A DNA stretch of 64,000 nucleotides from Gammaproteobacteria bacterium (GCA_965243205.1 CBDEUK010000002.1:2144001-2208000); one strand, 5' to 3'; counted from the first letter of the stretch, positions 1 through 64,000 are shown. The notes: a model not told the origin generated them from the sequence alone. Made by a program: numbers and translations.

Positions 1-33
1 CGATAATAGAAATAAGAACAGTAGTTTTTTCAT
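1..33 (-). CDS. 5' end of a probable secreted protein (MKKLLFLFLLS...), truncated by the window edge
   Basis: ATG at 33 on the minus strand (alternative ATG at 39), followed by a KK plus hydrophobic signal-peptide-like stretch; lies just downstream of the DUF4340 gene. Confidence 0.5.
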   Translation of the reverse strand, partial: MKKLLFLFLLS

Positions 34-67
34 ATCCATATAAATTAATTTATCATCGAATAGAATA

Positions 68-1114
68 TTAACGTACTAATTTATCTAGTGATATAGCCAT
101 ATCATCGTATTTGAATTTAGGTATTTCAAATACCCAAGGTGACATTTGTTGATTTAATAATTGAATTTCAGTCTCAGGATTCATTTCATCGTTATCTGTT
201 GATTCTTCTGTATTAGAAACTTGAGGTGCTTTATATTCAAACTGAAAATTAGCATAGTTTTTGTCTGAATCTTTTTTCAGTCTTATATTTACTACCAAAC
301 CACGAAAGCTTTCTACGGTTGTTAAAATTGAATTTTCAGACATATCAATCGATTGAGTTGAACGAACACTATCAGCTCGCACATCTTCAAGTAATCTTGC
401 AATACGATTTAGTATAACTTCTGATTGTGGTTTTTTGTCATCAGGTATATTGCTTAAATTAAAATTAACTTGCCCTTCATCGTTACGTGATAATGTAAAT
501 GTTTCTGTATTAGGGTGAGTAATATTTACAGATTTAATTTCACTTGAATCTAAATTAATGATGTCCTGTTGAAACCAATCTTTTTCTTGGCTACTAGCAG
601 TGATATTACCTTGGACTAATAATGCATGCTCCTCATTCGGTTTGCGAACATATAAGGCAGGAACGCTTTCATTAGACTCGCGTTTTTTACCAATGATAAT
701 GCTTTCGATTAGTTCACCGTTCTCATCGAGTAAAGAAACTAATTTAGATTGACTGCTTCTTTCATACGGCCCTTCAACAGCGAGTCTAGAATATAATTCA
801 GGATTTTTAGTTTTCTCTGAATCTATCTTTAATTCAGTAAGTCCCACAATGAGAGATTTTACTTTTTCAGAGATAGCAGGAAAGTTATCGCTGCTTTGTA
901 TTACCCAGTTGTTTTTGTTATGACTTAATATAACTTGCTCTTCGAAGCCTTTTATTTCAACAATTTTTATTCTGTTAATGTCTTGAGTAAGTTCAGGAAA
1001 TAAAAAACGTTTATCAATCGAAGTTGTTGGAGCACGTTTATCCCAAAAAATACTGGCTGCATAGATTGAACCAATGGTAATTACGATTAAAAAAGCAAGA
1101 TGACGAAATTTCAT
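68..1114 (-). CDS. DUF4340-domain periplasmic protein (Gld-like ABC operon member)
   Basis: N-terminal TM anchor; repeated 'I..I.I.....L.....W' modules; usual position downstream of a GldG-like gene. Confidence 0.75.
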   Translation of the reverse strand: MKFRHLAFLIVITIGSIYAASIFWDKRAPTTSIDKRFLFPELTQDINRIKIVEIKGFEEQVILSHNKNNWVIQSSDNFPAISEKVKSLIVGLTELKIDSEKTKNPELYSRLAVEGPYERSSQSKLVSLLDENGELIESIIIGKKRESNESVPALYVRKPNEEHALLVQGNITASSQEKDWFQQDIINLDSSEIKSVNITHPNTETFTLSRNDEGQVNFNLSNIPDDKKPQSEVILNRIARLLEDVRADSVRSTQSIDMSENSILTTVESFRGLVVNIRLKKDSDKNYANFQFEYKAPQVSNTEESTDNDEMNPETEIQLLNQQMSPWVFEIPKFKYDDMAISLDKLVR

Positions 1115-1119
1115 AATAC

Positions 1120-2976
1120 TTAAGTATGACGGTTACGATAAATAGCGAGTCCCAAAGAAAAGACAATGATTAATAAAGGTATTAAACCGATATTTATAAA
1201 ACGTAATTGATTTCCAAGTCGTTCTATATTCTTTTTTAAATCATGTTGAACAGAACGCAATTCTTTTCGAGTTTTGACACGTTCTTGTCTGAACTTCTCA
1301 ATCTCTTCGTTTTCTGCTTTGCTAAGTACAGCAACGCTCTCTTCCCCACGTTGAGTTTGAATTTCGAGTATCTTATCTTCTGTTTCTTTTAATTTAGTTA
1401 GTAGCTTTTGTTCGCGATCACGGAATTGTGATTCTGCTTCACGACGAATAGCTTCGACTTTTTCGAATGGCCTTGAGAAAACACCGCGACTTCTTAAACT
1501 TATCAGGTCTGTATTACCTGATAAGTTATCGATAGAGTTAATAATAAAGTCACCATTGTTTGCAATCGGTTGAGGAATACTCATACCAAACATATTTTGT
1601 TCACGAATCCAAAACAAGTCTCGAAGAATATCTGTATCAGCAGCAAGAATTAAATTAATTTCACCTTCACTAACAAATTTATCATCTGCTTCTTCATCTT
1701 CCCCCAGAAGTGGTTTGCCATCAGGAAAAGCCGATTTTACTTTACCACTTACTCTCGCAATTAAAGTCTGTTTCCTTTCTTCTGATTTAAAATTATCTAA
1801 CATCACTTTAGGATCACGTTGAAATAAAATTAAATCACGTTCGATTTGCATCGATTGTAGGGTTGTTTCAATAAGAGGGGTGATATTAATGTTCGAACCT
1901 TCAGTCTTTTCAATGATGCCTGAAGTACCCAAGTTAATAATGTTTAAATTATTCGTGGTGAAATCATCTTGATTAAAATTTTCTTTACCTAAACTTAACC
2001 AGGGTAAATAAGATACCTCTTCAGGACCTTTTGCAGTACGTGATTGAACACGCATAGCGGCATTAGAATCACCAGCAATTTTTTCTTTAACAACATTAAC
2101 GCCCCAAAGGTTGAATAAAATATCTAAGTCGGAATCCAAGTCAGGCATTACATTGGGGTTATCTGCTGGAGGTTGAGAAGAATCACCTTCCGCTAATGGA
2201 TCCAAGAACACCATTGCTTTACCACCGCGCAATAAGAACTGATCAATTGCATACAAAATAGGTTCTTTTAAATCTTTTGGATGTACGATCATTAATACAT
2301 CTATATCTGGGTTAATTTCACTGGCTTTGAAATTAATATTTTCGATATCAAAAAAATCATACATGTTTTTAATAACAGTCCATGTTTCTAAATTGGTTTC
2401 TTTATTGCCTAAAATAGGCAAAGAACTAATGACGCCAATCAATGGTTTTTTTGGATACGCTAATCCATAAATTAATTTAGAAAGGTCGTATTCTAATGAA
2501 GCTTGTTTGTCAGCTTGAAACATTGGGATAATGGCTTCGTCATCCGTTGAGTTAGCACCAACCAAACCAAAGTAAGCTCTATCACCCGCTGCATTGACTT
2601 GAATGCCTTGTAAACCATAGCCAACGGCCTCATCTTCTTCTTCCGAAAAAGGTTCAGGGTCAGTAATGGTTAATGTTAAATTTCCATTCGATTTTGCAGC
2701 ATACTCCTCCAACAAATCTCGAACACGAACGCCATACTGCAACATGCCTGGGTTAAAACCCGTTAACTCATTTTGTGAAAAATAAAATTTTAATGAAATA
2801 GGTTCTTCAAGGTTTTCTAATATATTGATAGTACCTTGAGATAGTGTGAATAATTTATTTTCTGTTAAATCTACACGCCAATTAGTAAAGACACTATTCA
2901 CTAAAACGACACTGGCAATGAATAAAATGATGCCAAAGACTAATCCTGTTCCTGAAGCAATTTTTCTTAATAACAT
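1120..2976 (-). CDS. GldG-family ABC transporter auxiliary component
   Basis: DLTENKLFTLSQGT, LEYDLSKLI and IDQFLLRGGKAMVFLDP motifs; N- and C-terminal TM helices; coiled coil near the C-terminus. Confidence 0.85.
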   Translation of the reverse strand: MLLRKIASGTGLVFGIILFIASVVLVNSVFTNWRVDLTENKLFTLSQGTINILENLEEPISLKFYFSQNELTGFNPGMLQYGVRVRDLLEEYAAKSNGNLTLTITDPEPFSEEEDEAVGYGLQGIQVNAAGDRAYFGLVGANSTDDEAIIPMFQADKQASLEYDLSKLIYGLAYPKKPLIGVISSLPILGNKETNLETWTVIKNMYDFFDIENINFKASEINPDIDVLMIVHPKDLKEPILYAIDQFLLRGGKAMVFLDPLAEGDSSQPPADNPNVMPDLDSDLDILFNLWGVNVVKEKIAGDSNAAMRVQSRTAKGPEEVSYLPWLSLGKENFNQDDFTTNNLNIINLGTSGIIEKTEGSNINITPLIETTLQSMQIERDLILFQRDPKVMLDNFKSEERKQTLIARVSGKVKSAFPDGKPLLGEDEEADDKFVSEGEINLILAADTDILRDLFWIREQNMFGMSIPQPIANNGDFIINSIDNLSGNTDLISLRSRGVFSRPFEKVEAIRREAESQFRDREQKLLTKLKETEDKILEIQTQRGEESVAVLSKAENEEIEKFRQERVKTRKELRSVQHDLKKNIERLGNQLRFINIGLIPLLIIVFSLGLAIYRNRHT

Positions 2977-2985
2977 GTTTTTACC

Positions 2986-3720
2986 TCAGTCTGCTTTCTT
3001 TTGATCAATGATAATCACATTGGCGTATAACCAAATCGCAACCAATGCAAAGAAATAAAAAACATCTCTAAAATCAATCACACCTTTTTTAATCGATTCG
3101 AAATGTGTTAAGAAACTGAATGATGCGACTGCGTCGACTAACCATTGTGGAACCCAATCTGGAAAAAAATCTAATACTGCAGGAAAGCCACATAGAATGA
3201 ATAGAAAACAAACCACAACTGTCACTACGAATGCAATAACTTGGCTTTTTGATAAAGCCGATAAACAAGAGCCAATGGCTAGAAAACCTGCGGCCATTAA
3301 AAAGCTACCAATATAACTGGCTAAAATAACGGTGTTATCAGGTTCACCTAAATAATTCACCGTGATCCAAACAGGAAATGTGAGAATCAATGCAACACCA
3401 GTAAAACACCAAGCTGCTAAGAATTTACCGATCACTGCGTCCAAAGTATTAATGGGTAAAGTCATGAGTAATTCGATGCTGCCACTTTTACGTTCTTCAG
3501 ACCAAAGACGCATGGCAATGGCTGGAATTAAGAATAAATACAACCAAGGATGAAATTGGAAAAATGGTTCTAAATCAGCTTGGTTACGTTCGTAAAACTG
3601 GCCTATCTGAAATGTGAAGGTTCCTGTTAATAATAAAAAGATCACAATGAATACATAAGCAACGGGTGTTGCAAAGTAACCATAGAGTTCTCGTTTGAAG
3701 ATCGCGATTATGTTCTTCAT
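2986..3720 (-). CDS. ABC-2 type permease, GldF-like
   Basis: FKRELYGYFATPVAYV and MRLWSEERKSGSIELLMTLP motifs; about 6 TM helices. Confidence 0.9.
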   Translation of the reverse strand: MKNIIAIFKRELYGYFATPVAYVFIVIFLLLTGTFTFQIGQFYERNQADLEPFFQFHPWLYLFLIPAIAMRLWSEERKSGSIELLMTLPINTLDAVIGKFLAAWCFTGVALILTFPVWITVNYLGEPDNTVILASYIGSFLMAAGFLAIGSCLSALSKSQVIAFVVTVVVCFLFILCGFPAVLDFFPDWVPQWLVDAVASFSFLTHFESIKKGVIDFRDVFYFFALVAIWLYANVIIIDQKKAD

Positions 3721-4478
3721 GATTGAGCCTCCATGCCTTCTGATTCATAAAATTTATTGGTGATATCACGAAACACATCATCCATGCGACCTGTTTCAGA
3801 TTGTTCAAGTAATTCTTTTGGCGTGCCGTCGTAAAGTATTTGTCCAGAGGCAATAATAATGGCGCGATCACAGACTGCGTCAACTTCTTCCATAATATGA
3901 GTCGAGATAATAATGGCTTTGTCTTTGGCCATTTCTTGGATCAATAAACGTACTTCGTGTTTTTGGTTAGGATCGAGGCCATCGGTTGGTTCGTCCATAA
4001 TCAAGACTTCTGGATCATGTAATATAGCTTGAGCAACCCCGACGCGGCGTTTGAAACCTTTGGATAGTGTTTCAATGGTTTGATATTTTACAGATTCCAA
4101 ATGAATTCGAGCGATGGATTTATCAACGGCATTGGTTCTTTCTTCACCATAAAGACCGCGAATCTCGCCAACAAAATGCAGGAAACTATTAACGGTCATT
4201 TCACCATAACTAGGCGCGCCTTCAGGCAAATAACCAAATTTTTGTTTGGCTTCTATGGGATTATCAAGAACATTAAAACCACAGATAGAAACCGAACCTG
4301 AGGTAGGCTCTAGAAAACCAGTGATCATTTTCATTGTTGTGGATTTACCAGCGCCATTCGGCCCAAGAAAACCCAAAACTTCGCCCTTATTTATAGTGAA
4401 TGATACACCTCTGACCGCATGGATAGGGCCAAAGCGTTTCACAAGGTTGTTGACTGAGATAGCCGCTTCAGTATTCAA
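3717..4478 (-). CDS. ABC transporter ATP-binding protein, GldA-like
   Basis: Walker A GPNGAGKST, signature LSKGFKRR, Walker B LIMDEP; 4-bp overlap with the permease; exact start uncertain (TTG). Confidence 0.92.
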   Translation of the reverse strand: MNTEAAISVNNLVKRFGPIHAVRGVSFTINKGEVLGFLGPNGAGKSTTMKMITGFLEPTSGSVSICGFNVLDNPIEAKQKFGYLPEGAPSYGEMTVNSFLHFVGEIRGLYGEERTNAVDKSIARIHLESVKYQTIETLSKGFKRRVGVAQAILHDPEVLIMDEPTDGLDPNQKHEVRLLIQEMAKDKAIIISTHIMEEVDAVCDRAIIIASGQILYDGTPKELLEQSETGRMDDVFRDITNKFYESEGMEAQS

Positions 4479-4619
4479 GACAGTAGTTACCTTAATTGTT
4501 TTATGTTTATTTAGACCATTATTTCGAATGGCAGGCTATTCTGCACAAATAAACACCATCGTCAATTGCATGACTAAGACTATCTAGGCGAATAGTTGTT
4601 CAAACAGAAGTTTTTTGAC

Positions 4620-5483
4620 CTAATTTTCTCGTTTTAAGCGAAATAGTGAAGAAATATCTTCATCTCCGAAACCTTGTTCCATCAATTTTTGATAATGGAT
4701 CAAGGTCATTTCAATCATTGGCCAAGCCTTTTCTGCATTATCTTTTTTAGCCATTTGTTGGCAAATAGTAAGATCTTTATGATGTAGCGCAAGTTTAAAA
4801 CCTGGGTCAAATTTACCGGCCAGCATGGTTTTACCTCGATGTTCCAAAAACCAATTACCTGCTGCTCCAGAGGAAACCACATCCACTACTTTATCCATTT
4901 CCAATCCCATCGTAACGCCAAATGCTAGAGATTCTGTTACCGCTTGGTTAATACCTGCGGCCATCATTTGATTGACAGCTTTGGTCGCTTGGCCTGAACC
5001 TGTTGATCCCATGTAAACAATATTTTTAGCAATAGCATTCAGAGTGGGGCGGGTTTTTTCAAGAATATTTTCCTCGCCGCCAACCATCATCGCTAATGTA
5101 CCATGTTTGGCACCTTCAACGCCGCCAGAGACAGGGCAATCTAAAAAGTGAACATTCTTGGTCTGTAAGATATTAAAAGCTGTTTCGGCTGTTGTTGAGC
5201 TAACGGTAGATGTATCCACTACGATAGCATTTGTAGGTAAAGAGTCCACAATGCTATTAACCATCTCTAATACATCTTCATCCCGTGACACACAGAGAAT
5301 GATCAGTTCACATTGACTAGCAAGATCCGCTGGGTTTTGCGTCTGTTTACAGCCAAGCTCTTTAGCAAGGGCTTCAGCTTTCGAGCTAGTTCGATTCCAT
5401 ACTGCTTCCAAAGTATTAACTTTTGCAAGGTTTCGAGCCATATGGGCACCCATTGCACCAAGACCAATAACACCCGTTTTCAT
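4620..5483 (-). CDS. NAD(P)-dependent beta-hydroxyacid dehydrogenase (3-hydroxyisobutyrate/tartronate semialdehyde reductase family)
   Basis: GVIGLGAMG Rossmann motif, FLDCPVSGG, GSGQATKAVNQ (catalytic Lys); ATG start at 5483 preferred. Confidence 0.9.
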   Translation of the reverse strand: MKTGVIGLGAMGAHMARNLAKVNTLEAVWNRTSSKAEALAKELGCKQTQNPADLASQCELIILCVSRDEDVLEMVNSIVDSLPTNAIVVDTSTVSSTTAETAFNILQTKNVHFLDCPVSGGVEGAKHGTLAMMVGGEENILEKTRPTLNAIAKNIVYMGSTGSGQATKAVNQMMAAGINQAVTESLAFGVTMGLEMDKVVDVVSSGAAGNWFLEHRGKTMLAGKFDPGFKLALHHKDLTICQQMAKKDNAEKAWPMIEMTLIHYQKLMEQGFGDEDISSLFRLKREN

Positions 5484-5677
5484 TAACAAAGCTCCAATGA
5501 TTAATTTTTATTGAACCATAACAAGAAAAAATACTTATTTATAGGTAAGCGGGAACAAATCACTTTCAGATAATATTATGAGGGTTTAGCATCATTCTCT
5601 TGCATTGTAATAAAGATGATATAAATCTTAATTACTCTTTAATTAATATATTTTTAGTGCCAACTCTAGTGAGGACA

Positions 5678-6337
5678 ATGTTTGTGATGAGCATTTTTAA
5701 ACCGTTCTTTTTTGCATATTGTTGCTTATTCATAAATTCTGCTTTTTCCACCACGGTTCTACAAATTCACCTCGACGATATGCTGCTCCAATCAGAATTA
5801 GTTTTTGAGGGAGAGGTACTGTCTTCTGAATCTAAATGGAATAGAAAAAAAACATTCATACATACATATGTTAATTTCAGAGTAGATGACGTTATCAAAG
5901 GAAATTACTCTGGAAATACTCTAACTCTAAGTTTTGCGGGTGGAGAAATAGATGGCGCAGTGTTACAAGTTTCTGGAATGAAATATCCTGATATTGGTGA
6001 AAAAGGTGTTTTTTTTATTGAGCAGTTAAACAAGCCACAAGTGAACCCATTTATTGGTTGGGGCCAAGGTCATTTTATAATTGCTAAAGACCAATCTGGA
6101 ACAGATCGAGTTTTAACTGAAAACAAGAAGATGGTACTAGGTTTGGAGCAAATGGAATCAACAGTTTCACGGGCTTTGAGATCTAATAGGATGCAACCAT
6201 TCGCTCATGGGGTTGCTGAAGGACTCAGGCTTGGGCAGGATAATGAGCCTTTAAGAAACGCAATGGAAAAACGAGTTTTTATATCCTCTATAAAACAAAG
6301 GTTAGTAAGATTAATGGATCAAGGATATGTTGAATAG
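5678..6337 (+). CDS. Secreted hypothetical protein with an OB-fold/TIMP-NTR-like pattern
   Basis: GAGG precedes ATG 5678 (alternative start 5687); signal peptide ending ..SAFS; ELVFEGEV...VNFRVDDVIKG...AGG pattern; stop overlaps the next GTG start. Confidence 0.65.
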   Translation: MFVMSIFKPFFFAYCCLFINSAFSTTVLQIHLDDMLLQSELVFEGEVLSSESKWNRKKTFIHTYVNFRVDDVIKGNYSGNTLTLSFAGGEIDGAVLQVSGMKYPDIGEKGVFFIEQLNKPQVNPFIGWGQGHFIIAKDQSGTDRVLTENKKMVLGLEQMESTVSRALRSNRMQPFAHGVAEGLRLGQDNEPLRNAMEKRVFISSIKQRLVRLMDQGYVE

Positions 6338-7467
6338 TGTTTATTAAAGTAATTACTTGTGTGTTTTGTTTCTTTATGAGTTTTTCTGTCAATGCATTTG
6401 TTTTAACAGGAAGTTCTTGGCCAGCAGGTGAGACTGAAGTTTATGTCAATTTTTCTGCATCTAATACATTTTCAGATACCCCAAATGTTGTGGTTCCAGG
6501 GGGGCCTTCAATAAGCGAATTACAAACTGCTTATATCGAAGCGATGGATATTTGGACTAATAACTCTACTTTTCAATATATTCCAAATACTGGAGTAGGT
6601 TTTGGAGCTCCCTGTACTTCATCATTTAATACTGCGATATTTTCAACAACTCCTGAATGCGATAGTAGTGTTTTTGGTGAAAATACTCTCGCAGTACAAT
6701 GGACGTTTAGACCTTTTGAAGGCAGTACAACTACTATTAAAACACTAACCGTTTTCAATAATGCTTTTGAATGGGATATCTATACTGGACCATGGACAGG
6801 TGTGGCTGAATTTAAACGAGTGGCCGTACATGAGCTTGGACATGGATTGGGACTTGGGCATTCCGCAGATTCTTCTGCAATCATGTGGTTTCAAGCTGGG
6901 AACACTGAAACTCCACAGATGGATGATCTAAATGGAGTTGCAGCCCTGTATGATTTAGATTCGGATGGAGTTGGTATTGCTTCAGATAACTGTCCTGATG
7001 TTGCAAATAATACTCAAACTGACACTGATTCTGACGGGCAAGGAGATGCTTGTGATAGTGACGATGATAATGATGGAATAAACGATACAGTCGACAATTG
7101 CCCAATCAATGCTAACGCTGGGCAAGCAAATTTTGATAATGATTCTGAAGGTGATGTTTGTGATTTGGATGATGACAATGATGGGCTGACTGATTTAGAA
7201 GAAATTAATACATATAATACCAACCCTTTTAATTCAGATTCAGATAACGATGGATTAAGTGATGGAGATGAAATCAATATTTATTCTACTGATCCAAATT
7301 TATCCGATACTGATAATGATGGTATTAACGATGGAGATGAAGTAACGAACGGAACCGATCCTCTTGTTAATGAGTCTGTGATAATCCCTGCTATGCCAAT
7401 GTTAGCCTTACTGATATTAGGTTTGTTCTTAATACAAGCGAATAAGTTAACTCATCGTAAAATTTGA
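6337..7467 (+). CDS. Secreted matrixin (M10-like metzincin) metalloprotease with thrombospondin type-3 Ca-binding repeats and an IPTL-CTERM-like tail
   Basis: Signal peptide (SVNA); HELGHGLGLGH zinc motif; SAIM Met-turn; DNCP/DxDxDG repeats; C-terminal IPAMP, hydrophobic helix and basic tail. Confidence 0.88.
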   Translation: MFIKVITCVFCFFMSFSVNAFVLTGSSWPAGETEVYVNFSASNTFSDTPNVVVPGGPSISELQTAYIEAMDIWTNNSTFQYIPNTGVGFGAPCTSSFNTAIFSTTPECDSSVFGENTLAVQWTFRPFEGSTTTIKTLTVFNNAFEWDIYTGPWTGVAEFKRVAVHELGHGLGLGHSADSSAIMWFQAGNTETPQMDDLNGVAALYDLDSDGVGIASDNCPDVANNTQTDTDSDGQGDACDSDDDNDGINDTVDNCPINANAGQANFDNDSEGDVCDLDDDNDGLTDLEEINTYNTNPFNSDSDNDGLSDGDEINIYSTDPNLSDTDNDGINDGDEVTNGTDPLVNESVIIPAMPMLALLILGLFLIQANKLTHRKI

Positions 7468-8865
7468 ATAATGCTTTGCGATTACGTGGGCAATACAACA
7501 CGTTAATTTTTTAGCCATAGGAATATGCAAAAACTCATTCGGGCCATGCGCATTTGAACCTGGTCCGAGTACTCCAGTAATCACAAACTGTGCTTCAGGA
7601 TATTTCTCTCCTAACATACCCATAAATGGTATCGACCAACCTTCGCCCATAAATACTGCTGGTTTTTCAAAGTAAAAATTAGAAGCTTCTTGTAAGCATT
7701 GTTCTAACCAAGGTTCTACTTCAGGTGCCATCCAACCTGAAGCTGCCCAGTCTGGTTTGAATTCAATATGTGCTCCGTAAGGTGGTTTGGCCTCAAGTAA
7801 ATTTTTTAACTCTAAAGAAGCTTTTTCACCATCACATGTAGGTGGTAAACGCATTGAAAGTTTGATGGATGTTTGAGGTCTTAAAACATTTCCTGCGGAT
7901 TGAATTTCAGGAACACCGTCTATACCTATATATGATAAAGCTGGCCGCCAACTACGATTTAAAATTAATTCTGCAACGTTATCATCCATGGCTTGAGTTG
8001 AAGCAGTAAAAGGGAAGCGATTAAATAAATCTTCTCCAATGTTCTTAGCTGCTTGTTCAGCTTGCTCAACACGTGACTGAGGAATCTCGACATGGAATTC
8101 ATTAGCAATAATTTCACCTGAAGTTGCATCTTCTAAGCGATCTAATAATTGTCGAATGATGCGAAAGCTTGAAGGCACAATACCACTGGCATCGCCAGAA
8201 TGAACACCTTCATCTAATACCTGAACAGATAGTTCGCCACCAATCAATCCGCGTAAAGACGATGTCATCCATAATTGTTCATAGTTGCCACAGCCTGAAT
8301 CTAAACAAATCACTAATGAAGGCTTACCAATTTTTTCTGCGAGATGATCAATATAAAACGGTAAGTCATAACTACCACTTTCTTCACAGGCTTCGATAAT
8401 AATGACACATCGAGCATGAGGTATATTCTGTTGTTGTAAGGCTTGGATGGCTGTAATTGAAGAGAAGAAGGCATAGCCATCATCGGCTCCTCCACGACCA
8501 TATAACTTATCGTTTTCTAGTTTAGGCTTAAAAGGTGCTAAGTCATCGCGCCAACCAGTCATCTCTGGTTGTTTATCCAAATGACCATATAACAAAACAG
8601 TGTCATTAATTTGACCATCAATTTCGATATAGATTAATGGCGTACGGTTTTCTAATCGAACCACTTGATGCGTTAAGTTATTAATCTTTTTTTGTTGTAA
8701 CCATGTACAAAATTGTTCAACGGCTTCTTCCATATAACCATGACTCTGCCAGTCAACATCAAATGCTGGGGATTTATTCGGAATTTTGATGTATTCGGTC
8801 AATTCATGAACGATAGATTCATCCCATTGTCTATTAATAAAGTTTTCGATTTGTTGTTGATTCAT
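7447..8865 (-). CDS. M20/M25/M40 family metallo-hydrolase (dipeptidase-like)
   Basis: YGHLDKQP, GRGGADDG, CEESGS, DSG and NAHGPNE metal-binding motifs. Confidence 0.9.
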   Translation of the reverse strand: MNQQQIENFINRQWDESIVHELTEYIKIPNKSPAFDVDWQSHGYMEEAVEQFCTWLQQKKINNLTHQVVRLENRTPLIYIEIDGQINDTVLLYGHLDKQPEMTGWRDDLAPFKPKLENDKLYGRGGADDGYAFFSSITAIQALQQQNIPHARCVIIIEACEESGSYDLPFYIDHLAEKIGKPSLVICLDSGCGNYEQLWMTSSLRGLIGGELSVQVLDEGVHSGDASGIVPSSFRIIRQLLDRLEDATSGEIIANEFHVEIPQSRVEQAEQAAKNIGEDLFNRFPFTASTQAMDDNVAELILNRSWRPALSYIGIDGVPEIQSAGNVLRPQTSIKLSMRLPPTCDGEKASLELKNLLEAKPPYGAHIEFKPDWAASGWMAPEVEPWLEQCLQEASNFYFEKPAVFMGEGWSIPFMGMLGEKYPEAQFVITGVLGPGSNAHGPNEFLHIPMAKKLTCCIAHVIAKHYSNFTMS

Positions 8866-8971
8866 AGTTTTTTGTATTGAACAAGAAAATTAGTTGCTAT
8901 TGTGGCACAATTATAATGCTTAAATCATAAACCAATAACCGATTCGTTGAAGGGGAGTCGAGGAGATAACA

Positions 8972-9139
8972 ATGAGCATCAAACTAGTTTTCAAACTATT
9001 AGTGGTATCTGTTTTATCTTTCGTATTATTTGGTTGTAATAAAGATGGAGCCGAAACATCTGGTTCTACAAGTTTAGATGATAGTTCTCATATCGTTGTT
9101 TACCAAGATGAGATCTATAAAAACTGGCCATATCAGTAA
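8972..9139 (+). CDS. Small lipoprotein (55 aa), absent from the ORF track: MSIKLVFKLLVVSVLSFVLFGCNKDGAETSGSTSLDDSSHIVVYQDEIYKNWPYQ
   Basis: AGGAG SD at 8961-8965; ATG 8972; lipobox LFGC; C-terminal motif repeated in the downstream protein; TAA at 9137-9139. Confidence 0.85.
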   Translation: MSIKLVFKLLVVSVLSFVLFGCNKDGAETSGSTSLDDSSHIVVYQDEIYKNWPYQ

Positions 9140-9169
9140 TTTTAAAATTTGTTTTATAGGAGTTTTTTC

Positions 9170-10042
9170 ATGTCAGAAGTATTCAATCTAAAAGTACTAT
9201 CTATAAGTATTTTGATATTTGCACTACAAGCATGTAGTAAAGACGAACAAGAAAAGGTGAGTGATAAGTCTAATGAACCTTCTAATGTTGTTAATGTTGA
9301 ATTGAAACCTGAAAAAACTCCTGAGTCTGAAAAAGTTGAAACACCTCAAGAGGAAGCTCAATCAACAGTTGATGAGTTAATTCCTGAACCTAAACCTGAA
9401 TTATTTCATGAAGTGGTAACGCAAGAACAGATTTATAAAAACTGGCCTTACCAAGAAGAGATGCGTAATTTACCCACGCAAACATCGGTTGAACCAGAGC
9501 CTGAGACCATTATTGAAAAAGCAACCGAGGCCGTAGAAGAAAAGGCAACGGAAGTAAAAGAAGCTGTCGTTGAAAAAGTATCTGTAGCAACTGGTGCTAG
9601 TAAAGATATGGTTAGTAATGTTGTCGATAAAGTGGTTCCCGCACCTACTCCAGCTGCAACTGGAGGAGCAGAGCATGTTATTAACGCAAAAGGTTTGACC
9701 GCTTTTGATAAACCGATTCTTTATGTTGCACCTGGGGACACGATTCATTTTAAGAAATTAAATGGTGGCCATAACAGTGAGTCAGTTTTCACACCTGAAG
9801 GTGCGGAAGGTTGGAAAGGCGCTATGAATAAAAATATTTCAGTAACACTGACAGTGTCTGGTATGTATGGTTACATTTGCTTACCTCATGCGGGTTTGGG
9901 TATGAACGGCGTTATCGTTGTTGGTGATGCAGGTGATAAAGAAGCGGTTATGGAAAAACTTCGAGGATTGGAACAAACCGATCCTGCACGTAAATTATTA
10001 GGCAAAGTGAATAAAGTAAAACCTGAGAATTACGTAAAATAA
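9170..10042 (+). CDS. Lipoprotein with a long acidic/Pro-rich linker and a C-terminal pseudoazurin/plastocyanin-like cupredoxin domain
   Basis: AGGAG SD at 9158-9162, ATG 9170; lipobox LQAC; type-1 Cu ligands HN...C-x-P-H-x4-M (CLPHAGLGM). Confidence 0.88.
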   Translation: MSEVFNLKVLSISILIFALQACSKDEQEKVSDKSNEPSNVVNVELKPEKTPESEKVETPQEEAQSTVDELIPEPKPELFHEVVTQEQIYKNWPYQEEMRNLPTQTSVEPEPETIIEKATEAVEEKATEVKEAVVEKVSVATGASKDMVSNVVDKVVPAPTPAATGGAEHVINAKGLTAFDKPILYVAPGDTIHFKKLNGGHNSESVFTPEGAEGWKGAMNKNISVTLTVSGMYGYICLPHAGLGMNGVIVVGDAGDKEAVMEKLRGLEQTDPARKLLGKVNKVKPENYVK

Positions 10043-10061
10043 TTTTTAGTAAACATCGAAT

Positions 10062-10090
10062 AAAAAAGCCCGCTATATGTGGGTTTTTTT
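10062..10090. terminator. Bidirectional intrinsic terminator between the convergent cupredoxin and ppk2 genes
   Basis: AAAAAAGCCCGC-tatat-GTGGGTTTTTTT stem flanked by A- and T-tracts. Confidence 0.8.
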
Positions 10091-10961
10091 ATTTTGACAT
10101 TAAACGTTTTTTATAGCCTTCAAATTTTTCTTTTTCGTCCTTTGAAACTTTTGGATAATGCATATCCATATTTTTCATAGTGTTTAAAATAATCTCAGCC
10201 ACTCGCATACGCATAAAAGGTTTATCGTCTGCAGGTATGGCGTACCAAGGTGCCCAAGGTTTAGAAGTCGTACGTAATGTCTCTTCATAAGCATGCATAT
10301 AATCATCCCATAATTTACGTTCATCCAAATCACCTTCATTAAATTTCCAATGTTTTTCAGGTTCTTCTAAACGACTTAAGAAGCGTTGTTTTTGTTCTTC
10401 TTTAGAAACGTTGAGCCAGAACTTGATAATCACAGTTCCGTTTTGTGCAAGATGTTTTTCAAACTGATTTATAGACTCAAATCGATCTTGCCAAATAGTC
10501 TCACGATTTATTTCTGCTGGAAGTCGTTGGTAATTTAAGTACTCTGGATGAACACGAACGACTAAGACTTCCTCGTAATAACTACGGTTAAATACGCCAA
10601 TGCGACCTCGTTCAGGTAATGCTTTGGTGGTACGCCATAAAAAGTCGTGATCTAATTCCTCAGCACTGGGTTTTTTGAAACTATGAACCTGACAGCCGGC
10701 TGGGTTTAAACCACGGGTGACGGCACGAATAGTACTGTCTTTACCAGCTGCATCCATCGCTTGAAAGACCAATAAAATAGCGTGATGGTCATGCGCATAC
10801 ATAATTCGTTGATAATCATCCATTTCATCGATGTATTTATTCAAACGTTTTTTACACTCTTTACGATCAGGGGCTGCATCAGGCGGAGCTGTAGGGGAAG
10901 ATTCGAGGCTGAAATTGCCTTTGAAAGAAACCAAGTAAGGGCTTTCAACAGAGTACTTCAT
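10089..10961 (-). CDS. ppk2: Polyphosphate kinase 2 family protein (polyP:nucleotide phosphotransferase)
   Basis: QAMDAAGKDS Walker A; FKKPSAEELDHDFLWR; FNRSYYEEVL; APWYAIPADDK. Confidence 0.92.
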   Translation of the reverse strand: MKYSVESPYLVSFKGNFSLESSPTAPPDAAPDRKECKKRLNKYIDEMDDYQRIMYAHDHHAILLVFQAMDAAGKDSTIRAVTRGLNPAGCQVHSFKKPSAEELDHDFLWRTTKALPERGRIGVFNRSYYEEVLVVRVHPEYLNYQRLPAEINRETIWQDRFESINQFEKHLAQNGTVIIKFWLNVSKEEQKQRFLSRLEEPEKHWKFNEGDLDERKLWDDYMHAYEETLRTTSKPWAPWYAIPADDKPFMRMRVAEIILNTMKNMDMHYPKVSKDEKEKFEGYKKRLMSK

Positions 10962-11108
10962 TATAATTTCTCAGTAATGATAACTTTTCCTGTTTGCGGC
11001 ATTAGAGAACTATTCTTTAACACTATACAGTAACTAACTATCACCTTTAAAGTCTTAAAGTATTACACTGCTATCGGTTACACTTAGAAAAAATATCTAG
11101 GAGATTTT

Positions 11109-11642
11109 ATGACCATTCGAAGTTTTGATGGCAATATACCAAAAATTGCTGAAACTGCTTATATAGATGAGACAGCATTGGTGATTGGTAATGTTAACAT
11201 TGGTGAGCATAGTTCTATATGGCCCATGACAGTCGTACGTGGTGATGTTCATTCTATTCAAATTGGTAAATATACAAATATTCAAGATACATCGATCTTA
11301 CATGTGACACACGATGGTGAATTTTCTCCTGGGGGCTACCCACTAACGATAGGTGATTATGTGACTGCAGGTCATAGAGTCACTCTACACGCCTGTACTG
11401 TTGGTGATTATTGTTTGATCGGTATGTCTGCAACGATAATGGATGGTGCAGTAATAGGCGATAAAACCATCATTGGGGCAGGCAGTTTAGTGCCAACTGG
11501 AAAAAAATTAGAGGGCGGTTATTTATATGTCGGTTCACCGATAAAGAGAGTACGGGAACTGAATGAAAAAGAACTGGCCTTTTTGGAATATTCAGCCACG
11601 CATTACGCGAAGTTGAAAGATAGACATAAAACCATCGATTGA
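11109..11642 (+). CDS. yrdA: Gamma carbonic anhydrase family protein (YrdA-like)
   Basis: Hexapeptide repeats; RGDV, TNIQD..LH and GH..TLHAC Zn-binding His residues. Confidence 0.9.
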   Translation: MTIRSFDGNIPKIAETAYIDETALVIGNVNIGEHSSIWPMTVVRGDVHSIQIGKYTNIQDTSILHVTHDGEFSPGGYPLTIGDYVTAGHRVTLHACTVGDYCLIGMSATIMDGAVIGDKTIIGAGSLVPTGKKLEGGYLYVGSPIKRVRELNEKELAFLEYSATHYAKLKDRHKTID

Positions 11643-11655
11643 ATGATTATTAATT

Positions 11656-12159
11656 ATGAAGTTAACACGAAGAATGTTATTAATCGCGACCTCAGTCAGT
11701 GCTATTTCGGTCGCGACCTACCGTTTGTTTAGCGCAAGTAAACCTGAAAGTTTATTAACGACTGTCTTACCCGAGTTTTTAGATACTTTAATTCCTAGTG
11801 ATCAAACCCCATCGGCTTCACAGCTGAACGTAGATGAAGATATGATTGACTATCTTCAAGAAAAGTTACGATATAAAAATATTGTGATGTTTGGATGTGC
11901 ATGGCTTAACAAACAAGCCAATGAAATTTTTTCTGAGGACTTTTTGAATTTAGATACACAACAAAAAATACAAATTGTTGAGAAATTAGAATCCACGAAA
12001 CAAAACCAAACAGCACAGTTTTTCTTTCATCATATAAAAGACAAAGCATTTGAGTTTTACTATTCCAAACCACAAAGTTGGATCGGTCTTGAGTTTCATC
12101 AACCACCACAGCCTCTTGGATACAATGATTACAATCAAAGGACCATTCACACTTCATGA
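11656..12159 (+). CDS. Gluconate 2-dehydrogenase subunit 3-like small subunit with a Tat signal
   Basis: TRR Tat motif; DTLIPSDQTPSA and FYYS..SW..L motifs; 4-bp overlap with the GMC gene. Confidence 0.8.
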   Translation: MKLTRRMLLIATSVSAISVATYRLFSASKPESLLTTVLPEFLDTLIPSDQTPSASQLNVDEDMIDYLQEKLRYKNIVMFGCAWLNKQANEIFSEDFLNLDTQQKIQIVEKLESTKQNQTAQFFFHHIKDKAFEFYYSKPQSWIGLEFHQPPQPLGYNDYNQRTIHTS

Positions 12160-13826
12160 GTGATGAATACGATGTTGTTATTATAGGTTCTGGTGCGGGT
12201 GGCGGTGCTTGTGCCTGGACATTGAGCAAACAGGGTGTGAATGTTTGTTTATTAGAAGCAGGTCCCGCATATGACTATCAAAAAGATTATCGTCTAGAAC
12301 ATAATGACTGGGAAGTATATGGTTTTCCAGAAAAACAAAGCTCATCTAATCGACAAACATTTGGTGAATTTCAGTCATTAGATCGTAAATGGTCTGATTT
12401 ATTTTCATGGAATCATGAAACAGGCCGGTTGAATAAAACCGATAAACGAATAGTTTTCGCATATCATCATGTTCGAGGTGTTGGAGGTTCAACCTTGCAT
12501 TTTAGTGGAGAGGCTCATCGCATGAATCCTGAGTCGATGAATCTCAAAACCAAATTTGATGTTGCGGCTGATTGGCCCGTGAGTTATGCGGAACTCGAAC
12601 CTTATTATCAACTGGCTGAAAAAATCATTGGCGTTGCTGGCGGTGTAGATAATCGTTGTTGGCGTTCTGAGCCATATCCTTTGCCAGAGCATGAGTGGAA
12701 TTATCACAGTCATTTATTGAAATCAGGTTTTGCAGAAAATGGTATGAATTTACAGAGTAATTCATTAGCTATTTTATCTAAGCCATACAACGATAGACCA
12801 GCATGTAATCACTGTAATAATTGTACTAAAGGTTGTCCTCGAGCGGATAAAGGCAGTGTTGATGTCACTTTTATTCGACAAGCCAGGGCCTTTGATAACT
12901 TTACTCTAAAGGTAGAAGCCACAGTAACTCAAATTAAAAGTACTGAGAATGACAAGGTAACGGCAGTTACTTATTTTGATAGCAATGGCAACGAACAATC
13001 ATTGACGGCACGAGTGATAGTAGCTGCATGTGGAGCAGTTGAAACTCCTAGGTTATTACTCAACTCTGAAAGTAATCATGCCAAGCAGGGTTTGTCCAAT
13101 GACTCAGGGCAACTAGGAAAGAATTTTATGGAAACAGTCTTTTGGCATACCAATGCGTTACATGAAGAACCATTGGGTAGTCATCGTGGTATTCCATCCG
13201 ATGTGGTGTGTTGGGACTTTAATAACCCAGATTCTATTGAAGGTGTTATAGGCGGTTGTCGATTCAGTTCTGGTGTGGGGGAAACCGATTTAGTTGGTCC
13301 TGTGAATTATGCTAAGCGTGTTGTAAATGGTTGGGGGCTAAAACATAAACAAACTATGCGTGAACAATTTGGCAAAGTTATTTCCATAGGTGCTGTTGGA
13401 GAAAGTTTGCCGCATGCGAAAAGTTTTATTGATCTAGATCCCAATGAAAAAGATCAATTTGGTTTAGCAAAAGCAAGAATTCACAGTTTTGTTGATGAAA
13501 TGCAATTAAATCGTCTATCTTTTATGAAGCAGCGTTGCCGTGATGTTGTAAAAGCCAGTGGCGCTGAGACTATTTTTGAAGAGTATGGTAACTATGATTA
13601 CTTCAGCGCAACTCATGTTTTTGGGACTTGTCGTATGGGTAATGATGCTGAAGATTCAGTAGTTGATCGATTTGGCCAAAGTCATCGATTCAAAAATTTG
13701 TTTATTGCCGATGCCAGTGTGTTCCCTAGTTCAGGCGGTGGGGAAGCACCTTCCCTTACGATTGAAGCTCTGGCTCTTAGGACAGGCGATAGAATTGTGG
13801 ATTTATTGCAGAAAAAACAGCTATAG
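12156..13826 (+). CDS. GMC family FAD-dependent oxidoreductase (large subunit)
   Basis: IIGSGAGG FAD motif; RGVGGSTLH; Cys cluster CNHCNNCTKGCP; HVFGTCRMG; DASVFP. Confidence 0.92.
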   Translation: MSDEYDVVIIGSGAGGGACAWTLSKQGVNVCLLEAGPAYDYQKDYRLEHNDWEVYGFPEKQSSSNRQTFGEFQSLDRKWSDLFSWNHETGRLNKTDKRIVFAYHHVRGVGGSTLHFSGEAHRMNPESMNLKTKFDVAADWPVSYAELEPYYQLAEKIIGVAGGVDNRCWRSEPYPLPEHEWNYHSHLLKSGFAENGMNLQSNSLAILSKPYNDRPACNHCNNCTKGCPRADKGSVDVTFIRQARAFDNFTLKVEATVTQIKSTENDKVTAVTYFDSNGNEQSLTARVIVAACGAVETPRLLLNSESNHAKQGLSNDSGQLGKNFMETVFWHTNALHEEPLGSHRGIPSDVVCWDFNNPDSIEGVIGGCRFSSGVGETDLVGPVNYAKRVVNGWGLKHKQTMREQFGKVISIGAVGESLPHAKSFIDLDPNEKDQFGLAKARIHSFVDEMQLNRLSFMKQRCRDVVKASGAETIFEEYGNYDYFSATHVFGTCRMGNDAEDSVVDRFGQSHRFKNLFIADASVFPSSGGGEAPSLTIEALALRTGDRIVDLLQKKQL

Positions 13827-13901
13827 AATTCGATTTTAGGGTTCGTTTTCGTTACTATTGCCCGCCATTTTTATGGGCTAACAGTTAATTTTCGAGATTT
13901 T

Positions 13902-15794
13902 ATGAACCAGTACCCTGAACAGTTTGATGTGATTGTTATCGGCGGTGGCCATGCCGGAACCGAGGCTGCGCTGGCGTCTGCTCGTATGGGTTCAAAAACC
14001 TTACTATTGACGCAAAATATCGATACATTAGGACAAATGTCCTGTAATCCGGCGATTGGTGGTATTGGCAAAGGTCACTTAGTTAAAGAAATCGATGCAA
14101 TGGGCGGCATCATGGCGTTAGCAGCGGATTATTGCGGTATTCAATTTCGCCGGCTCAATGCGAGCAAAGGCCCAGCGGTTCGAGCGACGCGTGCTCAGAT
14201 CGATCGCAGTTTATATCGTCAATTTATTCGTAATTATCTCGAAGCCCAAGGTAATCTCAGTATCTTCCAGCAATCGGTAGAAGACTTAATCGTTGAGGGT
14301 GAACAAGTCGTTGGCGCGACTACTCAAATGGGTTTGCAGTTTTATGCTAAAAGTATCGTGCTAACAGTAGGTACGTTTTTAGGCGGTAAAATTCATATTG
14401 GTGAATCTAATTACCAAGGTGGGCGCGCAGGAGATGCACCATCAAATGCTTTGGCTCAACGTTTACGCGAATTGCCATTCAGAGTAGAGCGCTTAAAAAC
14501 AGGTACTCCTCCGCGTATCGATAGCAAAACAATTAATTTTGATGACTTACAAGCTCAGCCTGGAGATGAGCCTGTGCCGGTTTTTTCTTTTATGGGAAAG
14601 ACCGAATATCATCCGCAACAAGTACCTTGTTACATAACACACACGAATCAGAAAACGCACGATATTATTCAAGCCGCTTTAGATCGATCACCAATGTTTA
14701 ATGGCAGCATTGAAAGTGTAGGGCCACGTTATTGTCCTTCAGTCGAAGATAAAGTAGTGCGTTTTGCGGAAAAAACCTCACATCAAATCTTTATTGAGCC
14801 TGAAGGCTTAACGACTAAGGAGATATATCCGAATGGTATCTCAACCAGTTTACCGTTCGATGTACAGTTTGACCTAGTTCGCTCCATTGAAGGTTTTGAA
14901 AATGCCCATATCACTCGTCCTGGCTATGCTATCGAATACGATTTTTTTGACCCCAGAGATTTACATCCTTGGTTAGAGACGAAGCATTTAAAGGGCTTAT
15001 TCTTCGCTGGGCAAATTAATGGTACAACAGGTTATGAAGAGGCTGGTGCACAAGGTTTATTAGCTGGAATCAACGCCGCTCGATTAGCGAATGATGAATC
15101 TACTTGGTATCCACGTCGTGATGAGGCCTATTTAGGAGTGATGGTGGATGATCTCATTACAAAAGGTACGATGGAACCGTATCGTATGTTTACAAGTCGT
15201 GCCGAGTACCGTCTCATTTTACGTGAAGATAATGCTGACTTACGATTAACTGAAGTTGCACATGAGTTCGGTTTGGTTTCGGATGAACAATGGCGACGCT
15301 TTAGTGAAAAGCAAGATGCTATTCAGGCTGAACAAAAACGCTTGGAAACGACTTGGATTTCGCCAGAAAAAACTGATGATGAATTATGTCAGGCTGTATT
15401 AGGCCAATCCTTGAAACACGAAGCGAATTTGATGCAGCTATTGAAACGCCCTGAAATCAATTATTCAGATGTCATAAAATTTATCGAACAAAATAGCGAA
15501 ATTGATCCATTGGTTGCGGAACAGGTTGAGATTCAAGCCAAATACAGTGGATATATTGATCGCCAACATGAAGAAATTGCTCGTAATCGGTCGCAAGAAG
15601 AAACGCCTATGCCTGCAGATTTTGATTATTTAAAAGTCAAAGGTTTATCCGCTGAAGCTGTGCAAAAACTGAATCAGCATCAGCCTGAGAATCTTGGAAT
15701 GGCTTCAAGAATTCCAGGTATTACGCCGGCAGCAATTTCAATTTTACGAATTTATTTAAAAAAATATTATTCCAGTTTGAAACAAAGTGCTTGA
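13902..15794 (+). CDS. mnmG: tRNA uridine-5-carboxymethylaminomethyl modification enzyme MnmG (GidA)
   Basis: [39 protein letters not shown]. Confidence 0.99.
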
Positions 15795-16425
15795 TAAAAC
15801 CTTGGATCTCACTCATCTAGAACAGCCTTTCCATTTGGCACTAGAAGCCTTCGATTTTCGTGTCGTTGGTGGGTTTGCGCCGTATCGCCATTATTTGGAG
15901 CTACTTACAAAATGGAACAAGGCCTATAACTTAACAGCGATTAGAGAGCCAAAAGCCATGCTAACCAACCATATTTTGGACAGCTTGGCCGTGTCGCCTT
16001 ATATCAAAGGAGATAATTGCTTAGATGTTGGTACAGGGGCAGGTTTACCAGGTTTGATTCTAGCAATGGCCAATCCAGGCCAGTTTTGGACCTTGCTGGA
16101 CAGCAATATCAAAAAAACTCGCTTTGTGAACCAAGTGATCATGGAGCTTGGATTAAAGAATGTCACTGTAGTGCATGATCGCGTTGAAGAATTCGACGAT
16201 CAGCAAGCATATGATGCTGTTATTTGTCGTGCTTATACTTCTTTAGCCGCTTACTATCAGGGATGCCATAAGTTTATAAAAGAGGATGGTCAGCTATTCG
16301 CAATGAAAGCAAGCTTGCCCAAGGAAGAGATTGTTGGCTTGAAAGAATATACTAATAACATTGAATATTATCCGATCCACGTACCCGGTTTGGATGCTGA
16401 GCGCGGACTGGTCAGTTTTTACTAG
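15787..16425 (+). CDS. rsmG: 16S rRNA m7G527 methyltransferase RsmG (GidB)
   Basis: [29 protein letters not shown]; position after mnmG. Confidence 0.97.
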
Positions 16426-16565
16426 GCATAATCAAAAAACGTTATTCCGATCCGCCAAGAAAGCGTTATTATAGAAACATAATCAAAAGTGTAATTTTTC
16501 GCTAGTTTCATCAAGCGCAATTACTATCATTACAATAATAATATGATGAAGGATTAGTAACTCTC

Positions 16566-17339
16566 ATGAGCAAGACCATGGCCATTGTGAATCAGAAAGG
16601 TGGGGTTGGTAAAACCACTACCAGCGTGAATCTGGCCGCCTCATTAGCCGCGACCAAACGTAAAGTACTGTTGATAGACATCGATCCGCAGGGCAATGCA
16701 ACGATGGGCAGTGGTGTTGATAAGATGCAATTGGATAGAAGCACTTATGATGTGTTGATGGATGGTATGCCAATCCAGGATGCTTTGGTCAATCTTGAAG
16801 GGATGGGATTTGATATCTTACCCAGCAATGCTGATCTTACTGGTGCTGAAGTTGGACTGATTGATGAAATGGCGCGTGAGATTCGATTACGCAAAGCACT
16901 TGAGCCGATTAAGGATGATTATCAATATATTTTCATAGATTGTCCGCCTTCATTAAGCATGTTAACAGTGAACGCATTAGTCGCTGCGGATTCTGTGATT
17001 ATTCCAATGCAATGTGAGTATTATGCTCTAGAAGGTTTAACCGCTCTCATTGATACCATTGATAAGATTCAACAATTGCTTAACCCTAATTTGAAAATCG
17101 AAGGACTTCTTCGAACGATGTATGACCCTAGAAATAACCTAGCCAGCCAAGTTTCAGATCAGTTACTCGAACATTTTGGTGATAAGGTTTATAGGACAGT
17201 CATTCCGCGTAATGTACGTTTGGCTGAAGCACCGAGTTATGGTTTGTCGGTATTGAAGTACGATAAAACGTCGCGTGGCGCACTAGCATATTTAGCCTTA
17301 GCTGGTGAAATGCTTCGCCGTGAAGGCATAGCGGCGTAG
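16566..17339 (+). CDS. parA: Chromosome partitioning ATPase ParA
   Basis: NQKGGVGKTT, DIDPQGNAT, IDCPPSL, IPRNVRLAEAPS. Confidence 0.97.
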   Translation: MSKTMAIVNQKGGVGKTTTSVNLAASLAATKRKVLLIDIDPQGNATMGSGVDKMQLDRSTYDVLMDGMPIQDALVNLEGMGFDILPSNADLTGAEVGLIDEMAREIRLRKALEPIKDDYQYIFIDCPPSLSMLTVNALVAADSVIIPMQCEYYALEGLTALIDTIDKIQQLLNPNLKIEGLLRTMYDPRNNLASQVSDQLLEHFGDKVYRTVIPRNVRLAEAPSYGLSVLKYDKTSRGALAYLALAGEMLRREGIAA

Positions 17340-17348
17340 AGGTTATAT

Positions 17349-18224
17349 ATGGCAGCGAAAAAACGTGGCTTAGGCAAAGGTCTAGATGCATTATTAAGTC
17401 CTCGAACACTTAAGGATGTAGAAACAGCTCAACCAAACGATCAGCTCACGACACTTGCCGTTGATTTAATGCAACGTGGTCAGTATCAACCACGTAAAGA
17501 TATGGATAAAACCGCATTACAAGAGTTATCCGATTCCATTAAAGCTCAAGGTTTAATTCAACCTATTCTTGTAAGGCCAATTACTGGTAGTAAGCAAAAA
17601 TACGAAATCGTTGCAGGAGAGCGTCGTTGGCGTGCTTCGCAGATGGCGGGTTTGCATGAAGTGCCGGTAGTGATCCGCGAGATCGATGATCACTCAGCCA
17701 TGTGCATGGCATTGATCGAAAATATCCAGCGCGAGGATTTAAATCCCTTAGATGAAGCTGAGGCTCTATATCGATTAATTGAAGAGTTTGATATGACTCA
17801 TGAAGCTGTTGCCGAGTCAGTAGGCCGTTCGCGTTCTTCAGTTTCTAATTTATTACGCTTGCTTGAATTGGATACCAAAGTAAAAGCCCTGGTAAAAGAA
17901 CGTAAGTTAGAAATGGGACATGCTCGGGCGTTGCTTTCTTTGGCTAAAAATAAGCAGCAAGTGGTTGCCAACGAGATTGTTAAAAAAGGCTTATCGGTAA
18001 GAGCAACAGAGGCCTTGGTTCGATCCTATAGTGCCGAAAAGAAATCGGTTAAGCCAACAGTGAAAAGCAATAAAGATCCAAATATTAGCAATTTAGAGCA
18101 GGATTTATCCGAAAAGCTAGGCGCCAAAGTTGAGATTCAACACAGCAAAAAGGGATCGGGCCGATTATCCATTCAATATCACAGTCTAGATGCTCTAGAA
18201 GGCATCCTTGGTCACATAAAATAG
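17349..18224 (+). CDS. parB: Chromosome partitioning protein ParB
   Basis: GLGKGLDALL, QPRK, AGERRWRA, ENIQREDLNP, HTH region. Confidence 0.97.
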   Translation: MAAKKRGLGKGLDALLSPRTLKDVETAQPNDQLTTLAVDLMQRGQYQPRKDMDKTALQELSDSIKAQGLIQPILVRPITGSKQKYEIVAGERRWRASQMAGLHEVPVVIREIDDHSAMCMALIENIQREDLNPLDEAEALYRLIEEFDMTHEAVAESVGRSRSSVSNLLRLLELDTKVKALVKERKLEMGHARALLSLAKNKQQVVANEIVKKGLSVRATEALVRSYSAEKKSVKPTVKSNKDPNISNLEQDLSEKLGAKVEIQHSKKGSGRLSIQYHSLDALEGILGHIK

Positions 18225-18255
18225 TTTTAATTCATTATATTTTGTCCCTGAAGCA

Positions 18256-18284
18256 TTGATCACTCCTGAAATGGCCTTTATACT
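18256..18284 (+). promoter_or_regulatory. Probable sigma70 promoter of the atp operon
   Basis: TTGATC-17 bp-TATACT followed by a GC-rich discriminator TCGCGCC. Confidence 0.6.
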
Positions 18285-18372
18285 TCGCGCCTGCACGAGC
18301 ATACTGGATAAGTAATCAGATACTTGGCAAAACTTAAACCTGAGTGGTTATAAACGCAACCCACTGAATAAA

Positions 18373-18762
18373 TTGCAAAAATCAGTACATAACAATAATA
18401 AAGCGGTTGCGTATAAAGGTTTGCAGGTCCTGTTGGTCATCTGCCTAGTCGTGGCACTGATGTTACTAATATTGTTCAGCAAAACAGAGGCATACTCTGC
18501 GTTATTGGGAGGAGTGGCTTATATTGTGCCGAATTACTGTTTCACTAGGTTCGCATTTCGATACTCAAGTGAAGATTCAGCGGCATTAGCCCTAAGATGG
18601 TTTTTTATTGGAGAAGCGATAAAACTTATCGTAACAGCCATCATCATCGCGTTATGTCTAATGTATGTTAAGCCTTTGCATGTTTTTGCATTTTTTGCAG
18701 TGTTCGTGCTGGCTATGATGATAAATTTGAAATTCTTACTTAAGAATATGACAGCATATTAA
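18373..18762 (+). CDS. atpI: ATP synthase protein I
   Basis: Four TM helices; SALLGG...PN and GEAIKL motifs; first gene of the atp operon; start uncertain. Confidence 0.88.
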   Translation: MQKSVHNNNKAVAYKGLQVLLVICLVVALMLLILFSKTEAYSALLGGVAYIVPNYCFTRFAFRYSSEDSAALALRWFFIGEAIKLIVTAIIIALCLMYVKPLHVFAFFAVFVLAMMINLKFLLKNMTAY

Positions 18763-18786
18763 GTAAGGATAAAAAACAATAATTAA

Positions 18787-19725
<939 letters not shown>

Positions 19726-19747
19726 TTTTTAGTTTTTTGTTTATTAA

Positions 19748-20032
<285 letters not shown>

Positions 20033-20081
20033 GGTCAAACTTAAAAGTAATAGAAAGCCCATTTAATAACAGGTGATTTAA

Positions 20082-20552
20082 GTGAATTTTAATGCAACCT
20101 TAATAGGCCAATTAGTTACCTTCGCAATCTTCGTCTGGTTTACCATGAAGTTTGTTTGGCCGTTGTTATTGCAACAAATGCAAGATCGTGAAAAACGTAT
20201 TGCAGATGGTTTAGCAGCAGCGGACGAAGGCACTCAAAAATTGGCCGAAGCTGAAGTGAAACTTCATGACGCAATTGAAGAAGGTAAGCAACGTGCAGCT
20301 GAAATCATTGCCCAAGGACAAAAACGTGGTGATGAAATCATTGAAGAAGCTAAACAAACTGCTCGCGAAGAAGGCGAACGTTTAAAGGCGGCTGCTCTAG
20401 CTGAGATTGAACAGGAACGCACCAAAGTAAAAGAGGAATTAAAATCTCAAGTAGCGGCGTTAGCGTTATCTGGCGCTGAGCAAATCTTGATGCGTGAAGT
20501 TGATAAAAATGCCCACAATGATGTATTGGGCAAAATCAGTTCTGCCTTATAG
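20082..20552 (+). CDS. atpF: F0F1 ATP synthase subunit b
   Basis: NATLIGQ...MKFVWP...IADGL; coiled coil. Confidence 0.97.
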   Translation: MNFNATLIGQLVTFAIFVWFTMKFVWPLLLQQMQDREKRIADGLAAADEGTQKLAEAEVKLHDAIEEGKQRAAEIIAQGQKRGDEIIEEAKQTAREEGERLKAAALAEIEQERTKVKEELKSQVAALALSGAEQILMREVDKNAHNDVLGKISSAL

Positions 20553-20561
20553 GTCGATAGT

Positions 20562-21101
20562 ATGCAGGAGAATATTACTATCGCGAGACCTTATGCTGAA
20601 GCAGCATTAGACACAGCAAAAGAAGAATCGGCAATGGACGCATGGTCCAGTATGTTAGAGATCTTAAGTATGATTGCTAAAGACAAAGACATGCAAATGC
20701 TGATCAGTAACCCAAGAGTTGAATCAAGCGTTTTGCATGAGATTGTTACCGAGGTATGTGGTGACAAAGTTACGAGTAATTCATGCAAAAACTTTATTCA
20801 AATTTTGATTGAAGCTGGTCGTTTAGAACAGGCTCCAGAGATACAACAACTGTTTGAACTAGAGCGTGCTGCTCAAGAAGGTTCTGCCAAAGTTGAAGTT
20901 TTTTCTGCATTTCCATTAGAGCAAAATCAACAAGATGAAATTGCGAATGCTATGGAAAAACGCTTAGGTAAAAAAGTGGTTATCAATACAGAAATCGATG
21001 AGTCCTTGATTGGTGGTGTTGTCATCCGTACAGGCGATTCTGTGATTGATGCTTCCGTTAAAGGCAGATTGACATCTTTAACGAATGAGTTTGCAGAATA
21101 A
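20562..21101 (+). CDS. atpH: F0F1 ATP synthase subunit delta
   Basis: TIARPYA; DESLIGGVVIR..D.VID.SV. Confidence 0.97.
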   Translation: MQENITIARPYAEAALDTAKEESAMDAWSSMLEILSMIAKDKDMQMLISNPRVESSVLHEIVTEVCGDKVTSNSCKNFIQILIEAGRLEQAPEIQQLFELERAAQEGSAKVEVFSAFPLEQNQQDEIANAMEKRLGKKVVINTEIDESLIGGVVIRTGDSVIDASVKGRLTSLTNEFAE

Positions 21102-21164
21102 ATAAGGTTTTTAATTTTAGTAATAACGTTGCAGTTATAAGTGAATTTTTAACGAGGAAATATC

Positions 21165-22706
21165 ATGTCCATCAGTGCAACAGAAATCAGTGATCTGATT
21201 AAGAAAAAAATCCAGAATTTAAATCTGGAAACCGATGCGCGTACCGAAGGTACTGTAGTCAGCTTGTCTGACGGTATCGCCCGTATCCATGGCTTAAGCG
21301 ATGTGATGCAAGGTGAGATGATCGAGTTCCCTGGCAATACCTATGGTCTTGCTTTGAACTTGGAACGAGACTCAGTCGGCGCGGTAATTTTAGGTTCTTA
21401 CGAGCACATCTCCGAAGGTGATGTCTGTAAATGTACTAAAAGAATTCTTGAAGTGCCTATTGGTGAAGAGTTATTAGGTCGTGTTGTTAACTCATTAGGG
21501 GCACCAATTGATGGTAAAGGTGACATCAATGCAAGTATGTCATCACCAATCGAAAAGATTGCGCCAGGGGTTATTGATCGTAAGTCGGTTGACCAACCTG
21601 TTCAAACAGGTTTGAAATCAATCGACTCAATGGTACCAATTGGCCGTGGTCAGCGTGAGTTAATCATTGGTGACCGTCAAACAGGTAAGACTGCTGTTGC
21701 GGTTGATACCATCATCAATCAAAAAGGTACAGGTGTTAAATGTATCTATGTTGCGATTGGTCAAAAAGCTTCATCGATTGCGACTGTCATTCGTAAGTTA
21801 GAAGAACATGGCGCGATGGAACATACCATCATCGTAGCGGCTTCTGCTTCTGACTCAGCAGCAATGCAATTTATTGCACCATATGCAGGTTGTACCATGG
21901 GTGAATATTTTCGTGACCGTGGTGAAGATGCATTAATTATTTATGATGATTTAACCAAACAAGCGTGGGCTTATCGTCAAGTATCATTATTATTAAAACG
22001 TCCACCGGGTCGTGAAGCGTATCCTGGTGATGTTTTCTATTTACATTCACGTTTGTTAGAACGTGCTTCTCGTGTAAATGAAAACTACGTTGAAAAATTC
22101 ACAGATGGAAAAGTTAAAGGCAAAACCGGTTCTTTAACCGCATTGCCGATTATTGAAACTCAAGCGGGTGACGTATCGGCTTTCGTACCAACCAACGTGA
22201 TCTCAATTACCGATGGCCAGATCTTCTTAGAAACTGATTTATTTAACTCGGGCTTCCGTCCTGCTATTAACGCGGGTCTATCTGTATCTCGTGTGGGTGG
22301 TGCAGCACAAACCAAGATCGTTAAGAAGCTTGGTGGTGGTGTACGTTTAGCCTTAGCGCAATATCGTGAATTAGCAGCGTTTGCTCAGTTTGCTTCTGAT
22401 TTAGATGATGCAACACGTAAGCAGTTAGAACGCGGCCAACGCGTTATGGAATTAATGAAACAGAAACAATATACGCCATTAAGTGTTGGTGAAATGGGTG
22501 TGACTTTGTTTGCTGTAGAACATGGTTATATCGATGATGTGGAATTAGAAAAAATCATTCCATTCGAAGAAGCATTACATAGCTATATGAATACTGAATA
22601 TTCTGATTTGATGAAAGATATCAATGAGTCTGGTAATTACTCAGATGAAATTGCAGATAGCATCAAAGCAGGTATCGAAAGCTTTAAAGCAAACGGTACT
22701 TGGTAA
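21165..22706 (+). CDS. atpA: F0F1 ATP synthase subunit alpha
   Basis: [35 protein letters not shown]. Confidence 0.99.
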
Positions 22707-22746
22707 TTCAGTATTCAGGTTAGACAACAGAAAGGTACAAAACTAA

Positions 22747-23610
22747 ATGGCTGTTGGAAAAGAGATACGAACCAAAATCGCTAGTGTAAAAAATACACAA
22801 AAAATTACCAAAGCGATGGAAATGGTTGCTGCGAGTAAAATGCGTAAAGCGCAGGATAGAATGGATGCTGCACGTCCGTATGCAAAAGGTATTCGTAACG
22901 TGATGGCTCACCTTGCTCACGCAAATCCTGAGTATAAGCATGAGTTTTTAATTCCTCGCGAACAAGTTAAACGAGTCGGCTTATTAATCATCTCAACCGA
23001 TCGTGGTTTATGTGGTGGATTAAACTCAAATCTATTCAGAGCAACCTTAGGACGCATGCGTCAATGGGATGAAGCGGGTGTTGAGTTTGATATTTGTTTA
23101 GTCGGTGCTAAAGCCGCTGGTTTCTTCAACAGCATTGGTGCAAAAGTGACTGCTCAAGTAACCCATCTTGGTGACCAACCAGCACTAGAAGATCTTTTGG
23201 GTAATATTAATTTATTACTTGATTCATATAAGGCTGGTGATATTGATGAGATTTATCTGATCAGTAATGAATTTGAGAACTCTATGACGCAAACTCCAAC
23301 AGTTGAGCAACTGGTTCCTATTAAACCTGTTGAAAGCGATGAATATAAACATCACTGGGATTATATCTATGAGCCTGATGCGAAAGAAGTTTTAGATGTA
23401 TTGCTTCAACGCTACATTGAGTCTGTTGTGTATCAAGCTGTTGTTGAGAACATTGCTTGTGAACAATCAGCACGAATGGTTGCGATGAAGAGTGCGTCAG
23501 ACAACGCTGGTAAATTGATTGATGAATTACAATTAGTTTATAACAAAGCACGACAAGCGGCGATTACTCAAGAGCTATCAGAGATTGTCAGTGGTGCAGC
23601 AGCTGTTTAA
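22747..23610 (+). CDS. atpG: F0F1 ATP synthase subunit gamma
   Basis: [35 protein letters not shown]. Confidence 0.99.
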
Positions 23611-23630
23611 TAAAGAATTTAACAAACTAG

Positions 23631-25064
<1,434 letters not shown>

Positions 25065-25078
25065 GCTAAGGCAGAATT

Positions 25079-25498
25079 ATGGCATCAACAATTCAAGTCG
25101 ACATCGTCAGTGCTGAAAAAGAAATCTTTTCAGGTGAAGCTGAAATGGTCTTTGCACCTGCTTCTCAAGGTGAAGTCGGTATAGCACCAGGACATACGCC
25201 ATTAGTTTCAGCGTTATCACCTGGAGAGGTTTTGGTTATATTACCGGGTGGTGATAAACAAGGTTTTTATGTTTCTGGTGGTATGTTAGAAATCCAACCG
25301 AATGTTGTCACGGTTTTATCTGATGCAGCAGAACATTCAGAAGATTTAGATGAAGCAGCTGTATTAAAAGCGAAAGAAGAAGCTGAAAAAGCTTTTAAAG
25401 ACAATGATGGAACCATTGATTACGCCAAGGTATCTCAGCAATTGGCTGAAGCATCAGCGAGGTATCAAGCCTTACAGAGACTCAAAGGTCGACGCTAA
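25079..25498 (+). CDS. atpC: F0F1 ATP synthase subunit epsilon
   Basis: DIVSAE..IFSG, GEVGI.PGH.PL, VSGG.LE. Confidence 0.97.
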   Translation: MASTIQVDIVSAEKEIFSGEAEMVFAPASQGEVGIAPGHTPLVSALSPGEVLVILPGGDKQGFYVSGGMLEIQPNVVTVLSDAAEHSEDLDEAAVLKAKEEAEKAFKDNDGTIDYAKVSQQLAEASARYQALQRLKGRR

Positions 25499-25504
25499 AA
25501 ACTT

Positions 25505-25533
25505 AAAAACGCCCTATCAGGGCGTTTTTTTTT
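25505..25533 (+). terminator. Intrinsic terminator of the atp operon
   Basis: AAAAACGCCCT-atc-AGGGCG followed by T9. Confidence 0.9.
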
Positions 25534-25625
25534 ATCTTGAAAATACAATGTATAGATAAAATTAAAAAACTTTGGCATATTCGAATCTCAGTTATCAAAA
25601 ACAAATATATTAATGGAGCCTATGC

Positions 25626-26996
25626 ATGGCTAATAATCTAAGTGTTGTTATTCTCGCAGCGGGTAAAGGGACGCGTATGTACTCTGCTTTACCAAAAGTC
25701 TTACACCAATTATCTGATAGATCGTTACTTGAACATGTTTATACAACGGTTCAAGAATTAGATCATAGAGATGTGTATGTAGTTTATGGTTTTGGTGGCG
25801 ATATTGTTCGTGAACATTGCAAAGACATGTTTGTTAACTGGTGTGAACAAGCTGAACAACTTGGAACAGGCCATGCGGTAGCACAAGCTACGCCAGATAT
25901 TCCTGATGAAGATGATGTTCTGATTCTATATGGCGATGTACCTCTAACATCAAAAGAAACATTACAAAAACTTGTAGCTGCAGGACAAAAATCTGGTTTT
26001 GGTTTGTTAACAGTAGATATGGGTAACCCAACGGGTTATGGAAGAATTGTCCGCAATGAACAAGGTAAAGTTACAAAAATTGTAGAACAGAAAGATGCAA
26101 ACGAAAGTGAATTAGCGATTACCGAAGTAAATACGGGAATGATGATGATTAACGGAGCTAGCTTAAAAAAATGGTTATCATCATTAAAGAATGACAATGC
26201 TCAAAGTGAATATTATTTAACGGATGTGATTGAGATGGCTGTTAATGATGGTATCGAAATTCTTACGGTACAGCCTGATTCGCCAATTGAAGTGAATGGA
26301 ATCAATAATCGTAGCCAATTAGCTGAAATGGAGCGCTACTATCAATTGATACAAGCACATAACTTATTGAGACAAGGTGTGACTTTACGTGATCCTGCAA
26401 GATTTGATTTAAGAGGTGATTTAACCATAGGACAAGATTGCGTTATAGATATCAATGTAATTATGGAAGGTAATGTGACGATTGGTAATGATGTCACAAT
26501 CGGAGCTAATTGCATTATTAAAAATGCGGTCATCGGTGATGAAGTTGAAATTAAACCTAACACTGTTATTGAAGATGCTGAAATTGGCGTGCAATCGACC
26601 ATTGGTCCATTTGCACGACTACGACCAGATACCAAACTTGCTGAACAAACGCATATTGGAAATTTTGTTGAAATTAAAAAGTCTTTTGTTGATAAAGGAT
26701 CAAAAGTAAATCATTTAAGCTATGTCGGTGATAGCGAAGTGGGTATGAATGTGAATGTTGGCGCTGGTACAATTACCTGCAACTACGATGGTGCTAACAA
26801 ACATAAAACGATTATTGGAGATAATGTTTTTGTTGGTTCAGATACGCAATTAGTTGCACCTGTAAAAGTTGGATCGGGTGCGACCATTGGCGCTGGTACT
26901 ACAGTTACTAAAGATATTGAACCGACTGATTTAGTAATCAGTCGTGTTGAACAAAAAGCTATTTCTGGTTGGAAACGTCCGCAAAAGAAAAAATAA
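25626..26996 (+). CDS. glmU: Bifunctional UDP-GlcNAc pyrophosphorylase/glucosamine-1-P acetyltransferase
   Basis: [23 protein letters not shown], hexapeptide repeats, TCNYDGANK. Confidence 0.98.
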
Positions 26997-27785
26997 ATGA
27001 AAGTTGGTTATTATCAATATAGACCTTTATTTAGTAAGGTCAAAAAAAATTTAAATAAAGTAATAAAAGCGCTTGATGGAGCTGATGCTGATTTGCTCGT
27101 GTTACCTGAGTTGGCCTTTAGTGGTTATTACTTTCAATCGAAAGATGAATTGGCTTCATTATCAGAAGATGTAAATGACTCAATCATTATTGATGAGTTA
27201 TCAAAGCTTTGCAACAAGAATAATTACTACATTGTTAGTGGTTTTACTGAGAAGTCAGGTAATGAATGTTATAACAGTTCAGTCTTAATAGGACCTCAAG
27301 GTTTAATTCATACGTATCGGAAATTACATCTTTTCAATGAAGAAAAAAATTATTTTACTGAAGGAGATACGCCTTTAGTAGTACATGATATTAATGGAAT
27401 TAAAATCGGTATGATGGTGTGTTTTGATTGGGCCTTTCCTGAAGTAACACGTACTTTAGCTTTAATGGATGTTGATATTATTTGTCATCCATCTAATTTG
27501 GTCTTAACGTTTTGCCAGCAAACAATGTTAAGTCGTTGTTTAGAAAATCGAGTATTTGCAATCACAGCGAATCGTTATGGTGCTGATAAACGTCCTCAAG
27601 GCGAATTAAAATTTACTGGTAATAGTCAAATTGTTGCTCCAGGGGGCGAGTTACTGCATCGTGGACCATCACAACGTGATGAATTATATATAATTGATAT
27701 TGATCCTAAGCTTGCCAGGCAAAAAAATATTACCAAATTAAACGACCTTTTAACCGATCGTCGTCCCGAATATTACAAATTATAA
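26997..27785 (+). CDS. Carbon-nitrogen hydrolase (nitrilase superfamily)
   Basis: Catalytic triad motifs LPE, YRKLHLF and VCFDWAFPE. Confidence 0.9.
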   Translation: MKVGYYQYRPLFSKVKKNLNKVIKALDGADADLLVLPELAFSGYYFQSKDELASLSEDVNDSIIIDELSKLCNKNNYYIVSGFTEKSGNECYNSSVLIGPQGLIHTYRKLHLFNEEKNYFTEGDTPLVVHDINGIKIGMMVCFDWAFPEVTRTLALMDVDIICHPSNLVLTFCQQTMLSRCLENRVFAITANRYGADKRPQGELKFTGNSQIVAPGGELLHRGPSQRDELYIIDIDPKLARQKNITKLNDLLTDRRPEYYKL

Positions 27786-27800
27786 CCCGTAGGAGATAAA

Positions 27801-28280
27801 ATGACTTTTGCTACAGCCGATCTATATGATGAGCATGAAGAACAATTACAAGTTGCTTTACCATTATTCAACAATTACGGTGGAAAAGATAAGTTTTATG
27901 GTGAAATAGTCACTATAAAATGCCATGAAGATAATACATTTGTGCGCAGTTTATTAGAGCAAGATGGTTCGGGAAAAGTTATGGTGGTTGATGGTGGAGA
28001 ATCAATGCGATGCGCATTAGTAGGAGACAATCTTGCAGAGTTAGGTAAGAAAAATAATTGGCAGGGAATTATTGTATCTGGGTGTATTCGAGATTCTGCT
28101 GTTATTAAAAATATTGATATCGGTTTAAAGGCTATGGGAACCAATCCTCGCAAAAGCATCAAGAAAGAACGTGGAGATTTAGATATGAGCGTAACTTTTG
28201 CAGGGGTGACGTTTACTTCTGGTCACTATGTCTATTGTGATGAAGATGGCATAGTCGTTTCTGCTAAAGCCTTAATTTAA
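27801..28280 (+). CDS. rraA: RraA / HMG aldolase family protein
   Basis: TADLYD, KCHEDN, VVDGG, ALVGD, GCIRD, DEDG. Confidence 0.92.
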   Translation: MTFATADLYDEHEEQLQVALPLFNNYGGKDKFYGEIVTIKCHEDNTFVRSLLEQDGSGKVMVVDGGESMRCALVGDNLAELGKKNNWQGIIVSGCIRDSAVIKNIDIGLKAMGTNPRKSIKKERGDLDMSVTFAGVTFTSGHYVYCDEDGIVVSAKALI

Positions 28281-28293
28281 ACTATATACCTAC

Positions 28294-29133
28294 ATGATTA
28301 TCTATTACCCGATCGCAATATATCTTGCGTATCGGGTATATTATTTTTCTTCTCAAGCAAACTTACATTATCAAACTTCGATTTCATATTTAAATTTTTC
28401 TAGTCAGTCAGAATTAGCGTGGAAGTCATTTTTAGAAGCGTTGTCATTAAATCTATATGATGGTGCTTCTGAAATCAGAGATAATATTATAATTTCCTCT
28501 GAGCAAGCAGTATCAGCTTTAAATAACGCAACTAATTATTCAATTGTATTTACTATATTAAGTTTTTTGTATTTTATTTATTTAATCTTTATAAAAAAAA
28601 CTACTAAGAATCAGATAATCATTCATAGTATTTTTTTAGCTTTTATATGTCTTGTGGTTGGAATATCTTCAACGATGTTGAACTTAATAGCTTTTAGGGA
28701 TTTGCCAGTTATAGGAATGGTTGTTTTAAAATTTGAATCTAAAACAGTTTTTACAGTATTAGAGACGTTTTGGCTGCATAGTAAATATTTCGTATTTACA
28801 TTGATACTATTGTTTAGTGTTATTGTTCCGATAATAAAATTGAGTTTATCATTTCTAATTGCATTAAATGTGAAAAGTAAGAATACAAGTAAATTCACAT
28901 CTTTTTTGAACGCAATTGGAAAATGGTCAATGACTGATGTATTTGTTGTTTCTATTTTATTAGCATTTTTTTCGATGAATATCGATGAATCAACTGATGC
29001 ATGGTTAGGGCATGGTTTGTATTTTTTTGCAATTTATTCAATTTTATCAATAATAATAGGCCAGTTAATCAATAATATACATAGCTTATCCGTTGACGAG
29101 GTTAAGGAGATTAAAGATGAAACAAAAACTTGA
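28294..29133 (+). CDS. Paraquat-inducible protein A (PqiA)-domain membrane protein
   Basis: FSVIVPIIKL and GKWSMTDVFVV motifs; multiple TM helices. Confidence 0.75.
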   Translation: MIIYYPIAIYLAYRVYYFSSQANLHYQTSISYLNFSSQSELAWKSFLEALSLNLYDGASEIRDNIIISSEQAVSALNNATNYSIVFTILSFLYFIYLIFIKKTTKNQIIIHSIFLAFICLVVGISSTMLNLIAFRDLPVIGMVVLKFESKTVFTVLETFWLHSKYFVFTLILLFSVIVPIIKLSLSFLIALNVKSKNTSKFTSFLNAIGKWSMTDVFVVSILLAFFSMNIDESTDAWLGHGLYFFAIYSILSIIIGQLINNIHSLSVDEVKEIKDETKT

Positions 29134-29425
29134 ACAAATATATCAAGATCCAGAGTTTCAGAATTTAGTTAAGAGAAAAAGCCGTTTTAGTTGGTTGTTA
29201 GCTATTTTTGTAATGGGTCTCTATTTCAGTTTCATTTTAGTGGTTGCGTTTTCTCCAGAAACATTTGCAATAAAAATCTCTGAAAGTTCTGTTGTAAGCA
29301 TTGGTATACCTATCGGTGTATTAGTGATTGTAGCTAGTTTTATATTGACAGGTATCTATGTCTATAGAGCAAATAAAGAGTTTGATAAGGCCAATCAAAT
29401 TTTAATAAATAAATACCAAGAATAG
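29117..29425 (+). CDS. DUF485 (YjcH-like) membrane protein, ActP partner
   Basis: AGGAG SD before ATG 29117; P.FQ.LV.RK..F.W and YVYRAN.EFD motifs; directly upstream of actP. Confidence 0.9.
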
Positions 29426-29435
29426 GCAATCAATA

Positions 29436-31097
29436 ATGCTAAATAAATCTTTTGGAATTTTTTTACTGGCTATTTCTTTTGTTAATAACTGTTTCGCGGA
29501 TGCTTTAACAGGTGATGTAGAAAAACAAAATATTAATATCACTGCAATAACTTTATTTTTAATGTTTGTGGCAGCAACATTATTTATTACTTATTGGGCG
29601 GCAAGAAAAACTAAAACAACAAAAGATTTTTATGCCGCAGGAGGTGGGATCACTGGTTTCCAAAATGGCTTAGCCATTGCTGGAGACTTCATGTCTGCAG
29701 CATCTTTTTTAGGCATATCAGGTTTAGTATTTTCTACAGGTTTTGATGGCTTACTGTATTCGATTGGTTTTCTTGTTGGTTGGCCAATTATTTTATTTTT
29801 ATTAGCAGAGCGTTTGCGTAATCTTGGTAAATATACATTTGCCGATGCAGTAACGTTTCGCTTGAGTCCGTTACCGATAAGAAGTTTAGCTGCCAGCGGC
29901 ACTTTGGCAGTTGTTCTGTTGTATCTAATTGCACAGATGGTTGGCGCTGGTAAATTAATACAATTGTTATTTGGGCTTGAATACTATGCTGCGGTGATCA
30001 TTGTTGGGGTACTCATGATTTTATATGTGACTTTTGGCGGTATGCTTGCGACTACATGGGTACAAATTATTAAAGCAGTATTATTATTGTTTGGTGCTAG
30101 TTTTATGGCGTTTATGGTAATGGCTAAAATGGATTTTTCTTTTGAAACCTTATTCAACTCTGCTATTGAAGCACATACAAAAGGTATTGCTATTATGTCA
30201 CCTGGTGGTTTAGTGTCTGATCCTGTGTCTGCTATTTCTTTAGGTTTAGCGTTAATGTTTGGAACTGCAGGTTTACCACATATCTTAATGCGTTTCTTTA
30301 CCGTTCCAGATGCAAAAGAAGCCAGAAAATCTGTTTTTTATGCAACTGGTTTTATAGGTTATTTTTATATTCTTACATTTATTATTGGCTTTGGAGCGAT
30401 CGTTTTATTATTAGCTAATCCACAATTTCTTGAACCTGGAACATCTAAGATTGTTGGTGGTAATAACATGGCTGCGATACATCTAGCACAAGCTGTAGGT
30501 GGCGATATGTTTTTAGGTTTTATTTCAGCCGTTGCATTTGCAACGATTTTAGCCGTTGTTTCAGGCCTAACCTTATCAGGCGCTTCTGCTATTTCACATG
30601 ATCTTTATGCAAGTGTTATTCGTTCGGGTAAAGCGAATGAAACTGAAGAAGTAAAAGTTTCTAGGATAGCCACAATCTGTTTAGGAATACTTGCGATCTT
30701 ATTGGGCATTATTTTTGAGAAACAAAATGTTGCCTATATGGTTGGGTTAGCATTCGCAATTGCAGCCAGTGTTAACTTCCCAATTTTATTTTTATCTATG
30801 TATTGGCAAAAACTTACTACTAGTGGCGCATTTATTGGGGGTTCGGTTGGTTTATTCACGGCAATCATTTGCATGATCCTTGGGCCCACTATATGGGTGG
30901 ATACACTGGGAAATGATACGGCTATTTTTCCTTATAAGCATCCGGCTTTGTTTTCTATGACTGCAGCGTTTGTCGTTATATTTATAGTATCTTTATTAGA
31001 TAACAGCGAACGAGCAAAAAAAGAATCAGCTGATTTTATTCCTAAGTTTGTACGTTCACAGACAGGATTAGGCGCTGAAGGTGCTAGTAATCACTAA
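29436..31097 (+). CDS. actP: Cation/acetate symporter ActP
   Basis: [26 protein letters not shown]; [15 protein letters not shown]; RSQTG. Confidence 0.95.
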
Positions 31098-31102
31098 ACT
31101 AA

Positions 31103-32377
31103 TTACAGTTGTTTCATTACAGTTTCAGCCGCCGCTATAGTTTTCGCTATATCATCATCGTTATGTGCTGAAGAAACAAAACCTGCTTCAAATGATGATG
31201 GCGCTAAATAAACGCCTTGTTCTAACATGCCGTGGAAGAAACGATTAAATTTATCACCATCACAATTCATAACTTGAGCAAATTGTTCAACCTTAGATTC
31301 TTCTGAGAAAAATAAACCAAACATGCCGCCAACTTGATTGCTGGTAAAAGGAATAGATAGTTTATCAGCAACATTTTGAATTCCAGAAACAAATCCTTGG
31401 GTCTTTTCTGCAAGTGTTTCGAAGAAGTTTGTTTCGCTGATTAATTTTAAAGTTGTTAACCCCGCAGCCATAGCGACAGGATTACCAGATAAAGTACCTG
31501 CTTGATAGACTGGGCCATCAGGTGCAATGTGATCCATAATATTTGATTTGCCACCAAATGCACCAACAGGCATACCGCCGCCAATGACTTTACCTAAAAC
31601 GGTTAAATCAGGTTCGATATTATAGATTGATTGTGCTCCGCCTAGCGCCACACGAAAACCGCTCATCACTTCATCAAAGATTAAAACTGAACCATGGCCT
31701 GAACATTGTTCTCGAAGTGTTGATAAAAACTCGTCTGTACCAGGGACACAGTTCATATTGCCTGCAATCGGCTCAACAATGATAGCTGCGATATCACTAC
31801 CAATCTCATCCATTACTTGTTTAACTTGTTCAGGATTATTATATGAAAGTGTTATCGTATGTTGGGCCAAGTCAGCAGGTACACCAGGTGAAGTGGGTAC
31901 GCCAAGCGTTAGGGCACCAGAGCCTGCTTTGACAAGTAATGAATCTGCATGACCGTGATAACAACCTTCAAACTTTATGATTTTATCGCGACCTGTGAAC
32001 CCTCGAGCAAGTCTTATAGCACTCATAGCCGCTTCGGTTCCAGAACTCACCATACGTACTTTTTTAATAGAAGGCATAATTTGGCATATAAGCTCTGCCA
32101 TAGTTGATTCAATTTCAGTTGGTGCACCATAACTCAAACCATATTCAGCTTGTTCTTGAACTGCCTTAATGACTTCATCATGTGCATGGCCTAATACCAT
32201 AGGTCCCCATGAACCTACGTAATCAATATACGCTTTATCATCATAGTCATAAATATATGCACCTTTTGCACGCTTGATAAAGACAGGAGTACCACCAACG
32301 GATTTGAAAGCTCGTACAGGTGAATTAACGCCACCAGGAATGTATTGTTTTGCTTGAGTAAATAATGATTGAGACAT
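31103..32377 (-). CDS. hemL: Glutamate-1-semialdehyde 2,1-aminomutase
   Basis: [46 protein letters not shown]. Confidence 0.98.
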
Positions 32378-32382
32378 AGTTT

Positions 32383-33012
32383 TTAATTTTTAAATAGTGA
32401 TAAATAATTCTTTGCAGCAGAGTATGAATCAGAATCTTTATAGAGGCCACTGATTGCTGCAATAAAATCTACTTTTGCTGATACAAGTGGTCCAGCATTG
32501 ATTGGTGTAATGCCGCCTATGGCAACGATTGGAATTGTAATCACTGATTTAGCTCGTTGTATAATTCCAATTGGAGCGGGAACTGTATTAGATTTTGAAG
32601 TCGTGGGAAAAAATGCTCCAAACGCGACATAATCCGCACCTTTTTTTTCAGCTTCGATAGCCAAATTTAAATCATTGTAACAAGACACACCGATGATTTT
32701 ATTTGGTAAACATATTTTAGCATCAGTAATAGAAAAATCGTCTTTACCAATATGTAAACCATCGGCCTCAATAGCTTCTGTAATTTTAATGCTATCATTG
32801 ATAATTAGAGTCACATCATATTGAATACAGAGTTGTTTCAAACTGGCCGCATATTCTATCGATTGATCGATATCACATGATTTATTTCTATATTGGATAA
32901 GATTAATTCCAGCACGAAATAAAGATTCTGAACGCTCTAAAACTTCTTCATGAGTATGATTTTCATAATCTGTGATGGCATAAATTGGATTTAAAGAATT
33001 AAAACGCCGCAT
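32383..33012 (-). CDS. thiE: Thiamine-phosphate synthase
   Basis: QYRNK, IIND, GLHIG, GVSCYN, AIGGIT. Confidence 0.92.
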
Positions 33013-33017
33013 AACAT

Positions 33018-33788
33018 TTATTGATTGAAAAAACGGTTGGGAATATAAGTGTTGTTAATATTGATGGTAGCAGAATTTAATGATTCCCATGTGTAGTCTA
33101 AAGCTTTTTTTACAGCTAGTTCTAATGGTTCATTCAGAGCTAATTGAGTTGCTAGTGCTGATGAAAGAGTACAACCACTGCCATGATATTCTCCAGGAAG
33201 TTTTTTATAGTCATAAGTAGATTCGTTATTTTTTATGACGAATGTATGGGTTAATGAATTTTCTTCAATCTTTGAACTGGTAATTAATAGAGATTTAGGG
33301 TTTATTTTTTCGAGAAATTGATACGCGTTTGTGCACTTTACATAAGAATATAACTGAGATACTTCTTGCTGATTTGGAGTGATAACAGAGCATAATGGTA
33401 TCAATTTATGTATAAGACATTCAATGAAAGTATTGTCATAAAATAAAAAACCAGATGTTGATTGTATGACAGGATCTAAAACAATTGGAATATCTGTGTT
33501 TCTAAGAACACTGATTATATTTTCCAATTGTTTGATAGTGGCAATGACGCCAATTTTAATAGCATCAATGGAGTATTCTTTAAAGATAGATTCTAGTTGT
33601 GAATTAAATATTTTAATATCTTGTGGATGTATTCCTGTTACCCCATGAGTCAGAGTTTGTTCGGTTAATGCAGTAATAACCGATAAAGCATGACAGCCAT
33701 TCGCGGTTATACTTTCTATATCGGCTTGGATCCCTGCGCCGCCAGTAGGATCGTGAGCTGCAATACTTAGAACAATTGGTTTCTTCAT
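33018..33788 (-). CDS. thiD: Hydroxymethylpyrimidine/phosphomethylpyrimidine kinase
   Basis: DPTGGAGIQADI, LDPV, TPN..E, HGSGCTLSSA. Confidence 0.88.
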   Translation of the reverse strand: MKKPIVLSIAAHDPTGGAGIQADIESITANGCHALSVITALTEQTLTHGVTGIHPQDIKIFNSQLESIFKEYSIDAIKIGVIATIKQLENIISVLRNTDIPIVLDPVIQSTSGFLFYDNTFIECLIHKLIPLCSVITPNQQEVSQLYSYVKCTNAYQFLEKINPKSLLITSSKIEENSLTHTFVIKNNESTYDYKKLPGEYHGSGCTLSSALATQLALNEPLELAVKKALDYTWESLNSATININNTYIPNRFFNQ

Positions 33789-33871
33789 TTTTCTTTATTT
33801 ACCATTTTAAAAGATTACTTTATCCTTTGCGGCTTGAAATTTTAACGTATTTTTAATTTGGGAAATAATAC

Positions 33872-34036
33872 ATGAAACAATATATGTGTGTAATTTGTGG
33901 CTGGGTGTATGACGAAGAGAAAGGTTGGCCAGATGATGATATTGCTCCAGGCACTAAATGGGACGATATACCGCCTAATTGGATATGTCCAGAATGTGGT
34001 GCACGTAAAGAAGATTTTGAAATGGTAGAGATTTAA
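33872..34036 (+). CDS. Rubredoxin (54 aa), absent from the ORF track
   Basis: Translates to [54 protein letters not shown], with two CxxC knuckles. Confidence 0.96.
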
Positions 34037-48638: not shown

Positions 48639-48755
48639 TCCTGGCGGCCATAGCGAGTGGGAACCACCTGAATCCATCCCGAACTCAGAAGTGAAACTGC
48701 TTTGCGCCGATGATAGTGTGGGGCCTCCCCATGTGAAAGTAGGTCACCGCCAGGT
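48639..48755 (+). rRNA. rrf: 5S rRNA
   Basis: CCTGGCGGCCATAGCG...CCGAACTCAGAAGTGAAA...GCCGATGATAGT...CCGCCAGG. Confidence 0.97.
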
Positions 48756-48764
48756 TCTAATACC

Positions 48765-48801
48765 AAAAAAGCCCTTGTATTTTTACAAGGGCTTTTTTTT
48801 T
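48765..48801 (+). terminator. rRNA operon intrinsic terminator
   Basis: AAAAAAGCCCTTGTA-tttt-TACAAGGGC followed by a T-tract. Confidence 0.92.
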
Positions 48802-49079
48802 AATTTAAATATGTTATTTTTATCAAACACATATCAGAAAATCATATCACTTCAATAATCTAGGGTTAAAGTTATCAGTATTTATAATTTTATTAATTAG
48901 ATTAATTCAACTGAAAACTATTTTCATAAAGTAAGATAGTTTCAAAGAGATATTTTGCTAATAATGTTTTGGAAAAATATTTATTAAATTATGTTTATTT
49001 TTGAAATTAACAATACATACATAGTATGTTTTGTTATTAAATATGTAATAAATAATTTGAAGATATAAAAGGAAAGTTA

Positions 49080-50699
49080 ATGAGTGAAAAAAAATCGACA
49101 TCTTTACTAAAATCTGTTGCTTATCATCTATTGGCAGCGATTCTTATATTAAGTATTGCTAGTATAAATTTTGATTTGTTCTTTTGGAAAGTTGGCGGAG
49201 ATGTAATGCATGTCATTTTTATAATGGCGGCTATGTATTTGATAGGAGCATTGATTTTGATCGTATATGGAAAGTTTAAACCTATTAATCTGTTATTGAT
49301 CTTATCAATGCCACTTGCGTGTTTGTTTATTGTATATTTTTATATAATTTTTAGAGAAATAGAAATATCGAGACTAGTTTTGCTGATAACTAGTTTCTCA
49401 ATGGTAGCATTGTTTCTTGCTCATTATGTTTTCTCTAGTTTTCGAAATATATTGAGTTTAGTTTTAGCATTTTTAGTAGTGTCAATTAATACCGCAATTC
49501 TTTTGTTCGATTTAAATATTAAAAACGCGATGTCTTCAAGTGAAATACAAACAGATGAAATATCTTCAGCGTTTTATGATTTAAAAACACAAAGTTATAC
49601 GAATGTTTTTCCTGCAACTAAATCCTATCATGCGATGGGTGCTTTAGATCTATTAGATAATGATTATTTAATCTCAACCGGTGACGGAGATTTTTATGTG
49701 GTTGAACAATTAGATTTTGGTAAAGAAGTAGTTGTAAAAAAAATAGATATAAATTTACCAATGAATAGAGATACTTTTATAGCAGCTGCTGGTCCAGGTT
49801 CTTTAGATTATTCACAGTATTTTAGAGTTATGGATATAGATGTTAGTAAAATAGATGATAGTAGCGAATTTAAGTTGTTAGTGTCACATCACTTTTGGTA
49901 TACGGATAGAGAATGTTCTGTGTTTAGGGTTTCTGAAAATACGTTTGATAAAGAAAAAAATAATATAACATCGGATTGGAAAACAATTTTTGAAGCAACA
50001 CCGTGTTTACCTTTAGATGAAAGTGAGTGGGCTTTTAGAGGTATGGAAGGAGGAGGGCGTATTGCACATTACAATAATAAAATATTAATAACGATCGGTG
50101 ATCATGGAATGAATGGACATGATTTCGAGAAAGATTATGTTAATGATGAATCAAGTTCATATGGAAAAACTATCTTGTTAGATCCATTAACTGGTGAGAC
50201 TGAAAATTTTTCCATTGGACATAGAAATCAACAAGGCTTATTGGTAGATAATAATAATAATGTTTGGTCGACAGAACATGGACCACAAGGTGGAGATGAA
50301 TTAAATCTTTTACACAATGGTCAGTTTTATGGTTGGCCACAAGTAACATATGGTACGGATTATGGGGTAAAAGAATGGCCTCTATCTCAAGGTGAAATAG
50401 GACGACATGATAATTACACGGCGCCTATTTATTCATGGATACCGTCTGTGGGTGCATCTAATTTGATTCAGATAAAAAACAATAAACAATTTCCTCTTTG
50501 GAAAAATGATTTTTTAGTCGCAACTATGATTGATAACACTATTCTTAGATTAAGACTTGAGGAGAACAATGTTAAATATCAAGAAAAGATCGCTTTTGAT
50601 GGAAGAGTTAGAGACATATTAGAAGATAATGATGGTCGAATTATTCTTTGGACAGATGAAAATTCGCTAGTTCTAATTGCAAGCGACAATTCAAAATAG
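49080..50699 (+). CDS. PQQ-dependent sugar (glucose/sorbosone) dehydrogenase family protein with an N-terminal multi-TM domain
   Basis: GGRI, TIGD, GHRNQQGL, TEHGPQGGDELN, YGWP, GRVRD motifs; about 5 N-terminal TM helices. Confidence 0.85.
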   Translation: MSEKKSTSLLKSVAYHLLAAILILSIASINFDLFFWKVGGDVMHVIFIMAAMYLIGALILIVYGKFKPINLLLILSMPLACLFIVYFYIIFREIEISRLVLLITSFSMVALFLAHYVFSSFRNILSLVLAFLVVSINTAILLFDLNIKNAMSSSEIQTDEISSAFYDLKTQSYTNVFPATKSYHAMGALDLLDNDYLISTGDGDFYVVEQLDFGKEVVVKKIDINLPMNRDTFIAAAGPGSLDYSQYFRVMDIDVSKIDDSSEFKLLVSHHFWYTDRECSVFRVSENTFDKEKNNITSDWKTIFEATPCLPLDESEWAFRGMEGGGRIAHYNNKILITIGDHGMNGHDFEKDYVNDESSSYGKTILLDPLTGETENFSIGHRNQQGLLVDNNNNVWSTEHGPQGGDELNLLHNGQFYGWPQVTYGTDYGVKEWPLSQGEIGRHDNYTAPIYSWIPSVGASNLIQIKNNKQFPLWKNDFLVATMIDNTILRLRLEENNVKYQEKIAFDGRVRDILEDNDGRIILWTDENSLVLIASDNSK

Positions 50700-50731
50700 A
50701 TTTAAGAAAAACATTTAATATAGACAATGCT

Positions 50732-51649
50732 ATGAAAACTTTTATCAAATACTTATTAGTCATAATACTAATTCAAATTGCAGGATATATTGGGTATATA
50801 GCATTAGGAGGCAATCTAACTAGAGATGAATTGAAAGGATTTATCTCTGAAATAAAATTAAACACGACCTATGAAATTACAGATTCTGGTGGAGATTGTG
50901 ATAAGTTCGGAGAATGGTCTCAAGAAACTAAGATTTGTAGATTAACGAGTAATTTCGAACAAGGAGAAAGTATTTCAATTGATGGAAATGAAATTATATT
51001 TGATGGAAATAATCATAGTATGACTGGTAATGGCGAAACTAATGCCATCACTGTGATTTCTAATGATATGGTTATTATTAGAAATCTTGAAATAGATAAT
51101 TATTACGAAGGTGTTGTGTTACAAAATACAACCGGATGTATTATTGATAATCTCAAGATTACTAATACAAAAAACTTAGCTATTAATGGTGTATCAGGGC
51201 TTTCCGGAAATATTATATCCAATAACATTATTGAAAAAAGTGACTTACATGGGATTGCAATTTGGTCTAGTAGTGGAAACCTTGTGATTAATAATTTTGT
51301 AAAAGAAACTAAAGATGGAATCCGTTTTCAAAATGCAATAGGTAATATAATTATTCAAAATACTCTTCAAGCCAACAGAGTTGAAGGCTTAGATTTTCAT
51401 GATGGGTTTCATAATGTTTCGTTTCATAATAACTTTTTCTTGAATGAAGAGATACAAGTTATCAGTGATGTGGATGCAATAAAAAATATCTTTGAGTCTA
51501 AAATGGGAGGTAATTATTATGATAACTATGATACTGAGGATGAGGGTTGTATAGATTCAGATAATAACGAAAGGTGTGATATCCCATTTAAATATGATGG
51601 TGTTATTGATAATGCTGCGTTAACAAGTCCAGTATTATGGAAAGAGTAA
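50732..51649 (+). CDS. NosD/CASH-like right-handed parallel beta-helix protein, membrane anchored
   Basis: IIFDGNNH, repeated GI.....N.I.NN units, C-terminal GGNYY...CIDSDNNERCDIP. Confidence 0.8.
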   Translation: MKTFIKYLLVIILIQIAGYIGYIALGGNLTRDELKGFISEIKLNTTYEITDSGGDCDKFGEWSQETKICRLTSNFEQGESISIDGNEIIFDGNNHSMTGNGETNAITVISNDMVIIRNLEIDNYYEGVVLQNTTGCIIDNLKITNTKNLAINGVSGLSGNIISNNIIEKSDLHGIAIWSSSGNLVINNFVKETKDGIRFQNAIGNIIIQNTLQANRVEGLDFHDGFHNVSFHNNFFLNEEIQVISDVDAIKNIFESKMGGNYYDNYDTEDEGCIDSDNNERCDIPFKYDGVIDNAALTSPVLWKE

Positions 51650-51799
51650 AATGAATTCCATAAATAAAGGTTATAAGTTTTTCATTCAATATCTAATTTA
51701 GTGACTAATAAAATAGTAAGAGTGGGTAGTAATAATTTCTCTTTGGAGAGCTACAACGAGCATAAAAATACCAATTAAAGTGTGTTAAAGTTTGGTTTT

Positions 51800-52924
51800 T
51801 TATAATAGTTTTTTTGTTCTAAAAATATTTACTATCTGTTCGCTCGTGGTGCCATCTCCATAAGGGTTTATAGATTTAGCCATTTTATTATATGCATCTT
51901 TATCGGTGAGTAATTTATTTAACTCAGTGGTTACTCTATCTCTATCTGTACCGACTAGTTTAGCTGTATTTGCTTCGACACCTTCCATACGTTCAGTCAC
52001 TTCTCTGGTAACTAAAACAGGTTTTCCAAGTGATGGAGCTTCTTCTTGAATGCCACCGGAATCAGTTACAACCACATGAGATTGATTCATTAACCAGATT
52101 AGATTTGGATAGTCTAATGGTTCGATAAGATGAACATTTTGAGTTGTTGAAAGAATCTTATTCACAGGTTCTCGAACATTTGGATTGAGATGCACAGGAT
52201 AAACAAATTGAATATCAGAGTGTTCTAATGCAACATCTCTTATAGCACTTGCAAAATCCTCAAATGGTTTGCCAAAACTTTCTCTTCGATGTCCAGTTAT
52301 CAGAACGATTTTTTTGTTAAGGTCAAGGAACTCAAAGGTTTCTTTTTTGATGAAGTCTTCGTCTGATTCGAGTATTTCTAAACCTAACATTAGTGCATCA
52401 ATCACTGTATTACCGACTACCCAAACGTTTTCACGAATACCTTCTTTTTCTAATGCTAAACGAGATGCTTCGGTAGGAGGGAAATGAAAGTCAGCAATAT
52501 GTCCAGTCAGCTTGCGATTTCCTTCTTCAGGAAAAGGCGAATATTTTTTACCGCTTCTAAGTCCAGCTTCTAGATGAGAAATAGTCGTCTTAAAGTAAAA
52601 AGAACAAAGTGCACCAATAAAAGTAGTTGTGGTATCTCCTTGTACGAAAACATTATCAGGTTCGAAATCTGTAAAGACGTTTTGCAGATCTTTTAAACAG
52701 TTTACAGTTATATCAAACAGAGTTTGATTTTGTTTCATTAAGTCCAAATCATAGTCAGGTTTGATATTAAAAAAAGTTAAAACCTGATCAAGCATTTCAC
52801 GATGCTGTGCTGTAACACAAACTTTGACATTGAACTCATCAGGGTATTTTTTAAAAGCTTTGATTAGTGGAGCCATTTTGATGGCCTCAGGACGAGTACC
52901 AAATATAAACAGAATTTTTTTCAT
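51800..52924 (-). CDS. wecB: UDP-N-acetylglucosamine 2-epimerase (non-hydrolysing)
   Basis: FGTRPEAIKMAP, VQGDTTT, HLEAGLRS, HRRES, TDSGGIQEEAP, NPYGDG; ATG at 52924. Confidence 0.97.
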   Translation of the reverse strand: MKKILFIFGTRPEAIKMAPLIKAFKKYPDEFNVKVCVTAQHREMLDQVLTFFNIKPDYDLDLMKQNQTLFDITVNCLKDLQNVFTDFEPDNVFVQGDTTTTFIGALCSFYFKTTISHLEAGLRSGKKYSPFPEEGNRKLTGHIADFHFPPTEASRLALEKEGIRENVWVVGNTVIDALMLGLEILESDEDFIKKETFEFLDLNKKIVLITGHRRESFGKPFEDFASAIRDVALEHSDIQFVYPVHLNPNVREPVNKILSTTQNVHLIEPLDYPNLIWLMNQSHVVVTDSGGIQEEAPSLGKPVLVTREVTERMEGVEANTAKLVGTDRDRVTTELNKLLTDKDAYNKMAKSINPYGDGTTSEQIVNIFRTKKLL

Positions 52925-52935
52925 AGTATTATTTT

Positions 52936-54063
52936 TTAAAGTGAATTGATGATGTCTCTTAATTTTAAACAGCGACTTTCCCAACTATGAGTTTTGACAT
53001 CTAATCGACGTTTTTCTCTATTTTCATAGCTATCTTGTAGATGACATTCTTTCATCCAGTTTACGATTTCATTAGCATCATGTGAAATCATAACATGGTC
53101 AGCTAGAGGTTTAATTTCAGGCATTGGTGTTGAATGTGAAGCTAAACCTGCAGCAAGATATTCACGTATTTTTAATGGGTTTACGGCTAATGTGAGTTCA
53201 TTAATAACAAAAGGAATCCAAGCGGCAGTCCAATTTGATATTAAGTTTGGTAATTCATCAAAAGGTACTTTATCTATCAATTTGATATTTGGAATAGAGC
53301 GTATTTTTTCAGGCAAATAATCTACTTTTCCAATAAATTCAAGTTCCCAGTCAGGTGAACGTTTTGCGACTTGCTCTATTAAATCATAATCAATCCATTC
53401 TGATAGAGTACCAAAGAACCCTAATATTTTTTTACCTTTTGGTTGTAACGATACCTTAGTAAAATGATCATACTGAACTCCTTGAGGTAAGTAGTATGTT
53501 TTATCTTCATATGGTTCGCCAGGCCGTAAACTTTCAGCAGTAACGACTATTGCATCGGCTTTTTCATATATTTCTGCTTCTGTTTCTTTAACTAATATTG
53601 GATCACAACCAGGATACTGGTCATAAACATCTAATCGTAAATATACAAGTTTGTTGTGAGGTATTGAGTCTTTGTATAAAGATAACACCGGAGAAACAGT
53701 TAAGAGTACCGAATCTTGAGCAGCAAGATTTTTTAGTGCCAATGTTGCAGATTTACCAAGAGATTTCTTATTAAAGGATTGAGCTATAGGGTTTCGATGC
53801 AATGGAATGACGCGTGGTTGTATGTTTAAAAAATGTTGTAACGAGCCTTGATATAGTCGGCGTTCTTGTCCATCAGGCTTAGAATTTAATAAATTTTTTA
53901 ATTTATTACCTATTCTTGATAAGTCATTAAAATTAAGTTCAGGAGTACGCATTCCTATTGAGTCGAACCAGATTACCTTATCTGACTTTGGTACATTTAG
54001 CATAAGATGCTGGGTGGTAGAAGGGTGTATTCCCCAATCATCACCAAAAACAATCCAATCCAT
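52936..54063 (-). CDS. Glycosyltransferase (GT-B, TuaH-like)
   Basis: FGDDWG.HPSTTQHL N-terminus; GFFG...EWID; NPLKIREYLAAG. Confidence 0.88.
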   Translation of the reverse strand: MDWIVFGDDWGIHPSTTQHLMLNVPKSDKVIWFDSIGMRTPELNFNDLSRIGNKLKNLLNSKPDGQERRLYQGSLQHFLNIQPRVIPLHRNPIAQSFNKKSLGKSATLALKNLAAQDSVLLTVSPVLSLYKDSIPHNKLVYLRLDVYDQYPGCDPILVKETEAEIYEKADAIVVTAESLRPGEPYEDKTYYLPQGVQYDHFTKVSLQPKGKKILGFFGTLSEWIDYDLIEQVAKRSPDWELEFIGKVDYLPEKIRSIPNIKLIDKVPFDELPNLISNWTAAWIPFVINELTLAVNPLKIREYLAAGLASHSTPMPEIKPLADHVMISHDANEIVNWMKECHLQDSYENREKRRLDVKTHSWESRCLKLRDIINSL

Positions 54064-54352
54064 TACATTTTTTTCCTATTCATAATTAAATTTAAAGTTT
54101 GCATTAAAAATTAAAAGAGGTTGATAGTTAATCAAACCATTTAAATTAGATGTTATAGATCGAATGTATTGTTCTGTAGTTATATATTATCGGCTCAAAG
54201 ACTAATTTATTTAAAAAAAAGATTCCAGCCGAAAGTGGTGAAATTTCTATATTGGTAAAGTTTAAGATAAGAAATTCGACATTATTATTTTTATCTAGAG
54301 CTCCAAATAAATTTCATTGAGCTATGAATTTAATTCCGCATTATTTGATAGA

Positions 54353-55903
54353 TTAATTGTTCCACCAATCCATTTCTTTTGGAATATCTAGCTTAATATC
54401 ATTATGTTGTTGAGTATTTGGTATAACAGATATAGTTTTTAAACCAGGGTATTTATTATTTAACATTGTTTTAGCTTCTTTAACTTGGTCTTCAGAATAG
54501 GCTTCAATTAAGACAAAGCTTTTTTGAGAGTCGTACATTTTAAAACCATATAGTTCTTTGGTCAGAACATATCTTTCCCATGTTATATCAGGGGTATCAA
54601 CCAAGAATGCAGCGAATTGTGACACATTAGGCCACATGCCTATATACAGGGTATCTGATTCGGCATTGTTGACTATTTCAGGAAAAAAATTGAAAGATTT
54701 TTCTATTTGAATTTGATTCCTTTCTACACGTTGAAATACGTTGTAAGTCACGTTTCTTCGATCTGGGTATTCTTTACCATCTATAAGTATTAAACCCCAA
54801 GGTAGAATTAAGTTAATAACCAGCAAGATAGCTGCAATAGCAGGTAATAATTTTTCCTTAAAGGACCAATCCCAATATCGAGCAATGAAAACAGCACAAC
54901 CGATTGCTGCAATAATGCCATGTCTTGTTGGAGTAGGGTTTCCGAAGTAAATTATGAAAGAAGGAAGTATGGCCATGCCTGCGCCAATGACTATAAGCCA
55001 TTGTTTATCTTTGAATTTTTTCCATGATAAATATATAGATAGGAATAATAAGGGCAAACCAACTTCAGCTAACCATTTTGGAAAACAGCTAATAACGGAT
55101 TCTATAGAAATGAAATGAAGTATTGCTTGGATAGCTGAGCCAACAGTATTAAATGTATTACTTATTCCAGTTATTTCTGGAATTAAGAGTTTTCTTCCAA
55201 CAACTAATCCTATTATTGAAACTGAAAATATAACTCCTAGAGCAAACCAATCAGAAAGTTTTTTTCGGTTGCTAAATATCATAAGCGCTACGATTAATGA
55301 CCAAAAAAGCAGAACTTGCTCAAATCTGATCAAAAAGGCTAATGATTGAATCAATATAGAGAGAAGTAGGCCTAATAATTTAGTGTTTGAATTTTCAAAT
55401 TCTATACTTTTAAAGAAAATCCAGAACGAGGCTAACGATAAGCTTATTGCGATATGAAAACCATGACCAAACCCGGCAAGAAAAATAAAGACGGGGCTGG
55501 TGATGAGTAGAACTACTGCGAATTTGGCCTGACCGTCATCTTTAAAACAGTTTCTTAACAATAACCAAAATAATATTGGAATACTCAAGAAACAAATACT
55601 GCCAATAATATTCAATAATAGAAATGCATCGTGTACATCATTTACAAAAAACGTTGCAATGGGGTGAAGTAAATAAGGTAGCAAGGGTTGTATTTGAGGA
55701 GAGTAGGATATACTCGTTATTGCTTCTCCGGTTTTCAATGAATAAACAATAGAGCCTGCAACTTGAAATAAATCATGTTCGCCAATGCCCTGCCCAAAGA
55801 ACAGCATCCAGCTTAAGAACAGTGTATAAACAAATATGCAAAGTAAGAATAAAGTATTATTTGTTGTTTGAGTTAAGTGTTGAGGCATAATCTGTGATTT
55901 CAT
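54353..55903 (-). CDS. Polytopic membrane protein, possibly a GT-C-fold transferase
   Basis: More than 10 hydrophobic segments plus a soluble C-terminal domain; located in a glycan locus; function uncertain. Confidence 0.5.
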   Translation of the reverse strand: MKSQIMPQHLTQTTNNTLFLLCIFVYTLFLSWMLFFGQGIGEHDLFQVAGSIVYSLKTGEAITSISYSPQIQPLLPYLLHPIATFFVNDVHDAFLLLNIIGSICFLSIPILFWLLLRNCFKDDGQAKFAVVLLITSPVFIFLAGFGHGFHIAISLSLASFWIFFKSIEFENSNTKLLGLLLSILIQSLAFLIRFEQVLLFWSLIVALMIFSNRKKLSDWFALGVIFSVSIIGLVVGRKLLIPEITGISNTFNTVGSAIQAILHFISIESVISCFPKWLAEVGLPLLFLSIYLSWKKFKDKQWLIVIGAGMAILPSFIIYFGNPTPTRHGIIAAIGCAVFIARYWDWSFKEKLLPAIAAILLVINLILPWGLILIDGKEYPDRRNVTYNVFQRVERNQIQIEKSFNFFPEIVNNAESDTLYIGMWPNVSQFAAFLVDTPDITWERYVLTKELYGFKMYDSQKSFVLIEAYSEDQVKEAKTMLNNKYPGLKTISVIPNTQQHNDIKLDIPKEMDWWNN

Positions 55904-55973
55904 TCAAGGAGATTGTTCAATAAAAAAATGATATCAGTTTTAACCGTTTTTTTATACTTAAGTTTGATTTCAA

Positions 55974-57077
55974 TTATTTCTTAGATAACTCCGTATACAA
56001 ATCATTATATTTATTAAACATAGTTTCTATATCGTAATTTTTGCTGACACACTTTACAGCATTGGTAGCCCTGCGATTAGATTCTTCTGGAGAATTAATG
56101 ACCATTTTAATATTTTCTGCGATAGCATCAGGAGATTTAATTGGGCTTAGCCAAGCAGTTTCCCCATCCTCTAATAAATCTTCAATCCCACAACGTGTTC
56201 CTACTATCGGTAAGTTAGAGGCCATGGCTTGAAACAAAGAAATCGGCTGACCTTCGCTTGTAGAGGTCATCAGATAGATATCCAGGTTAGATAAAAAAAT
56301 AAAAGGATCATCTACAAAACCGATAAATTTGATACGGTCAGATAAGTCCAAATCTGAAATGAGATTTAAAAATTGTTCATATAACTTATGGTTTGTCGCG
56401 CCAGCAATTAGCAAGACCACATCTATATTTAATTCGCGAAGTCTTTTTATAGATAGTATCGCGGTCTCATAATCCTTAGCTGGTCTTACATTGCCTAAAC
56501 AACCTATAATCATACAAGATTCGGGTAGGTTGTATTGTTTTCGAAATTCGCTTCGATCTTGTGTTTTTACAGGTTTTAAGTGTATTCCATTCGGTACAAG
56601 TAGGATATCATCGTGACACAATGTCGTAGATTTCACTAAATGCTCTAAAATTTTCTCGCTTACAGCCACAATAGTTGACCCTTTTTTAACGATACTGATT
56701 TTTAGATTGAGTAATTTATCAGAGGTGTTAATGTCGACTAAACCATGAAAGGTTGAAACGACAGGGGTTCTAGTTAATATGCCAGCGATTGATGCATACA
56801 TATTAGAGCCGAAAAGATGAGAATGAATGATATCAATTTTGTACTTATAGATAATACGAATGATCTGGAAGAGTAATTTTATATTGAAAGAACCTTTTCC
56901 AGGGAGAATGGTATAGTTTAAAGCATTCTCTTTTAGTTTGTTTTCTACGTAGCCGCTACCATGAATAATCGCAAGACCGTTTTTGTTGCCTTGGATAAAG
57001 TTTTTGTTTAATTCGATAAATAATGTTTCTGCACCACCAGGTCCAGTAGTATCTATCATATATAGAATATTTTTCAT
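55974..57077 (-). CDS. GT4 family glycosyltransferase
   Basis: GPGGAE, IIHSH, VPNGI, GNVRPAK, SEGQPISLFQAMA. Confidence 0.92.
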   Translation of the reverse strand: MKNILYMIDTTGPGGAETLFIELNKNFIQGNKNGLAIIHGSGYVENKLKENALNYTILPGKGSFNIKLLFQIIRIIYKYKIDIIHSHLFGSNMYASIAGILTRTPVVSTFHGLVDINTSDKLLNLKISIVKKGSTIVAVSEKILEHLVKSTTLCHDDILLVPNGIHLKPVKTQDRSEFRKQYNLPESCMIIGCLGNVRPAKDYETAILSIKRLRELNIDVVLLIAGATNHKLYEQFLNLISDLDLSDRIKFIGFVDDPFIFLSNLDIYLMTSTSEGQPISLFQAMASNLPIVGTRCGIEDLLEDGETAWLSPIKSPDAIAENIKMVINSPEESNRRATNAVKCVSKNYDIETMFNKYNDLYTELSKK

Positions 57078-57149
57078 AAATTGATAATAATTAGGAAAAA
57101 TTTTTATAAATTATAAAAAGATGTCTCAGGATTAACAGATAAAATATTA

Positions 57150-58466
57150 ATGGCCAAGATAAGCAAGAAAACACTAGCTGATAATGATTACCCAATCGAA
57201 GGTCTTTATCAACTAAATATTAAGGACTATTGGCGCGTATTAAAAGCGCAACCATTTGCGTTCTGGGCAATAATTTTATGTGTGATGAATGAATATTTGC
57301 GTATTCAATCATTATTTCCCATTTTAGACGGTTTGCCTTTATCAAGTACTTTAATATATTTGTCTTTATTCTCATGGATAGCTAACTCAAAAGAGAAATA
57401 TCAATCTGATAATTTTTTATGGTTGATTGTTGCATTTCTAATAATAGTAACTATTTCTTCATTGAATGCTTACGATAGCAGTGTTTCTTTCAAATTTATT
57501 TCTAATTTTTATAGCTGGGTATTAATTTATTTTTTAATTGTTCAGAATGTAAAAACAGAAAAAAGATTATTAATTTTTACATGGTTTATCTTTTTACCTA
57601 TTTTTAAAATATCGTTACATGGAGCAACGAGTTGGGCTGCTAGAGGTTTTGCTTTTTCTGACTGGGGTGTAAGGGGACCAGAAGGATATTTTGCAAATTC
57701 AGGGGAATTATCATTACTAATGGCCATGTTTTTTGCTATGTCTTTGGGATTATATATTGGATTCAAAGATCGATTATCCCAACGCAAAAGACTATTTTTA
57801 ATTTTATTGCCTATAACGGCAATCATGACGGTGTTGGCCTCTGCAACGCGGGGTTCTCAACTAGCTCTTCTAATACAAATACTAATCTTAGGCATTTTGT
57901 ATAAGAAATTCTCTTTCAGAGGCATTATTATCACAGTTTTAGTGTTATTTTTAGGTTATTCTTACTTGCCTGCGGAACAGAAGGCTCGTTTTGAATCAGC
58001 AGGAACAGATACAACATCTAAAGCACGTTTGACCTATTGGGCTAAGGGCTATGAGATGTTACAAGATCATCCTTTCACCGGTGTTGGCTATTTTAACTTC
58101 CCAGTTTATTTTGATTACTATTACGCGGAATACAAGGTTTTCAAAGACAAATCTGAAGCAGCACATAATCATATAGTCGAGGTAGGTGCTACCTTAGGAT
58201 ATCCTGGTTTAATACTCTATTTAATGATTATTTGGGGATGTTATAAAGTTTCTGGCAAGATTCGTAAATTACTTATGCAACATGATCTACAAAAGCATTG
58301 GATATATTCATTTACGATAGGAATGGATTGTGCATTAGTTGGATATTTTATTGGGGCAATGTTTATGTCTGTCGCTTTTTATCCATACATTTGGATTCAT
58401 TCAGCTTATATAGTGTCAGTTTTAACCGTTACGAAAAATATTGTAGAACAAAAGAAAAAAGTTTAA
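57150..58466 (+). CDS. O-antigen ligase/polymerase family protein (Wzy_C)
   Basis: ASATRGS, RL.YW..G..M..DHPFTGVG, AHNHIVE motifs; multi-TM. Confidence 0.88.
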   Translation: MAKISKKTLADNDYPIEGLYQLNIKDYWRVLKAQPFAFWAIILCVMNEYLRIQSLFPILDGLPLSSTLIYLSLFSWIANSKEKYQSDNFLWLIVAFLIIVTISSLNAYDSSVSFKFISNFYSWVLIYFLIVQNVKTEKRLLIFTWFIFLPIFKISLHGATSWAARGFAFSDWGVRGPEGYFANSGELSLLMAMFFAMSLGLYIGFKDRLSQRKRLFLILLPITAIMTVLASATRGSQLALLIQILILGILYKKFSFRGIIITVLVLFLGYSYLPAEQKARFESAGTDTTSKARLTYWAKGYEMLQDHPFTGVGYFNFPVYFDYYYAEYKVFKDKSEAAHNHIVEVGATLGYPGLILYLMIIWGCYKVSGKIRKLLMQHDLQKHWIYSFTIGMDCALVGYFIGAMFMSVAFYPYIWIHSAYIVSVLTVTKNIVEQKKKV

Positions 58467-58501
58467 TGATATAAATTGCCGATTCAATAATTGAATATTA
58501 G

Positions 58502-59278
58502 ATGATGAGAAAAATAAAAGTATTATTAGGTTATCTTGTTTTTAAAACTGGGCTTTATAAGTTCTTTTTAAGAAATAAAGCCATTGTTTTATTGTTTCAC
58601 CGTGTTGACGATGCATTAGCTCATAAGAGGCTAACATGTTCTACAAAAATGTTTGATAGCATCTGTCAATTAGCTAAAAATCATTTTAATGTCATTTCTT
58701 TAACAGAGTTGGTTAATAAACTAAATGCTGGTAAGGATATTTCTAATGACATGGTTATTAGTTTTGATGATGGTTATTTGGATAACTATCAATATGCAGC
58801 ACCTATTCTAAGAGAACATGGTCTTGATGCTTGTTTTTTTATAGCAACGGACTTTATTGGTTCTGAACATACAACTTGGTGGGATAAAGAAGATGATGTC
58901 AAATCTACCTGGATGAATTGGGACCAGGTCCGAGAAATGAGGCGTTGGGGGTTTGAAATAGCAGCTCATACAAAAAATCATGTTGACTTAGGTAAAGTGG
59001 ATAGGGATGTTGCGTATCAAGAAATAAAAGGGTCTAAGGATAGGCTAGAACAAGAACTAGGTGAGCCAATAAATTTATTTTGCTATCCCTATGGTCGTAA
59101 AGAGCAAATCACTGAAGAAAACCGTCAGATTGTAAGAGATCTAGGTTTTATTTGTTGCCCATCAGCGTATGGTGGTTTGGTCGAAAATAATAGCGACCCT
59201 TTTTATATGTTGCGTACACCTGTCGATAGTTATTATGAAACCGCATGGGATTTTGCTTTCGATTTGATAAGAACTTAA
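58502..59278 (+). CDS. Polysaccharide deacetylase (CE4)
   Basis: LLFHRV, SFDDGY, AHTKNH, FCYPYG. Confidence 0.92.
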   Translation: MMRKIKVLLGYLVFKTGLYKFFLRNKAIVLLFHRVDDALAHKRLTCSTKMFDSICQLAKNHFNVISLTELVNKLNAGKDISNDMVISFDDGYLDNYQYAAPILREHGLDACFFIATDFIGSEHTTWWDKEDDVKSTWMNWDQVREMRRWGFEIAAHTKNHVDLGKVDRDVAYQEIKGSKDRLEQELGEPINLFCYPYGRKEQITEENRQIVRDLGFICCPSAYGGLVENNSDPFYMLRTPVDSYYETAWDFAFDLIRT

Positions 59279-59832
59279 TTAAGTTTTGAAATAATATTTT
59301 TTGTTGCTTCAATTACAATCATTTCACATTTATTAAAATAATATTCATTAGTATTATATGGGTCATGTAAATAAGGCCTATAATCTTCATGCCATAAGCC
59401 AATTAAGGTTTTTTGTGCAGTAACATTTTTTGGAAAAAGACTTGTTGAAAAATGTTGAGGTTCCATTGCGATAATGAGATCTGTTTCTTCGAAATATGCA
59501 TCTTTAATAGATGTAGTTTGATGAGTTGTTAAATCGACATCAAAATTTTTGGCTATTTCGATTGCTCTTGGATCCGCTGGGTCACCATTGGGAGCAGTTA
59601 AGCCATATGATCTGGTTTTTATTCCATGAAATTTTGCAATCCCTTCTCCTAGTGGACTCCTGCAGATGTTTCCCATACAGATAAAAACAAGTGTGTTTAC
59701 CTTATTCCAATTGATAGATTTATATTGGTTCCAAAGACCAAAAAGTTCCTTTGTTCTAGAAACAGATAAATGCATAAATCCTGTTTTAGAACCGTATTCG
59801 TTTTTTATATATGAATTGATTGTCTGTGGCAT
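59275..59832 (-). CDS. Low-molecular-weight protein tyrosine phosphatase family protein
   Basis: P-loop CMGNICRS and HDPY. Confidence 0.9.
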   Translation of the reverse strand: MPQTINSYIKNEYGSKTGFMHLSVSRTKELFGLWNQYKSINWNKVNTLVFICMGNICRSPLGEGIAKFHGIKTRSYGLTAPNGDPADPRAIEIAKNFDVDLTTHQTTSIKDAYFEETDLIIAMEPQHFSTSLFPKNVTAQKTLIGLWHEDYRPYLHDPYNTNEYYFNKCEMIVIEATKNIISKLN

Positions 59833-59883
59833 GGGTAAATAAAATATGCTGTAATGAAATAAATTTTTAAATTATATACGACA

Positions 59884-61056
59884 GTGACAAATATTTTAGT
59901 ACTTGATGGCAATCAGCGTAGTGCCTTAGCAGTCGTTCGTTCATTAGGCGAGCTAGATGTGGATATTATAACAAGTGATGAAACTAATAAATCACTTGCA
60001 GGCCATTCCAAATTTGTAAAAAGAAATATTCAGTCTCCCTCACCCAAAGAAGAACCAGATGACTTCATAGAATGGTTTAATAATACAGTAGAGTCTGAGC
60101 AGATATCCATCGCATTTCCTGTCACAGAAATAACCAGTCAGCTTTTATTGCTAAATAAAGAAAAACTTTCACATAAAGTTAAACTGCCATTTGCTGATAT
60201 AGACATTATTATGCAGTTAGCAAATAAATCAAACTTGATGAAACGTGCTGAAAAACTAAATGTAAAACATCCTAAAACAGAATATTTTGAACATCAAAAC
60301 CAATTAGATATGAACGCTGTTAAAGAATATCCTTGTGTAATTAAACCTTCACTATCAAGGATTTTTATTGAAAGCGAGTGGATTGATTCAGAAGTAAAGA
60401 TAATTTATAGCAAAGAAGATTTAGAACATTTGTTGGAATCTAACTATGATTATCTTAATTATCCATTCATGCTGCAGGAATTCATACCAGGAAAGGGTGC
60501 TGGTATTTTTACTATTTATCATCATGGCAAAGAAATTGCGTTCTTTGCGCATAAACGTCTTAGAGAAAAACCGCCATCGGGTGGTGTAAGTGTGCTTTCT
60601 GAATCGGCTGAATTGAATCCAGAAATGTTAGAGTCAGCAAGGAAAATTTTGGATGATGTAAATTGGCATGGTGTTGCTATGGTTGAATATCGAGTATCAG
60701 ATGACGGAATTCCGTATTTAATGGAAGTGAATACAAGGTTTTGGGGGTCGTTACAATTAGCAATTGATTCAGGTGTTAATTTTCCAAAAATACTTTACCG
60801 CATCACTAATAATGAGAAAGTAGATGCATTGAATAATTATAAAATTGGACAACAATTACGTTGGTTCTTAGGTGATTTGGATAGTTTATACATCGTTTTA
60901 AAAGATGGCCGATATGGTTTAACTGCAAAGTTGAAACGCATAGTTACATTTTTAGTTCCTAAATTAATGAATCGACGCATGGAAGTGAATCGCTTTGGAG
61001 ATTTATCACCGGCCATTTATGAAATAAAAACCTATTTTAAAAGTTTAATGGGTTAG
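59884..61056 (+). CDS. ATP-grasp ligase
   Basis: RSALAVVRSLG, YPCVIKP, LQEFIPG, HKRLREKPPSGG, LMEVNTRFWGSL. Confidence 0.9.
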   Translation: MTNILVLDGNQRSALAVVRSLGELDVDIITSDETNKSLAGHSKFVKRNIQSPSPKEEPDDFIEWFNNTVESEQISIAFPVTEITSQLLLLNKEKLSHKVKLPFADIDIIMQLANKSNLMKRAEKLNVKHPKTEYFEHQNQLDMNAVKEYPCVIKPSLSRIFIESEWIDSEVKIIYSKEDLEHLLESNYDYLNYPFMLQEFIPGKGAGIFTIYHHGKEIAFFAHKRLREKPPSGGVSVLSESAELNPEMLESARKILDDVNWHGVAMVEYRVSDDGIPYLMEVNTRFWGSLQLAIDSGVNFPKILYRITNNEKVDALNNYKIGQQLRWFLGDLDSLYIVLKDGRYGLTAKLKRIVTFLVPKLMNRRMEVNRFGDLSPAIYEIKTYFKSLMG

Positions 61057-61076
61057 AACAGGCAAAAAAACAGAAC

Positions 61077-61871
61077 ATGAAATATTTATGCGTTATGTAT
61101 CATGATATTTATTCAGATGACCATGCTGGATATTCGAACATTGGTAAATCAGCTACCAGTTATCATGTGTCTTTATCGAGATTTCAAGAACATATTTCTA
61201 TGTATGAACAGCATGGTTTGAAATTTATATCACAAACAGAACTGAATAATAATGCTTCAAACAATGCTGTTCTTGTAACATTTGATGATGGTTGGTTAGG
61301 TTCACTGACGGTTGGTGCGGATTTTTTAGAATCAAAATCCATTCCTGCTGTGTATTTTATTACGACTAATTTTATTGGTATGGATTATTTTGCAAACGCT
61401 AAAGAAATTCAGCAAGCGCATAGCAGAGGTTTCATTATTGGTTCACATGGCGTCACTCATCGTATGTTAAGTAGTTTGGATGCAACAGAAATAAAAAAAG
61501 AACTTTCAGAGTCAAAAAAAATTTTAGAAGATATTATTTCTGACGAAGTTATTTGTTTTAGTTTGCCTGGTGGAGCAGGTGATAAGCGAGTCTATCAAAT
61601 TGCTGAAGAGCTTGGTTATCAATATATCTATACTTCAGAGATTGCGATTAACCCTACTCGTAAAGGTATACGTAGGATAGCTAGAGTAGGGCTTATGGAT
61701 AAGACGTCAGATGAAACTATACATCGATGGTCAGGCTTTGATGTTGCAAAAGAATGGCGAAAGAAAGCAGTTCTATCTGTGCCTAAAAATTTATTAGGTA
61801 TGAAAAATTATTCTAAATTAAGACGGTTAATTCTCGGTGAAACAAAGGAAAACCATTACTTCAAGCCATAA
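61077..61871 (+). CDS. Polysaccharide deacetylase (CE4)
   Basis: MYHDI, TFDDG, GSHGVTH, SLPGG. Confidence 0.9.
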   Translation: MKYLCVMYHDIYSDDHAGYSNIGKSATSYHVSLSRFQEHISMYEQHGLKFISQTELNNNASNNAVLVTFDDGWLGSLTVGADFLESKSIPAVYFITTNFIGMDYFANAKEIQQAHSRGFIIGSHGVTHRMLSSLDATEIKKELSESKKILEDIISDEVICFSLPGGAGDKRVYQIAEELGYQYIYTSEIAINPTRKGIRRIARVGLMDKTSDETIHRWSGFDVAKEWRKKAVLSVPKNLLGMKNYSKLRRLILGETKENHYFKP

Positions 61872-62694
61872 AGAACTTATAGAGCCGGCTGGCTTAAGAC
61901 CACATAAGGTTATTTTTTTAGGAGCAAGTGGGCCATTTCATCGTAATTCTTGTGCAACCTTAATAAAGAACGATGTTAATGTCGTTGCCGCTGTTTTTTG
62001 TAATCGGGAAGGCTTTAAAGAAAAACTGAAATTTCTGCGTTCTTGGGCAAAACGCTATGGTGTTTTTAAAACAGTTGAGCAAATCATAGGTCGAATACTC
62101 GATAAATTAAAAAACTCGGCTTTTGAAAAAGAAGTACTGACACGCCTTATTAGTGATGAAAATAATAAACAAATCCTAAAGGATTCAGGCGTTCCGTTAT
62201 TACATACGGATTCATATATCCGTCCTGATATTTTGCAAAAAATAAAAGAATTGCAGCCAGATATTTTTGTTGTACATAGTAAGTATATGGTTTCCAAAAA
62301 AATAACGGAATTAGCTAGCGTGACAACTATAGGAGGTCATCCTGGTATCACGCCATATTATCGAGGTGCGTATTCACCTTTTTGGGCCATAATGCAAAAT
62401 GAGCTAGATATGGTTGGTTGTACAGCGTTTATTCTTGATGAGGGGATTGATACAGGCGCTGTGATTGCTCAAACGCAGTTGGATGTCACAGATAACGCTG
62501 ATAGTCATTTAACCTTGGCATGGAAAGGAATGATCGAAATTGCAGAGTTACAGTCGGAGGCAATAAAAACACTTGATAATGGAGAGGCTTTGCCCGTTTA
62601 TCCGAATCAAACTATTCCTGAGAATAGTTATTTTGGTCCTCCTGGATTGTTTGATATTTTAAAATATCGGCGCATGCAATCGAAAGTAAGATAG
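61837..62694 (+). CDS. Formyltransferase family protein
   Basis: HPGITPYYRG and GIDTG (N10-formyl-THF-binding motifs); start uncertain. Confidence 0.85.
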   Translation: MKQRKTITSSHKELIEPAGLRPHKVIFLGASGPFHRNSCATLIKNDVNVVAAVFCNREGFKEKLKFLRSWAKRYGVFKTVEQIIGRILDKLKNSAFEKEVLTRLISDENNKQILKDSGVPLLHTDSYIRPDILQKIKELQPDIFVVHSKYMVSKKITELASVTTIGGHPGITPYYRGAYSPFWAIMQNELDMVGCTAFILDEGIDTGAVIAQTQLDVTDNADSHLTLAWKGMIEIAELQSEAIKTLDNGEALPVYPNQTIPENSYFGPPGLFDILKYRRMQSKVR

Positions 62695-62697
62695 CCA

Positions 62698-64000
62698 TTA
62701 AATTTCGATTGAATCTTGGTATTTGGAAAACCAATTTAAATACATAAACATCGACCATATTGCAAAGTTATTATCTTTTTTACCTTGTTGGTGTTGATTC
62801 CATATCAGATCAACTTTTTCTTTATTTATTCCTGCCGCTCTAATTAAATCATTATCATCAAATAACTTTAAGATCGAAGATTTTAACTCTTTCCGTAACC
62901 AGGTGTTTAATGGCATGGAAAATCCCATTTTAGGTCTTTCGATCAATTCTTTTGGTACATATCGATACAGTAATTCACGCATGAGCCATTTTGATTGACC
63001 ATTTTTTATTTTGTATTTGTTAGGGAGGTTGTTCGCAAATTCAACAATTTTATGATCTAACAATGGTAATCTAACTTCTAAGGAATTTGCCATGGCGGCA
63101 CGATCCACTTTAAATAAATTATCACAAGCCAAATAAAATTTTTGATCGTGTAACATGGCATTGCTTAAAAAATCATTATTAAATGGTTCTGAGTCCATAC
63201 CTTGGAAATAGCCATAATTGGTATTGGATTCTCCAGTTAATGGAGAGTCTCGCCAAAAGGATACTAAATCGGCATACACAGATAGCCCATCATTCTTAGA
63301 AAGTAAGCGAGCGAATTTATGAATTTTAGTACCAATGTCTTTTTCAGATTTTTTATCAGAACGACTAAACATCTGTTTGGCACTGTAAATCGAATCATAA
63401 ATATCAGTAGGAACATGGCCTAGCATAAAGCTAGATGTCTTACGTATGAATTCAGGAACGCGCTGCATTTTATCCCAAACATTTTGGCCCCAGAGATATC
63501 GGTTATAGCCAGCAAATAATTCATCGCCGCCATCGCCCGATAAACAAACAGTCACGTGTTTTCTAGCTTCTCTACTAACTAAATAGGTAGGTACAAAAGA
63601 TGGGTCAGCAAACGGTTCGTCAACTATGGTATGAATGTTTTGAATTAGATCGATACACTCATCCATGGATAAAGGAATTTCAGTATGTTGAGTCGATAAA
63701 TGATCTGCTATTTGTTTTGCAAATGGCGCTTCATTATAGGCCTCATTATCAAAAGCGATGGTATAAGTATTAATTGGTTTTGATGATGAATGTTGTAGTA
63801 CGGCGGCAACTAGAGAAGAATCGATTCCACCTGATAAAAACAAACCTAAATCAACATCTGCAATGGATTGATTTTGCACAACATCGAATAAAGATTTCTC
63901 AAATAGATCGGTTACTTCTTTATTACTCATCTCATCTAGTTGTTGAGCAACCGATACATCTAGGCGTTCTATATTATCCCAGTAAGCAGTGGACTGACTT
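62698..64000 (-). CDS. asnB: Asparagine synthase (glutamine-hydrolysing) family amidotransferase, 5'-truncated by the window edge
   Basis: FLSGGIDSS, EPFADPS, LSGDGGDELFAGY, KVDRAAMANSLEVR, RPKMGF; the frame stays open from 63930 to the window end. Confidence 0.93.
   Translation of the reverse strand, partial: SQSTAYWDNIERLDVSVAQQLDEMSNKEVTDLFEKSLFDVVQNQSIADVDLGLFLSGGIDSSLVAAVLQHSSSKPINTYTIAFDNEAYNEAPFAKQIADHLSTQHTEIPLSMDECIDLIQNIHTIVDEPFADPSFVPTYLVSREARKHVTVCLSGDGGDELFAGYNRYLWGQNVWDKMQRVPEFIRKTSSFMLGHVPTDIYDSIYSAKQMFSRSDKKSEKDIGTKIHKFARLLSKNDGLSVYADLVSFWRDSPLTGESNTNYGYFQGMDSEPFNNDFLSNAMLHDQKFYLACDNLFKVDRAAMANSLEVRLPLLDHKIVEFANNLPNKYKIKNGQSKWLMRELLYRYVPKELIERPKMGFSMPLNTWLRKELKSSILKLFDDNDLIRAAGINKEKVDLIWNQHQQGKKDNNFAIWSMFMYLNWFSKYQDSIEI

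Follow-up and report, generated by a model that had tools for sequence, protein, structure and literature searches.

A conserved peptide of 16–28 residues is carried at the end of a 55-amino-acid lipoprotein and within the linker of the lipoprotein-type cupredoxin encoded next to it, in a 64 000-nucleotide stretch of DNA from a Gammaproteobacteria bacterium (hereafter the window; positions are counted from its first letter). The small open reading frame is a real, conserved gene, and codon comparisons place the peptide under strong purifying selection. Among the longer proteins retrieved by profile searches, only electron carriers bear the peptide, and these have either of two unrelated folds: cytochrome c or cupredoxin. 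The peptide module and the mini-lipoprotein family that goes with these tethered periplasmic carriers appear to be previously undescribed, and a docking mechanism is a plausible explanation of both. Tentatively, we favour reading the motif as a short, portable docking peptide: displayed on a flexible tether with a lipid anchor, it would gather the carriers, together with a carrier-less adaptor or competitor, at one partner.

The gene pair and its shared peptide

The features of the locus, all but the last on the + strand, are as follows.

8960..8965 (+), GAGGAG, Shine-Dalgarno-like, 6 nt ahead of the ATG of the small ORF (sequence reading)
8972..9139 (+), small lipoprotein gene, 55 amino acids plus stop (ORF list; orthologues in nine genera)
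8972..9037 (+), predicted lipoprotein signal peptide of the small protein, up to the lipobox LFGC (pattern reading; AF2 helix at residues 3–20)
9038..9088 (+), short Ser/Asp/Gly-rich spacer (16 residues), predicted disordered (AF2 pLDDT < 50 at residues 27–36; varies among relatives)
9089..9136 (+), motif copy 1, C-terminal, HIVVYQDEIYKNWPYQ (sequence; genome-wide pattern search; selection and column counts)
9158..9162 (+), AGGAG, Shine-Dalgarno-like, 7 nt ahead of the ATG at 9170 (sequence reading)
9170..10042 (+), gene for a lipoprotein-tethered pseudoazurin-type cupredoxin, 290 amino acids plus stop, lipobox LQAC (ORF list, Pfam, NCBIfam, PDB)
9407..9454 (+), motif copy 2, HEVVTQEQIYKNWPYQ, residues 80–95, in an E/P/K/T-rich linker (sequence; same position in the carriers of relatives)
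9665..10039 (+), pseudoazurin-like domain, residues 166–290 (PF00127; PDB pseudoazurins; soluble paralogue)
10067..10095 (no strand assigned), possible bidirectional terminator hairpin (AGCCC / GGGTT) with a T-run, weak (by eye; 9-nt loop; not flagged by the scan)

The small ORF translates as MSIKLVFKLLVVSVLSFVLFGCNKDGAETSGSTSLDDSSHIVVYQDEIYKNWPYQ, and the protein collection holds this exact sequence as the window's own product. Both proteins have a lipoprotein-type N-terminus, as judged by the lipobox pattern ([LVI][ASTVI..][GAS]C, with Cys at about 15–35), lipidation itself being predicted. The small protein begins MSIKLVFKLLVVSVLSFVLFGC, with K4 and K8 in the n-region and the lipobox Cys at residue 22 (codon 9035–9037; pattern test only), and the cupredoxin reaches its own Cys22 (9233–9235) in the context ...LIFALQAC. 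The first-pass annotation had described a 55-residue ORF with a Shine-Dalgarno sequence, an LFGC lipobox, a Ser/Asp spacer and a C-terminal motif, followed by a second lipoprotein (LQAC), a cupredoxin with the motif in an E/P/K/T-rich linker. Reading of the ORF bears out the first part of that description, and the PF00127 and PDB pseudoazurin matches bear out the second. The two genes probably form one operon, since the gap between them is only 30 nt. A scan for promoters and terminators around the operon found nothing convincing; the putative hairpin sits between the convergent cupredoxin and PPK2 genes.

The C-terminal domain of the larger protein is clearly a cupredoxin, matching PF00127 with 39.9 bits against a cut-off of 21.2 (residues 175–251). 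It reached 80.9 bits against the 109.85-bit cut-off of the NCBIfam pseudoazurin equivalog (TIGR02375), yet its closest PDB relatives are all pseudoazurins (3tu6 at E 5.5e-20), and we therefore call it 'pseudoazurin-like'. Pseudoazurins bind type-1 copper through His, Cys, His and Met with C-x2-H-x4-M spacing, and the same pattern is present here as H201, C237, H240 and M245 (CLPHAGLGM). A soluble pseudoazurin encoded in the same genome is 84.7% identical (105/124) to the tethered domain, so that it is the tether and the motif, not the redox domain, that distinguish the window gene.

Between the two 48-nt motif stretches, 34 of 48 bases and 12 of 16 residues are identical, with six codons changed synonymously and four non-synonymously; our recount returned the residue identity and synonymous differences reported previously. 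In a six-frame translation of the 2.79-Mb genome (36.7% G+C), [IVL]Y[KR]NWPY matches nothing but the two window sites, which excludes a chance origin of the shared motif.

Distribution, conservation and attachment of the motif

Searching 61 related genomes with the 55-amino-acid protein gave motif matches in adjacent ORFs from several genera of the same family, and each locus that we read in these relatives consisted of a 55–90-amino-acid lipoprotein ending in the motif and, immediately after it, a larger lipoprotein. With the pattern VVY[QE][DE]EIY and one genome per GTDB species, 24 loci were confirmed, all from uncultured MAGs titled 'Thiotrichaceae bacterium' or 'Gammaproteobacteria bacterium'. 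A motif-only profile (A2) found the motif in 43 of 126 genomes, spread over nine of the 34 genera of one uncultured gammaproteobacterial family. An exhaustive HMMER scan of 1.84 billion cluster representatives gave only 22 proteins at E ≤ 1e-3. The top match of that scan (P0175) we treat as a false positive, since it is an S/P/T-rich repeat protein that has SHWPYTDAPS units and lacks the EEIY core. Across the collections searched, the motif is thus narrowly distributed, occurring in one group of uncultured marine bacteria. The first-pass annotation had suggested looking through this genome and its relatives for motif carriers and synteny, and had held that its account would fall if the small ORF were not conserved. 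The pair proved to be conserved with its layout kept in the loci of relatives, and the small ORF is retained in nine genera.

The small proteins form a family of their own. A profile of them, run against a collection of 5.8 billion proteins, gave 159 matches at E ≤ 1, and among the 120 of these that were listed all are named 'hypothetical' or clearly mis-named, and none has a Pfam family. At least 159 small lipoproteins end in the near-invariant IEKAEGV[VI]YQDEIYANWPYN. In the 121 family members compared, a lipobox is present in 119, every protein terminates 0–3 residues past the motif, and column counts show the last ~20 residues to be near-invariant while the spacer varies freely. V0, Y2, D4, Y7, W10 and P11 are identical in all 121. 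The module as a whole spans 16–28 residues around the core V-[VI]-Y-Q-[DE]-E-I-Y-x-N-W-P-Y, with IEKAEGVVYQDEIYANWPYN in most small proteins. In two lineages (G011, G019) the small protein ends ...VVYMD[DE]IYK and lacks NWPY, which indicates that some members can do without the aromatic tail.

For the 13-codon core, in 22 distinct coding versions, pS was 0.80 (saturated) and pN 0.057 (NG86), a pN/pS of ~0.07, which agrees with the earlier proposal of selection on the peptide rather than recent duplication of DNA. These values also bear on whether the small gene is a non-functional by-product, a truncated duplicate of the 5' end of the carrier gene that stays open by chance. Duplications of the cassette do occur: the small gene of the window matches the N-terminal region of the carrier gene at 66.7% across 150 aligned nt, and in the sister genome a second small gene reaches 73.6% across 258 nt. 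Nevertheless, a chance ORF would hardly be kept in nine genera with synonymous change saturated and pN/pS at ~0.07, nor would 121 proteins always stop 0–3 residues after the motif, and conservation is stronger in the small protein than in the copy that the carrier has. We regard a by-product origin as scarcely credible.

No known family accounts for the small protein, in line with the statement of the first-pass annotation that it recognized none. Its best Pfam-A match has E 0.064, below the cut-off; the best in NCBIfam (15.7 versus 50 bits) covers the signal peptide region only; PDB profile matches are to the signal peptide alone, with a motif-only profile reaching E 0.29 at best; and the ESM Atlas gave no usable match. 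Literature searches for the motif and for tethered pseudoazurin lipoproteins returned nothing relevant. The AF2 model of the small protein, from an 89-row alignment, has a signal helix at pLDDT ~83, a spacer below 50 and a motif at ~70 with a single helical turn. Given this disordered spacer and one-turn helix, the motif does not look like an autonomous domain but rather like a linear motif. A single-sequence AF2 model of the two-motif protein P0124 (mean pLDDT 56) has no structure beyond the signal helix.

Its C-terminal place in the small protein, the extreme conservation of the 20-mer, and its four aromatics with Glu/Asp would also suit a precursor that undergoes processing of its Tyr/Trp/Glu-rich C-terminus, by analogy with PqqA or quinone cofactors. 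A RiPP/PqqA-like precursor is cytoplasmic and lies beside dedicated maturases; in contrast, the motif here follows a lipoprotein export signal and is internal in the carriers, genes for radical-SAM or other maturases are absent from the conserved neighbourhood, and the divergent M20 peptidase found there has, by reading, no signal peptide. We therefore consider a precursor role very improbable.

The longer proteins place the same peptide on electron carriers. In relatives, the downstream lipoprotein has the motif in its linker, typically as ...YLPSQVVYQEEIYKNWPYTEAP..., and its C-terminus is either a pseudoazurin-like cupredoxin or a class-I cytochrome c with CGACH. Among 54 longer proteins found with the carrier-motif profile, 33 match PF13442 (cytochrome c) and 13 match PF00127 (cupredoxin); the eight without a Pfam match are fragments, one small-family member, or motif-only or tandem-motif proteins, and no other domain type was seen among the 54. 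The link to electron carriers is hence stronger than first claimed, extending from the cupredoxin of the window to two unrelated folds. The cytochrome c domain of the relatives is distantly XoxG/cL-like (TIGR03874, E 1e-12 to 1e-14; PDB 6onq, 5.7e-6), and scores 45.8–53.7 bits against the 161.75-bit cut-off when tested with the XoxG/cytochrome cL families TIGR03874 and TIGR03872. In all of these carriers the motif is found within the linker, after the lipid-modified Cys and before the redox domain, and the median distance from Cys to core is 57 residues, compared with 46 in the small proteins.

These distances raise the question of whether the peptide merely positions the proteins within the envelope, binding peptidoglycan, an outer-membrane protein or a membrane surface with no redox partner, so that the lipoproteins span the periplasm or sit at a fixed height. 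With 24–81 residues separating Cys from motif, the spacers are long enough to bridge a large part of the periplasm, and the aromatic and acidic richness of the motif resembles that of interfacial anchors. Gly or Ser occupies position +2 in 116 of 119 small proteins and in 48 of the 52 carriers. In E. coli the +2 sorting rule sends such lipoproteins to the outer membrane, which may not be the rule in this lineage; placement there would let the motif reach back to another layer. However, a general anchor should also be found on other lipoproteins, while only cytochrome c (33/54) and cupredoxin (13/54) have the motif, and we judge a purely positional role improbable.

A proposed docking peptide and its candidate partners

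How the two genes depend on each other can be read from genomes in which they are uncoupled. Of the 43 motif-positive genomes, 22 have at least two matches and 21 have one, the latter including the single-contig genomes G020, G075, G101 and G102. In about half of the motif-positive genomes, then, the motif is present on the small protein only; at seven distinct loci of this kind the next gene encodes a lipoprotein cytochrome c without the motif, and two genomes have no carrier gene downstream. The first-pass annotation had suggested that the motif targets both lipoproteins to a common partner such as a dehydrogenase, an oxidase or each other. Mutual binding cannot be the whole story in the 21 genomes with a single motif protein, nor at the seven loci where the neighbouring cytochrome c lacks the motif.

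In a broader form of this idea the peptide would pair with its own copies, in homo- or hetero-complexes, and bundle the tethers, the small lipoprotein serving as co-anchor or scaffold. The genes are adjacent and probably co-transcribed across the 30-nt gap, and there are polypeptides with two copies in tandem: the cupredoxins P0122 and P0176, the divergent forms P0179 and P0180, and P0124, which joins one carrier-type and one small-type copy in the manner of a Rosetta-stone protein. Further, the extended motif changes in concert in the small protein and carrier within individual lineages. In genus g1 (the window genome and its sister) H-x-V-V precedes the core in both genes, while genus g21 has a longer and different module (...AYDPDVPSMVVEDNGVIxxEEIYKxWP[QE]; YDPDVPSMVVEDNGV...) common to the small gene and the adjacent cupredoxin. 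Such joint change fits a common partner, mutual binding or conversion between adjacent genes equally well. On the other hand, the 21 of 43 genomes with one motif gene and the seven loci with a motif-less carrier indicate that hetero-pairing with the carrier is not the conserved function, and near-invariant polar residues (Q, D, E, N) are more typical of a specific hetero-interface. Homo-oligomerization through the motif is possible, and self-association as the general explanation seems to us unlikely.

We favour docking for five reasons: the motif is found only on electron carriers of two unrelated folds; its place in the tether is fixed; its polar and aromatic residues are extremely conserved; the small protein keeps the motif where no other protein in the genome has one; and tandem copies of the module fit an independent binding unit gaining avidity. 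According to this docking model, the peptide on its disordered, lipid-anchored tether would bind a single shared partner in the envelope, which most likely belongs to the periplasmic or inner-membrane electron-transfer chain. For the tethered pseudoazurin of the window genome and the tethered XoxG-like cytochrome c of relatives, the peptide would provide a second attachment between lipid anchor and redox domain, with the carrier domain swinging on the distal linker near its partner. The small lipoprotein, having only anchor, spacer and peptide, would occupy the same site as the carriers and act there as a membrane adaptor of the partner, or else as a competitor determining how many carriers dock. 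Both the binding of a protein by the peptide and the adaptor or competitor role of the small protein are what we infer from this pattern.

A bolder version, which we consider possible but doubtful, would make the module a plug dedicated to an electron-transfer hub that is periplasmic and specific to this lineage. There the small lipoprotein would be a membrane adaptor recruiting an otherwise soluble or integral redox enzyme, and interchangeable carriers, pseudoazurin or XoxG-like cytochrome c, would dock by means of the same plug. The recruited enzyme could be, for example, one of the highly conserved PQQ alcohol dehydrogenases or a terminal oxidase. If true, this would amount to bacterial linear-motif wiring of respiration, with a motif-only protein as regulator or scaffold.

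The surroundings of the pair held no respiratory enzyme and no clue to a partner within the conserved block. To one side are an ABC-2 transporter, a 3-hydroxyisobutyrate-dehydrogenase-like gene, sometimes an arginine decarboxylase, and the divergent M20 peptidase; to the other are a gamma-carbonic-anhydrase-like hexapeptide protein and often mnmG/gidB/parA. The M20 neighbour was present in two of five motif-negative genomes inspected, where the flanking genes differ.

Elsewhere in the genome lie genes for a bc1 complex (with cytochrome c1), for a cbb3 oxidase (CcoO, CcoP) and for a fusion of caa3-type subunit II with cytochrome c, as well as for a cytochrome P460, a deca-haem cytochrome, and a MauG/peroxidase-like di-haem protein adjoining an amicyanin-like cupredoxin and a cytochrome c. 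Three PQQ methanol/ethanol-family dehydrogenases score above the TIGR03075 cut-off, and there are MoxJ-like and SoxYZ-like accessory genes. Each carrier type also has a soluble paralogue in this genome, one a pseudoazurin and the other an XoxG-like cytochrome c, and the genes around the latter include no obvious partner. The presence of a PQQ dehydrogenase (TIGR03075) is not a discriminating partner marker, being found in 123 of 126 family genomes compared with 43 for the motif. A Methylophaga-like RuMP methylotroph host was considered and dropped, as the RuMP hexulose-phosphate synthase was not above cut-off. Complex prediction with the PQQ alcohol dehydrogenase (A5, residues 25–655), the MoxJ-like protein (A6, 25–292) and the mature small lipoprotein (A4, 23–55) scored 0.02 against a mark of 0.32, in a run without controls, and speaks neither for nor against binding. 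As a receptor, the MoxJ-like protein is made less likely by the recent demonstration that MxaJ is a PQQ-insertion chaperone (PMC12276312).

A receptor, if found, would show with which protein these carriers work physiologically, in a marine lineage that is abundant, uncultured and rich in PQQ dehydrogenases, and would turn the motif into a small portable tag for positioning periplasmic redox proteins. Irrespective of mechanism, the analysis adds a conserved family of 55–90-amino-acid proteins that has no name in current domain libraries.

Comparison with known tethered carriers and linear motifs

Few model systems explain how periplasmic carriers find their partners and stay near them, chiefly transmembrane-anchored cytochromes and the lipoprotein carriers of Neisseria. 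A peptide that occurs on the tether of two carrier folds, and alone as a mini-lipoprotein, would suggest a modular, sequence-encoded address for electron carriers.

With respect to their redox domains, the carriers have soluble counterparts. Soluble pseudoazurins (3tu6, 1bqk, TIGR02375) match the C-terminal 125 residues of the window protein, which differs from them in 165 extra N-terminal residues comprising the lipoprotein signal, linker and motif. XoxG/cytochrome cL (6onq, TIGR03874) is the best match both for the cytochrome c carriers of relatives and for the soluble paralogue in the window genome, albeit a distant one (46–54 versus 161.75 bits), and we know of no XoxG with a lipoprotein tether and this motif.

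Membrane-anchored cytochromes offer a closer parallel in layout. Paracoccus c552 is a membrane-anchored cytochrome c that shuttles within respiratory supercomplexes. Similarly, cytochrome c_y of Rhodobacter capsulatus is a membrane-anchored carrier whose flexible linker allows transfer between complexes in bc1–cbb3 supercomplexes (PMC7876108), and it serves as the functional model for a leashed carrier. Like the window carrier, these cytochromes have a small redox domain on a long, flexible, membrane-fixed linker. In contrast, their anchor is a transmembrane helix, and they have neither a separate conserved linker peptide nor a carrier-less paralogue, whereas the window protein has a predicted lipid anchor and a mid-linker element.

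The motif itself is reminiscent of eukaryote-style short linear motifs, which are likewise short conserved peptides with fast-evolving disordered flanks, portable, sometimes in tandem, and without an autonomous fold. This likeness is a functional analogy only, the binding of the window motif being putative.

The closest analogue of the pair as a whole is the Lip (H.8 antigen) and Laz (lipid-modified azurin) pair of Neisseria, the resemblance being architectural only. Neisseria Lip is made essentially of the Ala/Pro-rich element, AAEAP repeats, that is found in the linker of Laz. Laz is a lipoprotein cupredoxin whose flexible N-terminal linker carries the H.8 epitope (PMC6277709), and the epitope is common to Lip and Laz according to Woods (1989), cited in PMC6277709, and to PMC2188499. 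Like the window pair, Lip and Laz thus combine a lipoprotein cupredoxin with a small lipoprotein that corresponds to a shared linker element. Beyond this layout the two systems diverge. The Neisseria carrier is an azurin rather than a pseudoazurin and belongs to a different lineage, and relatives of the window genome put their motif on cytochrome c as well. We found no AAEAP repeats in either window protein. Finally, while the Neisseria element is a low-complexity Ala/Pro-rich repeat, that of the window is a unique, non-repetitive aromatic and acidic 16–28-mer under strict selection.

Soluble paralogues and variants of the motif

Soluble paralogues of both carrier types, bearing Sec-type signals, are encoded in the organism's own genome (G000, with contigs C1 and C2):
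C2:2279431-2279661 (locus L075:3315-3773, minus strand), soluble paralogue
C1:198789-199193 (locus L048), soluble paralogue

The soluble pseudoazurin is 84.7% identical to the tethered domain, and the other paralogue is a XoxG-like cytochrome c, the type found on a motif-bearing tether in relatives.

The motif itself varies. In two genera (represented by G019 and G011) the NWPY tail is missing from the small lipoprotein, which stops at ...AEGVVYMD[DE]IYK. In G019 the cytochrome c adjoining this tail-less form retains the full motif.
L008:989-1246 (G019), small lipoprotein without the NWPY tail
L112:1629-1835 (G011), small lipoprotein without the NWPY tail

Separately, a metagenomic S/P/T-rich protein of 1436 aa (P0175) contains about 27 SHWPYTDAPS repeats, which resemble the carrier motif's WPYTEAP tail but have no EEIY core.

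Redox genes elsewhere in the genome

Further redox genes of G000 lie at the following positions:
C1:229325-231261 (locus L076), MauG/MbnH-like di-haem enzyme, amicyanin-like cupredoxin (107 aa) and cytochrome c (140 aa)
C2:1668780-1671290, deca-haem c-type cytochrome (503 aa, 10 CxxCH), then a Tll0287-like protein, then a mono-haem cytochrome c
C2:209642-211606 and 537783-539765, PQQ dehydrogenase of the methanol/ethanol family

The three genes of L076 form an operon-like run. One PQQ dehydrogenase (see also loci L079-L107) is unusually conserved, at 74-92% identity in 26 of the 30 sampled genera of the family; no cytochrome gene adjoins it, and its neighbours are a SoxYZ-like carrier gene upstream and a MoxJ-like gene downstream.

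Neighbouring genes in the window

Two further gene pairs lie in the window:
5600-6337, plus strand, 245-aa protein
6337-7467, plus strand, matrixin-like (PF00413, by Pfam) secreted metalloprotease
11656-13826, plus strand, 167-aa protein and 556-aa FAD/GMC-type oxidoreductase (by ORF reading)

The metalloprotease has a hydrophobic tail at its C-terminus and repeats of two types, thrombospondin type-3 and bacterial TSP3; for the 245-aa protein encoded directly ahead of it no Pfam family was found. In the second pair, the ORF of the 167-aa protein, whose N-terminus is twin-arginine-like (MKLTRRMLL...), runs into the start of the oxidoreductase ORF, and ORF reading revealed no cytochrome c subunit in their operon. 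The corresponding place in the sister genome (locus L028) gives a GMC_oxred_C match. Judged by reading the window ORFs, the pair looks like the small and large subunits of a gluconate-2-dehydrogenase-type enzyme.
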